Below, piece by piece: positions 1-64,000 of a stretch of 64,000 nucleotides of DNA (positions are counted from its first letter, which is position 1; every line of letters starts with the position of its first letter). The position numbers and the translations under genes were made by a program. This DNA comes from an uncultured SAR86 cluster bacterium (GTDB lineage Bacteria; Pseudomonadota; Gammaproteobacteria; Magnimaribacterales; D2472), in assembly GCA_902602595.1 (NCBI GenBank), contig CACKRJ010000003.1, positions 68,062 to 132,061 of the forward strand. The letters are read 5' to 3'. The notes under the pieces are model-generated. The model was given only the letters and a program-made list of their open reading frames with translations, was not told the origin of the DNA and ran no database searches.

Positions 1-66
1 GAAATAAAAATAAAGATATAGTCTAACAAATAAAAATAGAGCTCTTGAAGAAAATTATTTAATTAA

Positions 67-213
67 ATTTATAATTTTGAAACTGCAACATTTATTAATG
101 AAGCTGGACATATTTGGACTGGATCTGTCTATGAAGGACTAAGTAATCCAGTTGCAAGTCAAAGAATTTGGAGCTTCTTTTCAAAGTATGACATAAATGG
201 TGTCATACAATAA
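67..213 (+). pseudogene. C-terminal remnant of an alpha/beta-hydrolase (PHB-depolymerase/LpqC-type esterase family)
   Basis: Frame 1 is open only from 67 to the TAA at 211-213. It reads IYNFETATFINEAGHIWTGSVYEGLSNPVASQRIWSFFSKYDINGVIQ*. The G-H-x-W-x-G ... W-x-F-F ending resembles the catalytic-His C-terminus of that esterase family as I recall it. There is no start codon, and all three forward frames in 1-66 contain stops. Confidence 0.3.
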
Positions 214-234
214 AAAGGGGATCTAGCGACCCCC
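212..234 (-). terminator. Rho-independent terminator candidate for the 2177->262 operon
   Basis: GC stem gggg(217-220)/cccc(231-234) with inner pairs t222-a229 and c223-g228. The A-run at 212-216 becomes a U-run on the minus strand, 28 nt downstream of the stop of ORF 262..702. Confidence 0.5.
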
Positions 235-261
235 CTCTCTTCTTTGAGTTAATAAAAAAAA

Positions 262-702
262 TTAATCTTTAAAATCAACTCTATAAATAATTGCATGATC
301 GATCATCTCACGAATCTCTTCATAGCCTTTTGAGATTTCTTCTAACTCAACCTCATTATCTCCATACATTTTCTCTAATTCAGCTTCCACCGCCTTATTT
401 TTTTCTTCCGTCTGCTGCATTGAAGCTAAATCTTTGTATTGCACCGTAATCCAAACATTTGGAGTATCAGCAACGCTCAAAGAGGTCCAAACATTAAAAT
501 CCTCAACATATCCTAGCTTCTTTTGAACATTCATAGCTCGCACCCAAGTTCTATTCAAGTTGGTAAGGTAGGTATCAACATAGTTTGGTTGAACCGCAAC
601 AACAGTTAATTCCATTGGCTCTTGAGAAGGGGTAAAATCTTCATAGATTTCAGCAGCCGCAAACATTGTCATTAATGCAGGTAGAAGTAATAACTTTTTC
701 AT
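262..702 (-). CDS. Secreted hypothetical protein with a single ferredoxin-like (beta-alpha-beta-beta-alpha-beta) module
   Basis: ATG start with AAGGA Shine-Dalgarno. The signal peptide is MKKLLLLPALMTMFAAA. It is the third gene of a tightly spaced trio (18-nt gap to the upstream gene). The alternating hydrophobic strand/helix pattern suggests a dimeric alpha+beta-barrel-like fold. I recognise no family. Confidence 0.6.
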   Translation of the reverse strand: MKKLLLLPALMTMFAAAEIYEDFTPSQEPMELTVVAVQPNYVDTYLTNLNRTWVRAMNVQKKLGYVEDFNVWTSLSVADTPNVWITVQYKDLASMQQTEEKNKAVEAELEKMYGDNEVELEEISKGYEEIREMIDHAIIYRVDFKD

Positions 703-720
703 ATTTTTTCCTTATATTTT

Positions 721-1458
721 TTATCTAATTAAAGTCCCAGAATACATTCTTGAATTTTCACAAGAATATGTTTCTCGAACCGCTTTATTCTCATCAGTAT
801 TGTTTACGTCTGACCAGTAATGGTCTATTGCTTTACCCCACTCTTCCCACTCAGGTGAGCCGTAGGATAGTACAAAATCGTAATCTGCAAGTTGCGCAGG
901 AGCCCCATTGCTAGGTCTAATTAAGCGAGCACTATTTTTAATGCCTGCTTTATGAGAAATTTTCATCTGATTGCTTAGATTGATATAGGCATCTGCAAGA
1001 GTCTTACCCTCTTTCAAATTACAGTAACGATAAGATACTGGATAAGCATTTGATAATTCCTCTGGGCTAAAGTTCGATTCTAAGACCCACTGAACAGCAT
1101 TAAACGCTTGAACACATGTTACTGGTATTGAATCTCTTACTTTTTTAAAGCTTTCACCAAACCAGTTATCTAGAGCTTTACCCATATTTGTTGCTGTATC
1201 AGTATGTCCAACCCAAAACATATCAAAATCAGTAAGTGGAGAGCGGTATCTAGGAACCATGACTGCAGCATCGTAACCAGATTCATCAGTGGCATCCATG
1301 ACCTTGTTCCAAGAAGCAGACCATTTCATAAAGTCATCAAAACTTTTTCCTTCGTTTAAATTACACATCAAGTATTCCGCCCTAATCGGGTCGGGCACTT
1401 CTTGCGACTGAACAAAAAAGCTTGAAACTAATAAAGTTATTAAAAATAAATTTCTCAT
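721..1458 (-). CDS. Secreted hypothetical protein with a tandem duplication of a Cys-containing ferredoxin-like module
   Basis: Signal peptide MRNLFLITLLVSSFFVQS. An internal repeat is visible: YLMCNLNEGKSFDDF...DFDMFWV...MGKALDNWF...VTCVQ versus YRYCNLKEGKTLADA...DYDFVLS...WGKAIDHYW...YSCEN. Confidence 0.6.
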   Translation of the reverse strand: MRNLFLITLLVSSFFVQSQEVPDPIRAEYLMCNLNEGKSFDDFMKWSASWNKVMDATDESGYDAAVMVPRYRSPLTDFDMFWVGHTDTATNMGKALDNWFGESFKKVRDSIPVTCVQAFNAVQWVLESNFSPEELSNAYPVSYRYCNLKEGKTLADAYINLSNQMKISHKAGIKNSARLIRPSNGAPAQLADYDFVLSYGSPEWEEWGKAIDHYWSDVNNTDENKAVRETYSCENSRMYSGTLIR

Positions 1459-1469
1459 AATTTTCGTAC

Positions 1470-2177
1470 CTATGAATTTGGATAGTTATATGTTGCCATT
1501 ACAACCATCATTGTTGTTTTCTTTACTTCGCGCTTAACATTTTTAGAAAATGTGGCAAATGAACTGCTTTGCATAAGATTCTTTTGCTCTTCAATTGCTG
1601 ACTCGATATTTGTAGAGCCTGTGTAGGCATAATGTGAATAGTAGCTATTATTACCATGTGTATGAGCTCTTAGACCATATGAACCAGAGATATTACCATC
1701 TTCAACTTGTGCATCAATTAGTTTTTTCCATGCAGCTGCATACTTATTAGGGTTTTTTACAGACATGTAATATGTTGTATAAACACTGTTATCTGCTTGA
1801 TTATTATTGCCGCCACTCATAAGTTTTCTATTCAATGATTGTTCTACTGGTTCTGAGATATCTTGCACTTCATTTAAGAATGCTCCAAATGTTGGCGTAT
1901 AAAACATTTGAGTTCCTGTTGCCATATCAGCCTCAGAATCATAACTAATAACAACTGCATGAGTTGCATCATCATACCCATTAAATGCAAAGTGCCCTAA
2001 AGTTACAGTTCCAGGAAAGGTCTTCCCAAAATCTGAACTCATTAGACCATCAAATGATTTTGCAAAAGCGGGAACATCAGATACCTTAATTGAATAGGAT
2101 GCAATGTAGCCATCAGCTTGCAAAAATTGAAATGACATCATAAATATTGCCATTGGCAATAAAAAAAGCTTTTTCAT
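1470..2177 (-). CDS. Secreted hypothetical protein with tandem ferredoxin-like modules
   Basis: ATG with GGAGAA Shine-Dalgarno and signal peptide MKKLFLLPMAIFMMSFQFLQA. Two related halves are visible: YSIKVSDVPAFAKSFDGL... versus YYMSVKNPNKYAAAWKKL..., and FGAFLNEV versus FATFSKNV. Confidence 0.6.
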   Translation of the reverse strand: MKKLFLLPMAIFMMSFQFLQADGYIASYSIKVSDVPAFAKSFDGLMSSDFGKTFPGTVTLGHFAFNGYDDATHAVVISYDSEADMATGTQMFYTPTFGAFLNEVQDISEPVEQSLNRKLMSGGNNNQADNSVYTTYYMSVKNPNKYAAAWKKLIDAQVEDGNISGSYGLRAHTHGNNSYYSHYAYTGSTNIESAIEEQKNLMQSSSFATFSKNVKREVKKTTMMVVMATYNYPNS

Positions 2178-2224
2178 ATTTTCTCCGAGTTAAAACTATC
2201 TATAAATATTTAAGAAGATCTTAT

Positions 2225-2239
2225 TGAGAATGATTCTCA
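2225..2239. promoter_or_regulatory. Fur-box-like palindrome TGAGAAT-G-ATTCTCA
   Basis: A perfect 7-1-7 inverted repeat. It differs from the Fur 7-1-7 core TGATAAT-N-ATTATCA only by one symmetric substitution per arm. The 19-mer cttattgagaatgattctc matches GATAATGATAATCATTATC at 13/19 positions. On the minus strand it sits immediately downstream of a TTGACA hexamer (2246-2251) and 48-62 nt upstream of the ATG at 2177. Confidence 0.4.
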
Positions 2240-2271
2240 TTTATTTGTCAAGTAAAATAAATTTATTCGTC

Positions 2272-2303
2272 AAAAAAAAGGCCCTAAAACAGGGCCTTTT
2301 TTT
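2272..2303 (-). terminator. Rho-independent terminator after the TonB-dependent receptor
   Basis: Stem ggccct(2280-2285), loop aaaac, stem agggcc(2291-2296). It is flanked by an A8 run and a T7 run, 12 nt downstream of the TBDR stop. Confidence 0.75.
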
Positions 2304-2314
2304 AACTTTTTAGA

Positions 2315-5215
2315 CTAAAAGTTGTAAGTCCACCTCACTCCATAAGTTGCCTGCTCCCTTGCCCAAATACTTTTATTAAATCCTAACGGTGCTGTAGCCT
2401 CACCAATATGCATTATATTTTCTTCATCAGTGATATTTTGACCATAAATATCTACGCGCCATTTTGGATCATCCACTGAAGGAGTAATAGAAATCATTGC
2501 ATTATACTCAGTCCATGATGGAACTTTATCCCACTCAAGATCGAATAAGGAGGTATAACGCTCATCTTGTTTGTATGCGTCAAGCCTAAAGTTTACATTA
2601 TAATTTTCAGTAATCATGGTGTATTGAATACCCAAATTCATTGAAAGCTCAGGATGAGTTAGTGAATTGCCGCTAATATCTGAGAGCAATCCATCTTTAA
2701 TAGCATCAGCTGGATTACAACCAAGTATTGCACAAGCAGTATTTACCATGACTGAAGAATAAAGATCTCTGGATGCCGTGAGCGATGGCAAATGGCCAGG
2801 CGCCACATTTGGTAAAAAGCTTACAGGTGTTGGTTGTCCAGATACCCTATCGCCATGGAACTCAGCAGGCACAATAAGCGCTTGAGCTGGCCCCCAAAGA
2901 CCACCTTGCCACATATTCCAAATCACAGTTGCTACATCTTTTCTCACCACAAAGACTTCTCCATCAGCAGCATTTTTCATAAGATGCCAATTGCCACAAC
3001 CTGTTGTTAAACAAAGGTCAGCATTTGCTGGATTCATAATCATTTCACCGTTTGCAATTTCTGATTCCTCCCATGCAATACCCATGTTAACTTGCCATTG
3101 AGGAGCATTAACTGGAATCCAAATGAATTCACTTTCAAAGCCCATCATATCCACATCGATTCCCTCGTTAACACGTGTTTTATTCTGAATTTTAGTGACC
3201 TGATAATCTTCAGCATCATACATATAGGCTGCTGCATTCCAGCGCATACCCTGTGCAGGAAAATCAGTTTTAAAACCTACTTCAAATGCAGTTAATTCTG
3301 TGGAGGGAAATACCTGAGGGGTATCTGGATATTTTGCAGGATCTAGTGCTGGGTTAAACCCACCACCTTTGAATCCTTTTGAAATTGATCCATAAACAAG
3401 CGTATTGTCATTCAAAACATAATCAACAACAAATCGGCCTGTATTATTTGCATATTCTGTTTCAGGATCACCTACGGCTCCTGAGGCATACCATGACTGA
3501 CCAAATGCAGGAATTTCATTGCCTGGTAATGGCAAAGCAGTAAATCCATTGCCTTGGCTACCAAATCCAACAACGCTTAAAAATGGTGAACGACCATATT
3601 GTTCTTTGTAGTCTTCGGTTCTTCTTAAGCCCAAGGTGTATTTCAACCTATCATTAGCTTGATAATAGATCTCCCCAAATATAGCTGAACTTCTTGTTGC
3701 AGCAATGCTAGAGGTCCTATATAAGGGAGCATATAACTGCACAGCACCCTGGGGAAACCCTGTTAGAACTGTCGGTGGAAATAATGCTAATGCATCTAAT
3801 CCATTGGCTGCAATATCATATACGCTTAATCCAGAGGCTTCTGAATGAATTGCTCCCAATAAATAGTTCCAGTTTCCATCCAAACTTGATTGCAATCTTA
3901 TCTCAGTGACTTCATTTTCAGTTTCCGGATTATATTGGCGATCATAACCGTCAGGATAATTCATAGTATCAACAATACAGCCACCGTATGATCCCAAAGT
4001 ACCATTATCAAGATTACAGTTTGGGCCATAACCAGTCATAGGAACATTTCCACCAGGGAAAAAAGGATTGTCCTTGAATCTGAGTCGATCATATTCTTCT
4101 GATTCATATACTCCGGTGCGGTCATAAAGTCGATCCTTTCTCGAGTGTGATATGGTCATATCCCAATTATCATTGATTGAATGATTAACAATCAGTTGTG
4201 TGATGTCTTGATCAATAATATATCGTGGATTACCTCTATTGTTTGATTGCCAAAAACCCTTGGGTGCACCAGACATATCTGTCACTGGCGTGTAATCTAA
4301 TATTCCACTTAAAATTGCTAAATTCTCTACATAAGTTGCCATGGGATGGGTTAATTCGTGCACTTGAGGGCCGCCTGGAGTACAACCTACTGCAACGGAT
4401 GGATCGCGCTTACAATACCTATTATTTACATAGTGACGAGTAGAGTCCTCTTCGTAATGATCATGTACAAATAAAATATCTGTGTTGTCACTTAATTGCC
4501 ATGCAAAAGAAAATCTATAAGCAGAGGAATCTCGATTATTAATATGAGAAGTGGGAGCCTTTGAATAAATGTTTTCAATATCACCATCGCGCTCAACAGA
4601 CATAAGCGCAAACCTTGCAGCCATACTGTCACTCAATGGATAGTTTAATGTGTATCTCAATTTCTCTAAGTTATAATCACCGAGGTCAATAGAAACCATT
4701 TGTGTCATTTCATCAAATTTTGGTCTACCCGTAATTAAATTAATAGCTCCTCCAACAGAATTTTTACCATAGAGTGTGCCTTGAGGGCCTCTTAGCACTT
4801 CAATACGCTCCATGTCCAAAAACTCGCCGTCTTGCATGGTTGTGGAGCCAACAGGTAAGTCATTAACATGTATTTCGACTCCAGATTCAGAAGTTTGGGA
4901 TACAGCTAAGTTTGTAATACCACGAATATTAAATGCTCCTCCTGCAGCATCACTACCTTGAAAGTTTAAACTTGGAGTAACAAGTTGCAAATCAGATCCT
5001 GATTGTATTTGTTGGCTTTCAAGCATTTCTGCTGTAAGCGCAGTCACAGCAATAGGAACATCTTGCAGGCTCTCTTCTACTCTTTGAGATGTAACAATCA
5101 CTTCTTCGATTGCACTGACTGCTTTATCTTGAGCAAAAACTGGATTAATCAAAAGGAAAAAACCGCAAGCAATTGCAGTAATTTTTAGACAATAAGACAC
5201 CATCGTAATTTTCAT
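2315..5215 (-). CDS. TonB-dependent receptor (966 aa)
   Basis: Signal peptide ending VFAQD. TonB-box/plug region IEEVIVTSQRVEESLQDVPIAVTAL...IEVLRGPQGTLYGKNSVGGAINLIT. The C-terminal beta-barrel ends ...YGVRWTYNF with a terminal aromatic residue. Confidence 0.9.
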   Translation of the reverse strand: MKITMVSYCLKITAIACGFFLLINPVFAQDKAVSAIEEVIVTSQRVEESLQDVPIAVTALTAEMLESQQIQSGSDLQLVTPSLNFQGSDAAGGAFNIRGITNLAVSQTSESGVEIHVNDLPVGSTTMQDGEFLDMERIEVLRGPQGTLYGKNSVGGAINLITGRPKFDEMTQMVSIDLGDYNLEKLRYTLNYPLSDSMAARFALMSVERDGDIENIYSKAPTSHINNRDSSAYRFSFAWQLSDNTDILFVHDHYEEDSTRHYVNNRYCKRDPSVAVGCTPGGPQVHELTHPMATYVENLAILSGILDYTPVTDMSGAPKGFWQSNNRGNPRYIIDQDITQLIVNHSINDNWDMTISHSRKDRLYDRTGVYESEEYDRLRFKDNPFFPGGNVPMTGYGPNCNLDNGTLGSYGGCIVDTMNYPDGYDRQYNPETENEVTEIRLQSSLDGNWNYLLGAIHSEASGLSVYDIAANGLDALALFPPTVLTGFPQGAVQLYAPLYRTSSIAATRSSAIFGEIYYQANDRLKYTLGLRRTEDYKEQYGRSPFLSVVGFGSQGNGFTALPLPGNEIPAFGQSWYASGAVGDPETEYANNTGRFVVDYVLNDNTLVYGSISKGFKGGGFNPALDPAKYPDTPQVFPSTELTAFEVGFKTDFPAQGMRWNAAAYMYDAEDYQVTKIQNKTRVNEGIDVDMMGFESEFIWIPVNAPQWQVNMGIAWEESEIANGEMIMNPANADLCLTTGCGNWHLMKNAADGEVFVVRKDVATVIWNMWQGGLWGPAQALIVPAEFHGDRVSGQPTPVSFLPNVAPGHLPSLTASRDLYSSVMVNTACAILGCNPADAIKDGLLSDISGNSLTHPELSMNLGIQYTMITENYNVNFRLDAYKQDERYTSLFDLEWDKVPSWTEYNAMISITPSVDDPKWRVDIYGQNITDEENIMHIGEATAPLGFNKSIWAREQATYGVRWTYNF

Positions 5216-5380
5216 AACTTACCTCCCCCATTTAGCAAGTATTAAAAAAATATTTTTAAACTTATTATAAATATTTTTTATATCTACTAGTAAACATAAT
5301 TAATCTCATGAATGCAATAAAATCTAATAAAATCTTAATTTAGTACTACAATAATTTGATAACTCATTATCTAGTTTTAT

Positions 5381-7051
5381 ATGCGATATTTATTGTTCTT
5401 TTTGATAATAGGTTCATGCTCCTATGATCAAAATATAAACGAAGCAGACTTAATTGTAAGTTCAAACAATGTGATTTTAATGACGGGTACCAAGCAAGCC
5501 CAACCTTTATCCATTGCCGTAAAAGATGAAATTATCATCTGGATAGGGTCTCATGAGGATGCAAAGCATATTCAAGGCAAACACATAGATTTTGGTGATC
5601 AGGCAGTGCTCCCAGGCTTTATTGATGCGCATGGTCATGCATCTTATTTAGCATTCGCCACTCAAGTTGCAAACATTTCATCCCCTCCGGTAGGCGGGAT
5701 AAATAATATCAAGGAACTCCAGGCCGAGCTAAAGAAATTCATCAAAGACTCTAATTTGCAACCTGGCGAATGGGTAATGGGTCTTGGTTATGATGATTCT
5801 CTTTTAGAAGAACAACGACATCCTACAAAAGATGATCTTGATGAAGTCAGTACTGAGAATCCTATATATCTCATTCATGTCTCAGCACATCTCGGCGCAG
5901 CAAATTCTTTAGGTTTATCTTTGGCAAACATCAACTCCAAAACACAAGATCCTCCTGGGGGTAAAATTCGAAGATATGATAACTCAGCAGAACCAAATGG
6001 AGTTTTTGAGGAAACTGCAGCATACCCCTTGCAACAATTAGCCATGAGCGCCTACAAAGATCCAATTGGAAGTGTTAAAAAAGCCATGAATATATATGCA
6101 AGAAATGGAATTACCACCGCTCAAGATGGAGCCTCGAGTCCTGAAACTATAGGATTAATGCATGGGGCTGACGCACAAGGAATGATTAACCTAGATATTA
6201 TCAGTTTCCCTGTAGGTCAAAATGGATTAGATAAAAATTTAGATTCAATTAATTTTGGAAACTATGAGGGTCGAGTAAAGATTGGTGGCATAAAGCTTAT
6301 TTTAGATGGCTCGCCTCAGGGTAAAACTGCTTACTTAACTGAGCCCTATTACAAACCCCCTCACAGTGAGGCAGAATCATATAAAGGCTACCCATTAATA
6401 CCTCAATCTGAAGTTTCAAAGTGGGTCAAGCACTACGCTGAGCTCAATATACCCATTATGGCTCATGCTAATGGTGATGCTGCAGCCGATATGCTTGTTA
6501 AAGCAGTAAAAAATGCTGAAATTGCATCTGATCATCGAACCATCATGATCCATGCTCAAACTGTGAGAGAGGATCAACTTGATCAAATGAAAGAACTTAA
6601 AATTATTCCTTCTTATTTTTCAACTCATACATTTTACTGGGGAGATTGGCATAGAGATTCAGTATTTGGAGAGGATCGTGCTAGGCGAATAAGTCCCACA
6701 AAATCTACTCTCAATAGAAAAATGCCTTTCACTGTCCATAATGATGCCCCTGTTGTTCCTCCAGATATGATTAGATTGCTTTGGTCTACAACCAACAGAA
6801 AAACCAGATCTGGAAAAGTTTTAGGAGAGGAACAAAAAATTTCTACCTATGATGCTCTTAAAGCAATAACAATTAATGCAGCTTATCAGCACTTTGAAGA
6901 TGATATTAAAGGAACCATTGAGGTTGGCAAGCAGGCTGATTTAGTTGTTTTATCCATGGATCCTTTAAAGATTGATACAGAAAATCTATTAGAAATTGAT
7001 GTAGTGGCAACTTTTTCTCGAGGGAAAAAAATATTTAATGCAAAAAAATAA
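5381..7051 (+). CDS. Amidohydrolase-3 (YtcJ-like) metal-dependent hydrolase, probable lipoprotein
   Basis: N-terminus MRYLLFFLIIGSCS has a lipobox-like IGSC. The HxH metal motif appears as FIDAHGHASY. Later elements are AHANGD and HAQ, followed by FTVHNDAPV, which is typical of the amidohydrolase superfamily. Confidence 0.8.
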   Translation: MRYLLFFLIIGSCSYDQNINEADLIVSSNNVILMTGTKQAQPLSIAVKDEIIIWIGSHEDAKHIQGKHIDFGDQAVLPGFIDAHGHASYLAFATQVANISSPPVGGINNIKELQAELKKFIKDSNLQPGEWVMGLGYDDSLLEEQRHPTKDDLDEVSTENPIYLIHVSAHLGAANSLGLSLANINSKTQDPPGGKIRRYDNSAEPNGVFEETAAYPLQQLAMSAYKDPIGSVKKAMNIYARNGITTAQDGASSPETIGLMHGADAQGMINLDIISFPVGQNGLDKNLDSINFGNYEGRVKIGGIKLILDGSPQGKTAYLTEPYYKPPHSEAESYKGYPLIPQSEVSKWVKHYAELNIPIMAHANGDAAADMLVKAVKNAEIASDHRTIMIHAQTVREDQLDQMKELKIIPSYFSTHTFYWGDWHRDSVFGEDRARRISPTKSTLNRKMPFTVHNDAPVVPPDMIRLLWSTTNRKTRSGKVLGEEQKISTYDALKAITINAAYQHFEDDIKGTIEVGKQADLVVLSMDPLKIDTENLLEIDVVATFSRGKKIFNAKK

Positions 7052-7070
7052 AGGGGCAAAAAGCCCCTTT
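7044..7070. terminator. Bidirectional terminator between convergent genes
   Basis: Stem ggggc(7053-7057), loop aaaaa, stem gcccc(7063-7067), with an A-run before and TTT after. Confidence 0.6.
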
Positions 7071-7089
7071 ATCTAAATCTAGATATGAA

Positions 7090-7845
7090 CTATCTTGAAA
7101 CTTTAAATCCTAATTGGCTTTGAACTAGGGATTCTTCTGACATATCACCTCTAGCAATAACTTGCCCTTCATCGTTGAATTGAAATCTTGTTACTTGGTT
7201 TTCTTCATATTGAAGATCAGTAATATCGTCTGTAAACTTATGCCAAGTCCAAACATAGACTACGTTCTTGCTTCTGTTTGCAGCAACTTCAATAATCTCA
7301 TATTCATCTGCACCCCAATCCTCGCCATTTGAAGATTCAATATTTTCCATAATCTGAGCTTTGCTGTATCTAGGACTCACTAACCCTCTGTTAAAAGAAA
7401 CCTCTACATCCTTACCATCTCTATTTACAACAGCTTTAACGGGTTGACCTGGAAGACCTGTAAAAGATAACACACCATTTTCTCTATTTTCTCTAGTTGC
7501 AGGAACGCCTGCAACAGATACAAAAGTGTCACCGCTTTGCAGGACGCCAACAGCAGGACTGTTCTCAATCACCCAATCAACGACCATTTGGTCGTTACTA
7601 GGATCAAAATTAAACCCAAAGCCAATAAATCTTCCAGGATAATTATAACCATCATCAGACATATGTTTTTTCACAACGGCCATAAAAGCATCTTTATCTG
7701 AATAGCCAGCATCAATCCATGATTTTGCAGTCTTAATATTATTCATCATTACTTTCTGGCTAACTTTAGATTCCTCATGATGGCCAGCAAAGATTTGAGT
7801 ACTTAAAAATAATGGAACTATTAATAATGTTTTTAAAAGATTCAT
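7090..7845 (-). CDS. Secreted protein with a PDZ-like domain apparently inserted in an NTF2/SnoaL-like fold; mature N-terminus GHHE
   Basis: Signal peptide ...LSTQIFA followed by GHHEESK. The PDZ-like segment is GRFIGFGFNF...ENSPAVGVLQSGDTFVSVAGV...GQPVKAVVNRDGKDVEVSF. The flanking helices (NNIKTAKSWIDAGYSDKDAFMAVVKKHM) and the C-terminal sheet (EIIEVAANRSKNVVYVWTWHKF...RFQFNDEGQVI) look NTF2-like. Confidence 0.55.
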   Translation of the reverse strand: MNLLKTLLIVPLFLSTQIFAGHHEESKVSQKVMMNNIKTAKSWIDAGYSDKDAFMAVVKKHMSDDGYNYPGRFIGFGFNFDPSNDQMVVDWVIENSPAVGVLQSGDTFVSVAGVPATRENRENGVLSFTGLPGQPVKAVVNRDGKDVEVSFNRGLVSPRYSKAQIMENIESSNGEDWGADEYEIIEVAANRSKNVVYVWTWHKFTDDITDLQYEENQVTRFQFNDEGQVIARGDMSEESLVQSQLGFKVSR

Positions 7846-7974
7846 TTTTCTCCAATTTATTTATTAAGTGTTGAATATATCACTTATGAGACTAGTTTAT
7901 TTTAAAAAGCTAAAAAATAATCAACAATAAATGAAATACTTTTCGAGAGTATTTTTATCAATTATGCTGAATCA

Positions 7975-10050
7975 ATGAAAAATAAAAATAACTACACTAA
8001 TGGTTTGCTTTTAATGCAAAAACTTCTGTTACTTTCATTAGTACTCATGATAAGTCCTTTTTCTAATTCAAAAGAAAACCTTGCTAAGTTTGAACCAATG
8101 GATGTGTTTGAGCTTGAATGGGCTTCTGATCCACGTGTATCACCTGATGGAAAAACCATTGTCTATGTTCGCAAATCAAATGACATCATGAAAGACCGTG
8201 AACGTTCTAACTTATGGCAAATTTCTGCAGATGGCAAAGATCATCGACCGCTTTATTCTGGCCTAACTAGTATCAGATCTCCGCGTTGGTCTCCAAATGG
8301 AGAAATGCTCGCTTTTATATCTAACGATACAGGGTCACAACAAATTCATGTTCGGTGGATAGATAATGGAGAAACTGCGGTCATTTCTCAATTACAAGCT
8401 TCACCCTCAAATCTAACCTGGTCACCAGATGGGAAGTGGCTTGCTTTTACCATGAATGTTAAGGCGCCATCTGAAACCATTGCTGAGCCTCGAGAAAAAC
8501 CTGAAGGCGCTAGTTGGGCTAAAAATCCTATAACGGTAACAACAACCCAGTATCAATATGATGGACAAGGAATTGTTGAACCAGCATATCGCCATGTATT
8601 TGTTGTTCCTGCAGATGGAGGCTCAGCACGACAACTCACTAATGGTAATTTTAATCATTATGGGTCTCTAGCTTGGTCGCCAGACAGTAATCGTATTTTC
8701 TTTTCAGCTTATCGCTCTGATGACTGGGAGCTTGTAAGTGATGAAGCGGATATTTATTCAGTAAATTTAGGCACTAAAGATATTAAGCAAATAACGAATC
8801 AATCTGGTGCTGAACGCTCACCAGTCATATCACCAAATGGGAAGTTGATTGCATTTAATCAAGAAGAAAGGCGGCCTCTTGCCTACACGCCAGATCAAAT
8901 CGCAATCATGGATCTGAATGGAAATAACATCCGCTTGCTAACAGAGGATCTAGATGGAGATGCGAACAATTTACATTGGGCTAATGATAGCAAGTCGCTT
9001 TTCTTTGCTTATGATGAGCGAGGTATTAGAAAGATCGGTCAAGTCACCACAAAAGGTAAACTTAAAGAGATCACACATGGGCTAGGCGGAACGACACTCG
9101 GAAGACCCTACCTTTCAGGAGGCTTCCATCTTGCGAATAATACTATTGCATATACTCACGGGACTTCTGAGCGACCGGCAAATGTTGCTGTTATTAATGA
9201 AGAAGAAATACAAATTTTAACAGCCTTAAATGACGATCTTTTGAGCCATCGGAAACTAGGAAAAGTCAAAGAAATTACCTACAAATCCTCTTTCGATGAA
9301 CAGGAAATTCATGGTTGGTATATTACCCCGCCAGATTTTGATCCTTCAAAAAAATACCCATTAATTCTTGAAATTCACGGTGGGCCGCATCTGGCTTATG
9401 GCCCCTATTTCTCAGCTGAGTTACAAATCATGGCAGCAGCTGGATATGTTGTTTTTTATAATAACTATCGCGGAAGCCTGTCATATGGAGAAGATTTTGC
9501 CCTTCTTTTGCAATACAAATATTCTAGTGAAGAAGATTTTGCTGATCATATGTCAGGCATAGACTCATTGATTGATCTCGGATTTATTGATGATACAAAC
9601 CTTTTTATTGCTGGTGGCAGTGCTGGTGGAATCGCGACTGCATACGCAGTTGGGTTAACGGATCGTTTCAATGCTGCAGTTGCTGCTAAACCTGTCATTA
9701 ACTGGTTAAGCAAACCACTGACTGCTGACTCTATGGTCGGTCAAATCTATCACCAATTCCCAGGCCCTCCTTGGGAACATCTTCAGCATTACTGGAAAAG
9801 ATCACCATTATCGTTAATGGGGAATGTGACTACCCCTACAATGTTGCTGACAGGTGAAAATGATCGAAGGACGCCTATTTCAGAAACTGAACAATTTTAT
9901 CAAGCCCTTAGATTAAAGGGAGTAGATAGTGCGATGGTTCGCCTTCCAGATACTTCTCATGGAATTGCAAGCAGACCCTCTCGACTAATTACAAAAGTTG
10001 ATCATATTCTTGCTTGGTTTGAGAGATATAAAACTAAGACCATACAATAA
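7975..10050 (+). CDS. S9 family serine peptidase (prolyl oligopeptidase / acylaminoacyl-peptidase type) with N-terminal beta-propeller
   Basis: Repeated SPDGK/SPNG propeller motifs. The nucleophile elbow is IAGGSAGG. The C-terminal catalytic region is ENDRRTP...PDTSHG. A hydrophobic signal (MQKLLLLSLVLMISPF) means the true start may be the internal Met at residue 14. Confidence 0.85.
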   Translation: MKNKNNYTNGLLLMQKLLLLSLVLMISPFSNSKENLAKFEPMDVFELEWASDPRVSPDGKTIVYVRKSNDIMKDRERSNLWQISADGKDHRPLYSGLTSIRSPRWSPNGEMLAFISNDTGSQQIHVRWIDNGETAVISQLQASPSNLTWSPDGKWLAFTMNVKAPSETIAEPREKPEGASWAKNPITVTTTQYQYDGQGIVEPAYRHVFVVPADGGSARQLTNGNFNHYGSLAWSPDSNRIFFSAYRSDDWELVSDEADIYSVNLGTKDIKQITNQSGAERSPVISPNGKLIAFNQEERRPLAYTPDQIAIMDLNGNNIRLLTEDLDGDANNLHWANDSKSLFFAYDERGIRKIGQVTTKGKLKEITHGLGGTTLGRPYLSGGFHLANNTIAYTHGTSERPANVAVINEEEIQILTALNDDLLSHRKLGKVKEITYKSSFDEQEIHGWYITPPDFDPSKKYPLILEIHGGPHLAYGPYFSAELQIMAAAGYVVFYNNYRGSLSYGEDFALLLQYKYSSEEDFADHMSGIDSLIDLGFIDDTNLFIAGGSAGGIATAYAVGLTDRFNAAVAAKPVINWLSKPLTADSMVGQIYHQFPGPPWEHLQHYWKRSPLSLMGNVTTPTMLLTGENDRRTPISETEQFYQALRLKGVDSAMVRLPDTSHGIASRPSRLITKVDHILAWFERYKTKTIQ

Positions 10051-10116
10051 AACAACTGTGATAAAGTTATTACCCATTAGTTTTACGATATATATTTATA
10101 TATTTTAGGAGATGAT

Positions 10117-10650
10117 ATGAATAAACTACTTTCAATAATTGGCTTGTTATTTATAGCTCAAATTACATTTGCCGGTCATCACGAATCTGGACATATGAAA
10201 AAAGGGGCTGTTATTGGCTATGAGATCTCAGAAGATGGGACAAAGTTAGACATTGTTGCTGGGGACCCATCTCTTGTAAAAATTTGGGTTGATTACGTTG
10301 AAGCGCACAATCAACGCGATCTTGAAGCAATTGATAGAACCAATGCTGATGACTTAGTAGGCAAAGCTGCTAATGGGGTAATTGTGAATGGTTCTTCAGA
10401 GCATGCTGCTTTTCTTAAGAACTGGTTTGACACATCAAATCCAATATGGGAATTCGTCTATGCTATGGCAAATGATGTGCCTCAAGCAGATGGCTCTATT
10501 CATCATTGGGTGACCTCTTCTTACAAAGTAACCGATACCATTGATGGTAAAGAGGTGGTTGCAAGAGAATCGTTTGATGTGAGGATTGAAAACAACAAAA
10601 TCAAAGAGATCATAGTAGCCTCTCGACAAGTTCTTTATGAAGAAGAATAA
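10117..10650 (+). CDS. Secreted SnoaL/NTF2-like protein; mature N-terminus GHHE
   Basis: GGAG Shine-Dalgarno. Signal peptide MNKLLSIIGLLFIAQITFA followed by GHHESGH. The NTF2-like pattern is VKIWVDYVEAHNQRDLEAIDRTNADDLVG...HHWVTSSYKV...FDVRIENNKIKEIIV. Confidence 0.6.
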   Translation: MNKLLSIIGLLFIAQITFAGHHESGHMKKGAVIGYEISEDGTKLDIVAGDPSLVKIWVDYVEAHNQRDLEAIDRTNADDLVGKAANGVIVNGSSEHAAFLKNWFDTSNPIWEFVYAMANDVPQADGSIHHWVTSSYKVTDTIDGKEVVARESFDVRIENNKIKEIIVASRQVLYEEE

Positions 10651-10661
10651 ATCTTTCTAAC

Positions 10662-10737
10662 TGGAGCGGGAAACCAGGTTCGAACTGGCGACCTCAACCT
10701 TGGCAAGGTTGCGCTCTACCAACTGAGCTATTCCCGC
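10662..10737 (-). tRNA. tRNA-Gly (anticodon GCC)
   Basis: The reverse complement reads gcgggaatagctcagttggtagagcgcaaccttgccaaggttgaggtcgccagttcgaacctggtttcccgctcca. It forms a cloverleaf with anticodon loop ttGCCaa and an encoded CCA. It is near-identical in the acceptor, D and anticodon arms to E. coli tRNA-Gly(GCC) as I recall it. Confidence 0.95.
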
Positions 10738-10786
10738 TTTTGAGTTGATTAATATACATCCTAGAGATGTAGCATTCAAGAGATTG

Positions 10787-11929
10787 TCAATTTCGTATTT
10801 TTTTAATGATTTGGTCTCTATGCTCTCCTAAAGCTGGAGCTGTTTGAGTTACTTTCATTCGATTGCCATCGAATATTGCTGGATGAGAAACAGCATTCAT
10901 CTTCCCTTGATGAGGACTGTCCATTTGAAAAATAGTCTTACTAGCTATAACTTGCGGTTGATTGATCACTTCATCACGTGGCACATATGGAGAGCAAGGT
11001 ACATCATTATCTCTTAATGCTTTTATTGCCTCCTCAATGGTGTAATCATGAAATCTAAAAAGGGATTCTTGAAGAAGTTCAGTCATATTCTGACTTCTAG
11101 CTGAAGCGTTTTTAAATCTAGGATCTGTTTTAAAATCTGGTTTTCCAATTGCATTAAAAATACCAAACCATTGACCGTCTGTCATAGCTGCGATAGTAAA
11201 AAAACCATCCTTTGCAGGAATGAGACTAGTGTATGTAGATGATAAGGGGGGAGCTGTTTGCACATCTTCATCAAGCAAAGTGTGGTTCATCATACCATCA
11301 GGCCATAAAAAAAAGATTGCTGAATCAAGCATCGATAATGTGATGTGGCTCGTTTCTCCTGTTCTCTCTCTTTTAAATAAGGCAGCGGTTAAAGCCTGGC
11401 ATGCTGTATAGCCAGTAATTTTGTCACAGATTAAGGTTTTCATATAAGCTGGCTCTTCCCCATTCGACTGGATGCTGGTTGCGCCAGACATTCCTTGTAT
11501 AACATGATCATAAGCAGGAGCATTTGCCAAAGGTCCTATTTCTCCAAATCCGGAAATAGATACATAGATAATATAAGGGTTTATATCTCTCAACACATCC
11601 AATCCAAGGCCTAATCTCTCATTTACTCCTGGTCGATAATTGCTGATAAATACATCGGCCTCTTTGACTAACTCAAGTAAAATTTTTAGCTCTTCTTTAT
11701 CTTTAAGATCTAGATTCAGTGATTGTTTACCTCGATTACAGTTTGCAAAAATAGCAGAAAAACCACCTTTTTGCGTGCCAAGATAACGCATTGAGTCTCC
11801 CGACCCAGTTGGCTCAACTTTGATTACTTCAGCGCCTTGGTCACAAAGAATCATAGTTGCCAATGATGCCGTTACTATGCTCGATAACTCTAAAATTTTT
11901 ATCCCTTGAAGTGGTTTATCCATGCTCAT
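10787..11929 (-). CDS. Family III CoA-transferase (CaiB/BaiF family)
   Basis: N-terminus PLQGIKILELSSIVTASLATMILCDQGAEVIKVEP is the classic family III signature. The length is about 380 aa. Confidence 0.85.
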   Translation of the reverse strand: MSMDKPLQGIKILELSSIVTASLATMILCDQGAEVIKVEPTGSGDSMRYLGTQKGGFSAIFANCNRGKQSLNLDLKDKEELKILLELVKEADVFISNYRPGVNERLGLGLDVLRDINPYIIYVSISGFGEIGPLANAPAYDHVIQGMSGATSIQSNGEEPAYMKTLICDKITGYTACQALTAALFKRERTGETSHITLSMLDSAIFFLWPDGMMNHTLLDEDVQTAPPLSSTYTSLIPAKDGFFTIAAMTDGQWFGIFNAIGKPDFKTDPRFKNASARSQNMTELLQESLFRFHDYTIEEAIKALRDNDVPCSPYVPRDEVINQPQVIASKTIFQMDSPHQGKMNAVSHPAIFDGNRMKVTQTAPALGEHRDQIIKKIRN

Positions 11930-11994
11930 GAAATTTCTCTCGTAAAATTTATAACCTTCATCATATGATTCAATTATTCCAATACCAAGTGAAT

Positions 11995-12012
11995 ATATAA
12001 ATAATTTATATA
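11995..12012. repeat. Copy 1 of an 18-nt A/T palindromic motif ATATAAATAATTTATATA
   Basis: Exact 18-nt match to 12061-12078. The core TATAAAT-A-ATTTATA is a 7-1-7 inverted repeat. It lies in the divergent CoA-transferase/TBDR intergenic region. Confidence 0.6.
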
Positions 12013-12060
12013 ATTATAGGTACCTCTTATATTCAAAAATTATGTTTAAATTAAACTCAC

Positions 12061-12078
12061 ATATAAATAATTTATATA
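12061..12078. repeat. Copy 2 of the 18-nt A/T palindromic motif
   Basis: Exact repeat of 11995-12012, 66 bp away and 99 nt upstream of the TBDR ATG at 12177. Confidence 0.6.
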
Positions 12079-12176
12079 TAAAATCAAAACATTATTCATA
12101 AAAAATATGTCGCTTTTATTTTATAAAATTTAGTATAAAGTCACCCTTTTATAAATAATTATTAAGAGGAACCTCC

Positions 12177-14624
12177 ATGGAAAAATACAGGTATATTTTA
12201 TCTTTATGTTTTATTTTCATCTTTTCAATAAATACATTTGCGCAATCAGGTGAAATTGAAGAAATTATCACAACTGCTACTAAAACTGAGAAAACCCTTC
12301 AAGAAGTGCCCGTTGCTGTTTCAGTAATTAGTGCAGATGAAATAGATAAAGCAAATGTCATTGATGCATTTGATTTAATGCAAGTTGTTCCTTCTTTGGA
12401 TACCAGACAATATCAATCGTCTAAAAATGCTGCTTTTTTTATAAGGGGCTTTGGAAACGGTTCAAACAATAATGGTGTTGAGCCCTCAGTCGCATTATTT
12501 GTAGATGGTGTTTATCGATCAAAAATGCAAAGCCGAATCAGTGATCTTCCGATGGTTGAAAGAGTTGAGGTTCTTCGAGGTCCACAAAGTACACTTTTTG
12601 GAAAAAATGCAAGTGCAGGTGTTATTAATATTATTACCAAAAAACCTTCTTTTGAAAATTATGGAAAAGTATCTACCTCTTTTGGAAACTATAATTCAAG
12701 GAAAGTTAGAGCTTATTATACAGGACCATTAAACGAGTCTATGGCTTTCAGCCTTAGTGCTGATTCTAATCAAGCTGATGGACATGCTAAAAATCCAGTA
12801 ACCGGCAACGATACTAACAATAGAGATAGATACTCGCTTAGGGGTGAACTTTTAATTGAAACCGCTGGTAATACAGAAATCAGAATCACGGCTGATTATG
12901 ATGAATATGATGAGTTTTGCTGTCAGGTAAGTAACGTTGCGGCTGGCTTAGCTAAACAAACCGTATACGCACTTGGTGCTCAGGCAGCTCCAAATAGTCC
13001 CTACGACTCTAATGTTTACTTTAATTTTGATTCAATGGCAAAAGGTGAGAACTCTGGAATATCCATTAATTTAGTTAAAGAAATGGACAATATGATCTTT
13101 ACAAGTATTACTTCTTCTAGAGATTCAGATAGTTTCGAAAGCCAGGATATAGATTTTGACAGTGCGTTAATACTTAATCCAAATGATACCAATGTAAATT
13201 TAAAAGCAAAATCTCAAGAGTTTAGATTAGCATCAAAGGGTAATGAAAAGGTTAATTGGTTGATTGGTGCATATTACTACGAAGAGGACCTTAAAAATGA
13301 TTCAGCTGTTATCTTTGGACCAACTTGGAGAACGTATGCCGACATTCTAACATTTGGACTGACTGGCGGAGCCGCAGCATTGTCTGATTTAGCAGCTATT
13401 GGAGTTCCATCAGCAGCAATATTTGCAACGGGGCAAGGAAGCACAGGTTATTTTACTCAAGAGACTGAAACAACAACATTTTTTGGTCAAGTAGACATTA
13501 ACTTTACTGATAAGTTAAGTGCTGTCCTTGGAGCAAGTTATATTGAAGATAACAAGACAGTAACAGGTAGAGATGTAAATACAGATATCTTTTCTCAAAT
13601 AGGTTTTGTAGGTATCGGAACATTTGGATTGATACAAGCAGGCTTTGATCCAGCTACTGCAGCAGCATTAGCAGTAAATCCTCAATTCAATCCATTACTT
13701 GGTTTCCAAGCTTTGCAATTTCTTCCAGAAATGCAGCCATTTCCAGGTATAGGTCAAAGCGGTCAATCATCAGATGACAATATTGATTACACTGCAAAGC
13801 TGACATATGCATTAAATGAAAATACCTCTATATATGGTGGAATTTCAACAGGCTTTAAGTCTACTGCATGGAATCTCTCCACAGACTCAAAACCTGACGC
13901 AGCTGAAATTGCTGCATTAGCTGCTGCAGGCACTCCAGTTGCAGAAAATACAGCTCTTGGTCAAAGGTATGCCTCTCCAGAGGAAGCAGAGGTTCTTGAG
14001 CTAGGTGTAAAAATGAGACTTCCTACAGGGTACCTAAATATTACTGCCTTCAAACAAGAGATCCAAGACTTTCAATCTAACACTTTTGTTAGTTCAGGTT
14101 TTATCTTAGCAAACGCAGGACAGCAATCATCTGAAGGATTAGAATTTGATCTTATGTTTTCTCCATTACCAAGCATAGACATTACGCTTGGTGGATTAAT
14201 GATGGATTCTAATTATGATTCATTTGTTGGCTCAGCTGCAGGAGACGTTAGTGGCACCAAACCAGAGAATGTTCATGATGATTCGCTTACAAGCTCGATT
14301 ACATGGAACTGGAACAGAGGAAATACTAATGGTTATATTAGGTTAAATCATCTATATTCTGGCCCAACACTTATTAGAATAGAGCCTGATTTTAACGATG
14401 CTATGTGTGCCGTTGGTACTTGTGAGAAAACAAAAGATACTCTTAATTTTAGCGCAGGTATTTCTAGAGGTAATTTTGATATCGTTTTTTGGGGTAATAA
14501 TATAAATGATGATAAGTATCTGCATACTGCTTTTCCATCAGTTGGTGATCCTGTGAGATCATCTTTTGAGGGATATCCAAATGCACCAAAAACATATGGC
14601 GTCACAGTTAATTACTCTTTCTAA
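12177..14624 (+). CDS. TonB-dependent receptor (815 aa)
   Basis: Signal peptide ...NTFAQS. Plug region IEEIITTATKTEKTLQEVPVAVSVI...VEVLRGPQSTLFGKNASAGVINIITKKP. The C-terminus is ...YGVTVNYSF. Confidence 0.9.
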   Translation: MEKYRYILSLCFIFIFSINTFAQSGEIEEIITTATKTEKTLQEVPVAVSVISADEIDKANVIDAFDLMQVVPSLDTRQYQSSKNAAFFIRGFGNGSNNNGVEPSVALFVDGVYRSKMQSRISDLPMVERVEVLRGPQSTLFGKNASAGVINIITKKPSFENYGKVSTSFGNYNSRKVRAYYTGPLNESMAFSLSADSNQADGHAKNPVTGNDTNNRDRYSLRGELLIETAGNTEIRITADYDEYDEFCCQVSNVAAGLAKQTVYALGAQAAPNSPYDSNVYFNFDSMAKGENSGISINLVKEMDNMIFTSITSSRDSDSFESQDIDFDSALILNPNDTNVNLKAKSQEFRLASKGNEKVNWLIGAYYYEEDLKNDSAVIFGPTWRTYADILTFGLTGGAAALSDLAAIGVPSAAIFATGQGSTGYFTQETETTTFFGQVDINFTDKLSAVLGASYIEDNKTVTGRDVNTDIFSQIGFVGIGTFGLIQAGFDPATAAALAVNPQFNPLLGFQALQFLPEMQPFPGIGQSGQSSDDNIDYTAKLTYALNENTSIYGGISTGFKSTAWNLSTDSKPDAAEIAALAAAGTPVAENTALGQRYASPEEAEVLELGVKMRLPTGYLNITAFKQEIQDFQSNTFVSSGFILANAGQQSSEGLEFDLMFSPLPSIDITLGGLMMDSNYDSFVGSAAGDVSGTKPENVHDDSLTSSITWNWNRGNTNGYIRLNHLYSGPTLIRIEPDFNDAMCAVGTCEKTKDTLNFSAGISRGNFDIVFWGNNINDDKYLHTAFPSVGDPVRSSFEGYPNAPKTYGVTVNYSF

Positions 14625-14667
14625 AATCATTACCACTTAGTTGTGGTTGTTTAAATTATTAATTCAA

Positions 14668-14692
14668 GGAGCTCGAAAGAGCTCCTTTTTTT
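14668..14692 (+). terminator. Rho-independent terminator
   Basis: Stem ggagctc(14668-14674), loop gaaa, stem gagctcc(14679-14685), followed by T7. Confidence 0.8.
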
Positions 14693-14699
14693 ATAAAAT

Positions 14700-15098
14700 T
14701 TATTTACTTAAATTATCCAGTGCCTCTGACATCTTTTTTTGCAGAGCTCCTATGGCCTGCAGTGGTCTGATCATTACTTTAAAGTCAATAATTTTACCCT
14801 CATCATTCCAGCGAATAATATCAACCCCATTAACAGAAATGTCTCCAATATAGGTTTCAAATTCTAGAACGCTATCAAGGCCATCTACAAGTTCACGAAC
14901 ATATTCAAATCTGTCCATATCAAAAGTTTGACCAGCGCCCATTAAATAAATTTTTGACATCTCTTTTCCTTCGATAGGTTTAAAAACAATTGGGGATGTA
15001 AAGACACAGGATTCATCAAGAATTTCATCTAACAATTTTGGATCATTGGAGTTTAAGCCTTCATGCCACTTTTTTAAATATGAGTGTGTTTTATTCAT
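14700..15098 (-). CDS. SnoaL/NTF2-like small protein
   Basis: MNKTHSYLKKWHEGLNSNDPKLLDEILDESCVFTSPIVFKP...VNGVDIIRWNDEGKIIDFKVMIRP matches the SnoaL-like pattern. The track ORF extends to a TTG at 15137. I prefer the ATG at 15098. Confidence 0.6.
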   Translation of the reverse strand: MNKTHSYLKKWHEGLNSNDPKLLDEILDESCVFTSPIVFKPIEGKEMSKIYLMGAGQTFDMDRFEYVRELVDGLDSVLEFETYIGDISVNGVDIIRWNDEGKIIDFKVMIRPLQAIGALQKKMSEALDNLSK

Positions 15099-15202
15099 TT
15101 GAGTATTAGAAACTGTTGATGAGGAGGATGCAAGCAATGTTTTAGGATAAAAGAAGCCCCTGCAACTGAATTGTGAAAAATTTAAAAAAAGCGGCTAAAA
15201 GA

Positions 15203-15331
15203 CTATTTTTTTCTTCTTAGCTTACGAAGACGAGCATATTCATTTTGTAGCTTCTTTTGTGCTAAATCACGTCTTCGATGGCGTCTATCTCTAGCTGCTT
15301 CAGATTTTTGAATTCTGATAGCTTTATTCAT
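15203..15331 (-). CDS. Candidate small, highly basic protein (42 aa)
   Basis: Hand translation of the minus strand gives MNKAIRIQKSEAARDRRHRRRDLAQKKLQNEYARLRKLRRKK*. It is below the ORF-track length cutoff. It lies in the otherwise empty 240-nt gap downstream of argH and has an AAGAAG purine tract before the ATG. No family assignment. Confidence 0.3.
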   Translation of the reverse strand: MNKAIRIQKSEAARDRRHRRRDLAQKKLQNEYARLRKLRRKK

Positions 15332-15378
15332 TCTTCTTAAATACTGTCATAAAGAAAAAGGAAAAGCAAAAAAGCAAC

Positions 15379-16668
15379 TTATTTTGACTGGTTGAGCTTT
15401 TTGAGTCTTCTTTTAAGAATTTTTAAATCCAAGTTATAGGCTGAACCAGATGAAGAGTTTTTTCTAGAAAGAGTTTTAGAAACCAAACTTGTCTCTCGTT
15501 GAGACTTAACTTTGATATATGCTTCCCTAAAAGGCAATCCTGATTGAACTAACTCATAGGCCTGATCTGTCATCAACATATCCTGATCAATAAATTCATT
15601 TGACCTTTGGGCATCTACTTTAATCGATTTGATCAAATCAGGCATCAAGCCTAAAGTCTTTGTAACGCAATGAATAGAATGAATAAGAGACCGTTTAGTA
15701 AGCTGTAAATCTCGATGATAACCGCTTGGTAAAGATAATAAATTTTCTAATTCGGAATAGTGCCCTGCTATCACCGCATAATTGGCTCTCATGATCTCTA
15801 TAACATCAGGATTGGACTTGTTGGGCATAATAGAGGATCCAGTTGAATACTTGGATGCAATACTTAACAAACTAAATTCCTGAGCTAAGAAAATACTCAT
15901 ATCCCATGAAAATTTTCTTACATCTAACATGGGTTGTTTTAACGAACCAATTAACTCTAACTCAAACTTACCTCGGCTATTTTGGACATATAGAGCGTTT
16001 AACTGTTTTCTCTTAAAGTTTAGCTCTTTTGTTGAAATATCCCGTTTAATAGGAAGATTAACCCCATATCCAGCTGCTGAACCTAATGGATTTATATTCA
16101 TCCAGGTTTGTGTGCTGGATAGTAAGTCAGCATTATCAAGAAAAGACTCAGCAAAAGCTCCAAACCACAAACCCCAGGTTGAGGGCATGGCTCTTTGTAA
16201 GTGGGTGTAACCTGGCATAGGATTAGAGGAATGTTTTTCAGCCTTATCAAAGAATGATTGAGCTATCTTAAGATTCATTGATTGAATTTCATCTAATTTG
16301 GCTCTTGCATAAAGACGCATAGCAACCATAACCTGATCATTGCGACTTCGACCAGTGTGAATTTTCTTGCCTATCGAACCAAGCTCTTTTGTTAAGTAAT
16401 CCTCAATAGCAGAATGGCAGTCCTCATATTTAGACGTTAACTTAAATTTCTTTGCTAAAAATAACTTTGCAAGTTTCTTTAAGGAAACGATAACTTTCTT
16501 GGTTTCAGATTTAGCTAAGATATTAATATTTTCTAATTCATTAGCATGAGCAATGGATGCTTCGATGTCATATAAAAATAATTCTTGATCTAAAACTATA
16601 TCTTCACTAGATAAAAAATCATCTATTGCAGTGTTTTTATCCTTTGAACTTTGATTCCAAATTTTCAT
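15379..16668 (-). CDS. argH: Argininosuccinate lyase
   Basis: Fumarate-lyase signature GSSIMPNKSNPD. Additional motifs are TGRSRNDQV and GYTHLQRAMPSTWG. It overlaps argC by 4 nt. Confidence 0.95.
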   Translation of the reverse strand: MKIWNQSSKDKNTAIDDFLSSEDIVLDQELFLYDIEASIAHANELENINILAKSETKKVIVSLKKLAKLFLAKKFKLTSKYEDCHSAIEDYLTKELGSIGKKIHTGRSRNDQVMVAMRLYARAKLDEIQSMNLKIAQSFFDKAEKHSSNPMPGYTHLQRAMPSTWGLWFGAFAESFLDNADLLSSTQTWMNINPLGSAAGYGVNLPIKRDISTKELNFKRKQLNALYVQNSRGKFELELIGSLKQPMLDVRKFSWDMSIFLAQEFSLLSIASKYSTGSSIMPNKSNPDVIEIMRANYAVIAGHYSELENLLSLPSGYHRDLQLTKRSLIHSIHCVTKTLGLMPDLIKSIKVDAQRSNEFIDQDMLMTDQAYELVQSGLPFREAYIKVKSQRETSLVSKTLSRKNSSSGSAYNLDLKILKRRLKKLNQSK

Positions 16669-17600
16669 GATTGAATTATTCCTAAGTTATCTTCCCATCC
16701 AAAGGCAGAGTTTAAGTTTTGAACGGTCTGAGTTGCTGCGCCTTTAAGAAGGTTATCAAGTGCACAACAAAAAGTCAGCCTCTTAATTTCTTGATCTACA
16801 GCAAAGCCACCCATTATTACATTAGAAGTGTTTTGAACATCTTGCAGCTTTGGAAGCTCTTGCTGAATGCAAATTAACTGCTTTGAATCGTAATACTCGA
16901 CAAATAAGTTATATATTTGGTCAGATGACATTGGCTCTGAAAGAATAAAATTACCAGTCATCATGATTCCTCTAAAAAAATTACCAACATGGGGTGTAAA
17001 TAGTATTTTTGGATAACTATGAGCTTTTACTTCTTTCTCATGAAGATGCGAGACTAGTGAATATGGAAGAACGCTATCTTTAAGAGCCTCGTTATCATTT
17101 CTAGCGTTTGGAGAAGCTCCTGCACCACTATATCCAGAGATCCCATATAAATTCGCTGGACCAACTAAAATATTCTTTAAAGGAGCAAGCATAAATTGCA
17201 TTGCAGAAGCATAACATCCAGGATTGCTAATTTTACTTGATTGAAGCTTTTCACTTAGCTCAGGAACTCTGTATTCCCATGCATCATCAAAACGATGGTC
17301 TGAACTCAGATCAATAATAATAGCTTTAGGATTGTGCCGATGAATCAGATCAATGTAATCTTCAGATTCATTATTAGGCAATGCCAATATAAAAGCATCC
17401 TCATCAGACAAATTAATTTTAGCTAAGTTTAAGTCTTTATATAACAAGTCAATGCCAGTATTAAGATGCACAGGCTGACCTGCTTTAGATGAAGAAAAAA
17501 CTGAAGTAATATTTAAATGCTTGTGGTTAGCCAGCAGTTCTACAATTTCTTGACCTACGTACCCTCGCCCACCTAATAAACCTATTTTTTTAGCATCCAT
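16665..17600 (-). CDS. argC: N-acetyl-gamma-glutamyl-phosphate reductase (short, type-2 form)
   Basis: N-terminal NAD motif IGLLGGRGYVGQE and active-site Cys in NPGCYASA. It is about 311 aa and sits between argA/B and argH. Confidence 0.9.
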   Translation of the reverse strand: MDAKKIGLLGGRGYVGQEIVELLANHKHLNITSVFSSSKAGQPVHLNTGIDLLYKDLNLAKINLSDEDAFILALPNNESEDYIDLIHRHNPKAIIIDLSSDHRFDDAWEYRVPELSEKLQSSKISNPGCYASAMQFMLAPLKNILVGPANLYGISGYSGAGASPNARNDNEALKDSVLPYSLVSHLHEKEVKAHSYPKILFTPHVGNFFRGIMMTGNFILSEPMSSDQIYNLFVEYYDSKQLICIQQELPKLQDVQNTSNVIMGGFAVDQEIKRLTFCCALDNLLKGAATQTVQNLNSAFGWEDNLGIIQS

Positions 17601-18911
17601 TTAAATCACACTTTTTGGTTTATTAATAGCATACTCAATACAATCTTTTAGAGCGCCATAATCAGATATACCAATCCAAAAAATATGCCACTCATCTTGT
17701 TTTTGGCAACCCTCACAAATTGATGTGTAAAAATTATTTATAGGGTTATTTGGGCGTGAACGCCAAAAAACCTGGGGATAAACTTTGCGCATTTCATGCC
17801 AGATCCCTGCTCCCAAGCCCTCGCCTTTTGCTTCGGGAATTACGCCAAACTTATCCATATACGGAACACTAAAGTCATTTGAAATGGCTATCGTAGCTCG
17901 TTTACATGAAGTCATGAAAATATTTAAACTATCGGGATCATCAAAAAAACTATCTACTAAATTACCACTGAATGATGCCTCTATAATTTTTTTAAAATGT
18001 TCTTGTGTCTCTTGATCTGGGATTTTATGTTGAGCAACACTATAGCCATGTTTTATGAGGGTGCCGGATCCAGAATCTGTAAATAGCTCTTTTGGAAGAT
18101 TAATTGGCTCAGTGATGGAAACAGAAGCTGTCCTAGGAAGATAATCTAACAAAGATTTAATTTGTTGAAGTTTCAACTTCATACCAGAATGTAGCCATTT
18201 CTCTTGCATTAGCTCTTCATACTCAAGTGCCAAATTAATGTTAGGAATCAATTGACCAGTCTTATTAAAAATTCCTCCGATCTCTGATAAAAAAATAGCT
18301 TTATAAGGATTAATAGCTTTAACCAATTCAACAGTGGCAATATCAGCATTTATATTTAACATTTCACCGTTTTGAATTCCCATAGGAGCAATTACTGGTA
18401 TGTAATCTGATTCCAATACATCATTTACAAGGTCAATATTAACGGATTGAATTGACCCAACATAACCTAAATCGGGATCATCTAGAGTGCATTGAAATAC
18501 ATTAGATACAAGGCCTTTTGCATATGCTCCTTGAGCTTCCAATGCTCTTACAATCTTCTGATTAGTTTCCTCAAAGACTTCATGGGCAACATCTCTGACC
18601 TTTGATGAGGTAACTCTCTGCCCATTGATGAATGAAAAATCAATTTTCCTATCCTCGAGAGCTTTAGAGAGCATTGGACCTGCTCCATGCAGTATTACTG
18701 GCTTAAGACCAACTTGATTTAAAAAAACTAGCGACGAGATAAGATTCTCAAGGTCATTCTCAATTACAGACCCACCTACCTTGATAACTGCAAAGCGTTG
18801 CTCAGGAGAGGAGAATTTTTCAATGTACTTATTTATTTCTTTCTCAGAGCCTATAGCCCCCAGAAGCTTTAAAATGGTATTTTTTATAAACTGATTGGAT
18901 GAATTAGTCAT
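17601..18911 (-). CDS. argB: Bifunctional N-acetylglutamate synthase/kinase (ArgB kinase domain fused to a vertebrate-like NAGS acetyltransferase domain)
   Basis: The N-terminal amino-acid-kinase domain reads FAVIKVGGSVI...VILHGAGP...NINAD. The C-terminal ~150 aa read YMDKFGVIPEAKGEGLGAGIWHEMRKVYPQVFWRSRPNNPINNFY...WHIFWIG. This is the NAT domain pattern of Xanthomonas/mammalian-type NAGS. Confidence 0.85.
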   Translation of the reverse strand: MTNSSNQFIKNTILKLLGAIGSEKEINKYIEKFSSPEQRFAVIKVGGSVIENDLENLISSLVFLNQVGLKPVILHGAGPMLSKALEDRKIDFSFINGQRVTSSKVRDVAHEVFEETNQKIVRALEAQGAYAKGLVSNVFQCTLDDPDLGYVGSIQSVNIDLVNDVLESDYIPVIAPMGIQNGEMLNINADIATVELVKAINPYKAIFLSEIGGIFNKTGQLIPNINLALEYEELMQEKWLHSGMKLKLQQIKSLLDYLPRTASVSITEPINLPKELFTDSGSGTLIKHGYSVAQHKIPDQETQEHFKKIIEASFSGNLVDSFFDDPDSLNIFMTSCKRATIAISNDFSVPYMDKFGVIPEAKGEGLGAGIWHEMRKVYPQVFWRSRPNNPINNFYTSICEGCQKQDEWHIFWIGISDYGALKDCIEYAINKPKSVI

Positions 18912-19975
18912 TGAATTATTTGTTTAAAATCAATCAACGCTTGATTTAGCTCCTCAATAGCTACTGACTCATTAGGTTGATGAGCATTAGCAATATCACC
19001 TGGACCGTAAACTATGGCTCGGTATCCAGCCTCACTAAATAACGATGCCTCAGTCCAGAAATTTACTGGTGCAGACAAATTTAATCCTAATTCATCAGCA
19101 AATGATTCTAATTCTTCGATATTGCCTGATGCAGGTAATGCTGGTGCAATAAATCCAGATGTAAATTTTGAATTGTTTTCGATTGATTCAGTACTAAATT
19201 CTTTCAACAAATCATCAAAAGATTGACCAGGCAAAGGTCTCATACCAAATTTAACTTGAGCATGATCAGCGATGATATTGGGTTTGATTCCTCCTTGAAC
19301 TAATCCTAAGTTAAAAGCAATACCTTGCAGATCCTGAAATGAAGTTCTATTGTATGATTCAGCAACTTTCAATGCCGCATCTGACCAGCGTGTTAATTTA
19401 TGAATCGCATTATCATTCAAGGCTCTTTGTTCAGAACTATGACCAGCAAGACCAAAAAATTCCTGGGTGCCAGTAAGAATGCCTCTATGGCATGTTACCG
19501 CCATATTTTGAGTAGGCTCTGCAACAATAACACCTTCAAACACCGGTTTTGTTTTTATAAATTCTTTAACACAAGTACTTTGACCAGCCTCTTCATCAGT
19601 AGAAAATAAGATTGCATAGTCACTCAACCCTCTCTCTAACAAAGTTAACAAGCACGCTGCTGCTCCTTTGATGTCACAAGCGCCAAGCCCAATAGCTTTC
19701 TCGTTCTCAATGATTAAATTATGAGGATCAGATTTCCAAGCATCTCCAGCTGGAACTGTATCTAAATGAACATTTATCAAGTATTTTGGTGAGCCCTTAG
19801 CAAGAAGAATATTAAAAGAACCCTCTCCTAAATCTGTGACTTGAGGATCAACAAAATCCAAAGAGCTTAAATAGTTTATCAGCCCTGATTGCTTTATCTT
19901 TCTAGGAGGATTTGATGTGTCACATTCAACTAGAGCTTTCAAATGCTTTAAAGTCAGCTCTATGTCCGTATTCAT
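18908..19975 (-). CDS. argE: M20-family deacetylase (acetylornithine / acetylcitrulline deacetylase)
   Basis: M20 motifs VHLDTVP, GACDIKG and STDEEAG. It overlaps both neighbours by 4 nt inside the arg cluster. Confidence 0.8.
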   Translation of the reverse strand: MNTDIELTLKHLKALVECDTSNPPRKIKQSGLINYLSSLDFVDPQVTDLGEGSFNILLAKGSPKYLINVHLDTVPAGDAWKSDPHNLIIENEKAIGLGACDIKGAAACLLTLLERGLSDYAILFSTDEEAGQSTCVKEFIKTKPVFEGVIVAEPTQNMAVTCHRGILTGTQEFFGLAGHSSEQRALNDNAIHKLTRWSDAALKVAESYNRTSFQDLQGIAFNLGLVQGGIKPNIIADHAQVKFGMRPLPGQSFDDLLKEFSTESIENNSKFTSGFIAPALPASGNIEELESFADELGLNLSAPVNFWTEASLFSEAGYRAIVYGPGDIANAHQPNESVAIEELNQALIDFKQIIQ

Positions 19976-21168
19976 TTTTTCTTATGGATGGAAGACCAAG
20001 TTGATGTACTTTGACCTATTAGCTTAATAAATCCTTTTGATTCTGCTTCTGACCATGTTGCAGACTGAGCATAAGAGCCCTCTGAACTCTTAAGAATATT
20101 TTTTGATTTTACAGCAACTGCATCAACGCGCCCAGGAGTAAGTTTCAAGGTAATCTCTCCAGAAACAGTTTTTTGAGAATCGAGTAAAAATGCCTCTAGA
20201 TTTTCTCTTAATGGCTCAAAATAAAATCCCCTATAAACAAGATTAACCCATTCTTGACCAACTTGAGTCTTCACAAAATTTTGTTTATCAGTCAAGACAG
20301 CTTCCTCTAAAGCTCTGTGTGCTGTCATCAAGATTGCAATACCGGGAGCTTCAAAGACAAATCTACCCTTAAGCCCAATAATCGTATCGCTTGTAAAAAC
20401 TGAGCGCCCTATGCCGAAAGAACCTCCAAGAATATTTAGAGTTCTTAGAATATCTGCGCCCTGCATTTTTTTATTATTAATAGCAACAACTTTTCCTTTC
20501 AAGAATTTTATTGTTAGTGTTTTTGGTTTTTTAGGGTATTGATAAGGCAATTTACAAAGCACAAAACTTTCGTTTGATGGTTCTTCCCATTCATCAATTT
20601 CACTACCTGAGATCGTTGCTCCCATGAGATTTTCATTTATGCTGTATTTTTTATGCAATGAAGAGACCTTAAATCCTTTATCTTGCAAATAATTCTCTTC
20701 ATATGCTCTAACATTCTTCGTAATATTTTGAATCTCTCTGATTGGGGTAATGATGTTGTAATTTCCATGAGCTCTAATAGAAAGATCAAATCTAATCTGA
20801 TCATTTCCCATGCCCGTACACCCATGAGCAATATCTTTGGTTTTTAATTTTTTACATAATTTAATTGATTCTTTGACGATCAAATACCTATCAGAACAAA
20901 GTGCGGGATATTTATTTTGATAAAGAGCTCCAGATTGAATCAATGGGACTAAAATCTCAGACCATAAACTTTTTTCAACATTGATGTTGATATGTTTTTT
21001 TGCGCCCAATTCATTGGCTCTTTTTGTAATTGCGCTCTCTTCTTTTGAGGAAATACCACCGGTGTTTACAAACAAAGTATGAACCTCATAACCTTGATCA
21101 ATTAAATATGGGATGCAGAAGCTTGTGTCAAGACCACCAGAAAATGCTAATACTACTTTTTTATTCAT
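19972..21168 (-). CDS. argG: Argininosuccinate synthase
   Basis: N-terminal ATP-PPase motif VVLAFSGGLDTS. Further matches are HGCTGMGNDQIRF and about 400 aa of length. Confidence 0.95.
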   Translation of the reverse strand: MNKKVVLAFSGGLDTSFCIPYLIDQGYEVHTLFVNTGGISSKEESAITKRANELGAKKHININVEKSLWSEILVPLIQSGALYQNKYPALCSDRYLIVKESIKLCKKLKTKDIAHGCTGMGNDQIRFDLSIRAHGNYNIITPIREIQNITKNVRAYEENYLQDKGFKVSSLHKKYSINENLMGATISGSEIDEWEEPSNESFVLCKLPYQYPKKPKTLTIKFLKGKVVAINNKKMQGADILRTLNILGGSFGIGRSVFTSDTIIGLKGRFVFEAPGIAILMTAHRALEEAVLTDKQNFVKTQVGQEWVNLVYRGFYFEPLRENLEAFLLDSQKTVSGEITLKLTPGRVDAVAVKSKNILKSSEGSYAQSATWSEAESKGFIKLIGQSTSTWSSIHKKK

Positions 21169-21177
21169 AATTAATGC

Positions 21178-22179
21178 CTATAAAATTTTACTAAGCATGG
21201 ATTTTTGAACATGCTTTCTATTCGCCGCTTCTTTAACCGCTATACAATAGTCAGCATCCATGACCCCATCAGTTGCTTTCACATTTCTCCTTAAAGGAAG
21301 GCAGTGACTAAAAACAGCATTGTTTGTTCGCTCCATTTTTGATTCATCGACAATAAAGTGCTTGTATTGATTATTATTAGCTATCTGATCATCTATTTTT
21401 CCATAGTGATTGAGACAACCCCAACTTTTTGCATAGACAATGTCTACATTTAAATAAGCGCTATCAATATCATAGGACACTTCAAATGAAGCTCCTTCTA
21501 ATTCACAATTCTTTTGAGCAGCTTTAAGGTATCTATCATCTAGATGATAATCTTCAGAGGGACATAATAATTTAACATTCATACCAAACTTGCTAGCTAT
21601 CAAGAGACTAGAATTCGCAACCGCGGTATTTAAAGGCTTGGGGTGATACGTCCAAGTTAACAGATAATCTTTGCCCTGGAGGTCGCCATAATGTTCTTGC
21701 AAAGTTAAGATATGGGCAAGTTCTTGGCATGGATGCTCAATTGTCTCCATGTTCACCACTGGCACAGAAGCATATTTTGCAAAGCTATTAATAACTGAAT
21801 CTGTTCTATCGTGATCCCAGTCTATAAACTGAGGAAACGCTCTAATCGCAATGCAATCACAATAAGATGATAGAACTTGAGCAACTTCTTTCACATGCTC
21901 TTCTGAGTTTCCATCCATAATAATATTTTCTTCAAATTCAATTGGCCATGCGTCTTTACCTGGCTGCAAGATTACTGCTGTACCCGAAAGCTCACTAATT
22001 CCAACTTCAAAGCTAGTTTTAGTTCTGAGCGAAGGGTTAAAAAATAACATTGCAATTGACTTATTTTTTAAAAGAGGTTGATGTGGTTTACTTTTAAGCT
22101 CAATAGCAAAATCAACAATATCCTGAAGCTCTGAACGAGACCAATTTTGCGTAGTAATAAAATTTTTCATGCTAGACAT
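21178..22179 (-). CDS. argF: N-acetylornithine carbamoyltransferase-type transcarbamylase (argF-prime; AOTCase/SOTCase group)
   Basis: The carbamoyl-phosphate motif is FFNPSLRTKTSFE rather than the OTCase STRTR. Other matches are HPCQELAH and HCLPLRRNVKATD. The canonical OTCase DxxxSMG ornithine loop is absent. The sequence closely resembles the Xanthomonas AOTCase as I recall it (QPGKDAWPIEF...TWTYHPKPLNTAVANS). Confidence 0.8.
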   Translation of the reverse strand: MSSMKNFITTQNWSRSELQDIVDFAIELKSKPHQPLLKNKSIAMLFFNPSLRTKTSFEVGISELSGTAVILQPGKDAWPIEFEENIIMDGNSEEHVKEVAQVLSSYCDCIAIRAFPQFIDWDHDRTDSVINSFAKYASVPVVNMETIEHPCQELAHILTLQEHYGDLQGKDYLLTWTYHPKPLNTAVANSSLLIASKFGMNVKLLCPSEDYHLDDRYLKAAQKNCELEGASFEVSYDIDSAYLNVDIVYAKSWGCLNHYGKIDDQIANNNQYKHFIVDESKMERTNNAVFSHCLPLRRNVKATDGVMDADYCIAVKEAANRKHVQKSMLSKIL

Positions 22180-22205
22180 TGAAGTTACACCATTGCTGGT
22201 GATTG

Positions 22206-22595
22206 TTAAAGCGATCTAAGTCTTTGTGTTGGAATTGAAGATTTAGTATCTACAATTTCATTCGATTCGTTGAAATAAACTAACGTAGGAGCATGATTAG
22301 AGATTTGATTTTCAGACATTGATGCGTATGAACAAATTATAATTATATCTTTAGGTGACGCTTTATGAGCAGCCGCACCATTAATTGAAACTGTTTTTGA
22401 ACCAGCTTCAGCAGCAATTAAATATGTTGAGAAACGTTCTCCATTGGTAACGTTGTATATTTCAACTTTTTCATATTCAGTCATCTTGGCTGCTTTCATG
22501 AAGTCTGTATCTAAGGCGCACGAACCTTCGTAATCAATCTCAACCTGAGTTACGTGGAGACGATGCAGCTTTGAATTTAGTAACACTCTTTTCAT
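22206..22595 (-). CDS. panD: Aspartate 1-decarboxylase proenzyme
   Basis: MKRVLLNSKLHRLHVTQVEIDYEGSCALD matches the PanD N-terminus, including the Gly-Ser self-cleavage site. The track start at 22613 is a TTG. The ATG at 22595 fits PanD length. Confidence 0.9.
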   Translation of the reverse strand: MKRVLLNSKLHRLHVTQVEIDYEGSCALDTDFMKAAKMTEYEKVEIYNVTNGERFSTYLIAAEAGSKTVSINGAAAHKASPKDIIIICSYASMSENQISNHAPTLVYFNESNEIVDTKSSIPTQRLRSL

Positions 22596-22635
22596 AGGTT
22601 GAGAAGTATGCAAGAAAAACGCCTAAAATCCAATA

Positions 22636-23451
22636 TTATTGAATAATAAAATTGTCTATCAGCCTTACATTTCCAAGCTTTGCAGCGATAGCTACTAAAG
22701 TATTTGGTTCAAACTTAAATAACTCTTCAAGGGTAGTAGAATTACAAAATAAAAAATAATCTACGTTAAAATTTAACTTTTCCAATCTCTCAATACCTTC
22801 TATTTTTAAATCTGCTAAGTTTTCATACTTAGATCTTTTTGCAATTTCTTTTAGGATAACTGGTAGATGTTTTGCATTTATCCTTTGCTGAGAAGACATC
22901 AAGTTATTTCTTGAAGACATTGCTAATCCATCCTCCTCTCTTTGAGTTGGAACCCCATGAATGTCTATGTTGAGATTTGAATTAATCAAAAAATCTTTAA
23001 CTATCAAATATTGTTGATAATCTTTAAGTCCAAAAAATACATTAGTAGGCCTAACCAATTGAAATAAATAATTAAGAATTGTAATCACTCCATCAAAAAA
23101 ATGCGGTCTTGAGATTCCGCAAAGTTTTTTTGAAAGCGCTGAATTCGCACTTAATTTAATCGCATTTTTTGCAAAATCAGGAGCTGGGCAAAAAACTGCA
23201 TCGCATGAAATTGCTTCAAGATGCATTAGATCTTGATCCAGCGTCCTTGGATAAACATCCAGATCTTCATTAGGGCCAAATTGAAGAGGGTTAACGTAAA
23301 TAGAAGCTAAGGTAACTCCATCAAACTTATTAGCCTCGGTCACTAATTTAAGGTGGCCATAATGAAGATTACCCATCGTTGGGACAAAATTTATCTCTCC
23401 ACTAGAGTTAAGGAATTTATCTAAATCATTCAGTGAATTAAGAACTTTCAA
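22636..23451 (-). CDS. panC: Pantoate--beta-alanine ligase
   Basis: FVPTMGNLHYGHLKLV (HxGH motif) and about 271 aa. It lies between panB and panD. Confidence 0.95.
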   Translation of the reverse strand: MKVLNSLNDLDKFLNSSGEINFVPTMGNLHYGHLKLVTEANKFDGVTLASIYVNPLQFGPNEDLDVYPRTLDQDLMHLEAISCDAVFCPAPDFAKNAIKLSANSALSKKLCGISRPHFFDGVITILNYLFQLVRPTNVFFGLKDYQQYLIVKDFLINSNLNIDIHGVPTQREEDGLAMSSRNNLMSSQQRINAKHLPVILKEIAKRSKYENLADLKIEGIERLEKLNFNVDYFLFCNSTTLEELFKFEPNTLVAIAAKLGNVRLIDNFIIQ

Positions 23452-23453
23452 GT

Positions 23454-24269
23454 TTAAAAAAAAGTATGTTCTTCTGCTGGAAATTGCTTTTCTTTGACTG
23501 CTTTAACATAAGCTTTTACAGAGCTTTGAATAGAATCATTTTCAGCAAGAAAGTTTTTAACAAATTTTGGTGATTTCTCTAAGCACGAAATTCCTAGCAA
23601 ATCATGTATTACCATGACCTGAGCATCTGTAGAAACTCCAGCACCTATTCCAATAACTGGAATTGATAAAGATTGAGTAATTTCCTTGGCTAAATCTGAT
23701 GGGACGCACTCTAACAACAAAAGTGATGCTCCAGCAGACTCTAAAGCCTTTGCCTCAGAGATCATCTCATCCCTCTTATCTGTATCTCTACCCTGAACAA
23801 AATATCCACCAATTCTATTAATAGATTGAGGTGTGAGACCCATGTGAGCGCAAACTGGTATTCCTCTTTCAGCTAATGTGTTGGTTAAATCGCAAATCCA
23901 ATGGCCCCCTTCAAGCTTGATAGAGTGAGCTCCATTCTGCATCAAAATGCCCGCATTTAATAAAGCAGCATCTTTGGTTGCATAGCTCATAAAAGGCATG
24001 TCTGCCATCAGATGGGAGTTCACATTTCCTCTAGAAACGTTTCTTAAATGGTAGATCAAGTCATCCATGGTTACTGGAAGTGTACTTTCATGGCCCTGGA
24101 TAACCATTCCCAAGCTATCACCAACTAAAATAATCTCAACACCAGCCTGGCTGATGATATTTGCAAGAGTCGATTCATAAGCGGTTAAACATGTAAATTT
24201 TTCTCCCTTTGCCTTTAAGTTTTGCAAAGTATTGATAGTTACCAATGATTGAGATTGATGGGCTGACAT
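23454..24269 (-). CDS. panB: 3-methyl-2-oxobutanoate hydroxymethyltransferase
   Basis: LTAYESTLANI...ILVGDSLGMV...IKLEGG...VCAHMGLTPQS is the typical PanB pattern. Confidence 0.95.
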   Translation of the reverse strand: MSAHQSQSLVTINTLQNLKAKGEKFTCLTAYESTLANIISQAGVEIILVGDSLGMVIQGHESTLPVTMDDLIYHLRNVSRGNVNSHLMADMPFMSYATKDAALLNAGILMQNGAHSIKLEGGHWICDLTNTLAERGIPVCAHMGLTPQSINRIGGYFVQGRDTDKRDEMISEAKALESAGASLLLLECVPSDLAKEITQSLSIPVIGIGAGVSTDAQVMVIHDLLGISCLEKSPKFVKNFLAENDSIQSSVKAYVKAVKEKQFPAEEHTFF

Positions 24270-24271
24270 AA

Positions 24272-25474
24272 TTAGTGAAGTGATTGATTTTCTTTGCTCA
24301 GCAAATTAACCAATTGGATAGCTAGAAGATTTTTTGATGCTTTATGAAAAAATTGATGTGAATTATCTGTAAAAACACTAACTTCATTATAATCAGAATC
24401 AAATCCAATATCTGACTTAGAGACATCGTTAGCAACAATAAAGTCTAAGCCTTTCTTGATTAATTTTGATTTTGCATGCTCTTCAACTCTTTCAGTTTCT
24501 GCGCAGAAGCCCATAAATCTTTTATCAGGAAACTCTCTAGCTAACGATGAAATAATATCAATGTTTTTTTGCAACTCTATATTTAGTCGATCTTCATCTG
24601 TCTTTTTAATTTTTTGTATATTTGCATGCACTGGTTTGAAATCAGCAACTGCAGCGCAGCCTATAAAAATATCAGCGTCAGACATTGATGATTGAGCTTC
24701 TCTGTACATCTCATCCGCTGTTTGAACATCCAGTCTTTGTATTTGCGGTGAGCAAGAAAGAGAAACAGGTCCAGTAATTAAAATTACTTCAGCGCCAGAT
24801 ATTGCAGCCGCTTCAGCCATTGCGAATCCCATTTTTCCTGAACTATTATTTGAAATAAACCTTACTGGATCAATTTGCTCACGAGTGGGGCCAGCCGTAA
24901 CGATTATCTTTTTTCCTATCAAAGATTTATTTTGAGTTAACATGATCGTCTCATATATTTCCTCAGGCTCAGACATTCTTCCATAGCCATTATCACCACA
25001 TGCTTGTTCTCCTTTAGATGGGCCAACAATATCCATGCCAATAGATGATAGATATTCTATATTTTGTTGAGTCGTTTGATTTGACCACATATTCATGTTC
25101 ATTGCTGGAGCTATAAATTTTTGAGCTTCAGAGGCTAAGAAAATAGCACCAAGGAGGTCATCAGCTCTTCCTTGAGTTAGTCGAGAAATAGTTTCAGCAC
25201 TACAGGGCGCAATCACAATTAAATCAGCCCATTTAGCTAACTCAATGTGGCCCATAGCCCTCTCAGCTTCGGTATCAAGAAGATTTTCATGCACCTGATG
25301 ACCGCTAATAGCTTGCAAAGTAAGGGGTGTTATAAATTCTTTTGATGCCTCCGTCATAACTACCCGAACATCAAAATTATTTTTTATAAATAAACGAGCA
25401 AGATCAACAGATTTATATGCAGCTATGCTGCCTGTAATGCAAAGCAATAAATTTGATTTTTTTTTATCTAACAT
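24272..25474 (-). CDS. coaBC: Bifunctional phosphopantothenoylcysteine decarboxylase / phosphopantothenate--cysteine ligase
   Basis: The N-terminal flavoprotein domain reads LLCITGSIAAYKSVDLARL and PAMNMNMW. The C-terminal ligase domain reads TAGPTREQIDPVRFISNNSSGKMG and AAVADF. Confidence 0.95.
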   Translation of the reverse strand: MLDKKKSNLLLCITGSIAAYKSVDLARLFIKNNFDVRVVMTEASKEFITPLTLQAISGHQVHENLLDTEAERAMGHIELAKWADLIVIAPCSAETISRLTQGRADDLLGAIFLASEAQKFIAPAMNMNMWSNQTTQQNIEYLSSIGMDIVGPSKGEQACGDNGYGRMSEPEEIYETIMLTQNKSLIGKKIIVTAGPTREQIDPVRFISNNSSGKMGFAMAEAAAISGAEVILITGPVSLSCSPQIQRLDVQTADEMYREAQSSMSDADIFIGCAAVADFKPVHANIQKIKKTDEDRLNIELQKNIDIISSLAREFPDKRFMGFCAETERVEEHAKSKLIKKGLDFIVANDVSKSDIGFDSDYNEVSVFTDNSHQFFHKASKNLLAIQLVNLLSKENQSLH

Positions 25475-25570
25475 AATATTTAAGCTGGTTTTCAGCTGTG
25501 ATATTACAGATAAAATTGAATAAAAACAAAAAGGAAATAAAAATTCCCTTTTATAAATTAAGACAATATT

Positions 25571-25843
25571 TTACTTTGTACCAGAAACAAAGCCTTTTTT
25601 TGACTTAATGGTTCGTATTGTTTTATATAAAGTGCATTTTTGTGACTTTGATTCAAATGTAAATCCTTCAACACTGTTCTTTGCAAGAGCAATTTTTGAA
25701 CAACCCTCGACTGAAGAATATTTCTTTGCTGTTTTTACAGCAAATATTTTGCCTTGAATTGCATAGCCATCCTGAATCGCTATTTGTGCACTCGTCATTG
25801 AGGATAATGTAATTACTGATAATCCTAGTAATAATTTCTTCAT
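25571..25843 (-). CDS. Small secreted hypothetical protein (possible PAN/Apple-like two-Cys domain)
   Basis: Signal peptide MKKLLLGLSVITLSSMTSA. The mature 70 aa carry EGCSKIA...GFTFESKSQKCTLYK. GGAG Shine-Dalgarno upstream. Confidence 0.5.
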   Translation of the reverse strand: MKKLLLGLSVITLSSMTSAQIAIQDGYAIQGKIFAVKTAKKYSSVEGCSKIALAKNSVEGFTFESKSQKCTLYKTIRTIKSKKGFVSGTK

Positions 25844-25890
25844 TATAAATCTCCTTTATATTATGAATTTAATTTATACACATTCTTTAT

Positions 25891-25911
25891 AATGTTTACA
25901 GTGTAAACATT
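25891..25911. promoter_or_regulatory. Perfect 10-1-10 palindrome AATGTTTACA-G-TGTAAACATT (operator candidate)
   Basis: Read directly from the sequence. It lies in the divergent intergenic region, 48-68 nt upstream of the 25843 start and 84-104 nt upstream of the 25995 start. Confidence 0.45.
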
Positions 25912-25927
25912 TAATATTTATCATAGT

Positions 25928-25946
25928 ATGTTTGCAGCGCTAACAT
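25928..25946. promoter_or_regulatory. Related imperfect palindrome ATGTTTGCAGCGCTAACAT
   Basis: It shares the outer half-sites ATGTT...AACAT with the 25891-25911 palindrome. 7 of 9 arm positions are self-complementary. The centre-to-centre distance is 36 bp. Confidence 0.35.
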
Positions 25947-25994
25947 TGCAACAATTATGTAAATTTAATATCTTGTAATACATGTGCAATTACT

Positions 25995-26396
25995 ATGCCA
26001 ATTCAACGAATTGCACGAATAGACAATTCAAAAGATAATAATTTAATGACATTAAAAGATTTAATCGCGCAGGCTCACTCCATGGTTCCTAAAATTTCTT
26101 GTGAAAGTTTCTCGGACAACTCAGAACAGTACTTCGTAATAGATGTTAGGGAGGGAACTGAAATAGAGGAAACTGGAATTATAGCTAATGCTGTAAACAT
26201 CCCCAGAGGATTGATTGAGATGAAACTTACGCCATCTAATGATGATAAGGGTTTAAATGCAAATACGCCAATTATCGTTTACTGTGGTGGCGGAAGTAGA
26301 GCTTCTCTTGCTGGTAAGACATTGATAGAGCTTGGGTTTAAAAATGTTCAAAACCTTCAAGGTGGTTTTAGAGGCTGGAAAGATTTTTCTAGTTAA
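25995..26396 (+). CDS. Single-domain rhodanese-like sulfurtransferase
   Basis: The active-site loop is IIVYCGGGSRASLAGKTL, followed by QNLQGGFRGWKD. These are typical rhodanese C-terminal features. Confidence 0.8.
   Translation: MPIQRIARIDNSKDNNLMTLKDLIAQAHSMVPKISCESFSDNSEQYFVIDVREGTEIEETGIIANAVNIPRGLIEMKLTPSNDDKGLNANTPIIVYCGGGSRASLAGKTLIELGFKNVQNLQGGFRGWKDFSS
26370..26387. repeat. Direct repeat copy 1, AGAGGCTGGAAAGATTTT (inside the rhodanese 3' end)
   Basis: Exact 18-nt match to 27418-27435. It encodes RGWKDF in the rhodanese frame. Confidence 0.8.
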
Positions 26397-27388
26397 TCTA
26401 ATTTAGGTAACAGTAGGCTTAGATGTTCATAAGCAGCATTTTTATATTCAGGACTAGCTCCAGCCATGACCTCACCTTTTACTGCACAACTTTCATAAGC
26501 GGTCCTTCTAAGCTTGGGATCAGAGAAATCTAAAAGTTTATTTTGAGGATCATAGACTTTTTTAGTGTCTGCATTGAGTTTTAATTTACACTCAGCCCAG
26601 CTATAAGCATCCGGTATTAACCTTAGGGGTTGAGGACCATCAAACGAATGAAAGGAATTAGGATAAAGCTCAATAAACGCATTGCCCCCCTGCCCATTAA
26701 TATCTGCAACTAATTCCTGACATGGTTGAGGCGGAGTCCAGTTATCTTCCTCGCCAATATAAATTTGCATTAAATCTTTATCCCACTCATTTAAATCAGG
26801 TAATGCTAAGCAGCCTGGATACCACATGAGATAACCTGCATATGATGCACCACTTTTATTAATTGAATGCTGTAATGGGAGCCATCCGTTAAACAAAGCC
26901 GCAGTGCCGCCTAAGCTCCAACCTGCTGCATAAATTTTTTTATTGTTAATTCTTGAATCATCCCACAACAAATTAAGGCTCATAGCCATGTCATAAATTA
27001 CAGTTTCACTAGTAACATTTATCTGATTGCCAACTGTGCTATTAATACCTCTCGAATCAAAAGGATGCATAGCTAAAATGATAAAACCAGCTTGACGCAT
27101 TTGCTCTAAATACTTTAAATGATGAGCTCGCCAATTAGATGAACCATGTGAGGCTACAATAGCAGGATATTTTTTCAGCGAATCGTAATTGTCAGGAAAG
27201 TGCAAGACTCCGAATATTTTTACATTTTTTTGAGCATGCAAACCGTCACCAAATAAATTTTCAAAGCCAAGTATGTTTTTGGAGGCATATTCAATCTTCT
27301 CAGTTAAGTAGGTTGGCTTGACTTCAGCTGGCTGAGAGCAACCAAAAATAAATAACGCAAGAGATATAATCTGAATGAGCTTCATCAT
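26393..27388 (-). CDS. Alpha/beta-hydrolase lipoprotein (dienelactone-hydrolase-like)
   Basis: Lipobox LFIFGCS and nucleophile elbow AAGWSLGG. A late His occurs in NSFHSF. The 3' end overlaps the rhodanese stop by 4 nt (convergent). Confidence 0.75.
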   Translation of the reverse strand: MMKLIQIISLALFIFGCSQPAEVKPTYLTEKIEYASKNILGFENLFGDGLHAQKNVKIFGVLHFPDNYDSLKKYPAIVASHGSSNWRAHHLKYLEQMRQAGFIILAMHPFDSRGINSTVGNQINVTSETVIYDMAMSLNLLWDDSRINNKKIYAAGWSLGGTAALFNGWLPLQHSINKSGASYAGYLMWYPGCLALPDLNEWDKDLMQIYIGEEDNWTPPQPCQELVADINGQGGNAFIELYPNSFHSFDGPQPLRLIPDAYSWAECKLKLNADTKKVYDPQNKLLDFSDPKLRRTAYESCAVKGEVMAGASPEYKNAAYEHLSLLLPKLD

Positions 27389-27417
27389 TTAATTTTAAAA
27401 AATCATGTAGTGACCTG

Positions 27418-27435
27418 AGAGGCTGGAAAGATTTT
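27418..27435. repeat. Direct repeat copy 2, AGAGGCTGGAAAGATTTT
   Basis: Exact 18-nt repeat of 26370-26387. Read in the same frame it continues RGWKDFTEKTTKLK*, with the stop at 27460-27462. Confidence 0.8.
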
Positions 27436-27445
27436 ACTGAAAAGA

Positions 27446-27697
27446 CTACAAAACTAAAATAGTAAATATCATAGAAAGTAGCACTAAGTCAGGAGGAGTT
27501 TCTTGCTGATAGCTTGATTGAGTTGATTTAGTTTCTGAATCTGAGTCTAAAATTTTTGCAGGCTCTGCTTGTGCCACCTCCTCTACAATTTCCTGAGTAG
27601 AAGTTTCCTGAACTGCATCTATATCTGCAGGAAGAATTGGATTATCTGCTAAAACAAATAACGGCATGATTAACAGGCTAAGTTTTAAAAATTTCAT
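27446..27697 (-). CDS. Small secreted acidic protein with a C-terminal hydrophobic tail
   Basis: Signal peptide MKFLKLSLLIMPLFVLA, an acidic Ser/Thr/Glu-rich middle, and a C-terminus PPDLVLLSMIFTILVL*. No recognisable family. Confidence 0.4.
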   Translation of the reverse strand: MKFLKLSLLIMPLFVLADNPILPADIDAVQETSTQEIVEEVAQAEPAKILDSDSETKSTQSSYQQETPPDLVLLSMIFTILVL

Positions 27698-27769
27698 TAT
27701 TTTAATGCTCCTAAAAATAAACTTTAAATTAATCCCTATAATTGCACATATTCATAAATTTTTAAATTG

Positions 27770-28576
27770 CTATTTCTTAAATAACAATGTCATTCTGTCT
27801 GATTCACCTATCTTGGTATATTTTGATCTATCTTTATCTTTGAGTCGGTATGAAGGAGGCAGAGTCCAAACCCCTTTAGGATGATCAGCAGTATCCTTTG
27901 GATTAGCATTTATTTCAGATGTTGCAATAAGCTTAAAGCCAACCTCTAATGCAGTTTCTATTGCAAGAGACTGAGATACATAACCACTGGTTTTCATAAA
28001 TTCCATACTTGATCCCTCTGGTGCACGATGCTCCACAACCCCAAAATGCCCACCAACTTTCAAAGACTCATAAACTTCTTGCATTACTTGCTTCATTGCA
28101 TCTCGTGCTAACCAATTGTGAAGGTTTCTAAACGTAACTACTAAATCTTGTGTTTCTGGTTTAGTAAAGGCTTCAGATGGAGGTGTTTCAGCTGTAATCA
28201 CTGTCACGCCAGCAAATAATGGATTTGATGCAACTTTTTTATCATATGCCTCTCTGGAGCGTTTGTAATAACCACTGCCTTGAGGATTGTAATGCGTTAC
28301 CGAAAGATTCCCATTTTCTTTTAGATAGGGAGCAAGAATCTCGGTGTACCAACCTCCTCCCGCTGCTAACTCTAAAACATGCATGTTTGGTTTAATCTTA
28401 AAAAATGAAAGTGTCTCATAGGGATTTCTAAAATCATCTCTTGCAGAATATTTAACATTTCTATCAGAATTATTTACTGCATCTAGTAAAGGATCTTCAT
28501 GATGAGCAGCTTCTAAATAAACAAAAAAACTAACAGTAATAATTAGTAAACTTAAGGTGTGATAAATATGCTTCAT
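27770..28576 (-). CDS. Periplasmic class I SAM-dependent methyltransferase-like protein; mature N-terminus AHHE
   Basis: SAM motif I reads VLELAAGGGWYTEILAP. The signal peptide MKHIYHTLSLLIITVSFFVYLEA is followed by AHHEDP. The ATG at 28576 has GGAG 6 nt upstream. The track start at 28588 lacks a Shine-Dalgarno. Confidence 0.75.
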   Translation of the reverse strand: MKHIYHTLSLLIITVSFFVYLEAAHHEDPLLDAVNNSDRNVKYSARDDFRNPYETLSFFKIKPNMHVLELAAGGGWYTEILAPYLKENGNLSVTHYNPQGSGYYKRSREAYDKKVASNPLFAGVTVITAETPPSEAFTKPETQDLVVTFRNLHNWLARDAMKQVMQEVYESLKVGGHFGVVEHRAPEGSSMEFMKTSGYVSQSLAIETALEVGFKLIATSEINANPKDTADHPKGVWTLPPSYRLKDKDRSKYTKIGESDRMTLLFKK

Positions 28577-28763
28577 GTAAATCTCCATTTTTATATTAAT
28601 GTTAGTCTAGTATGAAAACTAATAATAGGATATCAAATGGAATGGTTTAAAAAATTAGATAGTTTATTTTTTATTTTAGGTAGATCTATGCTTGAGCTAT
28701 ATATTATAGGTCCTAGATTAAGCAAAGTTTTTGATATTACTGGAGGCTTATTGGTGCTAGCAA

Positions 28764-29039
28764 CTAAAGATAGAAACTAATAGTTTGTATAACTCCAATC
28801 AATCCTAGCCAGCCAAGATAGGCTAATCTTGCAATTGAAGTGTTTTGATGATTCCAAACTCCAAAAGCTCCAAAAGCTCCGCAGGCTCCGAGATTGGGAA
28901 TCCAAAATCCAGCCAAGCCTAAAAAACCTAGCAAGCCCAATAATCTAATTGGGCCGCCGGACTGACTTGGATGAACTTTATTAAGAAGACCTGTTAAACC
29001 GATAAGACCGAATAATCCGACCAGCCCCAGGTAACTCAT
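28764..29039 (-). CDS. Small Gly/Leu-repeat membrane protein
   Basis: Three segments follow the pattern LGLxGLxGLxG: YLGLVGLFGLIGLTGLL, LLGLLGFLGLAGFW and YLGWLGLIGVI. There is also a GAFGAFG tandem. It sits 3 nt downstream of the RRM gene. Confidence 0.45.
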   Translation of the reverse strand: MSYLGLVGLFGLIGLTGLLNKVHPSQSGGPIRLLGLLGFLGLAGFWIPNLGACGAFGAFGVWNHQNTSIARLAYLGWLGLIGVIQTISFYL

Positions 29040-29042
29040 AGA

Positions 29043-29282
29043 TTAGTCTCTAGGACGAGACTCGTTGACAACTAATTTTCTGCCTTCGACTTCAGCATCA
29101 TTTAATGCTTGAATGGCATCTTCACCACCATCAGACATTTCAACAAAACCAAACCCGCGAGAGCGGTTAGTTTGACGATCAGTGATTACTTTGGCTGAGG
29201 TAATTGTGCCGTGCTCAGCAAAAAGTTGCTCAAGACTTGCATCATCGATACTCCAAGGGAGATTTCCAACATAAATATTCAT
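29043..29282 (-). CDS. RRM-type RNA-binding protein
   Basis: RNP-2 is IYVGNL and RNP-1 is RGFGFVEM, in a 79-aa single RRM domain. Confidence 0.9.
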
Positions 29283-29348
29283 AAAATTCCTTCTTAATGA
29301 AAATAAAAAACGAAGTGTACAGCATTTTTCTTCATAAAACTTAATATA

Positions 29349-30278
29349 TTAAACATTTAAGAACTCAGTAGTTTGATGTCCAAACTCAGACCACCACTCC
29401 ATCCCCATAAGATGAATGCGCTTCAAGTTTACATCCGATGTATCATCCATTCTTCGATTCACTAAACCTGTTGATGAATTTACTCTTAAATAGTCTTTGC
29501 CCATAAGATCTCTTGCTATTTCATCAAACATACTTGATTCCAGCATGATGCCTAAAATATCATGACGAAACCAATTTAAAGCCCCCCACTTTGAAGAATT
29601 ATAGCCATTAATTTTTCTTCTATTGATTCCAGTTCCAATGCTAAAAACTTTTATATCACATCCTGGAAAAATTTTTTTAGCCTCTGAGTATCCAAGCAAA
29701 GAAGGGTTATTAGCAACAATACCTCCATCTATTAACCAAGTTCCGTCATCAATTTCTTGAGTAGAATAATAAATAGGCGCAGCACTGGTTGCGCTTGCCG
29801 CACTTACCATTTTAATTCCAGGTGAATTATATGAACTTAATAAACGAGGTTTTCTGTTTTCAACATCATAAGCTAAAACTGCCACAGGTTTTTTTGCTTC
29901 TCCGAGTGAAAGATCTTGAAAATATTCCAATAATAATTCGCGCTTACCCTTGCCGTCATACTTTGGCTTCGTTTGTAAAAAAGAAGCATTATCCCAGAAT
30001 GATTTGGACATGGTCTTAGCTAGATTTTCTTTGGACCAAAAATTTTCTAACTCAAAACAACTGGCCTCTAGCCCCGCAATATTTAAAGCATTTATTCCAC
30101 CAGCACTGGCACCAATAAAAAAATCAAAAATATCAAAGATTTTTTTTCCTGAAGCAATTTCTAATTGCTTAAGAAAAACCACTGCAGCGATTGCTCTTAC
30201 TCCTCCCCCGTCAAAGGATAAGACCATCTTTGTTTTTTTAGATGGAGTGAGATATTTAAAAAAACGACGAATGTCCAA
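29349..30278 (-). CDS. Patatin-like phospholipase
   Basis: Oxyanion motif DGGGVRA, nucleophile GASAGG (GxSxG), and catalytic Asp in IDGGIVANNP. Confidence 0.9.
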   Translation of the reverse strand: MDIRRFFKYLTPSKKTKMVLSFDGGGVRAIAAVVFLKQLEIASGKKIFDIFDFFIGASAGGINALNIAGLEASCFELENFWSKENLAKTMSKSFWDNASFLQTKPKYDGKGKRELLLEYFQDLSLGEAKKPVAVLAYDVENRKPRLLSSYNSPGIKMVSAASATSAAPIYYSTQEIDDGTWLIDGGIVANNPSLLGYSEAKKIFPGCDIKVFSIGTGINRRKINGYNSSKWGALNWFRHDILGIMLESSMFDEIARDLMGKDYLRVNSSTGLVNRRMDDTSDVNLKRIHLMGMEWWSEFGHQTTEFLNV

Positions 30279-30281
30279 TGA

Positions 30282-31076
30282 TCAATTGTTCCTCGGATGC
30301 ATATTATTTAAAGTTTGACTAAGTCTAATGGCACCTAAGGCAATCCTTTCTTGAACAACCTTAAAGTGGCTTTCCATGTATTCATTTGTAACAACTTTTA
30401 ATTCATTATTGCGATACCCAATCGATGGCAGCATTGCAATGTCTCGGCTTTCTTGAGCCCATGCTTCAATTTCTTCAGAGTGAGAGTTCTTCAGAAATTT
30501 ATTTATTTTTTTAGAAACATTAACCAAAAGATACTCTTCGCCAAACAAAGAGTCCATATGCTCGATAATTTGGCCATCCCATACACTATGCATGTTGGTT
30601 AGACTTCCATCAGCAAATTTAAGTTTATGATCATTCCCACCTCTGTCTTCTGGATAACCTACATGCATGGGCTGATGAATGTCTCCAACAAAATGTCCTA
30701 TGAACCATAGAGCCTCAGCTCTTAAATGAAATGTTTCAGAAGGATTTTTTAAAATATTTATTTGCTCGTGAAAGGCAGCAATCAGGCATCCATTTTCTGG
30801 ACACGAGGTTTTGTATGTATTTTGTTCTGAATCAGGAAGATTGATGTAATGCCAAGATCTTGTATCTTTCCTATCATCATTCTTAACCCAATCAGCCCAA
30901 AGGCATGCAGTGCCAAATGATCCGTGCTCTTTAATTAAAGGGTCTACAAATTTCTTTGCTGGAACAGATAATAATTTATAAGCTTCATCACATACCATGC
31001 GATGTGCCTTATCCCACCATGCATTCGCATTAAATGAAACAGTAATTAACAGCGCAAATGAAAGATTTTGAATCAT
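30282..31076 (-). CDS. Secreted S1/P1-family zinc nuclease
   Basis: The signal peptide ends NANA, followed by WWDKAHRMV. An N-terminal Trp is a Zn ligand in P1 nuclease. Other matches are HYINLP, GDIHQPMHVG, GGNDHK and MHSVWD. Confidence 0.85.
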   Translation of the reverse strand: MIQNLSFALLITVSFNANAWWDKAHRMVCDEAYKLLSVPAKKFVDPLIKEHGSFGTACLWADWVKNDDRKDTRSWHYINLPDSEQNTYKTSCPENGCLIAAFHEQINILKNPSETFHLRAEALWFIGHFVGDIHQPMHVGYPEDRGGNDHKLKFADGSLTNMHSVWDGQIIEHMDSLFGEEYLLVNVSKKINKFLKNSHSEEIEAWAQESRDIAMLPSIGYRNNELKVVTNEYMESHFKVVQERIALGAIRLSQTLNNMHPRNN

Positions 31077-31078
31077 GG

Positions 31079-32281
31079 TTAAAACGTTGCAGCTACTTTC
31101 CTAGCAATCGCTCTAAACATAGCCACATGGGCATCTTTAGAGTATTGTCGTTCTTGATTAAATTTATAATTTGATGAAGTTTTAGCAATTACAACATTAG
31201 TGATTGGATCAATATATATGTACTGGTTGTAAATCCCTGAAGCTAAATAGTCGGTAGCAGGAAAGCCAGGAACCCACCATTGATAGCCATAACCCCATGG
31301 ATTTGAGGACAAATCATTCTCGCCAGGCTGAAGATGTGGCCCATCTAGTTTATGTGAAGCATGCACCCAATCTGCTGGCACAATCTGCTTATTATTCCAT
31401 GCACCATTATTTAGGTAGAGCTGACCAAATTTAGCATAGTCACGCAAAGTAGCATTTAAACCACCGAGAGCCCAGGCTGCTCCTGTATCATCTACCATAT
31501 AGTATGCATCATGCTCCATGCCTATTTTTGTCCAAATTTTATCCTCAAGATTTTTTGCAACAGTCTCACCAGTGATCTCCTCAAGTAACATTGCTAACAT
31601 TTGAGTATCAATGCTTACATAATGATTAAATGTTCCAGGCTGTTTTCCATTTTTTAAATTTTTAGCAAAATCTCTCATAGAAGTTCCTTGAGCTAAAGCT
31701 CGAGCAAATTTATTTATATCTGAGTTATAGTCTGCGTAATCTTCATTAAAAATAATTCCGGATGACATTTGTAAAATGTCTTTAATCGGCACATTCTCAT
31801 AACCTGTTCCAATAAAATCTTTAAGATACTTTGTAATGGGATCATTGAGATCCTCGATAAGACCGTCATGATAAGCAATTCCAATTAAGGCTGAAAGAAA
31901 TGACTTAGCAACAGACCAGGATATATGCGGTTGTTCTTTTGAATTGCCTTGCCAATAATTTTCATAAAGCAAAATCCCTTCATGCAAAACTATCAAACCA
32001 TCGGTTTTAAAGTAATCCAATGCATCAGCAAAATCATACTCCTTGCCATCCATGGTGTAGGATGAGGGAAGTTCAAAGGCCTTAGTTTCAAATATATGGG
32101 GTTTACCTGAAGATTTTATTGGTGTTGTTGGAAAAACCTTATTCATATTGATGAAATTTTTTACAATCTTATCTTCATCAAATAGGTGAACGACGTTGTA
32201 AACCCTAATAGCTTTAGGAATATATATGACAGCAGCAAAAAAAATTGCTATGAATATTCCAATTAAAATTTTATTTAGCAT
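31079..32281 (-). CDS. Membrane-anchored serine hydrolase (beta-lactamase/transpeptidase-like family)
   Basis: N-terminal TM segment MLNKILIGIFIAIFFAAVIYI and SxxK motif in ISWSVAKSF. The length of about 400 aa is typical of class-C-like esterases. Confidence 0.8.
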   Translation of the reverse strand: MLNKILIGIFIAIFFAAVIYIPKAIRVYNVVHLFDEDKIVKNFINMNKVFPTTPIKSSGKPHIFETKAFELPSSYTMDGKEYDFADALDYFKTDGLIVLHEGILLYENYWQGNSKEQPHISWSVAKSFLSALIGIAYHDGLIEDLNDPITKYLKDFIGTGYENVPIKDILQMSSGIIFNEDYADYNSDINKFARALAQGTSMRDFAKNLKNGKQPGTFNHYVSIDTQMLAMLLEEITGETVAKNLEDKIWTKIGMEHDAYYMVDDTGAAWALGGLNATLRDYAKFGQLYLNNGAWNNKQIVPADWVHASHKLDGPHLQPGENDLSSNPWGYGYQWWVPGFPATDYLASGIYNQYIYIDPITNVVIAKTSSNYKFNQERQYSKDAHVAMFRAIARKVAATF

Positions 32282-32287
32282 CGTTGG

Positions 32288-33133
32288 TTATTGAAACATC
32301 GATTGATCAAAGGCTTTAAGATATTCATCAGAAATCTCTTCTAACTGACGTTTATAACCTTTGTGGGTAAAGATATAAAAATCTTTATTTTCAATTCCAG
32401 CGAAGATCGCTTGCGCTGCCTCAAGGGGAGATATTGGAAAAGTATTTTGTGCATCCTCGGCTGCAACTTCAAGCATAGCTTTTGGATCTACATCTAAATC
32501 CTCTGATGTCTGCTCCGTCTTTTGATTTGAAGTGCTATTAAATGTGCTATTTACAATATTAGTTGTTACCTCACCCGGGCAAACAATGCTTGCATCAACA
32601 TTTGAGCCATTTAATTCAGCCCTTAATGATGTCATCAACCCTCTAATACCAAATTTAGAAGCCGAATAAAGGCCTAACATTGGATAGGCAATAAAACCTG
32701 AGGTTGAGCAAGTTGCAATGATATGACCTTCTTCTTTGGAAGATTGCATTTTTGGTAAAAAAGCATGCACTCCATTAAAGCAACCACCTAAATTAATATT
32801 GATAAGCCAGTCATACATATCTCGGTTAACTTGACTCAATGGAGCCGGGCCTAACACTCCAGCATTATTAAAAAGAAGGTGACAATTTTGAAAAGTTTCA
32901 AAAGTTTGACTGGCAAGATTTTGAACTTCATCTAAGTTGCTAACATCAGTCACTCTTGCTATTGCCTCAACACCCTTACCTTTAACCAACTCAAGAGTTT
33001 TTTTTAGCCCCTCTTCATCTAAATCTGCTAATACTAATCGCATTTTATGCATAGCTGAAATTTCAGCAATACCTCGACCTATTCCACTGCCTGCTCCAGT
33101 TATTACTGCTACCTTATTTTTAAAGTTTTTCAT
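32288..33133 (-). CDS. Short-chain dehydrogenase/reductase (SDR)
   Basis: TGAGSGIGRG cofactor motif, NNAG, and catalytic YSASK. Confidence 0.9.
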   Translation of the reverse strand: MKNFKNKVAVITGAGSGIGRGIAEISAMHKMRLVLADLDEEGLKKTLELVKGKGVEAIARVTDVSNLDEVQNLASQTFETFQNCHLLFNNAGVLGPAPLSQVNRDMYDWLININLGGCFNGVHAFLPKMQSSKEEGHIIATCSTSGFIAYPMLGLYSASKFGIRGLMTSLRAELNGSNVDASIVCPGEVTTNIVNSTFNSTSNQKTEQTSEDLDVDPKAMLEVAAEDAQNTFPISPLEAAQAIFAGIENKDFYIFTHKGYKRQLEEISDEYLKAFDQSMFQ

Positions 33134-33184
33134 TTATTCCCACCTTTCAAAGCATCACTTATGATTATCTTAACTTAAATATAA

Positions 33185-34093
33185 TTAAAAATATTTAACC
33201 AAAAAATATGCCGAAGGGATAACAATAGACCACAACATTAATGCTAGCATTAATGGTTTGCCGCTAATTGATAGTAGCTCCTCAGCATTAAATTGACTTC
33301 CAATACTAAACAAACCAAATAAAAGAAAAGCCTGGCTGGATATCTGAATAATGTTTATTACCTGTTCATTAAAGGCAAATATAGTATTGGCAATTATGGC
33401 TAGAATAAAAAATATTATGAATCGAGGAAATTTTGCTGCCTGAGCCTCTTTATTAAAAATCCAATTTGCAATAAGTATTAGTGGTATTAGCCATATTGTT
33501 CTTCCTAATTTTAATGTAGCTGCAACTTGAGCAGATTCATTGCTAAAAATTAGAGCAGAGCCGATGACTGAGCTTGTATCATGAATGGCTAGTGCAGACC
33601 ATGCACCAAACTCAAAATTATTCATTTCTAAGTAATTACCAAAAATAGGAAAAATAAAAATTGCAACTGCATTGAGTAAAAAAACAATACTCATAGCTAT
33701 CAGTAATTCTTGAGGTTTTGCTTTAATAATAGGCGCAACTGCTGCCATAGCGGTCCCCCCGCAAATAGCTGCTCCTGACGACAATAAGAAGGCTAATCGA
33801 TGATGAATACCAAGAAGTTTTCCAAGCATCAGTCCTGCAAAAAACGAAACAATTACAAAGAATGAAATCCAAGGCAAATATACTGAGCTAACACCCAACG
33901 CATATGGCAGACTTATTGTTGCACCTATTAGCACAATACCAATCTGCAATGGCGTAGTGCCAACACGCAGCGTTATAAAAGTTTTTGGAGGTTTTAAAAA
34001 ATATGCAAAAAGGATTCCAGCAAATATAGATAAGGCTGCATTACCTATATATACACAGGCTAAAACAAGAAATGCAAATGTAAAATAAAGCAA
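33185..34093 (-). CDS. Polytopic membrane protein, YeiH/UPF0324-like (putative sulfate exporter family)
   Basis: About 9-10 hydrophobic segments. The AIHDTSSVIGSA motif resembles the family VHD..QVV.A element as I recall it. TTG start with GAGGA upstream. Confidence 0.55.
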   Translation of the reverse strand: MLYFTFAFLVLACVYIGNAALSIFAGILFAYFLKPPKTFITLRVGTTPLQIGIVLIGATISLPYALGVSSVYLPWISFFVIVSFFAGLMLGKLLGIHHRLAFLLSSGAAICGGTAMAAVAPIIKAKPQELLIAMSIVFLLNAVAIFIFPIFGNYLEMNNFEFGAWSALAIHDTSSVIGSALIFSNESAQVAATLKLGRTIWLIPLILIANWIFNKEAQAAKFPRFIIFFILAIIANTIFAFNEQVINIIQISSQAFLLFGLFSIGSQFNAEELLSISGKPLMLALMLWSIVIPSAYFLVKYF

Positions 34094-34201
34094 TTAAAGA
34101 TGTCCTCTAACTCAGCAAATTATTAGCTTCTAATATTAAGCTTTATTGAGTTAAAGAGACAGTCTTTCATGGTTGGAATTAATTTATCGAATAGTTTTCT
34201 T

Positions 34202-34792
34202 CTAAGTCTTATGCTTGCCAGGAACCCAAGAAATTCCTTTAAGCAAATCTTGACCTGAGGAATTTGCATCATCTTCTAGCGAAGTCGCCATAACATCATT
34301 CCATCGATTTAAATATCCGAATAAAGCTATCACACCCATGATTTCAACAATATCATCATTGGACCAATAAACATGTAATTGATTTTCTGTTTCCTCTGCT
34401 ACATTTACAGGAACCATGCTGGCCTCTTGCGCAAACCTCAAGGCTACCTTTTCTTTATCGCTAAAACAGTTTTGATTTTCAAAATCCCACACATTTTCTA
34501 ATCTTTCTTGGCTTGCGCCATAACGCTCTGCTGCTCTTATGGTGTGTGCCTGGCAATACCTACAACCAGTTGTATTACTGCTAACAAAAGCTATTAAACG
34601 CTTAAATTCTGAAGTTAGGTCGCCATGATTTTCCATGACTGCCATATTTAACTCCACAAATGCCTTTGCAATTGCAGGCCTTCTTTGCATAGTTAAAACT
34701 GAATTAGGGCAAAAACCCAATGTTTCGTTAAAAAAGTTAACTAGTTCTTTAACTTTTTTATCTGTAATGTCTACTGGATTTACTAAAGGCAT
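34202..34792 (-). CDS. AhpD-like / carboxymuconolactone decarboxylase family protein (peroxidase-related)
   Basis: CxxC-containing motif GCRYCQAHT. The track ORF starts at a TTG at 34843. I prefer the ATG at 34792 (MPLVNPVDITDKK...), though neither start has a clear Shine-Dalgarno. Confidence 0.7.
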   Translation of the reverse strand: MPLVNPVDITDKKVKELVNFFNETLGFCPNSVLTMQRRPAIAKAFVELNMAVMENHGDLTSEFKRLIAFVSSNTTGCRYCQAHTIRAAERYGASQERLENVWDFENQNCFSDKEKVALRFAQEASMVPVNVAEETENQLHVYWSNDDIVEIMGVIALFGYLNRWNDVMATSLEDDANSSGQDLLKGISWVPGKHKT

Positions 34793-34850
34793 CAAAAAAC
34801 CATAGCATAATTTACTTTCGTGGTCCCAAGAATAATGATTCAATAAAGGA

Positions 34851-36005
34851 ATGAGTAAAAAATTATTTAAGAAAGAAACGATTGCTTCAAAAGCAGGTAT
34901 TGGAAAGGATATACAACATGGAGCTATTGTCCCGCCGCTTTATCTTGGAACAAACTTTAAGTATGAGGAGATTGGTAAAGAACCCCCTTATGAATATACA
35001 AGACAGGGAAATCCAACCAGAGATCACTTAATCCAAGCATTATCAGACCTTGAAGAGGGTTTAGGTGGAGAAATATTGAGCTCAGGCATGGCGGCAATTT
35101 CTTTAGTAGCAAATATTTTAGAGCTGAAAAGTAAAGTGATTCTCCCTCATGATTGCTACGGTGGAACCTTTAGACTATTTTCATCTCTTGCAGAAAAGGG
35201 CATTCTTGAGGTTTTTTTTGTTAATCAAGGCAGTAATTCATTTTTGGAGAAATCTATTGATGAGATAGGCCCAGATTTAATATGGATTGAATCTCCATCC
35301 AATCCTTTATTGCAGGTTGTAGATATTGAAAAAATTGCAAAAAAGTCCAAAAAGAATAGCTCTATAGTAGCAGTAGATAACACATTTTTATCTCCATCGC
35401 TTCAAAACCCATTGAAGTTAGGGGCAGATATTGTAATGCACTCAACAACAAAATATATCAATGGTCATTCAGATGTTATTGGAGGAGCTGTGATTACTAA
35501 CGATTCTGAGATTCTATCTAAATTAAAGTATTGGGCTAATAATTTAGGCATAGCAGGCTCTCCTTTTGATTCTTACTTAGCATTACGAGGTCTTAGAACA
35601 TTGAGCTTGAGGATGAAAAAGCATGAACAAAATGCCTCTGCGCTGGTTGAGTTGCTATCAAACCATCCCAAAATATCTCATGTTTATTATCCTGGCCTAA
35701 AGCATCATCCATCCCATGAGATCGCAAAAAAACAACAAAATGGTTTTGGTGGAATGCTGAGCTTTGAGATTTTAGGCGATATAGCAGAAGTGAAAAATTT
35801 TATTAATAATCTGGATATCCTTTCACTAGCAGGATCCCTTGGAGGATTTGAGAGCCTAGTTGGCCATCCATACACTATGACTCATGCAGCGCTCAGCCAT
35901 GACCAAAAAAAAGAAATTGGTATAAAAGAAAATCTTATAAGAATATCAGCAGGCCTTGAAGACACAGAAGATTTGCTTGATGCTGTAAAAAAAGCCTTGG
36001 GTTAG
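34851..36005 (+). CDS. Cys/Met-metabolism PLP-dependent enzyme (cystathionine gamma-synthase / beta-lyase family)
   Basis: YTRQGNPT near the N-terminus. The PLP-lysine motif is HSTTKYINGHSD. Length 384 aa, with AAGGA Shine-Dalgarno. Confidence 0.9.
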   Translation: MSKKLFKKETIASKAGIGKDIQHGAIVPPLYLGTNFKYEEIGKEPPYEYTRQGNPTRDHLIQALSDLEEGLGGEILSSGMAAISLVANILELKSKVILPHDCYGGTFRLFSSLAEKGILEVFFVNQGSNSFLEKSIDEIGPDLIWIESPSNPLLQVVDIEKIAKKSKKNSSIVAVDNTFLSPSLQNPLKLGADIVMHSTTKYINGHSDVIGGAVITNDSEILSKLKYWANNLGIAGSPFDSYLALRGLRTLSLRMKKHEQNASALVELLSNHPKISHVYYPGLKHHPSHEIAKKQQNGFGGMLSFEILGDIAEVKNFINNLDILSLAGSLGGFESLVGHPYTMTHAALSHDQKKEIGIKENLIRISAGLEDTEDLLDAVKKALG

Positions 36006-36021
36006 AAGAGAGATTAAGGTT

Positions 36022-36345
36022 TTAATCTTTATCTTTATCATGTCTATCTCTGCCTAATGTATGCAGTTCATTGTCAACACAATCAAAATAATCAGCTTGT
36101 GAAACAGGTGCGCCAGCTTCAACCACATTTCCATCTTTTAATTTTCTAGCTCTTACAGGCCTGCCTGATGGCGGACCAGATACTGCTAAACAAGATGTTA
36201 ATGCAGCGCCTGAGTAGCCTTCAACACCAAGATGAGAATATGGATTTTTTGCTTTTTCGTACGGAGTTAATTCTTTGGTTTGGCATGCGGTAAGACAAAT
36301 CAATACAAAAAAACTAAAAATTTTAATAATGGTTAAAAAGTACAT
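36022..36345 (-). CDS. Hypothetical lipoprotein
   Basis: The internal Met gives MYFLTIIKIFSFFVLICLTACQTK with lipobox LTAC. The longer track ORF (to 36396) would overlap the upstream gene by 20 nt. Confidence 0.5.
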   Translation of the reverse strand: MYFLTIIKIFSFFVLICLTACQTKELTPYEKAKNPYSHLGVEGYSGAALTSCLAVSGPPSGRPVRARKLKDGNVVEAGAPVSQADYFDCVDNELHTLGRDRHDKDKD

Positions 36346-36376
36346 TTGATTTGAATTATAGGTAACCATTATAAAA

Positions 36377-36619
36377 CTAAAATTTATTTTGATCATGAGA
36401 TTTATGGCGACCTACACTGAAACTTCTTTTAGCCAAATGTTTTGTTGACCTACCATGCACTCGTTTACGCCATGATTTATAAGAAGAAGGATTTAAGTTA
36501 TCTCTCATCAGCTGCTTCACCCCTTTTTCATTTAAACCAAACTGGACTTTGATAGCATCAAAAGGAGTTCTATCTTCCCATGCCATCTCAATAATTCTAG
36601 AAATATCAGATTTATTCAT
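36377..36619 (-). CDS. DUF2805 / TIGR03643-family small protein
   Basis: SRIIEMAWEDRTPFDAIKVQFGLNEKGVKQLMRDNLNPSSYKSWRKRVHGRSTKH matches the conserved core of that family as I recall it. Confidence 0.75.
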   Translation of the reverse strand: MNKSDISRIIEMAWEDRTPFDAIKVQFGLNEKGVKQLMRDNLNPSSYKSWRKRVHGRSTKHLAKRSFSVGRHKSHDQNKF

Positions 36620-36731
36620 TTAAAAGATTATATTTGAATTCATAAGAAGCTGGTTTATTTTTAACAATTAAGAAGTATTTTCTTTAGCCTTAACATAAAC
36701 TATCGAAATCAAAATTTAACTAAAATTGGTT

Positions 36732-37385
36732 ATGAAAATTTTTTCGATAAGATCCGTTCCTTCTACTCATTGGAGTTCAGATAAACCATTAAATTTTTCA
36801 CCAAAACTACTTACAGTCTTAATGCTTTGTCTGGGTTTATTTTTATTTGGTTTAGGTGAATCACTGATTATTACTGCATCAGTCGGGATGAGCCCATGGA
36901 CCGTTTTAGCTGAAGGGCTCTCTATCACAACTGGACTAAGCATAGGTGCTCTAACTTTTTTAATAAGTCTCGGAGTGCTATTGCTATGGATCCCGCTTAA
37001 ACAACAAGCAGGAATTGGTACAATTTTAAATGTAATTATAATTGCAGCAGTCATTGAATGGTCACTACCTTACCTTCCGCACCCAGAAATTTATTCGATA
37101 AAAATATTACAAGCCACCTTAGGAACTTTATTAGTTGGTCTTGCAAGTGGAATTTATTTAATAGCAAATCTCGGTCCAGGCCCAAGAGACGGTCTAATGA
37201 CTGGCTGTCAAAGATTAACGAATCTGCCAATTGCTTGGGTACGAGTATTTTTAGAGATCACTGTTATTTCTGTTGGTTGGACGCTAGGTGGAACTATCGG
37301 TCTTGCAACTGTGATCTTTGCCTTTGGGGTTGGTCCAGCAGTATCATTAGGCCTTTATTTGATAGCATCGATATCTAAAAAATGA
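36732..37385 (+). CDS. Integral membrane protein (YczE-like)
   Basis: Six hydrophobic segments. GLFLFGLGESLIITASVGMSPWTVLAEGLS resembles YczE-type proteins. ATG at 36732 (the track uses a TTG at 36726). Confidence 0.55.
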   Translation: MKIFSIRSVPSTHWSSDKPLNFSPKLLTVLMLCLGLFLFGLGESLIITASVGMSPWTVLAEGLSITTGLSIGALTFLISLGVLLLWIPLKQQAGIGTILNVIIIAAVIEWSLPYLPHPEIYSIKILQATLGTLLVGLASGIYLIANLGPGPRDGLMTGCQRLTNLPIAWVRVFLEITVISVGWTLGGTIGLATVIFAFGVGPAVSLGLYLIASISKK

Positions 37386-37394
37386 TTTTCTTGC

Positions 37395-37425
37395 AAAAAA
37401 AAGGGTGCAATTAAGCACCCTTTTT
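37395..37425. terminator. Bidirectional rho-independent terminator
   Basis: A8 run, stem gggtgc(37403-37408), loop aattaa, stem gcaccc(37415-37420), T5. It lies between convergent genes. Confidence 0.8.
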
Positions 37426-37441
37426 AAATTTCAAACAATCC

Positions 37442-39961
37442 TTAAAAATTATATCCTGCTTTTACGTACCAGAAAGCACCTTCGATGCCATATGGAGAAG
37501 TTTCATAATAGATTCCTCCAAGAACATTTCCAGGAACACCTTCGCCATTTGCTCCAGCTGAACCATCAATTTTAAGAGCTTCGGTATCAAATAAGTTTTG
37601 CACACCTGCTGAAAGATAGAAGTTATCTGTAAGATCAATACTTACTGATGCATCAACAGTCCACTCAGCATCTGAGTCAGTGCCAAACCAATCAGCGTGA
37701 ACTGCATAATACTCGCCATACATATTTGCACGAATAAATGAGCTAACTCTGTCACTCCAAGTTTGAGCAAGAGTTATGGTAATTCTATCTTCTGGGAGCC
37801 CTTCTTCTAAACGCTTGACTTTTGAAGCACCTGTTACAGCACCAGAATTAGTTACTTCTGTTTCTGTGTGATTCCATGCAGCACTTATATCTGCATCAGC
37901 ACCAAATAAAACAGTGTTATATGTTGCTACTATGTCATAACCTGTAGTTTCTGTGTCAAAGTCATTAGTAAAATAGTTGACTTGACCAATCAACTCTGGA
38001 TTAGGAATTCCAGCAGCGCCCATTGCAGCAACCTGAGCAGCTGTAGGAGCAGCATTACTAGTTAAAGCAACCCTATCTTCAAGTTCAATTACAAAGAAAT
38101 CAGCTGTAAGTGAAAGATCTCCTGAATTATAAACAATACCAAAGGAAGTATTAGTTGCTTCCTCAGGCTTAAGTTGTCCAGCACCAAGTTTGAAGCCAGG
38201 TAATGTTTGCGCCTGAGTTAACTGTCCATCAACAAGAGTTGTTTGAGTATTTACAACGTTTACCTGCCCTTGAGTTGGAGCTCTGAAACCAGTACTTGTT
38301 GAAAAACGTAATGCTGTAGTTTCATTGGCTTGATATCTAGCATTAAATTTAAAATCATTTGTATCACCAAATGATGAGTAGTCTTCATATCTGAATGAAC
38401 CCCCCATAAGTAGCTCATCACTAACTTGATTTTCTAAATCAACATAAAGACCATAACTTCTTCTTGTGAAGGCGCCTTGAGAATCAGGAGAGAACCCTGC
38501 AAAACCATGCGAACCAACGTTAAAGCCTTGTAATGCATATTTGCCAGCTTTCCAAGAAGCTTCTTCACCAGAAATCACTTCAAATGTTTCTTCTCTCCAC
38601 TCAGCACCATATGCAATGGTCATGGAATCAACTTGTCTTGTTAAGTCAAAATTGAAAACTTTCTCAAGCTCAATGTATGAACCAGTATAGAAATTACGAG
38701 GAGTATCAGGACCCATTGAAGGGTTAACAGTATTGTTAAGACCGAAGTCAGCTTCATTTCTACCAACTGACCCACTTAAGTCATACGAATGGCCACTTAA
38801 GAAGCCATCAGTGATATCACCTCTTCTACCAATGGTAAGGGATGTATCAGTAATATTACCCAAAAATCTTGGAGTATACCCACCAGGTGCAATCTCATTC
38901 ATCAAGAAACAGCTTGGATCAGCCATAATTGCATCTCTGACAGCATAATTTGAAGGATCAACTTGTCCAGATGCGCCAGTGCCATATGAACATGTTCCAT
39001 CCACGTTACCAACAGCTCTGTAATCACCAATTGTGAAAACTCCACTCCTGCCATCTGGATTACGATAGTAGAATCCACCATCTACATCTCTTTCAGAGTA
39101 ATTACCAAACATATAAGACTCCGAACCATCACTATTGGTGACGCCTGAGTTCATGAAAAAAGTAACATCGTCATCAACTATTGGAGCACCCCAAATTTGA
39201 CAAGGATTTGCAACCGCTGAATTGCCTCCAGCAACTAAAGAAGCACAATCAGGTCTTTGCTCACTTCTTGAAGTATCATCGGCCTGTCTTATTTGGAAAC
39301 TTGTTGTGACAAATCCTTCTTGGCCTAATGGCATGCCATATTTACCAGCAATAGTAGTTGTGGCACCATCACCTTCGGTATATTCACCCATCTTATATGA
39401 AAGACTTCCACCTTCTGATATATCATCTAATACAAAATTAAGTACGCCAGCAATAGCATCTGAACCATATTGAGCTGAAGCACCGTCTCTTAGGACTTCT
39501 ACTCTTTTTAGAGCAATAGCAGGAATCACAGAAATATCTGCACCCTGAGAACCATCATTAACACCGCCGCCTTGGAATGCAATAACTGATGCATGGTGAC
39601 GTCTTTTGCCATTAGTAAAGATCAAAGTAGCATCTGCTGACAAGCCTCTTAAGTTAGCAGGTCTAATCATACTTGCTGCATCACTAATAGGTTGAAGGTG
39701 AACGTTCAATGAAGGAACACTACCTTGAAGCTGCATAAGCAGGTCATCAGTACCAGTTTTACTAATGTCTTCAGCGCTTAATACATCAACAGGCACTGGT
39801 GAACTAGATACAGATCTAGGTTTTCCACGAGTACCAATACTGACGACTTCTTCGACGAACTCGCTGTCTTGCGCAAATGAACCAACCGAAAGCATTGTGC
39901 TTACAGCTATGATTGTTGTTAAGGACAGCCTTGCAGCAGCCCAAATAGCTTTATTTAACAT
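37442..39961 (-). CDS. TonB-dependent receptor (839 aa)
   Basis: Signal peptide ...GSFAQD. Plug region EEVVSIGTRGKPRSVSSSPVPVDVL...VEVLRDGASAQYGSDAIAGVLNFV. The C-terminus is ...WYVKAGYNF. Confidence 0.9.
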   Translation of the reverse strand: MLNKAIWAAARLSLTTIIAVSTMLSVGSFAQDSEFVEEVVSIGTRGKPRSVSSSPVPVDVLSAEDISKTGTDDLLMQLQGSVPSLNVHLQPISDAASMIRPANLRGLSADATLIFTNGKRRHHASVIAFQGGGVNDGSQGADISVIPAIALKRVEVLRDGASAQYGSDAIAGVLNFVLDDISEGGSLSYKMGEYTEGDGATTTIAGKYGMPLGQEGFVTTSFQIRQADDTSRSEQRPDCASLVAGGNSAVANPCQIWGAPIVDDDVTFFMNSGVTNSDGSESYMFGNYSERDVDGGFYYRNPDGRSGVFTIGDYRAVGNVDGTCSYGTGASGQVDPSNYAVRDAIMADPSCFLMNEIAPGGYTPRFLGNITDTSLTIGRRGDITDGFLSGHSYDLSGSVGRNEADFGLNNTVNPSMGPDTPRNFYTGSYIELEKVFNFDLTRQVDSMTIAYGAEWREETFEVISGEEASWKAGKYALQGFNVGSHGFAGFSPDSQGAFTRRSYGLYVDLENQVSDELLMGGSFRYEDYSSFGDTNDFKFNARYQANETTALRFSTSTGFRAPTQGQVNVVNTQTTLVDGQLTQAQTLPGFKLGAGQLKPEEATNTSFGIVYNSGDLSLTADFFVIELEDRVALTSNAAPTAAQVAAMGAAGIPNPELIGQVNYFTNDFDTETTGYDIVATYNTVLFGADADISAAWNHTETEVTNSGAVTGASKVKRLEEGLPEDRITITLAQTWSDRVSSFIRANMYGEYYAVHADWFGTDSDAEWTVDASVSIDLTDNFYLSAGVQNLFDTEALKIDGSAGANGEGVPGNVLGGIYYETSPYGIEGAFWYVKAGYNF

Positions 39962-40114
39962 GTTATCTCCCCAAGAATAGATAAAAAATATTTTTCGTAG
40001 GGTGATTTATACACTAATTTATGGCTTTTAGCGAATTAAAATTTAAAAATTAACTAAAAAACCTTATAGATATAGGATTTTTTAGATCTTTTGCAACAAA
40101 AGTACTAATTATTC

Positions 40115-43100
40115 CTAGTTCTCATTGTCATTATTTTGGTTAATAAGATCTATGTTTCCACCAATAGCCACAGTATTTACAGTAATAACTCTCTCATCCA
40201 TGAACTGCAAAAGATAATTCGGCCCTCCCGCTTTAAAGCCTGAGCCTGAGAGGTTCTTTCCTCCGAAAGGCTGAGTTTCAACCACAGCACCAACAATATC
40301 TCGATTGATGTATATGTTTCCACTGGAAGTTTGCTTTGCAATATCTAAAGCCTTTGAATCAATTCTGGTATGAATGCCAAAAGTCAACGCAAAGCCTTTT
40401 GTATTAATTTCCTTCAAAGCATTAATCAAGATATCTTCAGAAAATGAAGCTACATGTAAAATAGGACCAAACTGTTCTTCGTCGGGTAAAGAGCTTAATT
40501 CAAGTTCAATCAAAGTTGGTGGAAGCCATGAACCATTTTCAGGAATATCATCGTTTGGGGATTGATAGCACAAATGACCATCAGACTTCATATTAGCAAT
40601 ATAGTTATTTAATTTCTCCATGGCTTCAAGAGAAATAATTGGTCCAATATCAGTACCAAAATTATCAGAAATGCCAATTGTAAGGTCATTCATAGCGCCT
40701 TTGAGCATTGAAAGAAGCTCTGAATAAACTTCTTGATGAACAAGAAGCACTCTCAAAGCCGAGCATCTTTGGCCAGCAGAGTTAAATGCTGAGCGGATAA
40801 TATCATCACAAGCCCTCTCTAATAACGCGCTCGAATCCACAATCATTGCATTCAATCCTCCTGTTTCAGCAATCAAAGGAATAATTTTTCCAGGTTTTAG
40901 AGATAAATTTTTATGAATTTCTTTTGCAGTTTGCAAAGAGCCTGTAAAAGCAACTAAATCTATGGCCTGATTCAATATGATCGACTTGCCCAATTCACCA
41001 TTCCCAAGGAATAAATGGAGGGCATCTTCTGGCAGCCCTTTTTTAAAAAATAGATTAATAGCTTCAAAAGCAATGATTGGAGTATGCTCAGAAGGTTTAG
41101 AAATAACTGTATTACCTCCGGCTAGAGCAGCTGCAATTTGCCCAATTGTAATTGCGAGAGGAAAATTCCATGGGCTAATACATAAGACCGTACCTTTTGG
41201 CCCATATTCTAAAATATTATCCTCTCCAGTTGGGCCTCTTTGAGCAAGAGGTTCTAAATTCAGGGCTTGTTGAGAATAATATCGAAGGAAGTCAACCGCT
41301 TCTCTAATTTCATCCAGAGCATCTTCAATTGTTTTGCCGGCTTCGTGCATTAATAAGTAGACAAACTTAGCTTGCTCATCCTCAAGTTTGTCTGCAACTG
41401 AAATTAGAATTTCATTTCTAGATTCAATCGAGCAATTAATCCATTGTTCTGAAGGATTGATAGAGTTGATATCAATAGATTTAAAATCGCAGGTCTCAAC
41501 AATGCCAATTATTTTTGCATTGCATTTAGAGGTTATTTTAATTGGTGCATTACTCAGAGGGTCATGCGGAGATATAGAACAAGCATGAAAACTCAATTCA
41601 GAAAATTTATTAATCTTGCTCATTAGATCTTCAATGCAGTCCATCTCATTTAAATCAAACCCATGAGAATTGAGGCGCGGAAGGTATAGATTTCTTGGCA
41701 ACGCTAAATTTGATATATCCAAATGATCTATTCTCTCTTTAATTATATCCCCTGGATTTTGAGCTAGATTTATAACCGGAATATTATTATTTAAGTACTG
41801 ATTAATAAATGAGCTATTAGCTCCATTCTCTAGGAGTCTTCTAACTAAATAAGGTAACAATTCTTTATGTCGGCCTACAGGACAATATATGGCTGTCTCT
41901 GGAAATTCCTCATAGGATGCTTGGCAGGCTGAATATAGCAGCTCCCCCATTCCATAAAGCCTTTGGAAATCAATGCTGGTATTGGTGCTTTCACTTAAAC
42001 TCATAAGAGAAGCGATTGAATGAGCATTATGAGTTGCAAAACTAGCATCCAATCTTTCGCATTCAATAAGTCTCTTTGCTGTAACAAGGTAATTGAGATC
42101 AGTGAGGTGTTTATTTGTAAAAACTGGATAGCCCTTTAAGCCTTTTACTTGAGCATTTTTAATTTCATAGTCCCAATAAGCTCCCTTCACAAGTCGTACA
42201 TGTATCTTGTCACGCTGTTTTGATAAATTCTCAAGCAACTCAACTACAGCAAGCGATCGTTTCCCATAAGCTTGAACTGCCAATCCAAGCCCAGGCCATG
42301 ATTTGACTGCGGGATCTAAAGCAAGAGTATTAAATAAATTTAAACTTAAAGATAAGCGATCTTGTTCTTCTGCATCAATGGTTACATCAACATTATTTCT
42401 TGCAGCTTCAACAACAAGATCTTTGAGCCTTGGAAGTAAAACTTTACTTACATTGTTGCTGTGGAGAGTATCATATTTAGAATATAGAGCAGATAACTTG
42501 ATAGAGATCCCATTGTTTAAACCTGCGTCTGTATTTATCTTTGATATTAATTGAATAGATTCAATATAAGACTCAAAATACTTAATTGACTGCTCTTCAT
42601 TTCGAGCCGCCTCTCCAAGCATGTCAAATGAACATGAATGAGCATTCAACCATTTTGAATCCTTGAGCTCTTCAATGCTTTCAGCACAAACAAACTCTTT
42701 GCCTAGGACTTCCATTGCTACCTGAACAGCCTCTCTAATCGAAGACTCTCCAATTTTCTTACCAAGTGCAATTAACCAATTATTGCTTACATGATTCGAT
42801 GCTCTGAGAAATTCTTTTGAAAAAGTGAGTCCCCAAGTTGCAGAATTGACTAAAAAACTCTCAGCCTTACCTAGGTGCTCTGACCACTTTGCAGAAGTAA
42901 GCTTTTCATTAATTAAAGCATCTCTAGTTTGATTATCTGGAATGCGCATCAATGATTCAGCAAGGCACATGAGTGCAATTCCTTCTGAATTAGAAAGCCC
43001 ATATTGCTCCATAAATGCATCTAATTTTGTACGTTGATTTTTATTGTTTCGACAGTACTGAATAATTGATTGGGTGTGCTTGAGTATTTCTGGATCATCT

Positions 43101-43177
43101 AAAAAATATGATTCTCCAAGTAAGAATTTTGCCAACTCCTGCTCATCGGCAAACTTTCCACTGCTGTTTAAAAACAT
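40115..43177 (-). CDS. putA: Bifunctional proline dehydrogenase / 1-pyrroline-5-carboxylate dehydrogenase (no N-terminal RHH DNA-binding domain)
   Basis: The PRODH barrel region reads SFDMLGEAA...LVKGAYWD...VRRLLENGANSSF. The ALDH domain reads EAGKT...FTGS...ETGGLNAMIVD...GQRCSALR. Length 1020 aa. Confidence 0.95.
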   Translation of the reverse strand: MFLNSSGKFADEQELAKFLLGESYFLDDPEILKHTQSIIQYCRNNKNQRTKLDAFMEQYGLSNSEGIALMCLAESLMRIPDNQTRDALINEKLTSAKWSEHLGKAESFLVNSATWGLTFSKEFLRASNHVSNNWLIALGKKIGESSIREAVQVAMEVLGKEFVCAESIEELKDSKWLNAHSCSFDMLGEAARNEEQSIKYFESYIESIQLISKINTDAGLNNGISIKLSALYSKYDTLHSNNVSKVLLPRLKDLVVEAARNNVDVTIDAEEQDRLSLSLNLFNTLALDPAVKSWPGLGLAVQAYGKRSLAVVELLENLSKQRDKIHVRLVKGAYWDYEIKNAQVKGLKGYPVFTNKHLTDLNYLVTAKRLIECERLDASFATHNAHSIASLMSLSESTNTSIDFQRLYGMGELLYSACQASYEEFPETAIYCPVGRHKELLPYLVRRLLENGANSSFINQYLNNNIPVINLAQNPGDIIKERIDHLDISNLALPRNLYLPRLNSHGFDLNEMDCIEDLMSKINKFSELSFHACSISPHDPLSNAPIKITSKCNAKIIGIVETCDFKSIDINSINPSEQWINCSIESRNEILISVADKLEDEQAKFVYLLMHEAGKTIEDALDEIREAVDFLRYYSQQALNLEPLAQRGPTGEDNILEYGPKGTVLCISPWNFPLAITIGQIAAALAGGNTVISKPSEHTPIIAFEAINLFFKKGLPEDALHLFLGNGELGKSIILNQAIDLVAFTGSLQTAKEIHKNLSLKPGKIIPLIAETGGLNAMIVDSSALLERACDDIIRSAFNSAGQRCSALRVLLVHQEVYSELLSMLKGAMNDLTIGISDNFGTDIGPIISLEAMEKLNNYIANMKSDGHLCYQSPNDDIPENGSWLPPTLIELELSSLPDEEQFGPILHVASFSEDILINALKEINTKGFALTFGIHTRIDSKALDIAKQTSSGNIYINRDIVGAVVETQPFGGKNLSGSGFKAGGPNYLLQFMDERVITVNTVAIGGNIDLINQNNDNEN

Positions 43178-43332
43178 AGATTAATCTTATCTAGTAAGAG
43201 TTGATATTAGCAAGAGAAAAAATTAATTATGATTTAAATGCTTCATGAGATTAACGGGTTTAAAAACTGAAATAAATTTTTTTAATTTAACGATAAATGA
43301 TGGTCTAGTAACTGCTAATAATTTCTATGTTT

Positions 43333-45360
43333 TTATTTGATAAGAGCAATATCATTTGGATGAAGTAGATCCTCTCCAATACTTTCCAGCAATGGCTTCA
43401 GATTTTTAGCGTAAGGTTTCCATCGACCCATACCCTTTTTATTGATTGGCTGTCTAACCTGTTCTGAGCTAGCAGTTCTAACAGATCTATCAGTTTCATA
43501 GAATGATATGCACTCTTCTTCAAATGGCAAATCAAGAAAATCTAGCATTCTTTTAACTTGGCCTTCAAGATCCTCAATGACATCTTCATTGTTAACTCTT
43601 AAGATCTTATTTGGTAATACTTTATCCCAATGATCCATAAGCTTTACATAGCTCTTGTAGTAACTGCCTGCCTCAGACAAACCATATGAAAATTCCTGCC
43701 CTTGAGCGAATAATTGCTTAAACATGCTAAAGCAGCAATCTAATGGATACCTTCTTGCATCAATAATTTTTGCATTTGGCATAATTAAGTGAATTAAACC
43801 AATGTGCCTAAAGTTGTTAGGCATCTTGTCGGTAAACATAGGCGCATCTTTTCTATGCATACGAGTATCTTCAATAAATTGTTTGCCGAAGTCCTCTCTT
43901 TGCTTTTGTGTTAATGAGCTCATGCTCTTAGGGTAGTTTCCTAACTTACCATAAATATCATCCCCTCTGAGACTTTGAGCTATTGATAAGATGTTTGGAA
44001 GCTCCAAGGTCCCATCAATCATTGAGTGGGAGGCAAGAATTTGCTCAACAAGAGTTGAGCCTGCTCTTGGAAGACCTAAAATAAAAATCGGATCTTTTGT
44101 TATATATCCTCCATCGCCAAGATTTTTAAAGAAAATCTCATCACATACGTCTATCTGCGCCTGCAGTTCGGCATCCATTCTTTCAATGGAGTATTTACTT
44201 TGATCATTTTTAATTTTATTTCCTTGTTGTAAATGAAAGAAAGCCTCATCAAACTCACCGTTTACTTCACAGCCTTGTGCGAGGGCAAAATGAAAATAAG
44301 TCTTATCCCTTAGTGATAAATCCACTCTTTTTACTTGATCTCGCATGCTATCTAACTCATCAGATGTAAAAGAATAAGTTTTTAAATTTGCAAGTGAAAA
44401 AAATGCTTCTCCGTGGTCTGGTTTAATTCTATAAGCATTTTGATAACTGCTAATTGCTTGGTCTGTTTTTCCAAGAGTTTTTTGTGCATGACCTTTTGAG
44501 GTGTGCGTGCTGAAATTGTATGGGTTTTTGTCAAGAATATCGTCGAACATTGTAATTGCTTGTTTGTGATCACCATTTTGCATGATTTCACTAGCTTTTT
44601 GGGCTTGATAAATGGGGTTGTCCGGATATTGATTACATAGAATATTGACTTGCTCCATGGTTTGAGCAAATTTTTGTTTTTTTCTTAGGATTGCCGCGTA
44701 TTGCATTCTAAGATCGCCATCATTTGGCTTGAATTCAACTGCTTTTTCAAGCAAAAACTCTGCATCATCAAAATAACCTAAGCGATTAGCAATTTCTGAC
44801 AAGAGCGACATTGCATATGTATGCGTAGGATTTTTCTTTAGAAAAGCTCTGCATTGTCTTTCAGCTAAACCCAATCTACCTTCGTTAAGTATCTGATCTA
44901 TATAGAGTAATGCAGGAGGAAGAGATTGAAGTTTCTCAATTTGTTTTTGAGCATGATCGGCAGCAGGTTGATTTTTGTTTTTAATAAAATATTGATGAAG
45001 TAAATTCCATGATGAAAGTAATGCAGGATTAAGTTCGCAGGCTTGCCTGTAATTAATAGCAGCCTTTTCTTCATTCCCCATATCTCTGTTAATATGGCCA
45101 AGCTCTTGATAAGCGCGGCCCATATCAGGAGCATTGAATAACAATTGCTCAATGTATTTCTTTGAATCATCAAATTTTTTTAAATACCTTGATGAAACAG
45201 AAGCAAGATACAATGCATCAATATTATCAGGATGTTTTTTAAGAATAATTTCAAATAGAATTAATGCTTCTTCAAATCTATTTTCCTTAACAGCCTGTGT
45301 TGCCTCACTTAAATCTACTGATAGAGTGGGGTCGTCAGTATTTAATTTATCTTCTTTCAT
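43333..45360 (-). CDS. TPR-repeat protein with C-terminal sulfotransferase domain
   Basis: The N-terminal ~400 aa carry multiple TPR-like repeats. The C-terminal domain has the PAPS 5'-phosphosulfate-binding loop ILGLPRAGSTLVEQIL and a later RRYPLDCCFS segment. Confidence 0.85.
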   Translation of the reverse strand: MKEDKLNTDDPTLSVDLSEATQAVKENRFEEALILFEIILKKHPDNIDALYLASVSSRYLKKFDDSKKYIEQLLFNAPDMGRAYQELGHINRDMGNEEKAAINYRQACELNPALLSSWNLLHQYFIKNKNQPAADHAQKQIEKLQSLPPALLYIDQILNEGRLGLAERQCRAFLKKNPTHTYAMSLLSEIANRLGYFDDAEFLLEKAVEFKPNDGDLRMQYAAILRKKQKFAQTMEQVNILCNQYPDNPIYQAQKASEIMQNGDHKQAITMFDDILDKNPYNFSTHTSKGHAQKTLGKTDQAISSYQNAYRIKPDHGEAFFSLANLKTYSFTSDELDSMRDQVKRVDLSLRDKTYFHFALAQGCEVNGEFDEAFFHLQQGNKIKNDQSKYSIERMDAELQAQIDVCDEIFFKNLGDGGYITKDPIFILGLPRAGSTLVEQILASHSMIDGTLELPNILSIAQSLRGDDIYGKLGNYPKSMSSLTQKQREDFGKQFIEDTRMHRKDAPMFTDKMPNNFRHIGLIHLIMPNAKIIDARRYPLDCCFSMFKQLFAQGQEFSYGLSEAGSYYKSYVKLMDHWDKVLPNKILRVNNEDVIEDLEGQVKRMLDFLDLPFEEECISFYETDRSVRTASSEQVRQPINKKGMGRWKPYAKNLKPLLESIGEDLLHPNDIALIK

Positions 45361-45402
45361 TTTTGTATTATTTTAACAAAGATAAAAATTATATTTTGCC
45401 AT

Positions 45403-45429
45403 GAAAAGAAAAAGGGAGCATGAGCTCCC
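45403..45429 (-). terminator. Rho-independent terminator after the TBDR at 45452
   Basis: Stem gggagc(45414-45419), loop atga, stem gctccc(45424-45429). The preceding A-rich run becomes a U-run on the minus strand. Confidence 0.65.
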
Positions 45430-45451
45430 TTTTTCTTTACTTTAACTGCGA

Positions 45452-48055
45452 CTAATTAAAAAATCTCTTAAATCTCAGACCTACAGTAGTTGGTCTAATG
45501 ATTCCAAGACGTTGTCTATCAAAGACAAAAGTATTAGCAATTTCAGCTCTCTCATCAGTGATATTGTCAATGTAGGCTTCTGCCACCCAATTGTCATTGC
45601 TTATTCCAGCACGAACATTTATGAAGCTATAGCTATCTTGAAGAGCCTTATTTGGTTCCATGACATCAGAATAACTATCATCAGACCACACTAACTGAGC
45701 TTGAAAATGTCCGGTGTTACCTGAGGATGCTCCCCATTCTTTTCTAGCACTTAAATTGCCCTGCATTCCTGGAGCGAAAGCTAAATCAGCCCCTTCAGTG
45801 ATATCGTCTGTGGGGACTAAACTTTTAGTAAGCTCTGTGTCTAAGATTGAGAATGCACCTGATAACACCCAGCCATCCATATCAGGATAATAAACAAAAT
45901 CTCCTTCAACTCCACTAATTTCAGCATCTGCTGCGTTATCTGAGAAGAATAAGTTAACAATGCTTGGATCAAAAACAGTAGTTTGAAGGCCAGTTACATC
46001 AACCATGAATGCACTTCCGTTGAACCTTAATCGACCATCAGCAAGAACAGCTTTCCAACCAAATTCATAGTTGGTCACTTCATCAGACTTAACTTCAGGT
46101 TTTACAGTGTAAGTTCCAGCCGCATTAGATGATCCAACTGGTCTATTTAAGAGTCCTGGTCTAAAACCTTCAGACCATGTTACGTAATACATCACATCTT
46201 CAGATGGATTCCATGAGTAGGTTATTTTACCAATTGAGCCATCACTTTTAGCTTTATCTGGATAGCCATTTGCATTTCCAGGAGCGTATTGGGCAGATAA
46301 GTTAGATCCATATTTTTGTTGATCGGTATTACCAAATCCATTACCAAAAGATGAGTTTGCACTCCCTTCAAAATCAACTTCAATGTCATAGTAACGAATA
46401 CCAACAGTAAGTTCGGATGTTTCAGTTACATCAACACTAAGTTCGCCAAACACTCCCTGTTGCTTATCAGTTCTTTTGATATCATTAAAGAAGATTACAG
46501 GCTCGCTATATGGTCCGGCTGAGAACCATCCAGCTGCACCATTATTAATTGCTCCAGTTGAGGAAATATCAGTAAGAGCATAGTTTGGAGAATACGTAAT
46601 ATCATTCCCAACAGAATTTGGGTATGTAAATAAATTTAACTCTGTTAATTCCAAATCACTAAAAAATACACCAGCTGTAAGACTTGAATTATCACTGATT
46701 GGAGCATTGATACGGAATTCATGAGTTGTAACTTCCGTATTTGTAGTTGAATCAACTAACAAGTTAGGTGCGCCACAAGTTCCTGTTGGAACATTGCCTG
46801 GAGCAAATGATGTATAAGTTACATAGTAATCACATATATAGTACGGCAGATACTGACCAACAAATAAATAATCTGTGTAATCTACATCTTGATCTGTTGT
46901 TCTGTCTGTGTAAGCACCAGTATAAAGCACTTCAAGATCGCCAATTGAGCCTTTAAGGGTGAAGCTTATGTTGTCAAACTCATCTTCAATTTCATCATTG
47001 GTATATCTTTGGATTTCTAAGTCACCTTTAGTTGGATCAACAAAAAACACACCATCAGCCTCAATAGTTTGAGTAGCAAAAGTTGCTAAAGCATCCCAAT
47101 TATCATTAATCTCATGGGCAACACTTGCTCTAAAGCCTTCGTAAGTAACTGGGTTAGCATCTTCTTGAACAATCGCATTTGCTTTGTTAAAAGTAACGCC
47201 TGAAAGATCAGCCCCTGCTTGGAAACCAGCTCTTGAAGCTGAAACAGGAAGGCCATTTTCTCTAACAGTGCCGCCGGCTCTGAAACGAGCTGATTGGCTT
47301 GCATCAAGTGTCCCAGCAACTTGATCAATATAACCGCCTCTTCTATCTCTATAGGCAACAAATCTTAGTGCTGTTTCTTCACCCATAGGTATGTTAGACA
47401 TATATTCGAATTTGTTACCAGTATCACCGTCAGGCATAAATCGAGTTTCTATCTCTAAGCTACTTGATGATTCGCCAATTACAGGTTTATTTGTGATCAT
47501 GCGAACAACACCTGCTTGAGAGCTAGCACCAAATAGAGTTCCTTGCGGTCCAGATAGAACCTCAACACGGCCAACATCAGCTGCATAAACATCTAAGTTT
47601 CTTCCTGGCTGACCCAATGGTTGCTCATCTAGATAAAAGGCAACATTAGGTGCTAAACCAGCAACACCAGCAGTAGTAAGATTGGGGGTAGTAGAAGCAA
47701 GACCTCTAATATATATAGTGCTTTGACCGGGCCCTGATCCACCAGCCGTAACTCCAGGTAATTGCATTAAATAATCCTCAAATACATTTATCCCTTTTTG
47801 CTCAAGTGCTTCCTCACCAATAGCAGAGACAGAAAGTGGGACATCTTGCAGACTTTCATCCTTCTTTCTTGAGGTAACAACAACTTCTTCAATAGTTGCT
47901 TGAGATTGAGCAGATATATATCCACTGTATGCAGAAGCATTAATAATTGCCAATGCAGAAATAGCAGAGACAATCCTGCCAAATACTTTATCAAAGGACT
48001 TTTTATTAAAAAGCAATTTGAGTTTTTTTGCGTTAATTTTAATAGTATTTATCAT
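45452..48055 (-). CDS. TonB-dependent receptor (867 aa)
   Basis: Plug region IEEVVVTSRKKDESLQDVPLSVSAI...VEVLSGPQGTLFGASSQAGVVRMITNKP. The C-terminus is ...VGLRFKRFFN, with a long N-terminal leader. Confidence 0.9.
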   Translation of the reverse strand: MINTIKINAKKLKLLFNKKSFDKVFGRIVSAISALAIINASAYSGYISAQSQATIEEVVVTSRKKDESLQDVPLSVSAIGEEALEQKGINVFEDYLMQLPGVTAGGSGPGQSTIYIRGLASTTPNLTTAGVAGLAPNVAFYLDEQPLGQPGRNLDVYAADVGRVEVLSGPQGTLFGASSQAGVVRMITNKPVIGESSSSLEIETRFMPDGDTGNKFEYMSNIPMGEETALRFVAYRDRRGGYIDQVAGTLDASQSARFRAGGTVRENGLPVSASRAGFQAGADLSGVTFNKANAIVQEDANPVTYEGFRASVAHEINDNWDALATFATQTIEADGVFFVDPTKGDLEIQRYTNDEIEDEFDNISFTLKGSIGDLEVLYTGAYTDRTTDQDVDYTDYLFVGQYLPYYICDYYVTYTSFAPGNVPTGTCGAPNLLVDSTTNTEVTTHEFRINAPISDNSSLTAGVFFSDLELTELNLFTYPNSVGNDITYSPNYALTDISSTGAINNGAAGWFSAGPYSEPVIFFNDIKRTDKQQGVFGELSVDVTETSELTVGIRYYDIEVDFEGSANSSFGNGFGNTDQQKYGSNLSAQYAPGNANGYPDKAKSDGSIGKITYSWNPSEDVMYYVTWSEGFRPGLLNRPVGSSNAAGTYTVKPEVKSDEVTNYEFGWKAVLADGRLRFNGSAFMVDVTGLQTTVFDPSIVNLFFSDNAADAEISGVEGDFVYYPDMDGWVLSGAFSILDTELTKSLVPTDDITEGADLAFAPGMQGNLSARKEWGASSGNTGHFQAQLVWSDDSYSDVMEPNKALQDSYSFINVRAGISNDNWVAEAYIDNITDERAEIANTFVFDRQRLGIIRPTTVGLRFKRFFN

Positions 48056-48281
48056 CGTTCCCCCCCGGGATAAATTTTTATTTAATTAGTGATTCACAGA
48101 TAAGGAGCAGCCATAGAAACTGCTTCCATAATAATTTTTGCTTAAGTCGAAACTTAAGTTATTTAAAAACATGCTTAGACCATAACAAATGAACGTTCAA
48201 AATTTAAGTAAATATGAAAAAAACACGCTTTATTTTGTGAAATAGGCATTTTTTACACATTTTAAGTAGACTTAGCGCACA

Positions 48282-49766
48282 ATGTTTACAAAAATCGCCC
48301 CAAAACGCTTTCTTTTCTCTTTATTTCTAATAAGTGCTTTCATAGGGATTACACTTCTTAACCTTAATGAGGCTGATAAATTATTCGCTGAAATCCAAAA
48401 ATATATTTCTGATAGCTTGGGTTGGTTAATTATTTTACTTGCAAATGGCTTTTTGGTATTTGTAATTTATCTTGCTTTTGGTAAACATCAAAATCTAGTT
48501 CTTGGTGGGCCAGATGCAAAGCCAGAATTTTCAAATATTAACTGGGTAGCTATGCTGTTTAGTGCCGGTTTAGGTGTTGGACTATTGTTTTATGGCGTGG
48601 CTGAACCAGTCATGCATTTCAGCTCCGATGCACTCCATGCTGAAGGCGCCTCTTTTTCAGATAAGGCCAATCGATCTATGAATTTGGCTTATTTGCATTG
48701 GGGGTTTCACGGATGGGCTATATATGGAATAGTTGGATTATGTTTCGCTTATTTTACATACAATAAGAATCTCCCTTTTCGAGTAAGCTCTTTTTTCTCT
48801 GGCCCATTAACAAAAAATATTTGGGGAAGAGTTTCTCTTGATGTGATTGCAATTATTGCAACAATATTTGGAATAGCCACCTCCTTGGGTCTAGGAGCAA
48901 ATCAAATTAATTCTGGGCTTGGTTACATGGAGGTTCTTGAAGAGAACTTTATGAGCACCGTGGGAATTGTAATTGTTATAACTTTAATGGGTTTGATTAG
49001 CGTTGTTCTTGGATTAAAAGTGGGAATCAAAATACTATCTCAAATGAATATAATTTTATGCATCATATTTCTCTCCTTTATTTTCTTTACGGGACCAACA
49101 AGCTTCATATTGGATGGTCTGTTGCAAAATATAGGGTCTTACATCCAGAATTTATTAAGCCTATCTACAAATACTCAAGGCTACTTAGATTCTTCATGGC
49201 AAAATGGCTGGACCCTATATTATTATTCTTGGTGGTTTGCATGGTCCCCTTTTGTAGGATTGTTCATTGCAAGAATTTCTTACGGTAGATCGATTAAAGA
49301 ATTTTTAATTGGGGTTGTTCTAATTCCATCGTCAATAGTTTTTCTCTGGATGGGAGTTTTTGGCAATGCAGCTCTTCATCAAGAATTCATAGAACCAAAT
49401 TCTCTCAGCACCGCAATCAATAATAATATAGCTGTTTCACTCTTTGTTTTTTTAGAGCAATTCCCATTTTCACAATTCATCATGGGATTAGCTATTGTTA
49501 TTATATTAACTTTTTTTGTTACATCCTCTGATTCAGGCGCATTAGTAACTTCAATGCTCACCGCAGCAAAAAAAGAAAATACAAAAGATGAACCACCAAT
49601 GATCCTAAGAGTTATTTGGGCAATTTCTTTGGGTGTGATTGCCATTGTGCTTTTAGCTGGAGGCGGTATTGGAGCTCTGCAAACCTCGGTTATAGTAACT
49701 GGTGTGCCATTTGCAATCTTGGTATCTTTTGCTGCAAGAAGTCTTCTAAAAAATCTAAATCAATGA
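48282..49766 (+). CDS. BCCT-family transporter (betaine/carnitine/choline type)
   Basis: The BCCT signature WTLYYYSWWFAWSPFVGLFIARISYGRSIKEF is present, with 12 hydrophobic segments. Confidence 0.95.
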   Translation: MFTKIAPKRFLFSLFLISAFIGITLLNLNEADKLFAEIQKYISDSLGWLIILLANGFLVFVIYLAFGKHQNLVLGGPDAKPEFSNINWVAMLFSAGLGVGLLFYGVAEPVMHFSSDALHAEGASFSDKANRSMNLAYLHWGFHGWAIYGIVGLCFAYFTYNKNLPFRVSSFFSGPLTKNIWGRVSLDVIAIIATIFGIATSLGLGANQINSGLGYMEVLEENFMSTVGIVIVITLMGLISVVLGLKVGIKILSQMNIILCIIFLSFIFFTGPTSFILDGLLQNIGSYIQNLLSLSTNTQGYLDSSWQNGWTLYYYSWWFAWSPFVGLFIARISYGRSIKEFLIGVVLIPSSIVFLWMGVFGNAALHQEFIEPNSLSTAINNNIAVSLFVFLEQFPFSQFIMGLAIVIILTFFVTSSDSGALVTSMLTAAKKENTKDEPPMILRVIWAISLGVIAIVLLAGGGIGALQTSVIVTGVPFAILVSFAARSLLKNLNQ

Positions 49767-50161
49767 GCACTTCTACTAAAGAAAATAAAGAAATTGCAAT
49801 TAAGTTTTTTGAAGCCTTAAGTTCTGGATCTGAAACCTATTTAGATTTCTATAACGATGATTCAGTTATTTGGACCGCCGGCGACAATGATATTGGGGGG
49901 ACAAGAAGCAAAAAAGAAATTATAGATTTTGCTCAAGGTATTCTTGCTGCTTTTCCATCAGGCATAACATTTAATATCACAGGCATGACTGCTGAAAACG
50001 AGAGAGTTGCCGTTGAGGTAAGTGGGGATGCAATTCATGCATCAGGTCAGCCTTATAAAAATCAATACCATTTTTTGCTTACCATCAAAAATGGAAAAAT
50101 TCTTGAATTGAAAGAATATATGGATACTCAATTAGCCGCAAAAATTCTTCTTGGAGAATAA
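49763..50161 (+). CDS. SnoaL/NTF2-like small protein, translationally coupled to the BCCT gene
   Basis: The ATG at 49763 overlaps the BCCT stop (ATGA). MSTSTKENKEIAIKFFEALSSG...YHFLLTIKNGKILELKEYMD is SnoaL-like. The longer track ORF (from 49616) is just the out-of-frame BCCT 3' end. Confidence 0.6.
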   Translation: MSTSTKENKEIAIKFFEALSSGSETYLDFYNDDSVIWTAGDNDIGGTRSKKEIIDFAQGILAAFPSGITFNITGMTAENERVAVEVSGDAIHASGQPYKNQYHFLLTIKNGKILELKEYMDTQLAAKILLGE

Positions 50162-50198
50162 ATATATAAAAATCTTACCTAAAAATAGCAATTAAAAG

Positions 50199-50223
50199 GA
50201 GGTTTTGTAACCTCTTTTTTTTT
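50199..50223 (+). terminator. Rho-independent terminator
   Basis: Stem gaggtt, loop ttgt, stem aacctc, followed by T9. Confidence 0.7.
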
Positions 50224-50354
50224 AAAAAAAATGTTTAAATTTTATACAAAATAATGGGTAAAAAAATAATTAAATAAAGATTGGACAGTTATAAATTCAA
50301 GGCTTATTATCGAAAGTTAGAAAGTGCTTTTTTTGTTTATTTTTATTAATTTAT

Positions 50355-52958
50355 ATGTCCAATCAACCCTCTAAATTTCCCTCAGAAGCAGAAGTTGTAG
50401 TTGTTGGCGTTGGCGGAATTGTAGGTTCAATGCTTGCATATTGGTTAGCAGAACTTGGGCAAAAAAATATTGTAGGCTTGGAAAAATCTACCATTATTCC
50501 ATCAGATATAGCATCGACAGCTCACGCCTCGGACTTTGTCTATAATACAACCCATGACAAACTAGGTTGTTGGGCAACTAACTTTAGTAGAAAGTTTTAT
50601 GAAGATAACGGCTTCTTTTTAAAAAAAGGTGGTTTAGAAATCTGCCGCAAAGATGATGATGCTCGATGGGAAGAACTCAAGCGAAAAGTTGAGTCAGGTA
50701 AAGCTTTTGGAACCAACATTAGACTAATTTCTGCATCTGAAGCGAAAGAAAAATTTCCTTTATTGGATGAAGCTTCCATAAGAGGTGCCATGTGGGATCC
50801 AGATGCCGGTCTAGTAACTCCTCGCTCTCAAGATGTTGTTAACTTTGCTATTGAGACTGCCAAAGAAAAAGGTGCCTTGAAAACTTATACCGACACCCCA
50901 GCAGTGGGTTTCGAAGTCGAGAATGGAAGAGTAACAGGAGTAAAAACTGATAAAGGAATAATTAAAACCAAGAAGGTTGTAATTGCTTCAGGAATTTGGG
51001 GGCCATTGATGGGTGATATGGCTGGTGTATCAGTTCCATTGATGCCTGTAGAACACCCATTGTTATTTTTTGGTCCACTACCTGAGATACAAGGCACAGA
51101 CGAACTTCTTGTTTATCCACTTCTGCGTGATCAAGGAAACTCAGCCTATGTCAGAGATACTGGTAGGCTCCATGGGGGAATGCTCGAATGGGGATATTAC
51201 GAAGATAAGGATCCTCGCTTAGTTGACCCTGAAGACATTGGCAATCCAGAAAAAACTATGATTTCTGATTCAATGAGATATCTAGATCTTGAAGAGATCG
51301 CCGAGCCATTAGAGAAAGCTTTTGAAACTACGCCTATTCTCAATGAACTTGGTTGGGATGAAAAAAGCTCATTCAATGGACTGCTTTCTGTAACTGCTGA
51401 TGCTGGATCTCTAATCGGTGAAAGTCCTGAAGTTAGGGGTTTTTGGTTATGTGAAGCTGTATGGGTAAAAGATGGTCCAGGCTGTGCTAGATTATGTGCT
51501 GAATCAATGATGCACGGCAAAACTCAGGTGGACATGCATGCATTTGATATATCAAGATTTTATCCAGCACAGAAAGAAAAAGAATTTGTTAAAACTCGAT
51601 CTTTTGAAAATGCTCAAACTATTTATACTCCTGCTGTTCATCCAAGAGAACCATACATTAGTCACAGAGAATTATATGTCAGCCCTTTTTACGATAGAGA
51701 AAAAGAGCTTGGAGGCTTTTTTGAGAATGAGGTTGCTGGGTGGGAACGTGCTTTTGCTTACCAAAGTAATCAACAAAAACTTGAAAAATACTTCAAAAAT
51801 GTTCCTGTAAGAGAAAACGAGTGGGATCGTCGTCATGTTCCTTATGAAATTGCTAATGCTGAACATCTTGCTATGAGCGACTCAGTTGGCATGATTAATC
51901 TTTCACATTTCCCCATCATTGACATAGAGGGTCCAGATGCAGAACGTATGTTGGAGTATCTTTCTTTGGCGAAAGTGGGAGGTGAAACCCCAGAAGGACG
52001 CATGATTTATACAAATTTTCTTGATGAGGACGGAGGAGTTCATGCAGATCTTACTATATCTCGCCTCGGCAAAGACTGTTACAGAGTTGTTACTGGCGGA
52101 GCAGATGGAAATCGAGATTGGGTGACATTACGAAATTATCGTGATGATATGGGGCTAAATGCTGACATTAAAATTCGCACTCATGATATAGCTACCCTAG
52201 GATTATGGGGTCCTCAAGCAAAAAATGCATTGGGTAATTTTATTGATCCAAATGAATTGGCTATAGAGAATTTTCCATTTGTTGCTGCAAAAAATCTCAC
52301 ACTCAATTTATCTGAAGGAAAAAAGATAGATGTTTGGGCCTCACGTATTTCCTACGTAGGAGAAAGTGGCTGGGAGATTTATCTTAATAACGATCCTGAA
52401 GATGGTTTAGCTCTATATGACTCATTATTAGAAGTAGGTGTTGTGCCTGTCGGAATTGAAACTTATGCTAATAGCCGTCGTCTTGAAAAGAGTTTTAGAC
52501 TTCAAGGAGCAGATCTAGAAACTGATTACAATGCATGCGAATCAGCCATTGAGAGACGATTAGTTAAAGAAGCTGATTTTCATGGTAAAGCAGCTCATCT
52601 TGCACATCGAGAAGAAGAGCCAAGCGCAATTCTATGCACGATGACTCTGGATAAACTTGATGTTTCTGGAAAAGGCTCTCGTTATCCAGTTGGCATATCA
52701 CCAATAATTGATCCTGATACAGGAGAAGTGCCTATAGATAGTAAAGGTCGAAGATCTTACACAACAGGTATGTCTTATTGCCCATCCATTAAAAAATTTG
52801 TTGTTATGGGTTATCTGCCAAAAGATATTGCCAAACAAGGTAAATCTCTATCCCTTGAATACTTCAATGAAGACGGTGATGGTGTCTATCCAATGACCGT
52901 TCAGATAGTAGGCAAAGGATCTCTTTATGATCCAAATAATGAAAGAGTTCGAATATAA
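50355..52958 (+). CDS. FAD-dependent oxidoreductase fused to a GcvT-type folate-binding domain (dimethylglycine/sarcosine dehydrogenase-like)
   Basis: The N-terminal dinucleotide fold reads VVVVGVGGIVGSMLAYWLAELG. The C-terminal ~400 aa are aminomethyltransferase-like (GESGWEIY, and a GxETYANSRRLEK-type element). The 867 aa length is typical of DMGDH/SARDH. Confidence 0.85.
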   Translation: MSNQPSKFPSEAEVVVVGVGGIVGSMLAYWLAELGQKNIVGLEKSTIIPSDIASTAHASDFVYNTTHDKLGCWATNFSRKFYEDNGFFLKKGGLEICRKDDDARWEELKRKVESGKAFGTNIRLISASEAKEKFPLLDEASIRGAMWDPDAGLVTPRSQDVVNFAIETAKEKGALKTYTDTPAVGFEVENGRVTGVKTDKGIIKTKKVVIASGIWGPLMGDMAGVSVPLMPVEHPLLFFGPLPEIQGTDELLVYPLLRDQGNSAYVRDTGRLHGGMLEWGYYEDKDPRLVDPEDIGNPEKTMISDSMRYLDLEEIAEPLEKAFETTPILNELGWDEKSSFNGLLSVTADAGSLIGESPEVRGFWLCEAVWVKDGPGCARLCAESMMHGKTQVDMHAFDISRFYPAQKEKEFVKTRSFENAQTIYTPAVHPREPYISHRELYVSPFYDREKELGGFFENEVAGWERAFAYQSNQQKLEKYFKNVPVRENEWDRRHVPYEIANAEHLAMSDSVGMINLSHFPIIDIEGPDAERMLEYLSLAKVGGETPEGRMIYTNFLDEDGGVHADLTISRLGKDCYRVVTGGADGNRDWVTLRNYRDDMGLNADIKIRTHDIATLGLWGPQAKNALGNFIDPNELAIENFPFVAAKNLTLNLSEGKKIDVWASRISYVGESGWEIYLNNDPEDGLALYDSLLEVGVVPVGIETYANSRRLEKSFRLQGADLETDYNACESAIERRLVKEADFHGKAAHLAHREEEPSAILCTMTLDKLDVSGKGSRYPVGISPIIDPDTGEVPIDSKGRRSYTTGMSYCPSIKKFVVMGYLPKDIAKQGKSLSLEYFNEDGDGVYPMTVQIVGKGSLYDPNNERVRI

Positions 52959-52994
52959 ATAATTTCAATGTAATAACTTAAAGGGGGAATAACA

Positions 52995-54299
52995 ATGAAA
53001 CATCCAAACCATCCAAATGTTGATCAAAGTGATCGAGTGGTGCCATATAATCTTAGACAAAGTGGTCGAACGCCCACTGAGCTTTTGATTTCAACAAGAG
53101 TTAGAAAGTCACCTTTTTGGCATCTATCTCATGAAGCGGGTTGCTGGAGAGCAACTGTTTACAATCGCATCTATCATCCGAGAGGCTACGTAAAACCTGA
53201 AGATGGGGGAGCTATGGTTGAATACGAAGCGTTGGTTAATCGAGTAACAATGTGGAATGTGGCTGTTGAAAGACAAATTCGAGTCAAAGGCCCTGATGCA
53301 GAAGCCTTTACTGATTATGTAATAACACGTGATGCAACAAAGATTGAACCAGGTAATGGTAAATATGCAATTTTATGTAACGACAAAGGCGGCATCCTAA
53401 ATGATCCTGTTTTATTGAGATTAGCTGAGGATGAGTTTTGGTTTTCTATTTCTGATAGCGATCTATTGCTCTGGCTACAAGGAGTCAACATTTCTAAAAA
53501 ATATGATGTCATCATAGATGAAATTGATGTGTGTCCTCTACAAATCCAAGGGCCACTCTCCGAGGATCTTATGGCTAAACTTGCTGGTGAGGAGCTAAGA
53601 GAGATTCCTTACTATGGATTGATGGAAACTAAAATTGATGGAGCAGATGTAGTCATTAGTCAAACTGGTTTTACTGGTGAGAAAGGCTATGAAATTTATG
53701 TTCGTGATGCTCATGAGAATGCTGAAACTATTTGGAATGCTGTGCTTGAGGCTGGTGAAGAATTTGGGCTTATGGTTATAGCGCCAGCTCATCACCGACG
53801 AATTCAAGCTGGTATTTTGTCCTGGGGGCAAGACTTAGACCATGAAACATCACCATTCCAAGTTAACCTAAGCTATCAGGTTCCAAGAAACAAAAAAGCT
53901 GATTACATTGGCAAGGAAGAGCTAGAGAGACAGCGCGCTGTAATTGATGCGGGAGAGTTTCCCTTCAAAATGCGAATGGTTGGTATGATTTTTGGTGGAA
54001 AGGAGATTACTGATTATGCGCCTGATTTTTGGCTAATTGCTGATACAGATGGTAATGATATGGGTTATGTCACCTCTCCGTGGTGGTCACCTGAATTAGA
54101 TACAAACGTAGCACTTGGCTGGGTTCCATGGGCTTCATCAGAAGTGGGAACTAAACTGCAAGTCAAATTGCCTGATGAATATTCAGAGTCGCCTGGAGTT
54201 GTTGCAGAGGGTGAAATTGTCGATGTTCCATTTAGAGAGTCTGTGAATCCTAATAAACGCGAAGTCCAAAAGGAAAAAGGTTTGGATTACGCAGACTAA
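52995..54299 (+). CDS. GcvT-family aminomethyltransferase (DmdA-like subgroup, 434 aa)
   Basis: RVRKSPFW...ATVYNRIYHP...MWNVAVERQIRVKGPDAEAF...NDPVLLRLAEDEFWFSISDSDLLLW...GFTGEKGYEIYV. GGGGGA Shine-Dalgarno. Confidence 0.8.
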   Translation: MKHPNHPNVDQSDRVVPYNLRQSGRTPTELLISTRVRKSPFWHLSHEAGCWRATVYNRIYHPRGYVKPEDGGAMVEYEALVNRVTMWNVAVERQIRVKGPDAEAFTDYVITRDATKIEPGNGKYAILCNDKGGILNDPVLLRLAEDEFWFSISDSDLLLWLQGVNISKKYDVIIDEIDVCPLQIQGPLSEDLMAKLAGEELREIPYYGLMETKIDGADVVISQTGFTGEKGYEIYVRDAHENAETIWNAVLEAGEEFGLMVIAPAHHRRIQAGILSWGQDLDHETSPFQVNLSYQVPRNKKADYIGKEELERQRAVIDAGEFPFKMRMVGMIFGGKEITDYAPDFWLIADTDGNDMGYVTSPWWSPELDTNVALGWVPWASSEVGTKLQVKLPDEYSESPGVVAEGEIVDVPFRESVNPNKREVQKEKGLDYAD

Positions 54300-54308
54300 A
54301 ATAATCAA

Positions 54309-54336
54309 GAGACCAGTTCATGTCTGAACTGGTCTC
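54309..54336. terminator. Bidirectional terminator hairpin (12-bp perfect stem)
   Basis: Stem gagaccagttca(54309-54320), loop tgtc, stem tgaactggtctc(54325-54336). It lies between convergent GcvT-family genes. The 3' arm touches the stop of the minus-strand gene. Confidence 0.7.
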
Positions 54337-55465
54337 ATTTCTTTGCTCTATCTAACCAAGGCAAATTAACTAATTTCGCTTTTAGATCTTTATCTGGTGA
54401 AGAGATAATTATTTCCTGTCCAACGCTAGCATATTCAGTATCTAAAAAAACATAAGATAAATTCTTATCTAGTCTTGGTGAGTAAACCATCGCATTCATA
54501 GAACCAACCACCTTCCCATTAATTAAAACAGGTAAATGATCTTCATTTGAGTCATTAATAGGATCGCCGTCAATCTCAGCTCCCATCAATTTTTTTGCTG
54601 GTCCTTTTATATTTATTTCACGCAACGCTTCTTTTCCAATAAAATCATCTTCTTGATTAAGATCAATCATCCAGTCTAGCCCAACCTCATAGGGGTTATT
54701 ACTTCTATCTAAATCAGCTAAATAACTTAATATCCCACCTTCAAGCCTAAGAATAATATTTGGCCCACCTGCAGAAATATTAAGCTCTTGCCCTGCCTGC
54801 CAGAGACACTCCCATAATTCATCTCCCTTGGAATGATCTTGAAGAAAAATCTCATAGCATAGTTCCCTGCTGTAACCCATTCGAGCAATAACCATTGGAA
54901 TACCTTCATGATTGAATTCTTTAAATCTATAAAAGCCTAAGTCATGTATCCAATCTCCAAAAACATTTGCCATCAATTCAGCTGAATTAGGTCCTTGTAC
55001 CTGAAGAGGAGATACATCAGGCTCATTAACCTCTACATCAAATTTATATCCTGCTGCTATAGCTTGCACCCATAAAAGAGAGTCTCCATCTGCAATAGAA
55101 AACCAATAGCAATCCTCAGCTAGTTTTAACATAACAGGATCGTTTAGAAATCCTCCTTTAAAATCTAATAAGGGTGCATACATGGCTTGCCCTATTAAGC
55201 ATTTTTTAATATTTCTTGGAGTCAAAAATTGTGAAAGTGCTTCGGCGTCAGGACCCTTAATTTGAATTTGTCGCTCCACGCCTACATCCCACAACTGCAC
55301 GCCCTTTAAAAGATTATTGTAATCTGGGATAGTTCCTTCAAAACTAATGGGTAAATACATATGGTTGTAAACTGTAAAAGCTTTTGCACCATATTTCATA
55401 GTTGAAAGAAAGAATGGTGATTTTCTAACTCGAGGGCTAAAAACTACTTTGGAGGTGTTGTACAT
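54335..55465 (-). CDS. GcvT-family aminomethyltransferase, DmdA-like (376 aa); candidate THF-dependent demethylase
   Basis: SPRVRKSPFF...AFTVYNHMYLP...LWDVGVERQIQIKGPDAEAL...LNDPVMLKLAEDCYWFSIADGDSLLW...EPDVSPLQVQGP resembles the DMSP demethylase DmdA architecture and size as I recall it. The substrate is not assignable by eye. Confidence 0.8.
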   Translation of the reverse strand: MYNTSKVVFSPRVRKSPFFLSTMKYGAKAFTVYNHMYLPISFEGTIPDYNNLLKGVQLWDVGVERQIQIKGPDAEALSQFLTPRNIKKCLIGQAMYAPLLDFKGGFLNDPVMLKLAEDCYWFSIADGDSLLWVQAIAAGYKFDVEVNEPDVSPLQVQGPNSAELMANVFGDWIHDLGFYRFKEFNHEGIPMVIARMGYSRELCYEIFLQDHSKGDELWECLWQAGQELNISAGGPNIILRLEGGILSYLADLDRSNNPYEVGLDWMIDLNQEDDFIGKEALREINIKGPAKKLMGAEIDGDPINDSNEDHLPVLINGKVVGSMNAMVYSPRLDKNLSYVFLDTEYASVGQEIIISSPDKDLKAKLVNLPWLDRAKK

Positions 55466-55522
55466 TTGAGAATGCTATCACGCTTTCTTGAAATAAAATA
55501 GATAGTTATTTACGAAAAAAAT

Positions 55523-56407
55523 CTATGCTTTTTGGAGATCGTCTCTATGAACTTCATTAACCCAATCAACGGTATGTTTTATACCTCCCAATGGGAAAAA
55601 ATGAACTTGCTCGATGTTAAAATCTGGAAAATTATCTTTGAATATCGCTAAAGCATTTATGATTTGAGTTGGTTCATATGGCAATAATAACTTAGTTATA
55701 TCTTTTGCTCTTTTAGTAAGAACTTTCATTGAAGCGCCTACCCCACATTCTAATGAGAATTTTAGAAGGGTTTGAAGTTTAGCTGGCCCAGCAATACCAA
55801 TATGAATTGGAATATCAATTCCACTTTTCCTAATATTTTCAGCCCATTCTTTAACAACTTCAGCATCAAAACAAAATTGAGTATTAATTGCCATAGAAGC
55901 GTCTGTTCTTTTAGAAAATTCTTGTTTCCATGAAAGAGCTGCAGAAACATTTTTGCAACCTCCATCGGGGTCAATATCTCTACACCCCTCTGGATGTCCT
56001 GCTATATGAAGTCTTTTAAAGCCTGCTTTATCAAATAGCCCTGATTCTATTAATTGAATGGAGGAGTCAAAATCACCTATTGGTGTGTTTGAGCCACCGG
56101 CTAATAAAAGCGCTTCATTAACCCCTGCTTCATTCTGATACATAGAAATCCAGTCATATAGCATAGAGTGATTTTTGATCATTCTTGCTGGAATATGAGG
56201 CATTACATTAAATCCTTCTTCATATAACCTTTTCGCTGTAGCAACCATAGCTTCAATCTCTTCATCTTGAATATGAGCTATATACACTCTAGTATCTTTA
56301 GGCAATATCTCAGCGAAAGATTCTATCTTTGCCGCAGACCTTGGTATTACTTCAATAGAATAGCCTGAAATAAAATTCTTAAAATTTGAATTGATAATTT
56401 TCTCCAC
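55523..56407 (-). CDS. metF: Methylenetetrahydrofolate reductase-like protein
   Basis: The MTHFR pattern is present: YSIEVIPR (cf. SFEFFPPR), HIAGHPEG, NTQFCFD (cf. TQFFFD), IHIGIAGP and VHFFPLGG. Length 294 aa. Confidence 0.75.
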   Translation of the reverse strand: MEKIINSNFKNFISGYSIEVIPRSAAKIESFAEILPKDTRVYIAHIQDEEIEAMVATAKRLYEEGFNVMPHIPARMIKNHSMLYDWISMYQNEAGVNEALLLAGGSNTPIGDFDSSIQLIESGLFDKAGFKRLHIAGHPEGCRDIDPDGGCKNVSAALSWKQEFSKRTDASMAINTQFCFDAEVVKEWAENIRKSGIDIPIHIGIAGPAKLQTLLKFSLECGVGASMKVLTKRAKDITKLLLPYEPTQIINALAIFKDNFPDFNIEQVHFFPLGGIKHTVDWVNEVHRDDLQKA

Positions 56408-56463
56408 TAAAAAATACTGGGTCTTTTTAAGCTAAAAAAGATATTAATCAAGCAATATACTCA

Positions 56464-56922
56464 TTACCTAATATCATTGAAAGTAAAATATTTCCTTTTC
56501 GTTAATTTATTGTAAAAAATTGCAAATATCACTATAAAAGCAGCTCCCGTTGCAACTGGAATCAGAATAAAACCTATGCCTTTTGCTCCGAGGATTGCGA
56601 TAATAGGATTTGCTCCAGCAGGCGGGTGAACAGTTTTAGTTACCATCATTAGAAAAACTGCTAACCCTACTGCAAACCCAACACTTAGAAAAGAAAAACC
56701 TAATATTGCATATACAAAAACTCCTGCAAAAGCAGATATGATGTGCCCAAAAAAAACATTTTTTGGATGAGCTAAAGGGCTTTCATTTACCGCCATAACT
56801 AAGACCATGCTTGCTCCAAATGGAGGTATTAACCACAAATTACTTTCATCATAAGAATTTAAGTATGCAAGCGCAGAAATACATAAAAATGCTCCAAGCC
56901 CTGAAATAATATTATTTTTCAC
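56464..56922 (-). CDS. HPP-family membrane protein
   Basis: Four hydrophobic segments and the eponymous motif KTVHPPAGANP. Confidence 0.8.
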   Translation of the reverse strand: MKNNIISGLGAFLCISALAYLNSYDESNLWLIPPFGASMVLVMAVNESPLAHPKNVFFGHIISAFAGVFVYAILGFSFLSVGFAVGLAVFLMMVTKTVHPPAGANPIIAILGAKGIGFILIPVATGAAFIVIFAIFYNKLTKRKYFTFNDIR

Positions 56923-57065
56923 ACAAATAGCATACCTAACATAAATGCAATGGTGAATATTAATTTCTAATGTAAAGTCCTAGGTAAAATAAAGAAATAT
57001 TATTGCTCAAATAATTTTATCGGAATATGATTTTTGTAATATTTAATTTTTAGTTAGAGGATCAA

Positions 57066-58151
57066 ATGGACTTTCAAACTGATAAAGCCTCATTGAAGAT
57101 TATAAGAAATAAAAAATTAGAATATGAGCTTCCATTTCTCTGGATAAGAGATAACTGCTCTTGTAACGATTGTAGGATTCAAGAAACTAAAGAAAAAAGA
57201 TTTATGCTTAATTCTATCCCTGCAGATTTAAAACCTAAGAAAATTTCTATTAATGAGGATGCTCTTAATGTAATTTGGCCAGATGAGCATGAGACGATCA
57301 TACGATTTCAAGATTTGGAGTTATTAAAAAAATCTAGAAAACCAGAAAAAATACTCTGGACTAATGATTTCATCCCAAATAATTATGATTGGTCTGATTT
57401 TCTTACAGATGATTGCGTTGCAATAGATGCTTTCTCTGAATTTATCGCCAAAGGTGCGATATGCATTTCAAACTCTCCATGCATTCTAAATTCATTGGAA
57501 GATCTTGCTCCAAGACTTGGTCCCATAAGAGAAGTATTGTTTGAGCGTATTCATAATGTCTCTGTGGATGGTCATATATACAATATTGCCCATACCTCTT
57601 TAGAGGTCCCGCCCCATAATGACTTTGCCAGCTACTCTTGGCCTCCAAGCGTCCAAGCGCTGCATATGCTTGAAAATGAATGTGATGGCGGAAAATCAAT
57701 GATAGTTGATGGCTATAAAGTGCTCAGTGATCTAAAAAATGACCATCCAGAGTTCTTTAAAATTCTGACAACCTTTTCGGTTCCTTTTAGAGAATTTGAT
57801 GAAGAAAATGAAACTTTTGCAAATGAGCCAATCATCAGGCTGAATTCTTCAAATGAGATAATTGGGCTGAGATACTCCAACCAATTAATGCAAATGATTG
57901 ATCCAAGCAAGAAAAATTTAGATACATTTTATAAGGCCTATCATGAACTATGTAAGAGGGTGAATGATAAAAAATATAAATCAACTTTTCGACTTGAAGC
58001 TGGCAACATACTATTAGTCTCCGCTCATCGAGTCCTGCACGGAAGAGAGGAGTTTAAGCCTAGCGGTAAGCGTCATCTGCAGGATGCCTACTATGAGCTT
58101 GATAACATAGAAAACAATTTGGTACTTTATAAAGAATTACGGGGTAATTGA
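57066..58151 (+). CDS. Fe(II)/2-oxoglutarate dioxygenase of the gamma-butyrobetaine hydroxylase (BBOX) / TmpA type
   Basis: The N-terminal DUF971-like Zn module carries CxCxxC (LWIRDNCSCNDC) and a later His (WPDEHET). The TauD-fold core has the HxD facial triad in PPHNDFASY, GGKSMIVDG, and the distal His in AHRVLHGRE. Confidence 0.85.
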   Translation: MDFQTDKASLKIIRNKKLEYELPFLWIRDNCSCNDCRIQETKEKRFMLNSIPADLKPKKISINEDALNVIWPDEHETIIRFQDLELLKKSRKPEKILWTNDFIPNNYDWSDFLTDDCVAIDAFSEFIAKGAICISNSPCILNSLEDLAPRLGPIREVLFERIHNVSVDGHIYNIAHTSLEVPPHNDFASYSWPPSVQALHMLENECDGGKSMIVDGYKVLSDLKNDHPEFFKILTTFSVPFREFDEENETFANEPIIRLNSSNEIIGLRYSNQLMQMIDPSKKNLDTFYKAYHELCKRVNDKKYKSTFRLEAGNILLVSAHRVLHGREEFKPSGKRHLQDAYYELDNIENNLVLYKELRGN

Positions 58152-58152
58152 G

Positions 58153-58710
58153 TTGGTAAAAAAAGTTAGTTTTACATCAATGGATCAAGGCACCAAAGAG
58201 GATTATGATCTAGTATCAATTCATGACTCAAAGAATGAAAGAAGCTTATCTAAACGTATTATTCAGTGGCTTCAAATGATGGATGGGGATTCCCCTTATC
58301 AAATTAGCAGGCTTCAGCATTCACTGCAAACTGCTACACGAGCAGAAGAAGATGGCGCTGATATTGAAACAATTGTTTGTGCCCTGCTTCATGATATAGG
58401 CGATGTAATATCTCCCTCGAATCATTCACAAGTTTCTGCTGCACTTTTAAGGCCCTACATAAGTGAAAAAAATTATTGGATAGTCCTCCATCATGGCCTC
58501 TTCCAGGGCTACTATTGGATGCATCATTACGATGAGGATAGAGATTCACGGAACCGGTACAAAGACCATCCGTACTATCAGGACTGCATAGATTTTTGCT
58601 CAAAATGGGATCAAAAATCATTTGATCCAAATTATAAAACAAAGTCTCTGGAGTATTTTATTCCAATGATTAAAAAAATTTTCTCCAGAGACCCAAAATC
58701 CTTTGTGTAA
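58153..58710 (+). CDS. Small HD-domain protein of the PhnZ/TmpB (mixed-valent diiron oxygenase) type
   Basis: ISRLQHSLQTATRAEEDGADIETIVCALLHDIGD, then SNHSQ, VLHHG and KWDQKSFD. This gives the H...HD...H...H...D ligand pattern in a ~185-aa protein. The TTG start lies 1 nt after the dioxygenase stop, with GGGG upstream. An alternative ATG is at 58180. Confidence 0.75.
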   Translation: MVKKVSFTSMDQGTKEDYDLVSIHDSKNERSLSKRIIQWLQMMDGDSPYQISRLQHSLQTATRAEEDGADIETIVCALLHDIGDVISPSNHSQVSAALLRPYISEKNYWIVLHHGLFQGYYWMHHYDEDRDSRNRYKDHPYYQDCIDFCSKWDQKSFDPNYKTKSLEYFIPMIKKIFSRDPKSFV

Positions 58711-58751
58711 AAAACTATTCGCTAAAGATTAATAGAGGGTTTGAGTAAAGG

Positions 58752-59861
58752 TTAAAACTCAATAACAGAACGAATGCTTTTTCCCTCATGCATTAAGTCA
58801 AATGCATTGTTGATATCTTTAAGAGGCATTTTGTGAGTAATCAGGTCATCTATATTAATTTTTCCGTCCATATACCAATCAACTATTCTTGGTACGTCTG
58901 TTCGCCCTCTTGCGCCTCCAAAAGCGGTGCCTCTCCATGAGCGACCGGTAACAAGCTGAAATGGTCTGGTTGAGATTTCTTTGCCAGCACCCGCAACTCC
59001 AATAATGCAACTTTCACCCCAGCCCTTATGACAGCACTCAAGAGCTTGCCTCATTACATCAACATTCCCAATGCACTCGAAACTATAATCAACTCCTCCA
59101 CCAGTAATTTCAATAATGTAATCGACCACATTTTCAATATTATTAGGGTTAATAAAATCAGTCATACCAAATTTAGTTCCTATGTCAGCACGGGAATCAT
59201 TTAAATCTATTCCAATTATTCGTGAAGCACCAACCATCTTCGCGCCTTGAATAACATTTAGACCTATGCCTCCTAATCCAAATATTGCTACCGTGGATCC
59301 AGCTTCAACTCCCATAGTGAAAGCCACAGCCCCTATCCCAGTAGTAACTCCACAACCGATATAGCAAATCTTGTCGAATGGAGCATCCTTTCTAACTTTT
59401 GCTAAAGAAATTTCAGGAAGCACAGAGTAATTAGAAAATGTTGAGCACCCCATATAGTGAAGAATAGGCTTGCCATCCAGTGAAAATCTACTTGTGCCAT
59501 CAGGCATAATACCTTTACCTTGTGTCTCTCTTACCGCCTGACACAAATTAGTTTTTGGATGGAGACAAAACTCGCATTTACCGCATTCAGCTGTATAGAG
59601 AGGTATGACATGATCTCCAGGCTTCAGACTTTTAACGCCCTTTCCAACCTCGACAACTATGCCTGCACCCTCATGACCTAAGATTGCTGGGAAAGCTCCC
59701 TCAGGATCATCCCCTGAGAGGGTGAAAGCATCTGTATGACATACGCCAGTTGCTTTCATTTCAACGAGAACTTCTCCAGCCTTCGGCCCTTCAAGATCAA
59801 CTTCAACAATCTCTAAAGGCTTACCAGCCTTAAACGCAACCGCTGCTCTAGTTTTAATCAA
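58752..59861 (-). CDS. frmA: S-(hydroxymethyl)glutathione dehydrogenase / class III alcohol dehydrogenase
   Basis: [55 protein letters not shown]...[10 protein letters not shown] is the classic class III ADH N-terminus. Length 369 aa. Confidence 0.95.
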
Positions 59862-59901
59862 TCTTTATCTCTCTTCTCAAAATTAAAGAATCTAGTTTTA
59901 A

Positions 59902-61098
59902 CTACTTTTTAAACTTTGCTGCTTCCTCTGAGCCACCTGTTGCAGTTCCTTTGGTATATGAGTGAGCGCCCATACCAGCAAGATCACCGTCCTGAACTAT
60001 CAAATATGGATTCCTGATTTCTTCCCCGTCAAAAAAACACTCTAATATTTCTCTCACACCATCTGCATATCTTGTTTGTGCCGACAAAGAGGTTCCTGAG
60101 GTATGCGGAGTCATACCATGATGTGGCATTGTTCTCCAAACATGATCATTGGGAGCTGGTTGAGGGAACCAAACATCTCCAGCATATCCGCTTAATTGAC
60201 CTGACTCTAAGGCCCTGACAATAGCATCCTTATCACAAATTTTTCCTCTTGCGGTGTTGATGATATAAGCACCAGGTTTACATTTAGCAATCAACTCATC
60301 ATTAAATAAATGCTCAGTTTCTGGATGCAAAGGACAGCTGATATTAATGACGTCACAAGCAGCAACCAAGGACTCTACTGAGTCATGATAAGTTAAATTT
60401 AACTCTGCTTCTTTGTCAGAGCTTAATCTATGCTTATCAAAGTAATGCAGGTGAACATCGAATGGATGCATTTTTCTTAGCATGTCATAGCCAATTCTTC
60501 CGGCCGCAATTGTGCCTACATGCATTCCCTCCACATCATAAGATCTCTGGACTGCATCAGCTATATGCCAGCCGCCCTCATTCACTATCCTATGTTGATT
60601 ATGATAATCCCTAACCAGTGCAAGAATCATCATAACAATGTGTTCAGCAACTGAACGTGAATTACAATAGGTCACTTCAACAACATCAACCTTATGATCC
60701 ATAGCTGCTTGCAAATCTACATGGTCAGAGCCAATGCCTGCTGTAATGGCCATCTTTAAGTTAGGAGCACTCTCCATTCTTTTTCTTGTAAGATAATAAG
60801 GCCAAAAAGGTTGAGAGATAACGATATCTGCATCAACCAACTCTTTATCTGCGGTGCAACCATCTGCATCCTTATCAGATGTGACAACCAATGTATGCCC
60901 TCTATCTTCTAAAAACTTTCTTAAACCCAGCTCACCAGAGACGCAACCAAGCAATTCTCCTGGAGTAAAATCTCTTCCCTTGGGACTTGGCAATGTCATG
61001 CCATCTGGATATTTTTCAAGTTTTGGCAACCCCTTTAATGGATAGCTTGATGGCATCCCGCCCTTTGGATCGTCATATAAGACACATAGTATTTTCAT
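59902..61098 (-). CDS. fdh: NAD-dependent formate dehydrogenase
   Basis: MKILCVLYDDP...FTPGELLGCVSGELGLRKFLE...TAGIGSDHVDL...EVTYCNSRSVAEH...GTIAAGRIG...PLHPETEH...GDVWFPQPAP...GGSEEAAKFKK is nearly colinear with Pseudomonas sp. 101 FDH as I recall it. Confidence 0.95.
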   Translation of the reverse strand: MKILCVLYDDPKGGMPSSYPLKGLPKLEKYPDGMTLPSPKGRDFTPGELLGCVSGELGLRKFLEDRGHTLVVTSDKDADGCTADKELVDADIVISQPFWPYYLTRKRMESAPNLKMAITAGIGSDHVDLQAAMDHKVDVVEVTYCNSRSVAEHIVMMILALVRDYHNQHRIVNEGGWHIADAVQRSYDVEGMHVGTIAAGRIGYDMLRKMHPFDVHLHYFDKHRLSSDKEAELNLTYHDSVESLVAACDVINISCPLHPETEHLFNDELIAKCKPGAYIINTARGKICDKDAIVRALESGQLSGYAGDVWFPQPAPNDHVWRTMPHHGMTPHTSGTSLSAQTRYADGVREILECFFDGEEIRNPYLIVQDGDLAGMGAHSYTKGTATGGSEEAAKFKK

Positions 61099-61123
61099 TT
61101 TTTCCTCCTCTTAAATTAAATTT

Positions 61124-62821
61124 CTAGAATAATCCTTGAATTAATCCCTCGTCATCAACATCTATATTTTCTGCAGCAGGTATCCTTGGTAGACCTGGCA
61201 TAGTCATAATATCTCCACAAACAACAACAATAAATTCAGCACCTGCCGATAGTCGAACCTCTTTGATCGGAACATCATGCCCTGATGGAGCTCCCATTAA
61301 TAACGGATCGGTAGAAAAACTATATTGAGTCTTTGCCATGCATATTGGATATTCACCAAATCCATCATCCTCAAATTTCTGGAATTGATTTCGCACTTTT
61401 TTATCAGCAATTATTTCAGAAGCACCATAAATTTTTTGAGCTATATGTTTGGTCTTGTCCCAAAGCCGCATTTTACTATCATACAAAGTTTTAAAGTCAG
61501 ATGAATTTGAATCAGCAATTTTTGCAACCTCTTCCGCAAGATCTGCTGCACCTTTTCCACCTTTTTCCCAGTGAGAAGAAATTTTGCACTCAACACCAAT
61601 CTTGCCGCAATAATTAATAATTGCTGAATGCTCTTTTTCAGTGTCAGTTATAAAATCGTTAATAGCCACGACAACAGGAACACCAAATTTTTTAATATTT
61701 TCAATATGTTTTGCTAGATTCTCACATCCTAAAGTGACAGCATCTACATTTTCAGCCCCAAGATCGTCCTTTTTAACGCCTCCATGCATTTTCAAAGCTT
61801 TAGTAGTAGCTACCAACACAACAGCATCTGGTTTTAATCCTGATTTTCTACATTTAATATCAAAAAATTTCTCAGCACCGAGATCCGCGCCAAATCCTGC
61901 CTCTGTTACAACATAATCTGCAAGCTTCAAGGCTGTTTTAGTGGAAATAACTGAATTGCATCCATGTGCAATGTTCGCAAAAGGACCACCATGTATGAAT
62001 GCAGGATTATTCTCAAGAGTTTGGACTAAATTTGGTTGGAAAGCATCCTGCAGTAATGCAATCATGGCACCATCAGCATTGAGTTGTTTTGCTCTTACTG
62101 GCTCATTGGTTCTTGTATAACCAATAACTATATTTCCAATTCTTTTTTTAAGATCATCGATATCTGATGCTAAGCAAAACACTGCCATAATCTCAGATGC
62201 AACAGTTATGTCAAAACCGCTTTGTCTAGGTATTCCATTGCCTGTTCCGCCAAGACCGCAAGTAATATCTCTTAATGATCTATCGTTCATATCAACTACC
62301 CTCTTCCAGGTAATTCTTCTAGGATCGATATTCAATTTATTATCCCAATGAATATGATTATCAATCAAAGCTGATAAAAGATTGTGTGCAGCTCCAATGG
62401 CATGAAAATCACCAGTGAAATGCAGATTAATATCTGTCATGGGAATCACTTGAGCAAATCCACCTCCAGCAGCACCTCCTTTCATACCAAAGCATGGACC
62501 AAGGCTTGGCTCTCTAAGACAAATCATTGCCTTTTTACCAATATGACAAAGCCCATCTACAAGACCAACACTCGTAGTAGTCTTTCCCTCACCAGCCGGG
62601 GTGGGTGAAATAGCAGTAACTAAAATTAATTTGCCATTCTCTTGATCTCGAAGCTTTTCAGGAATAATTGAAAGATTAACCTTAGCCTTAAACTTACCGT
62701 ATTGCTCTAAATACTCCTCTCCTATACCTAATTTAGAAGCAATGCTCCCAATTGCAGTTATTTCTGCCTCTCTAGCTATATCTATATCTGTTTTCACAAT
62801 GAAAATCATCCCCCATAACAT
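61124..62821 (-). CDS. fhs: Formate--tetrahydrofolate ligase
   Basis: [10 protein letters not shown]..., the P-loop-like [16 protein letters not shown], and [18 protein letters not shown]. The true start may be the internal ATG (62809) or GTG (62797), which would give the usual ~557-561 aa. Confidence 0.95.
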
Positions 62822-62995
62822 CGAATTGATGCATCAAACAATATTCAATATGTAATGGTTACACAAAAAACATTTCTATGCACTTGTTGTTTTTTAGATA
62901 TAGAAAAATGCAATAATAGGCTTGGATGAAATTTTTTATTCATAGATAGCTAATTTCAAATTTTATTAATTTTTATGATAAATTCTTAATCGCCA

Positions 62996-64000
62996 ATGAA
63001 CTTTTTTCAAAATCTACTTTCATCAATAACTAAGAGATCTTTGCTTAAAAGTAGTTATTTTCGCTCAAAAGATTTTGGAGTTCTACATCAAGATATTAAC
63101 AAGGCGCTGGAGTCTGTTATGTCAAAAAGTGGTGAAATTTCATCGCTTGTATTTGCGGAACACCTTTCTAATTTAATTGAAGAGTTGAATGATGAAGAAT
63201 TTATTAAATTCTTTGATACCGTTTTAAAAAAATATGATATTGACAGCCAAGCATTGCTAAAAGCTACTAATGAATATGCAAAAAATAAAACTCAAAATAA
63301 CCTAGAGATCATATCTCAACTTTCTGAGCCTCGATGGAGAGAGTTATTTAGAAGATTAAATACTATATCTGAGGGCACTTTAAAACTTGTGCGCTTAAGA
63401 GAGAGAATAAGGTCTCTTAAAAAAGAGAGTCCAAGCTTACAATTTTTTGATAGAAGCCTGTTGATATTATTTAAGTATTGGTTCAATCCATCATTTTTAG
63501 TTTTAGAGAATATAGACTGGACAACTCCTGCAAATATTTTAGAAAAGATAATTGCTTATGAAGCGGTACATGAAATCAATTCATGGGATGATCTTAGAGC
63601 GCGTTTAGCTCCAAAAGATAGAAAATGCTTTGCTTTTTTTCACCCTCTTATGCCGAATGAACCACTGATCTTTGTTGAAGTTGCCTTAACTAGCAATACT
63701 CCCGAGTCAATAAGTGACATCATAAAAATTGATAGATCAATCATCCTCGATGAGGATATGAATACAGCAGTTTTCTATTCTATTTCCAACTGCCAAGAGG
63801 GCCTTTCAGGTATTTCCTTTGGTAATTTTTTAATTAAGAATGTAGCTAATAAGCTTAAACAGGAAAATGATGGCTTGAAAAAGTTTGTAACACTTTCTCC
63901 AGCTCCAGGCTTTGTAAAATGGCTTAAAGACCAATCTATAGATGAAGATTTAACTGAAGATATGCTTTTTAAGCAAGCTCTAACTTACCTTACTGATTCT
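62996..64000 (+). CDS. Malonyl-CoA decarboxylase (partial; runs off the window end)
   Basis: Hand translation from the ATG at 62996 stays open to 64000 (335 codons). It contains ...YEAVHEINSWDDLRARLAPKDRKCFAFFHPLMPNEPLIFVEVALT...VFYSISNCQEGLSGISFGNFLIK...LSPAPGF. This is the conserved MCD core. It is absent from the ORF track because it has no stop. Confidence 0.85.
   Translation, partial: MNFFQNLLSSITKRSLLKSSYFRSKDFGVLHQDINKALESVMSKSGEISSLVFAEHLSNLIEELNDEEFIKFFDTVLKKYDIDSQALLKATNEYAKNKTQNNLEIISQLSEPRWRELFRRLNTISEGTLKLVRLRERIRSLKKESPSLQFFDRSLLILFKYWFNPSFLVLENIDWTTPANILEKIIAYEAVHEINSWDDLRARLAPKDRKCFAFFHPLMPNEPLIFVEVALTSNTPESISDIIKIDRSIILDEDMNTAVFYSISNCQEGLSGISFGNFLIKNVANKLKQENDGLKKFVTLSPAPGFVKWLKDQSIDEDLTEDMLFKQALTYLTDS

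Follow-up and report, generated by a model that had tools for sequence, protein, structure and literature searches.

A conserved gene trio beside a TonB-dependent receptor in SAR86 encodes putatively exported proteins, two of them predicted single-chain α+β-barrels

A genome of SAR86 (Magnimaribacterales) carries three minus-strand genes directly downstream of a TonB-dependent receptor (TBDR) gene. Their products, A235, B245 and C146, are unannotated, under strong selection and apparently destined for the periplasm. In structure models, A235 and B245 each form a single-chain "pseudo-dimer" in which two modules, derived from an ancient internal duplication, pack together as one barrel. The window, which is the whole stretch of 64,000 nucleotides that was analysed, contains the following features in this region.

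2315..5215, minus strand: gene of the 966-aa TBDR, directly upstream of A235; matches Pfam Plug and TonB_dep_Rec_b-barrel
2272..2303, minus strand: intrinsic terminator hairpin between the TBDR gene and A235 (scan match and RNAfold)
2225..2251, minus strand: promoter/operator-like block, by direct reading; TTGACA at 2246-2251, 6 nt, palindrome at 2225-2239
1470..2177, minus strand: A235, ORF of a putatively exported 235-aa protein; modules at aa 22-124 (nt 1806-2114) and aa 125-235 (nt 1473-1805)
721..1458, minus strand: B245, ORF of a putatively exported 245-aa protein; modules at aa 19-130 (nt 1069-1404) and aa 131-245 (nt 724-1068)
262..702, minus strand: C146, ORF of a putatively exported 146-aa protein; probably a single β-α-β-β-α-β module
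212..234, minus strand: intrinsic terminator-like hairpin past the C146 stop codon (direct reading and RNAfold)
91..210, plus strand: relic of an esterase gene, the last 40 codons of a PHB-depolymerase-family lipoprotein (tblastn)

A sequence-only reading of this DNA had described three co-directional ORFs of 235, 245 and 146 aa with gaps of 11 nt (A235/B245) and 18 nt (B245/C146). These figures are exact, and the strand, which it did not give, is minus. Ribosome-binding sites are in place, and with a terminator on either side the trio forms a three-gene transcription unit. Every public copy of A, B or C is titled "hypothetical protein". Pfam and NCBIfam scans of the three proteins matched no family; at E ≤ 1, A and B hit no Pfam family at all and C gave only a chance-level match to ANG-1. 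Profile searches against PDB sequences with five alignments of the A, B and C families returned zero matches. A and B are sequence families without a Pfam or NCBIfam model, and the trio lies outside any named family, as had been suspected by eye. This absence of annotation, and nothing else, would favour the view that the ORFs arose by chance or are pseudogenes in decay, a view with next to no probability. It is refuted by selection and conservation. Measured against orthologues, dN/dS is 0.04-0.08 for A235, 0.04-0.06 for B245 and 0.03-0.04 for C146 with saturated dS, which is strong purifying selection, and the ORFs are conserved in relatives, with hundreds of full-length homologues at identities down to 20-45%. 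The confident AlphaFold2 (AF2) models of A and B, the ribosome-binding sites and the terminators speak against it as well.

The terminator that had been placed after the TBDR gene was borne out. On the minus-strand transcript its hairpin folds at -20.1 kcal/mol (RNAfold), and the stem is maintained by compensatory substitutions in four relatives (L012, L014, L016 and L017). The hairpin is symmetric and flanked by A/T runs on either side. The hairpin past C146 reads GGGGGTC-GCTA-GATCCCC followed by TTTTT and folds at -18.3 kcal/mol. The promoter-like block lies some 55 nt ahead of the A235 start codon and is made up of TTGACA, 6 nt and the perfect palindrome TGAGAAT-C-ATTCTCA. L001-L005, L011 and L017 share the block even though synonymous sites between these genomes are saturated (dS ~1.4); TTGACA is nearly invariant in relatives, and the palindrome is kept only in the closest ones. 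The trio had been credited with its own TTGACA-containing promoter region; the motif stands, but a consensus scan of the minus strand did not find a complete sigma-70 promoter. The palindrome TGAGAATCATTCTCA (2225-2239) overlaps the promoter and agrees with the Fur 7-1-7 core at 12 of its 14 specified positions, leaving 2 mismatches. Tested as a Fur box, the match is not significant against shuffles. The window holds 2 matches to the Fur 7-1-7 core where 1.38 are expected, and 10 Fur-like matches at 14/19 or better where simulation gives 6.0. Fur-like matches in another gene order (type-3, see below) fall inside the coding sequence of a GMC oxidoreductase.

All three proteins had been said to begin with a signal peptide, and the leader features hold across the families. 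A leader was scored where K/R residues at the start precede 12 or more uncharged residues in a row and where both a lipobox and a twin-arginine motif are absent. Such leaders are present in 45/45 A, 54/55 B and 14/16 SAR86 C sequences and in 40/40 distant C homologues. They extend over about aa 1-21 in A, 1-18 in B and 1-17 in C, and candidate cleavage sites, read directly, lie between LQA and DG in A, VQS and QE in B, and AAA and EI in C. Each of the three has the positive n-region, hydrophobic h-region and small residues at -3/-1 of a Sec-type leader. On the strength of these features, together with an invariant cysteine pair of B located where β1 and β4 meet, A, B and C are very probably Sec-exported soluble proteins, as far as sequence can tell.

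The AF2 model of A235 (pLDDT 86.7, pTM 0.81) consists of two β-α-β-β-α-β modules. DSSP places module 1 at E24-32, H35-52, E57-65, E73-79, H82-104 and E108-122, and module 2 at E132-140, H143-159, E166-174, E182-188, H191-213 and E216-230. The B245 model (pLDDT 80.7, pTM 0.77; pLDDT below 50 at residues 1-18) also has two β-α-β-β-α-β modules, with a strand order analogous to that of A by DSSP. The two-fold repeat that had been seen in A235 finds support in hhalign (73% probability, E = 3e-5) and in the model, and the internal duplication of B245 in BLASTP of half against half (E = 3e-5, 24% identity over 88 aa) and in hhalign (92% probability, E = 5e-7). The module topology, the packing of two modules per barrel and the likeness to solved members were all found for A and B (AF2, Foldseek). 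With little reservation, the predicted fold of both is taken to be a dimeric α+β-barrel of ferredoxin-like modules. The earlier guess of this fold for five modules is upheld by the models for four of them, and the Foldseek search on AlphaFold models that had been proposed as a check, run on A and B, placed both in the dimeric α+β-barrel group. Profile comparisons detected no sequence homology among A, B and C. When the A, B, C, DUF1330 and x155 families were compared profile against profile, together with their half-domains, only the comparisons internal to A and to B gave a signal, so the idea of five homologous modules is supported at the level of fold only.

The A family comprises 89 clusters and occurs at 47 genome loci, nearly all titled SAR86; among genomes where it is found, it is confined essentially to SAR86. 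Of its positions, 37 are invariant, and Tyr, His, Asp, Glu, Arg or Lys occupies many of these. His73 (invariant) and His182 (conserved at 90% or more) occupy equivalent positions in the two modules; DSSP of the AF2 model puts them at the start of the β3 strands, off the helices. The B family was detected only in SAR86 A-family loci, which are the loci that the search covered, and in ocean metagenomes the B cluster counts 1,158 members at 90% identity. No His is found among the B-family positions conserved at 90% or more. B245 has one cysteine pair per module (C32/C115 and C146/C233), as had been noticed. This pattern is not general to the family, in which only the C-terminal pair C146/C233 is invariant (55/55 sequences), while C32 occurs in 12/55 and C115 in 11/55. 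By DSSP, one cysteine of the invariant pair closes β1 and the other opens β4; in this fold the two strands run antiparallel side by side. A β1-β4 disulfide may staple the B modules, which would fit folding in the periplasm.

Foldseek matched the models with probability 1.00 to 2PGC, to the tandem-ABM proteins 5F9P, 3F44, 3MCS and 9KDP, and to Cld/HemQ. The best structural match of both proteins is PDB 2PGC, with TM 0.70/0.80 and rmsd 3.0 Å over 214 columns for A235 and TM 0.65/0.77 for B245. It is the JCSG structure of an uncharacterised GOS protein, jcvi_pep_1096685590403, and belongs to a set of five structures determined for new GOS families (PMC2557142). Like A and B, it is a single chain (~206 residues), and it comes from a surface-ocean metagenome. 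Unlike them in sequence, it is absent at E ≤ 10 from searches with the A, B and broad-B profiles, and Foldseek identity is 10-12%. Because 2PGC is uncharacterised, it allows no transfer of function to A or B. The tandem ABM-type monooxygenases (the anthrone-oxidase-like 5F9P, PenE 9KDP, 3F44 and 3MCS) have, like A and B, a double ferredoxin-like barrel in a single chain, and their size is the same. They match with E = 1e-8 to 1e-6 and TM 0.5-0.6, below 2PGC, and the Pfam ABM model PF03992 matched neither A nor B at E ≤ 1, nor 40 diverse C relatives. These monooxygenases work without a cofactor, a chemistry that is possible in the periplasm. To our knowledge, the known tandem members are cytoplasmic enzymes of secondary metabolism, whereas A and B carry Sec leaders and B also has disulfide-forming cysteine pairs.

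Members of the CDE superfamily (chlorite dismutase, HemQ/coproheme decarboxylase and DyP/EfeB) also have two ferredoxin-like domains per chain, and some of them (EfeB, Cld) are periplasmic and tied to iron or heme. HemQ/Cld match B with Foldseek E ~ 2e-8, but TM to A and B is only ~0.45-0.53. Searches for CDE family profiles gave no Pfam or NCBIfam match, and no PDB sequence match at E ≤ 10. The CDE proximal histidine of the C-terminal domain has no counterpart in the B family, which is without a conserved His for heme, and the leaders of A, B and C are Sec-type where the CDE comparison has Tat. In most loci, a gene a little farther downstream encodes a DUF1330 (PF07045) protein, which we take to be a small protein of the same fold class and Pfam clan. 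It has 95 aa and no leader, unlike A, B and C, and profile comparison found no similarity between it and the modules of A, B or C. In all probability it stays in the cytoplasm, paired with malate synthase G.

C146 is likely a single module with the topology of the A and B modules. A crude periodicity predictor assigns it E-H-E-E-H-H-E; this predictor uses hydrophobic moment and propensity, was calibrated on A and B, and agrees with DSSP at 0.84-0.87 for helix versus strand (Q3 0.53-0.60). As a single module, C146 would have to dimerise. The exact sequence is found on 92 contigs from ocean metagenomes and has 179 close homologues; clustering at 50% identity gives the family 122 clusters among 1.84 billion proteins. 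Y45 and R131 are invariant in the diverse alignment A4, and the 40 diverse C relatives matched no family in either Pfam or NCBIfam. We infer that C146 belongs to a separate, much wider family of exported proteins of ~150 aa. The family is also found in soil bacteria (loci of 59-70% GC), without the A/B/TBDR gene context. In a metagenome scan run with a subgroup of the C alignment, none of the distant soil loci had A or B nearby, and a TBDR was present in 1 of the 34 loci of at least 6 kb. No conserved context was found around the soil loci, and their neighbours are heterogeneous.

The 966-aa TBDR matches Pfam Plug (E = 3e-17) and TonB_dep_Rec_b-barrel (E = 2e-18) and reaches no substrate-specific NCBIfam cut-off. 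A and B occur together in 53/58 SAR86 loci and C is detected in 24/58; some SAR86 genomes are without B or without C. Three gene orders surround A and B (type-1, type-2 and type-3), each beside a different TBDR. The three TBDRs are non-orthologous, with no BLASTP match or 23% identity over the plug only, and that of type-3 is TIGR01782. The distance from A to a TBDR is 0-3 genes in 4/4 type-2 loci, 29/33 type-3 loci and 7/8 type-1 loci with enough flank, the eighth (L015) being without one. In type-1, an orthologue of the 966-aa TBDR is directly upstream of A (W, L001, L002, L012, L014, L016 and L017). The adjacent TBDR is also absent in L024, L025 and L030, and four type-3 genomes (L036, L040, L048 and L054) retain A, the esterase (Est), B and C with the TBDR absent. 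TBDRs make up 1.4-1.9% of SAR86 genes (PMC3358033), a background that gives a chance of ~10% per gene order and of ~0.001 for three if the events are independent. TBDRs cluster in islands, with 4 in the ~50 genes of the window, which lifts the chance expectation for three events to ~0.06. The closeness of a TBDR to A in three gene orders seems to exceed chance. The proposal that the trio is a partner set for its receptor is strengthened by this closeness but weakened by the intervening terminator and the four genomes without a TBDR, and the linkage that was to be looked for in relatives holds for A in most SAR86 loci but not for the soil C family.

The most constant neighbours of the loci are malate synthase G and DUF1330, which are downstream in most SAR86 loci. 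This constancy could be plain synteny and not a functional link. An exported esterase is encoded inside the cluster in type-3 loci, the majority architecture, and beside it in type-1. Its relic in the window was recognised by tblastn with Est345 of L013/L014 (62% identity over 40 aa, E = 3e-15) and has stop codons upstream in all frames. Related SAR86 genomes carry the whole gene in the corresponding place, and an intact homologue in L007 passes the NCBIfam NF050058 cut-off (153.9 bits vs 150). The gene content of type-3 matches that of a patatin/rhodanese/flavin-oxidoreductase locus that was read as lipid-degrading (PMC3358033). The neighbour label p251 was disregarded for proteins above 600 aa, owing to GH2 contamination after iteration. 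Separately, an IDO gene, a cyclase/formamidase-like gene and an FAD monooxygenase gene lie near the cluster in some architectures. A kynurenine pathway was considered and rejected: the enzymes are of cytoplasmic type, no single one of them occurs in every gene order, and HpxO/3-hydroxybenzoate-type models score best on the monooxygenase.

We favour, tentatively and at slightly less than even probability, a role of the trio in handling a periplasmic organic substrate imported by the TBDR. Within this link, an enzyme would be somewhat more probable than a pure binder or shuttle. The neighbouring TBDR would bring an organic molecule into the periplasm, and the exported esterase, ancestrally part of the cluster, would trim it. 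Sec export would deliver A, B and C unfolded, hence without a cytoplasmic cofactor, and the periplasm would offer them no ATP or NAD(P)H; for these reasons cofactor-independent barrels are proposed. Their target would be a small molecule, hydrophobic or ester-containing, that they would either bind or, with greater likelihood, convert, acting as an isomerase, cyclase or oxygenase like characterised members of the fold. A rival that we consider unlikely, although it is the most serious one, is a periplasmic role apart from TBDR cargo, such as envelope maintenance, stress protection (cf. "stress-responsive" Dabb proteins) or detoxification, with TBDR closeness explained by compact, TBDR-rich genomes and by synteny beside malate synthase G. 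The trio's own promoter-like block and insulating terminators would agree with this, as would the four genomes that keep the genes with the TBDR absent, the greater constancy of malate synthase G and DUF1330, the heterogeneous, TBDR-free surroundings of C elsewhere, and the number of TBDRs in the window. Such a role sits poorly with A lying close to a different TBDR in each of three gene orders and with an esterase interleaved in the majority architecture; the many invariant polar residues of A suggest a specific site, not generic protection.

A role in periplasmic heme or iron handling, like that of EfeB/DyP, HemQ/Cld or IsdG-type proteins, with a Fur-like operator and a heme or iron-chelate TBDR, is less likely and in our view improbable. 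It could draw on the top Foldseek E-value matches of B, which are coproheme decarboxylase/HemQ and chlorite dismutase, on the TBDR directly upstream, on the Fur-like palindrome at the promoter and on the paired histidines of A. These points are outweighed in structure by the TM values, which for HemQ/Cld stay well under the 0.65-0.80 of 2PGC, and in sequence by the lack of any Pfam Chlor_dismutase, DyP or ABM match at E ≤ 1. The B family, without a conserved histidine, lacks a proximal ligand for heme. All three leaders are of Sec type, and that of EfeB is Tat. Fur-like matches are not above chance, and the palindrome is limited to the closest relatives. The TBDRs fall below every heme/siderophore NCBIfam cut-off, and the neighbours are an esterase and lipid-type enzymes.

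SAR86 has dozens of TBDRs. Ever since its first genomes appeared, its dependence on these receptors has been remarked on, together with the scarcity of its periplasmic binding proteins; it possesses only two binding-protein ABC importers (PMC3358033), so that TBDR cargo would be left without the usual periplasmic handlers. If the trio does act on imported substrate, the lineage-specific, Sec-exported, disulfide-stapled barrels of A and B, with a recruited member of the C family, might represent an unrecognised class of such handlers, a broader idea that we regard as doubtful. These cofactor-independent enzymes or carriers would take lipid-like or aromatic TBDR cargo and, once the esterase has trimmed it, pass it to inner-membrane transporters.

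The A, B and C families are abundant in ocean metagenomes, strongly constrained and unannotated everywhere, and they are set in TBDR/esterase loci. Two of them, A and B, would be new exported branches of the dimeric α+β-barrel fold according to the models. Should the link to the TBDR fail, these are still three unmodelled protein families that deserve Pfam entries. If the trio processes or carries TBDR cargo, it would provide a concrete and testable handle on the carbon specialisation of SAR86.

A235, B245 and C146 (A, B and C), three neighbouring minus-strand genes, follow the gene for a TonB-dependent receptor (TBDR) in a window of 36.6% G+C. The three reading frames, their lengths and gaps, their leaders and their place downstream of a 966-aa TBDR, all proposed in an earlier sequence-only reading, are borne out by the ORFs and by family-wide leader counts. 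The locus is laid out as follows.

7090-7845, minus: p251, exported 251-aa protein with a sub-threshold PDZ_2 match (25.5 bits vs cut-off 27)
5215..2315, minus: TBDR, 966 aa, Pfam Plug and β-barrel domains
137-nt spacer between TBDR and A235, minus: holds a hairpin, TTGACA and a palindrome
2272-2303, minus: strong, symmetric hairpin at the start of the spacer, -20.1 kcal/mol
2246-2251, minus: TTGACA hexamer, nearly invariant among relatives
2225-2239, minus: perfect 7-1-7 palindrome, TGAGAAT-C-ATTCTCA (TGAGAATCATTCTCA), 6 nt after the TTGACA -35-like box
2177..1470, minus: A235, 235 aa
1458..721, minus: B245, 245 aa, 11-nt gap after A235
702..262, minus: C146, 146 aa, 18-nt gap after B245
212-234, minus: second hairpin, with a T-run, 3' of C146, -18.3 kcal/mol
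91-210, plus: esterase relic, last 40 codons of a PHB-depolymerase-family lipoprotein gene, E = 3e-15

The terminator expected between the TBDR and A235 corresponds to the first hairpin, the stem of which related genomes maintain through compensatory substitutions. Upstream of A and of C lie Shine-Dalgarno-like motifs, GGAG and AAGGA respectively. The TTGACA of the suggested promoter is present, but scanning the minus strand for the consensus gave no complete sigma-70 promoter. The palindrome looks like an operator and is kept in related loci (L001-L005, L011, L017) despite saturated synonymous divergence.

All three genes are under strong constraint, with dN/dS of 0.03-0.08 against SAR86 orthologues at dS of 0.7 to >2. 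The A family comprises 89 clusters (lowest identity ~41%), the B family 10 (lowest 59%) and the C family 179 (identity at least 85% in the best 120 of 179). Their abundance shows in the 1,158 members of the 90%-identity cluster of B245 and in the 92 contigs that carry the exact C146 sequence. Sources that name these proteins call them only 'hypothetical protein', and most leave them unnamed. As the sequence-only reading held, they belong to no named family: A, B and C match no Pfam, NCBIfam or PDB sequence. Their N-termini carry K/R residues followed by at least 12 uncharged residues in 45/45 A, 54/55 B, 14/16 SAR86 C and 40/40 distant C sequences; lipobox and twin-arginine motifs are absent from the leaders in the same count. 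Plausible signal-peptidase I sites, read by eye, are LQA|DG (A), VQS|QE (B) and AAA|EI (C). Such leaders suggest that A, B and C are exported to the periplasm via Sec.

The α+β barrel is a familiar fold class, and it includes exported proteins. AlphaFold2 models of A (pLDDT 86.7, pTM 0.81) and B (pLDDT 80.7, pTM 0.77) each contain two consecutive β-α-β-β-α-β modules, and with these models Foldseek retrieves 140-147 PDB chains at E <= 0.001. The top TM-score match for both is 2PGC (A 0.70/0.80 at 3.0 Å, B 0.65/0.77), a JCSG structure, one of five determined for novel Global Ocean Sampling families, for which no function is given (PMC2557142). Tandem-ABM proteins (5F9P, 3F44, 3MCS, PenE 9KDP) come next at TM 0.5-0.6, whereas chlorite dismutase (Cld) and HemQ/coproheme decarboxylase reach E ~1e-8, yet TM of only ~0.5. 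The two-fold repeats noticed by eye are confirmed for B by BLASTP (E = 3e-5) and hhalign (92% probability, E = 5e-7) and for A by hhalign (73%, E = 3e-5). No sequence similarity was detected among A, B and C or to DUF1330. Among A homologues 37 positions are invariant, with Tyr, His, Asp, Glu, Arg and Lys prominent, a pattern suggestive of a defined site.

Structure prediction thus supports four of the five modules proposed earlier, namely those of A and B. For C146, a hydrophobic-moment/propensity predictor calibrated on A and B, which agreed with DSSP at 0.84-0.87 for helix versus strand and reached a Q3 of only 0.53-0.60, gives E-H-E-E-H-H-E. This fits a single β-α-β-β-α-β module and is weak evidence for one. 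The Cys pair noted in each B repeat is present in B245 but does not hold family-wide, where only residues C146 and C233 are invariant (55/55 members); C32 (12/55) and C115 (11/55) mark the subclade of the window. In the model, each pair is placed where β1 ends and β4 begins. The fold sets these two strands side by side in antiparallel orientation, so that a disulfide staple in each pair is geometrically plausible.

The C family extends well beyond SAR86. Among 1.84 billion proteins, a deep HMM search recovers 122 clusters at 50% identity; aligned full-length members share 19-71% identity, with Y45 and R131 invariant, and hydrophobic leader features occur in 40/40 aligned distant members. A distant subgroup with the motif VDPN[KH]IDDY is a common one in metagenomes of soil, peat and rhizosphere, seen here in 80 loci (L058-L137) of 59-70% GC. 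Neither A nor B was found in these 80 loci, one of the 34 that span 6 kb or more has a TBDR, and gene neighbours vary from locus to locus. The C type is a small exported family, uncharacterised and widespread outside the ocean.

Scanning one genome per GTDB species for A yielded 47 loci, almost all titled SAR86, the nearest being AG-313-O08 (94%) and SAR86E (89%). Genome loci, metagenome contigs and the window together gave 58 loci, in which ORFs were called and labelled by profile. B stands alongside A in 53 of them and C was detected in 24. Three architectures recur.

Type 1 (window type): amidohydrolase<, TBDR (~966 aa)>, A>, B>, C>, [esterase<], malate synthase G>, DUF1330>, GH2>; TBDR 63-148 nt upstream of A in 7/8 loci
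Type 2: B>, PDZ-like p251>, B>, cyclase-family>, membrane protein>, A>, TBDR (873 aa)>, malate synthase G>; TBDR ~440 nt downstream of A in 4/4 loci with enough flank
Type 3 (majority): GMC oxidoreductase>, patatin>, TBDR (~1057 aa, TIGR01782)>, M64-like>, x155>, A>, PHB-depolymerase-family esterase>, [C]>, B[, B]>, FAD monooxygenase>, malate synthase G>, DUF1330>; TBDR ~2.8 kb upstream of A in 29/33 loci

Type-3 proteins share 31% (C, E = 9e-18) and 29% (B, E = 1.5e-22) identity with those of the window. Type-3 loci (L007-L010, L026-L056) also carry an M64-like protein with cadherin/Big_9 domains, the exported 155-aa protein x155 and the FAD monooxygenase. Tandem duplication expanded B to three copies in L044 and two in L036, L038, L040, L045, L046, L048, L049 and L054; C is missing from some B-expanded genomes, which suggests a modular set rather than a fixed trio. 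Three SAR86-type A loci bear other titles: L014 (PAEE01000021.1, 'Methanobacteriota archaeon'), very probably a mis-binned contig, and L030 (CABZOI010000002.1, 'SAR92 cluster bacterium') and L032 ('Cellvibrionales bacterium'), whose A or B genes diverge and whose context is not conserved; these two may be genuine outliers. In the long-read locus L006 (ERZ28548068 contig_13302_pilon), the TBDR and malate synthase genes are frameshifted and the TBDR-MSG-DUF1330-GH2 block is seemingly duplicated, probably through assembly or polishing artefacts.

The esterase relic is 62% identical to the C-terminus of the esterase Est345 of L013/L014, with upstream stop codons in all frames, and the gene is intact at the same position in L012-L014. 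The esterase is part of the ancestral cluster; since it lies inside the cluster in type-3 loci, it has been deleted in the window's lineage. In gene content (patatin, rhodanese, flavin oxidoreductase, TBDR), type-3 loci match a locus which Dupont et al. (2012) read as lipid-degrading, proposing sulfolipid degradation, and in which A/B/C-type hypothetical proteins are undiscussed (PMC3358033). Two further small proteins, both of ligand-binding folds, lie next to the cluster elsewhere.

L015:9266-9862, minus: exported SnoaL-like protein, 198 aa
L020:4225-4617, plus: Polyketide_cyc2/SRPBCC protein, 130 aa

With DUF1330 downstream too, folds able to hold hydrophobic small molecules are over-represented around the cluster. 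The p251 protein recurs near the cluster in the window, L018 and L020-L023, and between two B paralogues in type-2 loci; GHHEES, at its mature N-terminus, is similar to the His/acidic N-termini of type-3 B (ADDHE...) and of the exported SnoaL-like protein of L015.

The TBDRs of the three types are non-orthologous: types 1 and 3 and types 2 and 3 give no BLASTP match, and types 1 and 2 share 23% identity in the plug only. In SAR86, 1.4-1.9% of genes encode TBDRs (19/1316 and 33/1712; PMC3358033), so that one would fall within ±3 genes by chance in ~10% of events and three independent events would have a probability of ~0.001. The window, with four TBDRs in ~50 genes (2315-5215, 12177-14624, 37442-39961, 45452-48055), is a TBDR-rich island, which weakens arguments from genome-wide frequency; at its local density the chance rises to ~0.06. 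A partner set for the receptor, as first proposed, is only partly supported. Four observations speak against an obligate link: the terminator between TBDR and A; L036, L040, L048 and L054, where patatin abuts the M64-like gene without a TBDR while A, Est, B and C are kept; L015, L024, L025 and L030, likewise without an adjacent TBDR; and the distant C loci from soil, peat and rhizosphere. The association appears to be real but loose and specific to SAR86. That A, B and C are periplasmic proteins with a role unrelated to TBDR cargo is unlikely.

Most characterised members of the fold are either heme enzymes or cofactor-independent enzymes whose substrates are small hydrophobic or aromatic molecules. 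A role in heme or iron handling is improbable: the Cld/HemQ matches, the adjoining TBDR and the palindrome beside TTGACA, with its resemblance to a Fur 7-1-7 core and its retention in relatives with saturated synonymous sites, point towards it, but the Fur-like match is no better than chance in AT-rich DNA and does not extend beyond the closest relatives, no His is conserved across the B family, TM-scores to Cld/HemQ are low, and the leaders are of Sec rather than Tat type. We tentatively favour a functional link of A, B and C to a TBDR-imported substrate. Sec export would deliver them unfolded, and thus carrying no cytoplasmic cofactor, into a periplasm expected to be without ATP and NAD(P)H, where they might convert or bind an imported organic substrate independently of cofactors, working with the esterase. 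What the analysis shows is leaders of the exported type, tandem α+β barrels, strong constraint, and genes that stay clustered with TBDRs and an exported esterase. Binding-protein-dependent importers number only two in SAR86 (PMC3358033), so the usual periplasmic handlers are missing.

What is new is three sequence families outside existing Pfam and NCBIfam models, of which two, almost all from SAR86, appear to make up a conserved set of exported proteins with disulfides, encoded in TBDR/esterase loci. So far the finding reveals no new principle; it concerns an organism of ecological importance and a hypothesis that can be tested.

Follow-up and report, generated by a model that had tools for sequence, protein, structure and literature searches.

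Three exported proteins encoded within a 64-kb window of DNA from a SAR86-cluster gammaproteobacterium (the window being the whole stretch that was analysed) are predicted from their translations to begin their mature chains with the same short tag, A/GHHE, A/GHHE and A/AHHE, where the slash marks the predicted signal-peptide cut. The His-His motif after the signal peptide is real, and its occurrence in the window lies far beyond chance. We rate the odds as somewhat better than even that signal-peptide removal creates a hybrid X-His-His/ATCUN site for Cu(II) or Ni(II), an ATCUN site consisting of a free N-terminal amine and a His at position 3, with any non-Pro residue at positions 1 and 2 (PMC9599918, PMC10515390).

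The three N-terminal readings of the initial annotation were confirmed when we re-read the ORF translations. The first protein (251 aa; minus-strand ORF 7090-7845) reads MNLLKTLLIVPLFLSTQIFA followed by GHHEESK. Its signal peptide (residues 1-20, 7786..7845), with a Lys in the n-region, a hydrophobic core and Ile-Phe-Ala at -3 to -1, precedes the predicted mature Gly-His-His-Glu (residues 21-24, 7774..7785, His23 being +3) and then a short flexible linker and an NTF2-like domain carrying a PDZ insert (7090..7773; Pfam, AlphaFold2 and Foldseek). The second, a SnoaL/NTF2-like protein of 177 aa (plus-strand ORF 10117-10650), reads MNKLLSIIGLLFIAQITFA followed by GHHESGH, and comprises a signal peptide ending in Thr-Phe-Ala at -3 to -1 (residues 1-19, 10117..10173), the predicted mature Gly-His-His-Glu (residues 20-23, 10174..10185), and a tail, SGHMKKGA, leading into the SnoaL/NTF2-like domain (10186..10650; Pfam, model and Foldseek). 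The third is an exported class-I methyltransferase-like protein of 268 aa (minus-strand ORF 27770-28576) reading MKHIYHTLSLLIITVSFFVYLEA followed by AHHEDP, with a signal peptide (residues 1-23, 28508..28576), a predicted mature Ala-His-His-Glu (residues 24-27, 28496..28507) and a methyltransferase-fold domain (27770..28495) whose matches to Pfam Methyltransf_12/25/11 fall below the curated cut-offs. We place its start at 28576, rather than at the upstream ATG at 28588, because orthologues begin MKNIY. In each of the three signal peptides a basic n-region leads into a hydrophobic core, with small residues at -3 and -1 and neither a Cys at +1 nor an RR motif, as for Sec export and signal peptidase I; the cleavage positions are predicted, by the -3/-1 rule and our own heuristic predictor.

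Could such a placement arise by chance, or reflect a feature of the DNA? Only three cases were seen at first, and the composition of signal-peptide flanks is biased. However, His makes up 2.1% of 19,244 residues in the window, which hold 12 HH dipeptides in all, and the probability that at least 3 of ∼13 signal-peptide proteins would carry HH at +2 and +3 is 2.6e-8. The open frames of 50 aa or longer in these 64 kb contain only three xHH[E/D] strings, each directly after a signal-peptidase-I-type site; for all three to begin exactly at +1 of signal-peptide proteins by chance, the probability is ∼3e-10. The motif is, moreover, kept across hundreds of orthologues, and we conclude that conservation and placement statistics have already refuted chance or composition as its source. 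In viral contigs, taken as a background control, DNA coding for FAGHHE (TTYGCNGGNCATCATGAR) gave 56 matches, essentially none of them following a signal peptide. A nucleotide-level motif was likewise rejected: the codons for the +3 His (29 CAT, 13 CAC) differ synonymously in the same ratio as the background (940:461), and selection therefore works on the protein. Taken as a whole, a coincidental or nucleotide-level origin has almost no credibility left.

The check for conservation in orthologues was positive in the SnoaL-like, PDZ/NTF2 and SAR86 methyltransferase families. In the PDZ/NTF2 family, where tags read GHH, AHH, DHH, NHH, MHH, DNH, DGH, DDH, GGH or TNH, the +3 His column (H23 in the window protein) is invariant among 25 sequences at 38-91% identity (alignment A1), on a par with core fold residues. 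A19, H21 and H22 are invariant in alignment A2 of the SnoaL-like family, of whose exported members 110 of 111 have A/[G/A/D/S/E]HH, and SAR86 orthologues of the methyltransferase at ∼67% identity or more mostly keep [A/S/T]/[A/G/S/D]HH. In each of the three families most members have X-H-H, and many orthologues have His 3 alone; a His at mature +3 persists to identities as low as 38%, with +1, +2 and +4 variable. Thus the shared [GA]HHE tag that was originally proposed does stand as a conserved N-terminal tag, but its invariant part is X-X-His. All variants seen have H, N, G, D, S, V or A at position 2, never Pro, and a fixed +3 His amid variable +1, +2 and +4 is, as judged from the alignments, what the NH2-X-X-His rule of ATCUN would predict. 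The fourth position behaves differently in SAR86 forms, where Glu is nearly invariant; ATCUN chemistry has no need for a Glu, and this strong conservation sits awkwardly with an ATCUN site.

Some lineages have expanded the tail in a manner typical of metal-binding sequences (A/AHHEMDEHMGHKHM, A/DHHNDHHHGM and S/GGHEKDEHDHDHYHG), with His/Met-rich or His/Asp-rich stretches, the latter in Woeseia orthologues. Others have lost the tag, either through a small indel (SFA/SNEDTARSW against LFA/MHHESSKEDVARGW) or by substitution (AHH to ANQ). The cultured SAR86 strain HIMB1674 (A/GNS) is among the several lineages without it, and the tag is therefore dispensable. Tag-bearing cultured relatives include Parahaliea aestuarii S2-26 and SAR92 strain H231.

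An ATCUN site depends on a free amine. In the PDZ/NTF2 family X-X-His is kept in 48 of 56 orthologues with a signal-peptidase-I-type signal, and is absent from all 22 lipoprotein orthologues, in which the N-terminus would have no free amine; the contrast (Fisher p = 4e-13) is uncorrected for phylogeny and represents only ∼4-5 independent lineages. Gln at +1 would cyclise and so block the N-terminal amine. No residue occupies +1 more often overall than Gln (13.9%), but Gln is never the +1 residue of a tag (p ∼ 0.015). The register of cleavage can also be constrained. A cut after the predicted +1 Gly or Ala would place Phe or Glu at -3, and a cut one residue later is excluded for the D, N and M variants because Asp, Asn and Met cannot occupy -1. 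Counting against the favoured site, some methyltransferase orthologues would need an unusual Thr or Ser at -1 (for example SHT/AHH and SET/AHH), and a cut one residue later would there give His1-His2.

The three carriers have unrelated folds. The domain content first assigned to them (PDZ/NTF2-like, NTF2-like and methyltransferase) is borne out by Pfam, models and Foldseek: the first protein has a weak match to PDZ_2, and its AlphaFold2 model (pLDDT 85) matches both Ctp/DegS PDZ domains and ketosteroid-isomerase/limonene-epoxide-hydrolase folds, while the second has a weak match to SnoaL_2 and a model (pLDDT 85.7) whose top matches are the SnoaL/ketosteroid-isomerase-like structures 3i0y and 3d9r. 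A sequence search for solved structures of the SnoaL-like family and the methyltransferase found none; a representative search gave 3,023 members for the methyltransferase-like family. Two of the three carriers thus belong to the NTF2-like fold class, with no detectable homology between them. Shared ancestry or cassette transfer was considered and rejected, as profile-profile alignment covers only the 26 columns of signal peptide and motif, and the 5' DNA has no extended identity; the view that the tag was acquired without common descent is upheld. Residues 19-24 of the first model and 18-24 of the second fall below a pLDDT of 50, and the models suggest that the tag sits on a flexible, disordered tail ahead of unrelated folds.

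This bears on whether the N-terminal His is no portable tag at all, but an intrinsic residue that reaches back to the active site to act as a ligand or catalyst. A sister clade of the methyltransferase does have a near-N-terminal His ([A/S/G]/H[D/N]L), with the conserved LLxAV...R helix following only a few residues later, and further invariant His residues (H64 and H96) lie within the domain of the SnoaL-like family. Yet the tail is of low confidence or disordered in both models, no further His or Cys that could complete a site is invariant in the PDZ/NTF2 family, several clades drop the tag while the remaining protein stays well conserved, and the tag occurs on at least eight unrelated families and folds. 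We regard an active-site role as quite improbable.

Enrichment among other exported proteins was also examined, with a positive result. Outside the three starting families, His accounts for 5.1% of residues at +2 and 4.8% at +3, against ∼1.2% at +4 to +12. Our h-region rule stops at charged residues and at His, and could pull such residues to +1 to +3; however, no peak of this kind near +2/+3 is seen for Lys, Arg, Asp or Glu among exported proteins, so that the stopping rule does not account for the His peak, and we rejected a predictor artefact as its source. Five further families (one of them probably a spurious ORF) carry HH at +2 and +3, against an expectation of 0.1; at +4 to +12 HH does not occur at all. 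The further tagged families (SnoaL_3, SnoaL_4, cupin, glyoxalase-like and several unknown) are found mainly in marine Cellvibrionales-type Gammaproteobacteria. Within SAR86 itself the tag is present in 1 of 99 other exported proteins from the sampled flanks, and seems restricted to few families. It is important to note that the enrichment may exceed the genome-wide rate, because every locus of the census was anchored on a single tagged gene family, and because tagged genes are clustered in several genomes.

That clustering, the exact placement of the tag at the signal-peptide junction, and the likeness of the signal peptides of the two neighbouring genes, both carrying a Gln a few positions ahead of F-A-G-H-H-E, could all be taken to indicate a sorting, processing or recognition signal for envelope machinery, whether for secondary proteolysis, for delivery to the outer membrane, to vesicles or to the medium, or for docking to a partner. 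We consider this unlikely. With +1, +2 and +4 free and only the +3 His fixed, the tag is unlike recognition motifs and fits a chelate geometry; such a signal would not predict the His/Met- and His/Asp-rich expansions. No candidate processing gene lies consistently nearby, and we found no Pfam or NCBIfam model covering the tag.

The neighbours of the window carriers encode TonB-dependent receptors, an amidohydrolase, an S9 peptidase and a CoA-transferase, with no consistent metal-homeostasis genes near carriers in the window or in locus L107. The carriers are not known metal-handling proteins, and have neither the known copper fold nor the metal-resistance operon of a copper-homeostasis protein of the CusF/CopC/PcoE type. 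This want of a consistent metal-handling link in the carriers and their neighbours, together with the dispensability of the tag, counts against an ATCUN site.

A further possibility is that the tag binds metal without using its amine, as a generic His-rich antenna in which His-His-Glu and nearby His or Asp would hold Zn(II), Ni(II), Co(II) or Fe. Such an antenna would serve metal acquisition or sensing, like the His-rich N-terminal tails of ZinT or ZraP, as opposed to ATCUN-type chelation of Cu(II). The near-invariant +4 Glu of SAR86 forms and the His/Asp-rich tails of Woeseia would suit it, and E. coli ZinT (HGHHSH) and ZraP (HGGHGM) are examples of such tails on zinc-related proteins. On the other hand, a loose His patch would drift rather than hold a fixed distance from the cleavage site, the many single-His variants (DNH, DGH, DDH and GGH) offer too little for a Zn site, lipoprotein linkers could hold a His patch equally well and yet all lipoprotein orthologues lack the tag, and the Zn affinity of short X-His-His peptides is weak (PMC9599918). 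We are therefore doubtful of this explanation, though we give it slightly more weight than a sorting signal.

The observations made directly are the motif, its fixed distance from the cleavage site, the conserved +3 His, the independence from fold, the loss in lipoproteins and the disordered tail; metal binding, the identity of the metal, the exact site of cleavage and the physiological role are what we infer for the tag. The hybrid site that we favour would arise as follows. The three genes would encode Sec-exported periplasmic proteins, which signal peptidase I would cut after the Ala at -1, leaving Gly or Ala with a free alpha-amine, and His-His-Glu next to it, at the end of a flexible stretch of ∼5-20 residues that precedes the folded domain. 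The amine, two deprotonated backbone amides and the imidazole of His3 could then hold Cu(II), or less tightly Ni(II), in a square-planar four-nitrogen chelate. His is at position 3 in all three window proteins and conserved in the orthologues of their families, with no Pro at position 2 or 3; of the ATCUN arrangement first suggested, His 3 is thus borne out, a free amine on residue 1 is predicted and metal binding is putative. The His at position 2 (GHH, GHH and AHH) would make the tag a hybrid H2N-Xxx-His-His motif. Peptides of this kind combine fast Cu(II) capture like that of X-His with a subsequent redox-silent 4N complex like that of X-Z-His, and model X-His-His peptides have reported affinities of 1e12-1e14 per molar, with little affinity for Zn (PMC9599918). 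Each carrier, as a hybrid site, would thus be a high-affinity periplasmic Cu(II) trap. Its most likely role would be to buffer or redox-silence copper entering the periplasm of surface-ocean bacteria; alternatively, it may catch trace Cu or Ni for hand-over.

More speculatively, and with low confidence, X-His-His and X-X-His tags on ordinary periplasmic enzymes of SAR86, SAR92/Porticoccaceae, Halieaceae and relatives might together form a distributed, redox-silent Cu(II) buffer. Since the affinity of the tag (1e12-1e14 per molar) is within the seawater strong-ligand/free-Cu2+ range, this could be a copper-tolerance strategy of streamlined genomes, and cell lysis could then release strong copper-binding ligands. 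Were the tag to bind copper as predicted, any exported protein could acquire a cheap, modular, picomolar-or-tighter Cu(II) site through the residues after the cut. Periplasmic metal buffering in highly abundant heterotrophs of the sunlit ocean would then gain a class unrelated to Cus, Cop and Pco, and X-His-His, which bioinorganic chemists have until now examined only in designed peptides, would have its first natural examples in bacteria. Annotation software could flag X-X-His mature N-termini automatically, starting from signal-peptide predictions.

In the literature on ATCUN in the periplasm, after signal peptides and in proteomes, on marine bacteria, on SAR86 copper and on CusF, we found no description of the tag as a recurrent feature, and it looks like an add-on metal-binding module undescribed for such proteins. 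It resembles the ATCUN sites of serum albumin (DAHK), hCtr1, histatin-5 and hepcidin in its His 3, its flexible N-terminal end and, as predicted, its free amine, but unlike albumin-type sites, its amine would be made in the periplasm by bacterial signal peptidase I. AHH, with which the mature methyltransferase is predicted to start, is identical to synthetic Ala-His-His and shares its pattern with amyloid-beta 12-x, the other two proteins starting with GHH; H2N-Xxx-His-His has been described in designed peptides and in a human peptide fragment, but is not known as a feature that exported proteins of bacteria conserve. The histidine brace of LPMO, CopC, PmoD and YcnI is also a copper site dependent on a new N-terminus after signal-peptide removal, but requires His as residue 1, whereas the tag has Gly or Ala at the predicted +1 and His at +3 (and +2). 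SmbP of Nitrosomonas is a candidate further precedent. In the outer-membrane copper protein PcoB, the His and Met of a disordered N-terminal region are needed for copper handling (PMC12509749); this region resembles the expanded orthologue tails, such as AHHEMDEHMGHKHM, although its motifs are internal, not at a free N-terminus, and PcoB, unlike the carriers, belongs to a copper-resistance operon. The nearest natural precedents are E. coli CusF (AQA/NEHHHETM) and ZinT (AFS/HGHHSH), periplasmic proteins in which a signal-peptidase-I site is followed directly by X-X-His and more His; they are dedicated metal handlers in metal-regulated operons, whereas the carriers are NTF2-like, PDZ-containing, methyltransferase, cupin and glyoxalase-like proteins outside any metal-homeostasis context. 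A Cu(II) form of CusF was reportedly examined by EPR (Astashkin et al. 2005, listed in PMC4792856). As in the tags of the window, the His stretch at the N-terminus of CusF contains a Glu; this N-terminus is probably its Cu(II) site.

Re-reading the sequence of the window reproduced the three N-termini with which this analysis began, GHHEESK, GHHESGH and AHHEDP, each directly behind a predicted signal peptidase I cut (marked ↓; +1 is the first mature residue and -1 the last residue of the signal peptide). They belong to a PDZ/NTF2-like protein of 251 aa (7090-7845, minus strand; MNLLKTLLIVPLFLSTQIFA↓GHHEESK), a SnoaL/NTF2-like protein of 177 aa (10117-10650, plus strand; MNKLLSIIGLLFIAQITFA↓GHHESGH) and a class-I methyltransferase-like protein of 268 aa (27770-28576, minus strand; MKHIYHTLSLLIITVSFFVYLEA↓AHHEDP). 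All three leaders carry a Lys close to the N-terminus, then a hydrophobic core free of charges, a small or aliphatic residue at -3 and Ala at -1; lipobox Cys and twin arginine are absent from all of them. As read from these residues, they have the anatomy of a Sec signal peptide with a predicted signal peptidase I cut. In a six-frame scan of the 64 kb window, open frames of at least 50 codons contain no xHH[E/D] string other than these three. Given that His makes up 2.1% of residues in the window's proteins, we estimate the probability that at least three of its ∼13 signal-peptide proteins carry HH at +2,+3 by chance as 2.6e-8, and that all three xHH[E/D] strings fall on that post-cleavage position as ∼3e-10. 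At these values, coincidence is scarcely credible as an explanation.

The initial annotation assigned differing domain content to the three carriers, which Pfam, structural models and Foldseek bear out, with the NTF2-like fold class common to two of the three. The 177-aa protein has a weak Pfam SnoaL_2 match, and its AlphaFold2 model (mean pLDDT 85.7) finds SnoaL/ketosteroid-isomerase-like structures as top Foldseek matches; it is, on this model, a SnoaL/NTF2-like domain. A second SnoaL_2-type protein of 145 aa (14700-15137, minus strand) has neither signal peptide nor tag, and is the putative cytoplasmic counterpart of this fold. The 251-aa protein is predicted to be an NTF2-like fold with an inserted PDZ domain; Foldseek matched the PDZ and NTF2-like parts separately only, with low overall TM-scores. 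The 268-aa protein combines a signal peptide with a class-I methyltransferase fold, in a family of >3,000 representatives. Flanking its gene (27446-27697 and 28764-29039, both minus strand) are an exported acidic protein of 83 aa with a hydrophobic C-terminal end (…PPDLVLLSMIFTILVL) and, on the other side, a Gly/Leu-repeat membrane protein of 91 aa. In the models of both the SnoaL-like and the PDZ/NTF2 protein the tag is the only low-confidence segment (pLDDT <50; residues 18-24 and 19-24, respectively), which would make it part of a flexible tail preceding the folded domain. That the histidines are instead intrinsic functional residues of each individual protein is, in our judgement, very improbable.

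Profile-profile comparison of the carriers aligns just 26 columns, corresponding to the signal peptide and the motif, and we looked for but did not find extended identity in the 5′ DNA of the three tagged genes. The tag thus owes its distribution neither to inheritance along with a domain nor to recent gene-to-gene copying, and the proposal that it is shared without shared ancestry stands. Unrelated families have repeatedly acquired and lost it. That it acts in sorting or processing is a reading that we consider quite unlikely.

Conservation in orthologues defines the tag more precisely. In the SnoaL-like family, A↓xHH is found in 110 of the 111 members that have a hydrophobic leader and a nearby His, nearly always as A↓GHHE. 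A scan for the PDZ/NTF2 family, taking one genome per species, gave 80 loci. The nearest relatives come from single-cell genomes and MAGs of the SAR86 cluster (91% identity in AG-313-P16, 84% in SAR86E), the remoter ones from unclassified marine Gammaproteobacteria, Porticoccaceae/SAR92, Halieaceae (Luminiphilus, Halioglobus, Parahaliea), Woeseia and marine Bacteroidota. Over 38-91% identity the family shows A↓GHHE, S↓GHHE, A↓AHHE, A↓DHH, A↓NHH and S↓MHHE, and further A↓DNHG, A↓DGHG, A↓DDHK, A↓TNHE and S↓GGH; in the alignment His 23 (mature +3) is an invariant column, beside core fold residues. One locus, L072 (Gammaproteobacteria bacterium TMED104), has ambiguous bases in the N-terminal coding region that leave the tag partly legible as xxxHHxEG. 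SAR86 orthologues of the methyltransferase at or above ∼67% identity mostly read [A/S/T]↓[A/G/S/D]HH; in sister clades the tag is replaced (T↓ANQ), the protein is converted to a lipoprotein, or His stands at +1, and in the wider family the tag is rare, reappearing sporadically as A↓DNHA or A↓DDHG. One sister clade of methyltransferase relatives (P0394, P0409-P0436) has a conserved His at predicted +1, [A/S/G]↓H-[D/N]-L, in place of X-H-H. The tag is thus kept in orthologues, and the [GA]HHE definition holds for the window trio, but the general rule is X-X-His. With His fixed two residues past the new N-terminus and +1, +2 and +4 free, this matches exactly the definition of the amino-terminal Cu(II)/Ni(II)-binding motif NH2-X-X-His (ATCUN). 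A histidine brace, with His as residue 1, fails, because some orthologues have Asp, Asn or Met as their +1 residue, none of which can occupy -1, and this rules out cleavage one residue later. The His codons at +3 vary synonymously at the background ratio (CAT:CAC 29:13, against 940:461 elsewhere), which indicates that selection acts on the protein.

Many PDZ/NTF2 orthologues, from Bacteroidota, Balneolales, Luminiphilus/Halieaceae and one SAR92, are lipoproteins, whose acylated N-terminal Cys leaves no free amine. X-X-His occurs in 48 of 56 signal-peptidase-I-type orthologues and in 0 of 22 lipoprotein orthologues (hand-corrected classes; Fisher p = 4e-13, uncorrected for phylogeny and representing ∼4-5 independent lineages). 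In our data set, exported proteins have Gln at +1 more often than any other residue (13.9%), yet it never occupies +1 of a tag (p ∼0.015); an N-terminal Gln would cyclise and so block the amine. The tag can also be lost as a discrete unit, as in the PDZ/NTF2 orthologues SFA↓SNEDTARSW versus LFA↓MHHESSKEDVARGW, and is absent from the cultured SAR86 strain HIMB1674 (A↓GNS). Other PDZ/NTF2 orthologues carry expanded His/Met- or His/Asp-rich tails, A↓AHHEMDEHMGHKHM in Luminiphilus (L114), S↓GGHEKDEHDHDHYHG in Woeseia (L122 and L123) and A↓DHHNDHHHGM in L113, sequences of a kind typical for tails that bind metals. That the tag is instead a His-rich antenna which takes up Zn or Ni independently of the amine we regard as unlikely.

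To examine exported proteins more broadly, we ran a purpose-written, simple signal-peptide and cleavage predictor on the window and the 80 loci (1.37 Mb), obtaining 340 non-lipoprotein candidates in 181 families. With the three starting families left out (178 families, 301 proteins), His, weighted by family, accounts for 3.0% of residues at +1, 5.1% at +2 and 4.8% at +3, compared with ∼1.2% at +4 to +12 and 1.85% in mature bodies. No similar peak near the predicted cleavage appears for Lys, Arg, Asp or Glu in these families, so the His peak is not created by the rule with which the predictor closes the hydrophobic region. Five further families (one probably a spurious ORF) have HH at +2,+3, against 0.1 expected, and HH is found not once at +4 to +12. 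Among the added carriers are SnoaL_3, SnoaL_4, Cupin_2 and glyoxalase-like proteins, together with several families that lack a Pfam match. An unannotated 217-220-aa family has a tag in 5/5 members, each different (DNH, GGH, SSH). Cultured carriers are Parahaliea aestuarii S2-26 (L118, A↓DDHE) and SAR92 H231 (L133, A↓GHHG). His at +3 in other families is found in 9/63 proteins from Cellvibrionales-type genomes, 8/84 from unclassified Gammaproteobacteria, 1/99 from SAR86 and 0/41 from Bacteroidota. The enrichment among exported proteins, one of the checks suggested at the outset, is thus seen at +2,+3 in the sampled loci; in SAR86 itself the tag appears confined to few families. Because every locus was chosen through one tagged gene, and such genes tend to lie together, these rates may exceed genome-wide rates. 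Differently folded tagged genes lie a few kb apart in several marine gammaproteobacterial genomes (L107, 9983-15746; L127, 1577-6207; L098 and L100, 9983-19500; L096, 9977-10798), with three inside 6 kb in L107 and likewise in L127, which suggests that these periplasmic proteins form a functionally linked set. Neighbouring genes are heterogeneous (NnrS, fatty-acid hydroxylase, Zn-dehydrogenase-type oxidoreductase). The window has 36.6% G+C and encodes five TonB-dependent receptors, features consistent with a SAR86 origin. One of the receptors (2315-5215, minus strand) adjoins three small exported proteins of 146, 245 and 235 aa (262-2177, minus strand) with no Pfam or NCBIfam match; untagged here, these have orthologues elsewhere that bear the tag, as A↓DHHA in L127 (at 1696) and as S↓DNHD in L106 (at 10854).

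All computational tests that we ran support the initial annotation, with its rule refined to X-X-His and with metal binding as a prediction. In H2N-X-Z-His the ligands of Cu(II) are the amine, a pair of deprotonated amides and the imidazole of His (4N), and the complex is largely redox-inert; H2N-X-His binds Cu(II) more quickly in a 3N mode, and the chimera H2N-X-His-His joins quick capture to the redox-inert 4N state (PMC9599918). Cu(II) affinities are given as 1e12-1e14 per molar, and Zn, being unable to deprotonate amides, is bound weakly; AHH, a peptide studied there, is the predicted N-terminus of the window methyltransferase (PMC9599918). We hold it somewhat probable that signal-peptide removal creates such an X-His-His/ATCUN site on a flexible tail, whereby each carrier would become a periplasmic trap for Cu(II) (or Ni(II)). 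The role might be to buffer or redox-silence copper in bacteria of the sunlit ocean; the affinity range would be comparable to free-Cu2+ levels in seawater.

Albumins, hCtr1, histatins and hepcidin provide the classic examples of the ATCUN motif. Our full-text literature searches found no description of a recurrent X-X-His tag on exported proteins, and no Pfam or NCBIfam model covers it. An internal use is known from the PcoB N-terminal domain, where ATCUN-like His/Met motifs serve copper efflux (PMC12509749). The nearest bacterial natural precedents, verified by sequence, are three periplasmic metal-binding proteins of E. coli whose mature chains open with a His cluster: CusF (AQA↓NEHHHETM) and ZinT (AFS↓HGHHSH), which both conform to X-X-His, and ZraP (AFA↓HGGHGM). 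Unlike these, the carriers described here are ordinary enzyme-like folds outside any metal-homeostasis context, with no consistent metal-homeostasis genes near tagged genes in the window or the L107 neighbourhoods; the tag is gained and lost on unrelated families, and X-His-His-Glu is its dominant form. The ATCUN/X-His-His chemistry and the CusF/ZinT precedent are thus known, while its recurrent use in marine Gammaproteobacteria, as a putative portable tag of periplasmic proteins, would be new.

Follow-up and report, generated by a model that had tools for sequence, protein, structure and literature searches.

An exact 18-bp direct repeat, AGAGGCTGGAAAGATTTT, brackets a hydrolase gene in a 64-kb stretch of SAR86 DNA (hereafter the window), with one copy at 26370–26387, inside the 3′ end of a rhodanese gene, and the other at 27418–27435, beyond the far end of the hydrolase gene. 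This raises the question of how the second copy came to lie there. The original prediction was that the hydrolase gene had been inserted into an ancestral rhodanese gene, creating a new short rhodanese C-terminus and leaving the original gene end stranded about 1 kb away. Both exact copies were confirmed at the positions given, and the genes and other parts of the locus are listed in Table 1. The rhodanese gene is functional and represents the live copy; its product belongs to family PF00581 (64.6 bits against a curated cutoff of 22.2; E = 1.2e-17) and copy 1 of the 18-mer encodes residues R126–F131. Read in the rhodanese frame, copy 2 gives RGWKDFTEKTTKLK followed by a TAG stop codon at 27460–27462, and this frame overlaps the neighbouring 83-amino-acid ORF by 17 nt. 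The stop codons of the hydrolase and rhodanese genes overlap by 4 nt, tail to tail. The hydrolase has a marginal but above-cutoff match to the dienelactone-hydrolase-like Pfam family DLH (PF01738; 25.2 bits, cutoff 21), and over residues 52–165 it matches alpha/beta hydrolases in the PDB, an MHETase among them (E = 1.8e-8). An internally deleted DoxX gene lies near the locus in the same genome.

Table 1. Genes and sequence features of the rhodanese–methyltransferase segment, in window coordinates.
Feature	Position	Strand	Basis
Rhodanese gene, 133 aa, ending GGFRGWKDFSS-stop	25995–26396	+	ORF; PF00581; 261 homologues
Stretch of the live rhodanese gene matching the relic, codons Q-N-L-Q-G-G-F-R-G-W-K-D-F	26350–26387	+	Sequence comparison
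Alpha/beta-hydrolase gene, 331 aa, lipoprotein-type signal peptide (ending IFGC)	26393–27388	-	ORF; Pfam and PDB matches
Hydrolase-upstream sequence common to B-type (TBDR-bearing) haplotypes, ttaattttaa plus A-run	27389–27402		Alignment with L001, L003 and C-type joints
D-type rhodanese 3′-end relic, ~64 nt	27399–27462	+	Alignments with D-type and C-type loci
83-aa ORF, signal peptide and ADNPIxPxDxD N-terminus	27446–27697	-	Alignment; tblastn to L001–L003; clusters; dN/dS
Methyltransferase gene, conserved flank across the variable segment	27770–28588	-	ORF; Pfam; relatives

The 18-mer is present exactly twice in the 64-kb window, both times on the forward strand; no third exact copy was found on either strand of the window, and the other near matches there carry three mismatches and all lie on the reverse strand. 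It is the longest exact direct repeat of the window, the next longest exact repeat being 16 nt. The chance level was estimated from 300 order-3 Markov simulations of the window: an exact repeat of at least 18 nt arose somewhere in 48 of these and within 1.1 kb in a single one (~0.3%), and a 14-mer repeat within 1.1 kb arose in 172. Taken alone, the repeat is only moderately significant. A chance origin was ruled out by the simulations and, more firmly, by base-for-base homology with a second type of rhodanese locus described below; it is this comparison of sequences, and not the repeat statistics, that shows the two copies to be truly homologous. A check on dispersal gave one further occurrence of the 18-mer among 106 other loci, inside the rhodanese gene of L096, and a dispersed repeat was rejected on these counts.

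Relatives were sampled from metagenome-assembled and single-cell SAR86 genomes and metagenome contigs. The locus proved to be a small hypervariable spot between the rhodanese and methyltransferase genes, at which several arrangements coexist in ocean SAR86. In type A (L002) the rhodanese gene is followed by a TonB-dependent receptor (TBDR) gene; in type B (L001 and L003) by the hydrolase gene, a terminator and the TBDR gene; and in type C (the window, L081–L088, L094–L101 and L110–L112) by the hydrolase gene, the relic and the 83-aa ORF. Type D (L089–L093, L102–L109 and L113) is without the hydrolase gene and has a rhodanese that ends in KTxKLK and overlaps the 83-aa ORF by 17 nt. A gene of 230 aa next to the 83-aa ORF or the TBDR gene is common to types B (L001) and D (L089, L102–L105, L108 and L109) and is absent at all C loci. 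The empty site that had been predicted, in which the rhodanese gene converges directly on the 83-aa ORF, was found in L089, L090, L107 and L113; here the rhodanese ends RGWK(K/E)FA(K/E)KT(K/I)KLK, the gene overlap is the same and the hydrolase gene is absent. The arrangement seen in the window occurs in many independent assemblies, and an assembly artefact is unlikely.

The segment containing copy 2 was aligned with D-type loci (L089, L090, L091, L102, L107, L108 and L113) and with C-type loci (L081, L094, L098, L110 and L111). Window positions 27399–27462 can be aligned base for base with the 3′ end and tail of the functional type D rhodanese gene, which bears out the reading of copy 2 as a genuine rhodanese 3′ remnant; copy 2 is the best-preserved part of a decaying relic of ~64 nt. 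The relic comprises, in order, aaaatcatgtag, from the Q-N-L-E codons; a patch, tgacctg (27411–27417), in the place of the G-G-Y codons, the intact counterpart of which is GGAGGCTAC; copy 2 itself; and the tail TEKTTKLK-stop (27436–27462). Upstream of the patch, L081 has an exact match of 11 nt, AAAATCTTGAA. The rhodanese homology of the relic extends ~19 nt upstream beyond the 18-mer, the edges of which are formed by the scrambled 7-nt patch on one side and by the divergence of two tail variants on the other. A scrambled patch between two perfectly kept stretches is not what simple neutral decay predicts, and the joint may have been more complex.

Marker comparison of 12 C-type and 10 D-type loci showed the patch, (T/G)TG(A/G)CC(T/C)G, together with the markers ACT...TAGT, in all 12 of the former, and GCT...TAGC in all 10 of the latter. 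The same relic and the same joint are present in every C-type lineage and the relic therefore has a single origin; the event that formed it is old and occurred once, which disposes of a recent gain in this genome. Decay of the relic differs between lineages. The two copies in the sister population L081 are mismatched at 2 of 18 positions and have only 14 exact bases in common; the relic of L094 and L110 reads AGAGGTTAAAAAGAG-TT, and that of L098 carries a 1-nt deletion. In the L094, L110 and L111 lineages stops and frameshifts mark the decay of copy 2, the first 14 nt of which are intact in three of the five C lineages. Given this decay and the 14 shared bases in the sister population, the 18-mer is neither a target-site duplication nor an att core; the target duplication proposed earlier is also contradicted by the greater length of the homology and by a joint that lies in the A-run at 27397–27402.

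The short rhodanese C-terminus had been regarded as newly created, but the tail FS(S/N/D)-stop is the common form, carried by almost all members of a set of 120 homologues that reaches down to ~70% identity; nearly all of the 261 rhodanese homologues likewise have a short FSx tail. It is found in the hydrolase-less L002 and in L001 and L003, which have both the hydrolase gene and an intact TBDR gene. The long KTxKLK tail is the derived form, limited to TBDR-deleted haplotypes. It can be dispensed with, having been trimmed by an AAA-to-TAA nonsense mutation in L091, L102–L106 and L108. An FAE tail in P0096/P0099, considered as a possible independent insertion, was a plain AAA-to-TAA nonsense mutation in a D-type locus.

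The hydrolase gene itself is present in L001 and L003 at the same 4-nt rhodanese overlap, with no second copy of the repeat. This overlap is common to distant SAR86 clades; the hydrolase gene is therefore a resident SAR86 gene and not a foreign cassette. An exact 18-bp repeat around essentially one gene does invite the reading that the hydrolase is a one-gene mobile element, moved by a transposase, a site-specific recombinase or an integron-like system, with the repeat as its target-site duplication or att core, and 18 bp is a plausible att length. We consider this very improbable. No transposase or integrase was found among the ORFs and Pfam matches of the neighbourhood, and no terminal inverted repeats pair the ends of 26388–27417, as had been noted from the start; nor is there a tRNA gene in 15000–40000 of the window, an attC-like inverted repeat at the hydrolase 3′ end, where the gene directly overlaps the rhodanese stop, or a viral relative of the hydrolase among viral contigs. 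The locus has neither the transposase, inverted repeats, fixed-length duplication and unrelated flanks of a transposon or IS, nor the recombinase, tRNA/tmRNA target and identical attL/attR cores of an integrase island, nor the 3′ attC and IntI/attI platform of an integron cassette, and all three kinds of element were rejected. The same reading is opposed by the rhodanese homology continuing beyond the 18-mer, by the repeat being inexact in sister lineages (L081, 14 nt; L094, L098 and L110, decayed), by the overlap without a second copy in L001 and L003, and by the 18-mer occurring, among the 106 other loci, only in the L096 rhodanese gene. The G+C content of the segment (0.35–0.40) matches that of its flanks (0.29–0.41), so that an inserted segment of anomalous composition was also discarded.

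Exchange of another kind is evident within the hydrolase gene. In L098, nt 1–500 of this gene are 87–95% identical to the window and the remainder is 92–98% identical to L003; in L094 the identity switches at about nt 200–300. These mosaic genes show that homologous exchange does occur in SAR86. The dS of the 83-aa ORF between the window and L098 is ~0.17, with backbones only ~80% identical at the protein level. The C-type module has moved from one SAR86 clade to another through homologous recombination, with breakpoints that lie within the hydrolase gene.

We think it probable, although by no means certain, that the arrangement in the window came about by recombination between a B-like and a D-like haplotype, with a single illegitimate joint located in an A-run. 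Haplotypes of both parental types are present among the relatives (B-type L001 and L003; D-type L089, L090, L102, L107 and L113), and the locus has the make-up of an orphaned gene end: the relic and the 83-aa ORF are collinear with type D, and the hydrolase and rhodanese genes with type B. Types B and C share the hydrolase-upstream sequence up to the A-run, beyond which lies the terminator hairpin in type B versus rhodanese sequence in type C. The joint falls at the A-run of 27397–27402, which corresponds to AACAAAAAAAA in type B and to CCAAAA in the rhodanese gene, an A-run of 4–6 nt being unremarkable at 35% G+C. The B-type intergenic region was rejected as the source of copy 2, as it is occupied by a terminator hairpin in L001 and L003 and its faint AGAGGGCT resemblance was judged coincidental.

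For the order of events, the recipient haplotype and the microhomology at the joint, we infer the following course. A deletion would first have taken most of the TBDR gene and all the sequence beyond it as far as the final codons of the convergent rhodanese gene, to leave an 83-aa receptor 5′ fragment and a rhodanese read-through tail ending KTxKLK, the structure of type D. Type C would then have arisen once, through recombination of a D-type with a B-type haplotype in which a normal rhodanese gene (ending FSx) overlapped the hydrolase gene. The exchange would have been homologous on one side; on the other, an illegitimate joint in a short A-run would have set the hydrolase-upstream sequence against the CAAAA in the D-type rhodanese codons for Q-N. 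Such an event may be likened to homology-facilitated illegitimate recombination or, equivalently, to a single crossover of a circularised fragment. In this way a piece of ~64 nt from the 3′ end of the D-type rhodanese gene would have been stranded, flanked by the 83-aa ORF and the hydrolase gene, non-coding and decaying, and the exact 18-mer would be the portion that still matches the live gene in the window lineage. Later, the module made up of the 83-aa ORF, the relic and the 5′ part of the hydrolase gene would have entered distant SAR86 backbones by homologous recombination. The idea of an insertion into an ancestral rhodanese gene survives in its remnant and its empty site, both of which are real, and fails in the new short tail, the cassette, the target duplication and the recent gain.

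It is possible, if rather unlikely, that type C came first. The relic would then have been made in a B-type genome at the same time as the TBDR deletion, for instance through a double template switch that copied ~40 nt of the rhodanese 3′ end to a place in front of the hydrolase gene, and type D would have followed by deletion of the hydrolase gene when recombination or slippage between the repeats fused the rhodanese gene to the relic tail; the 18-mer would be the leftover of a deletion-prone repeat and not an insertion scar. A deletion between copies 1 and 2 does give the D structure exactly, including its 17-nt overlap with the 83-aa ORF, and repeat-mediated deletion is common and suits a streamlining genome, such as this one, in which a nearby DoxX gene carries an internal deletion. 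The 83-aa ORFs of types C and D fall into separate clades, both shallow and neither nested in the other, in a tree whose outgroup alignment is too poor to root it, and this reciprocal distinctness is compatible with either type being the older. However, the relic would require an unusual two-jump event, and it looks less like templated filler than like the left-behind end of a gene that once functioned, still joined to its tail. The C-specific markers occur in none of the D loci, and the 230-aa gene, shared by B and D and missing from every C locus, counts against D deriving from C, which would entail an extra loss.

As a supplement to the recombination of B-like and D-like haplotypes, copy 2 might have been kept identical to copy 1 by gene conversion or by selection, for instance for a role in the hydrolase 5′ region; we regard this as improbable. 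Both copies in the window have GAT at the variable codon, where copy 1 of L081 has GAG and copy 2 GAT, the first 14 nt are unaltered in three of five C lineages, and the relic lies 30–47 nt upstream of the hydrolase start. Against this, copy 2 has decayed in three lineages as described above, a promoter scan of the relic gave no promoter-like site for the hydrolase strand, and D/E at this codon is in any case polymorphic in the population. The dS of the 83-aa ORF, 0.5–0.75 between the C and D clades, reaches 0.36 within C, which is low enough for 14–18 nt to persist by chance. A terminator scan predicted none in the scanned region, including between the 83-aa ORF, the relic and the hydrolase gene, where type B has its terminator.

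Homology-facilitated illegitimate recombination (de Vries & Wackernagel, 2002; Prudhomme et al., 2002; Meier & Wackernagel, 2003; as far as these are cited in PMC5361080) resembles the proposed event in having one end in homologous flanks and the other at a microhomology of a few bases, and in an outcome in which DNA is replaced or inserted and a stranded piece of a neighbouring gene is left; the SAR86 case differs in being read from the scar and two parental-type haplotypes alone, and in its scrambled patch. Single crossovers of circular molecules duplicated the homologous segment in an E. coli study (PMC3240628). Orphaned 3′ gene fragments are described for Rhs/CDI loci and for the effector–immunity arrays of type VI secretion (Kirchberger et al., 2017; PMC5361080), in which a displaced gene 3′ end likewise stays, without function, beside an incoming module and modules spread by homologous recombination, but the locus studied here has a single relic of a housekeeping-type rhodanese, with no toxin–immunity logic or remnant array. 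Direct-repeat-mediated deletion also involves a gene bracketed by short direct repeats, with an empty form that is the exact recombination product; here, in contrast, the markers oppose recent interconversion and the repeats are too degenerate in most lineages. Marine bacterioplankton carry small flexible genomic islands and replacement alleles, often for outer-membrane receptors, a theme of the Rodriguez-Valera and Lopez-Perez groups. The SAR86 locus is similar in its alternative gene contents at a fixed position, its presence or absence of a TBDR and its alleles shared across divergent backbones, but is very small, comprising one to three genes. The literature searched contained no description of this locus.

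The locus is real but ordinary, probably the scar of an old recombination between alternative arrangements, and reveals no new mechanism or element. It offers a sequence-level example of change in gene content without mobile elements in an uncultured, streamlined ocean bacterium, apparently through a deletion, one illegitimate joint and the spread of an allele across divergent lineages by homologous recombination. The relic is useful as a marker for following the C-type allele in metagenomes, and the case illustrates that short exact repeats around a gene may stem from decayed gene ends and not from a target duplication.

The signal peptide and ADNPIxPxDxD N-terminus of the 83-aa ORF match the N-termini of the TBDRs that occupy this position in haplotypes A and B, and the ORF is probably the retained 5′ fragment of the deleted TBDR gene. 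This homology is solid only for about the first 45–65 residues; against TBDR 5′ regions the alignment is clear over the first ~100–130 nt and ambiguous beyond, and does not localise the deletion endpoints. Homologues of the ORF fall into 62 clusters, 61 of which are 83–85 aa long, and a dN/dS of 0.2–0.4 between C and D copies indicates purifying selection. A more speculative suggestion, to which we give limited credence, is that the ORF is a domesticated TBDR N-terminal fragment and that types C, D and B form a long-lived balanced receptor polymorphism moved across SAR86 species by homologous recombination. If so, the polymorphism might reflect, for example, a trade-off that concerns a phage receptor or substrate uptake, and the relic would be a barcode marking all hydrolase-retaining receptor-loss alleles as products of one illegitimate recombination event. 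Read as a domesticated fragment, the 83-aa product would consist of a signal peptide, an N-terminal extension and a hydrophobic end.

The 18-mer AGAGGCTGGAAAGATTTT occurs twice on the forward strand, as the original prediction described, and is the longest exact direct repeat of the window. In copy 1 the repeat specifies R-G-W-K-D-F close to the rhodanese C-terminus, with the stop two codons on (FSS-stop); copy 2, read in the rhodanese frame, continues as TEKTTKLK-stop. An exact repeat of at least 18 nt within 1.1 kb arose in one of 300 windows simulated with an order-3 Markov model, and a scan of the window and the relatives' loci showed that the 18-mer is not dispersed. The single gene between the copies encodes an alpha/beta hydrolase, its stop overlapping that of the rhodanese by 4 nt.

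Coordinates of features at the rhodanese locus and its surroundings
Feature	Locus	Position	Strand	Remarks
panD, panC, panB, coaBC	window	22206-25474
Rhodanese, 133 aa	window	25995-26396	+	PF00581
18-mer copy 1	window	26370-26387	+
Alpha/beta hydrolase, 331 aa	window	26393-27388	-	lipoprotein-type signal peptide; DLH match weak but above cutoff; PDB alpha/beta hydrolases matched
Hydrolase	L081	5399-6394
A-run	window	27397-27402
Homology to D-type loci	window	~27399 to past 27462
18-mer copy 2	window	27418-27435	+
TAG of copy-2 frame	window	27460-27462	+
83-aa ORF	window	27446-27697	-	17-nt overlap with end of copy-2 frame
83-aa ORF	L089	495-746
83-aa ORF	L102	4124-4375
83-aa ORF	L094	4547-4798
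Intergenic segment	window	27698-27769		230/231-aa gene absent
230/231-aa gene	L089	769-1461
230/231-aa gene	L001	4222-4917
230/231-aa gene	L102	3409-4101
FAE-stop truncation	L091	1218-1250
47-aa DoxX ORF	window	28637-28780	+
S1-P1 nuclease	window	30282-31076	-
S1-P1 nuclease	L081	9288-10088

The neighbouring coaBC gene matched SAR86 genomes, the closest being LRMED-353 (locus L001, 93% identical), then MED-G84 (L003) and AG-325-E16 (L002); these coaBC-found genomes and contigs retrieved via homologues of the rhodanese and the 83-aa ORF made up the loci compared. Four arrangements were found between the rhodanese and the methyltransferase gene. In type A (L002) the rhodanese (FSK-stop) is followed by a terminator and a 1016-aa TonB-dependent receptor (TBDR); in type B (L001, L003) the rhodanese (FSS-stop or FSD-stop) has the same 4-nt overlap with the hydrolase, beyond which a terminator hairpin precedes a TBDR of 980 aa. 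Type C (the window, L081-L088, L094-L101, L110-L112) carries rhodanese, hydrolase, copy-2 region and 83-aa ORF, and type D (L089-L093, L102-L109, L113) is without the hydrolase, its rhodanese ending ...RGWK(K/E)FA(K/E)KT(K/I)KLK-stop in a 17-nt overlap with the 83-aa ORF. Type D corresponds exactly to the predicted empty site. A 230/231-aa gene of unknown function separates the methyltransferase from the 83-aa ORF or TBDR in B- and D-type loci, but no C-type locus has it, nor does L002; the corresponding intergenic segment of the window matches the sequence upstream of this gene in L089.

Alignment shows base-for-base homology between the window and D-type loci across copy 2, confirming that copy 2 is a remnant of a rhodanese end. 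Upstream of copy 2, L081 (a sister population) reads AAAATCTTGAA-TTGACCTG-AGAGGCTGG and D-type rhodanese genes read AAAATCTTGAA-GGAGGCTAC-AGAGGCTGG; the relic thus comprises codons Q-N-L-E-(G-G-Y)-R-G-W-K-D-F plus the long tail, ~64 nt, with the G-G-Y codons replaced by a scrambled patch of 7-8 nt. This patch limits the exact 18-mer on the left, and the divergence point of short- and long-tail variants limits it on the right. The motif ttaattttaa and the A-run beside the hydrolase start, upstream of the relic, are common to the window and B-type genomes; past the A-run, the TBDR terminator follows in B-type genomes and rhodanese sequence in C-type ones, so the joint lies in the A-run and not at the 18-mer edge.

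The same joint, patch and markers (ACT...TAGT) were found in 12 of 12 C-type loci, and GCT...TAGC in 10 of 10 D-type loci. The relic is an old scar of one recombination event at a small hypervariable locus, and it is degenerating: L094 and L110 read AGAGGTTAAAAAGAG-TT, giving a stop and frameshift, L111 reads AGAGGTTTGAAAGAG-TT, and L098 has a 1-nt deletion. The two L081 copies have only 14 exact bases in common (copy 1 ...GAGTTT, copy 2 ...GATTCT), which together with the decay elsewhere makes the 18-bp exactness particular to the window's lineage. This rules out the 18-mer as a target-site duplication or recombinase core, and the proposed cassette insertion with target duplication was not borne out.

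The 'new short C-terminus' proposed for the rhodanese is likewise not new. Nearly all of 120 homologues (down to ~70% identity), types A (without hydrolase) and B included, end FS(S/N/D/G/V)-stop, and the long tail was found only together with the TBDR deletion; the short tail is therefore the normal form and the relic tail the odd one. The long tail is dispensable, since an AAA-to-TAA change trims it to FAE-stop in L091, L102-L106 and L108. In L091, and at the equivalent positions of L102, L103 and L108, this truncation abolishes the overlap with the 83-aa ORF.

Over its first 27 residues, a signal peptide followed by ADNPIxPxDxD, the 83-aa ORF matches the N-termini of the type A and B TBDRs, which occupy the same position and strand; similarity reaches ~64 residues by tblastn, with homology ambiguous beyond ~130 nt. 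The ORF is most simply read as what a deletion left of the 5' end of a TBDR gene; that deletion would also have removed the rhodanese stop and so produced the long tail by read-through. Of 62 clusters of the ORF, 61 keep a length of 83-85 aa and one has 71 aa, and its dN/dS between C and D copies is 0.2-0.4 at dS 0.5-0.75. The ORF is probably both functional and expressed, and may be a domesticated receptor fragment.

Type C combines the hydrolase-rhodanese half of B with the 83-aa-plus-rhodanese-end half of D at one non-homologous joint. It could have arisen by homology-facilitated illegitimate recombination, by integration of a circularised B-type fragment into a D-type chromosome through a single crossover, or by a D-type fragment entering a B-type chromosome in place of TBDR and terminator. 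Homology-facilitated illegitimate recombination, single crossovers and orphaned 3' gene ends are documented elsewhere (PMC5361080; PMC3240628), and the locus is a fresh example of this already known kind of process. A search of the locus for recombinase genes, tRNA and inverted repeats, and for viral relatives of the hydrolase, found none, in keeping with the original prediction, to which no integrase, transposase or terminal inverted repeats were visible, and the base composition of the segment is unremarkable. The hydrolase belongs to the resident genes of SAR86. The core of the original prediction is largely upheld, in that the rhodanese-end remnant and the empty site stand, but the cassette does not.

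As to the order of events, we lean towards a D-like state that secondarily acquired the hydrolase between the repeats. The reverse, C first with D arising by deletion between the copies, would yield D exactly, and other deletion scars are present in the window's lineage; we nevertheless consider it rather unlikely, as making the relic within one genome would require an unusual double template switch, the 230-aa gene is common to D and B and absent from all C loci, and C-specific markers occur in no D locus. In the 83-aa tree C and D form two reciprocal clades with no reliable root.

When loci were ranked by backbone amino-acid identity to the window (argG, OTCase, patatin), L081 (type C, 97-100%) was followed by L001 (B, 95-97%), L102 (D, 89-94%), L002 (A, 85-91%) and L003, L094 and L098 (B, C and C, 79-84%). 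The C-type module (83-aa ORF, relic and hydrolase 5' part) departs from this ranking: its 83-aa ORF is closer to the window in L094 and L098 (83-87%, dS 0.17-0.34) than in L102 (77%). In the L098 hydrolase, nt 1-500 match the window at 87-95% identity and the remainder matches L003 at 92-98%; the hydrolase of L094 makes its switch at ~nt 200-300. The module has thus entered L003-like backbones by homologous recombination, with crossovers within the hydrolase gene. The conserved receptor fragment and the receptor-loss alleles spreading across lineages are a by-product of more interest.

Hydrolases of the window and L081 are ~88% identical in DNA and 92% in protein, against 97-100% for backbone proteins, which marks the variable segment as a local hot spot of diversity. 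The S1-P1 nucleases of the two are only 69% identical, amid neighbouring genes at 97-100%, which suggests allele replacement through recombination. The 47-aa ORF, another deletion scar 1 kb from the repeat locus, is what an in-frame internal deletion has left of a DoxX gene, the N-terminal ~34 residues being joined to C-terminal GGLLVLATKDRN; L001, L094, L098 and L102 carry the full gene (129-150 aa), flanked by the 91-aa gene and the methyltransferase. The opposite flank of the rhodanese has a multi-gene indel: the interval from OTCase to the 90-aa gene or rhodanese lacks the entire panD-panC-panB-coaBC block in L094, L098, L102 and L110, and in L091 and L107 argG directly adjoins the rhodanese.
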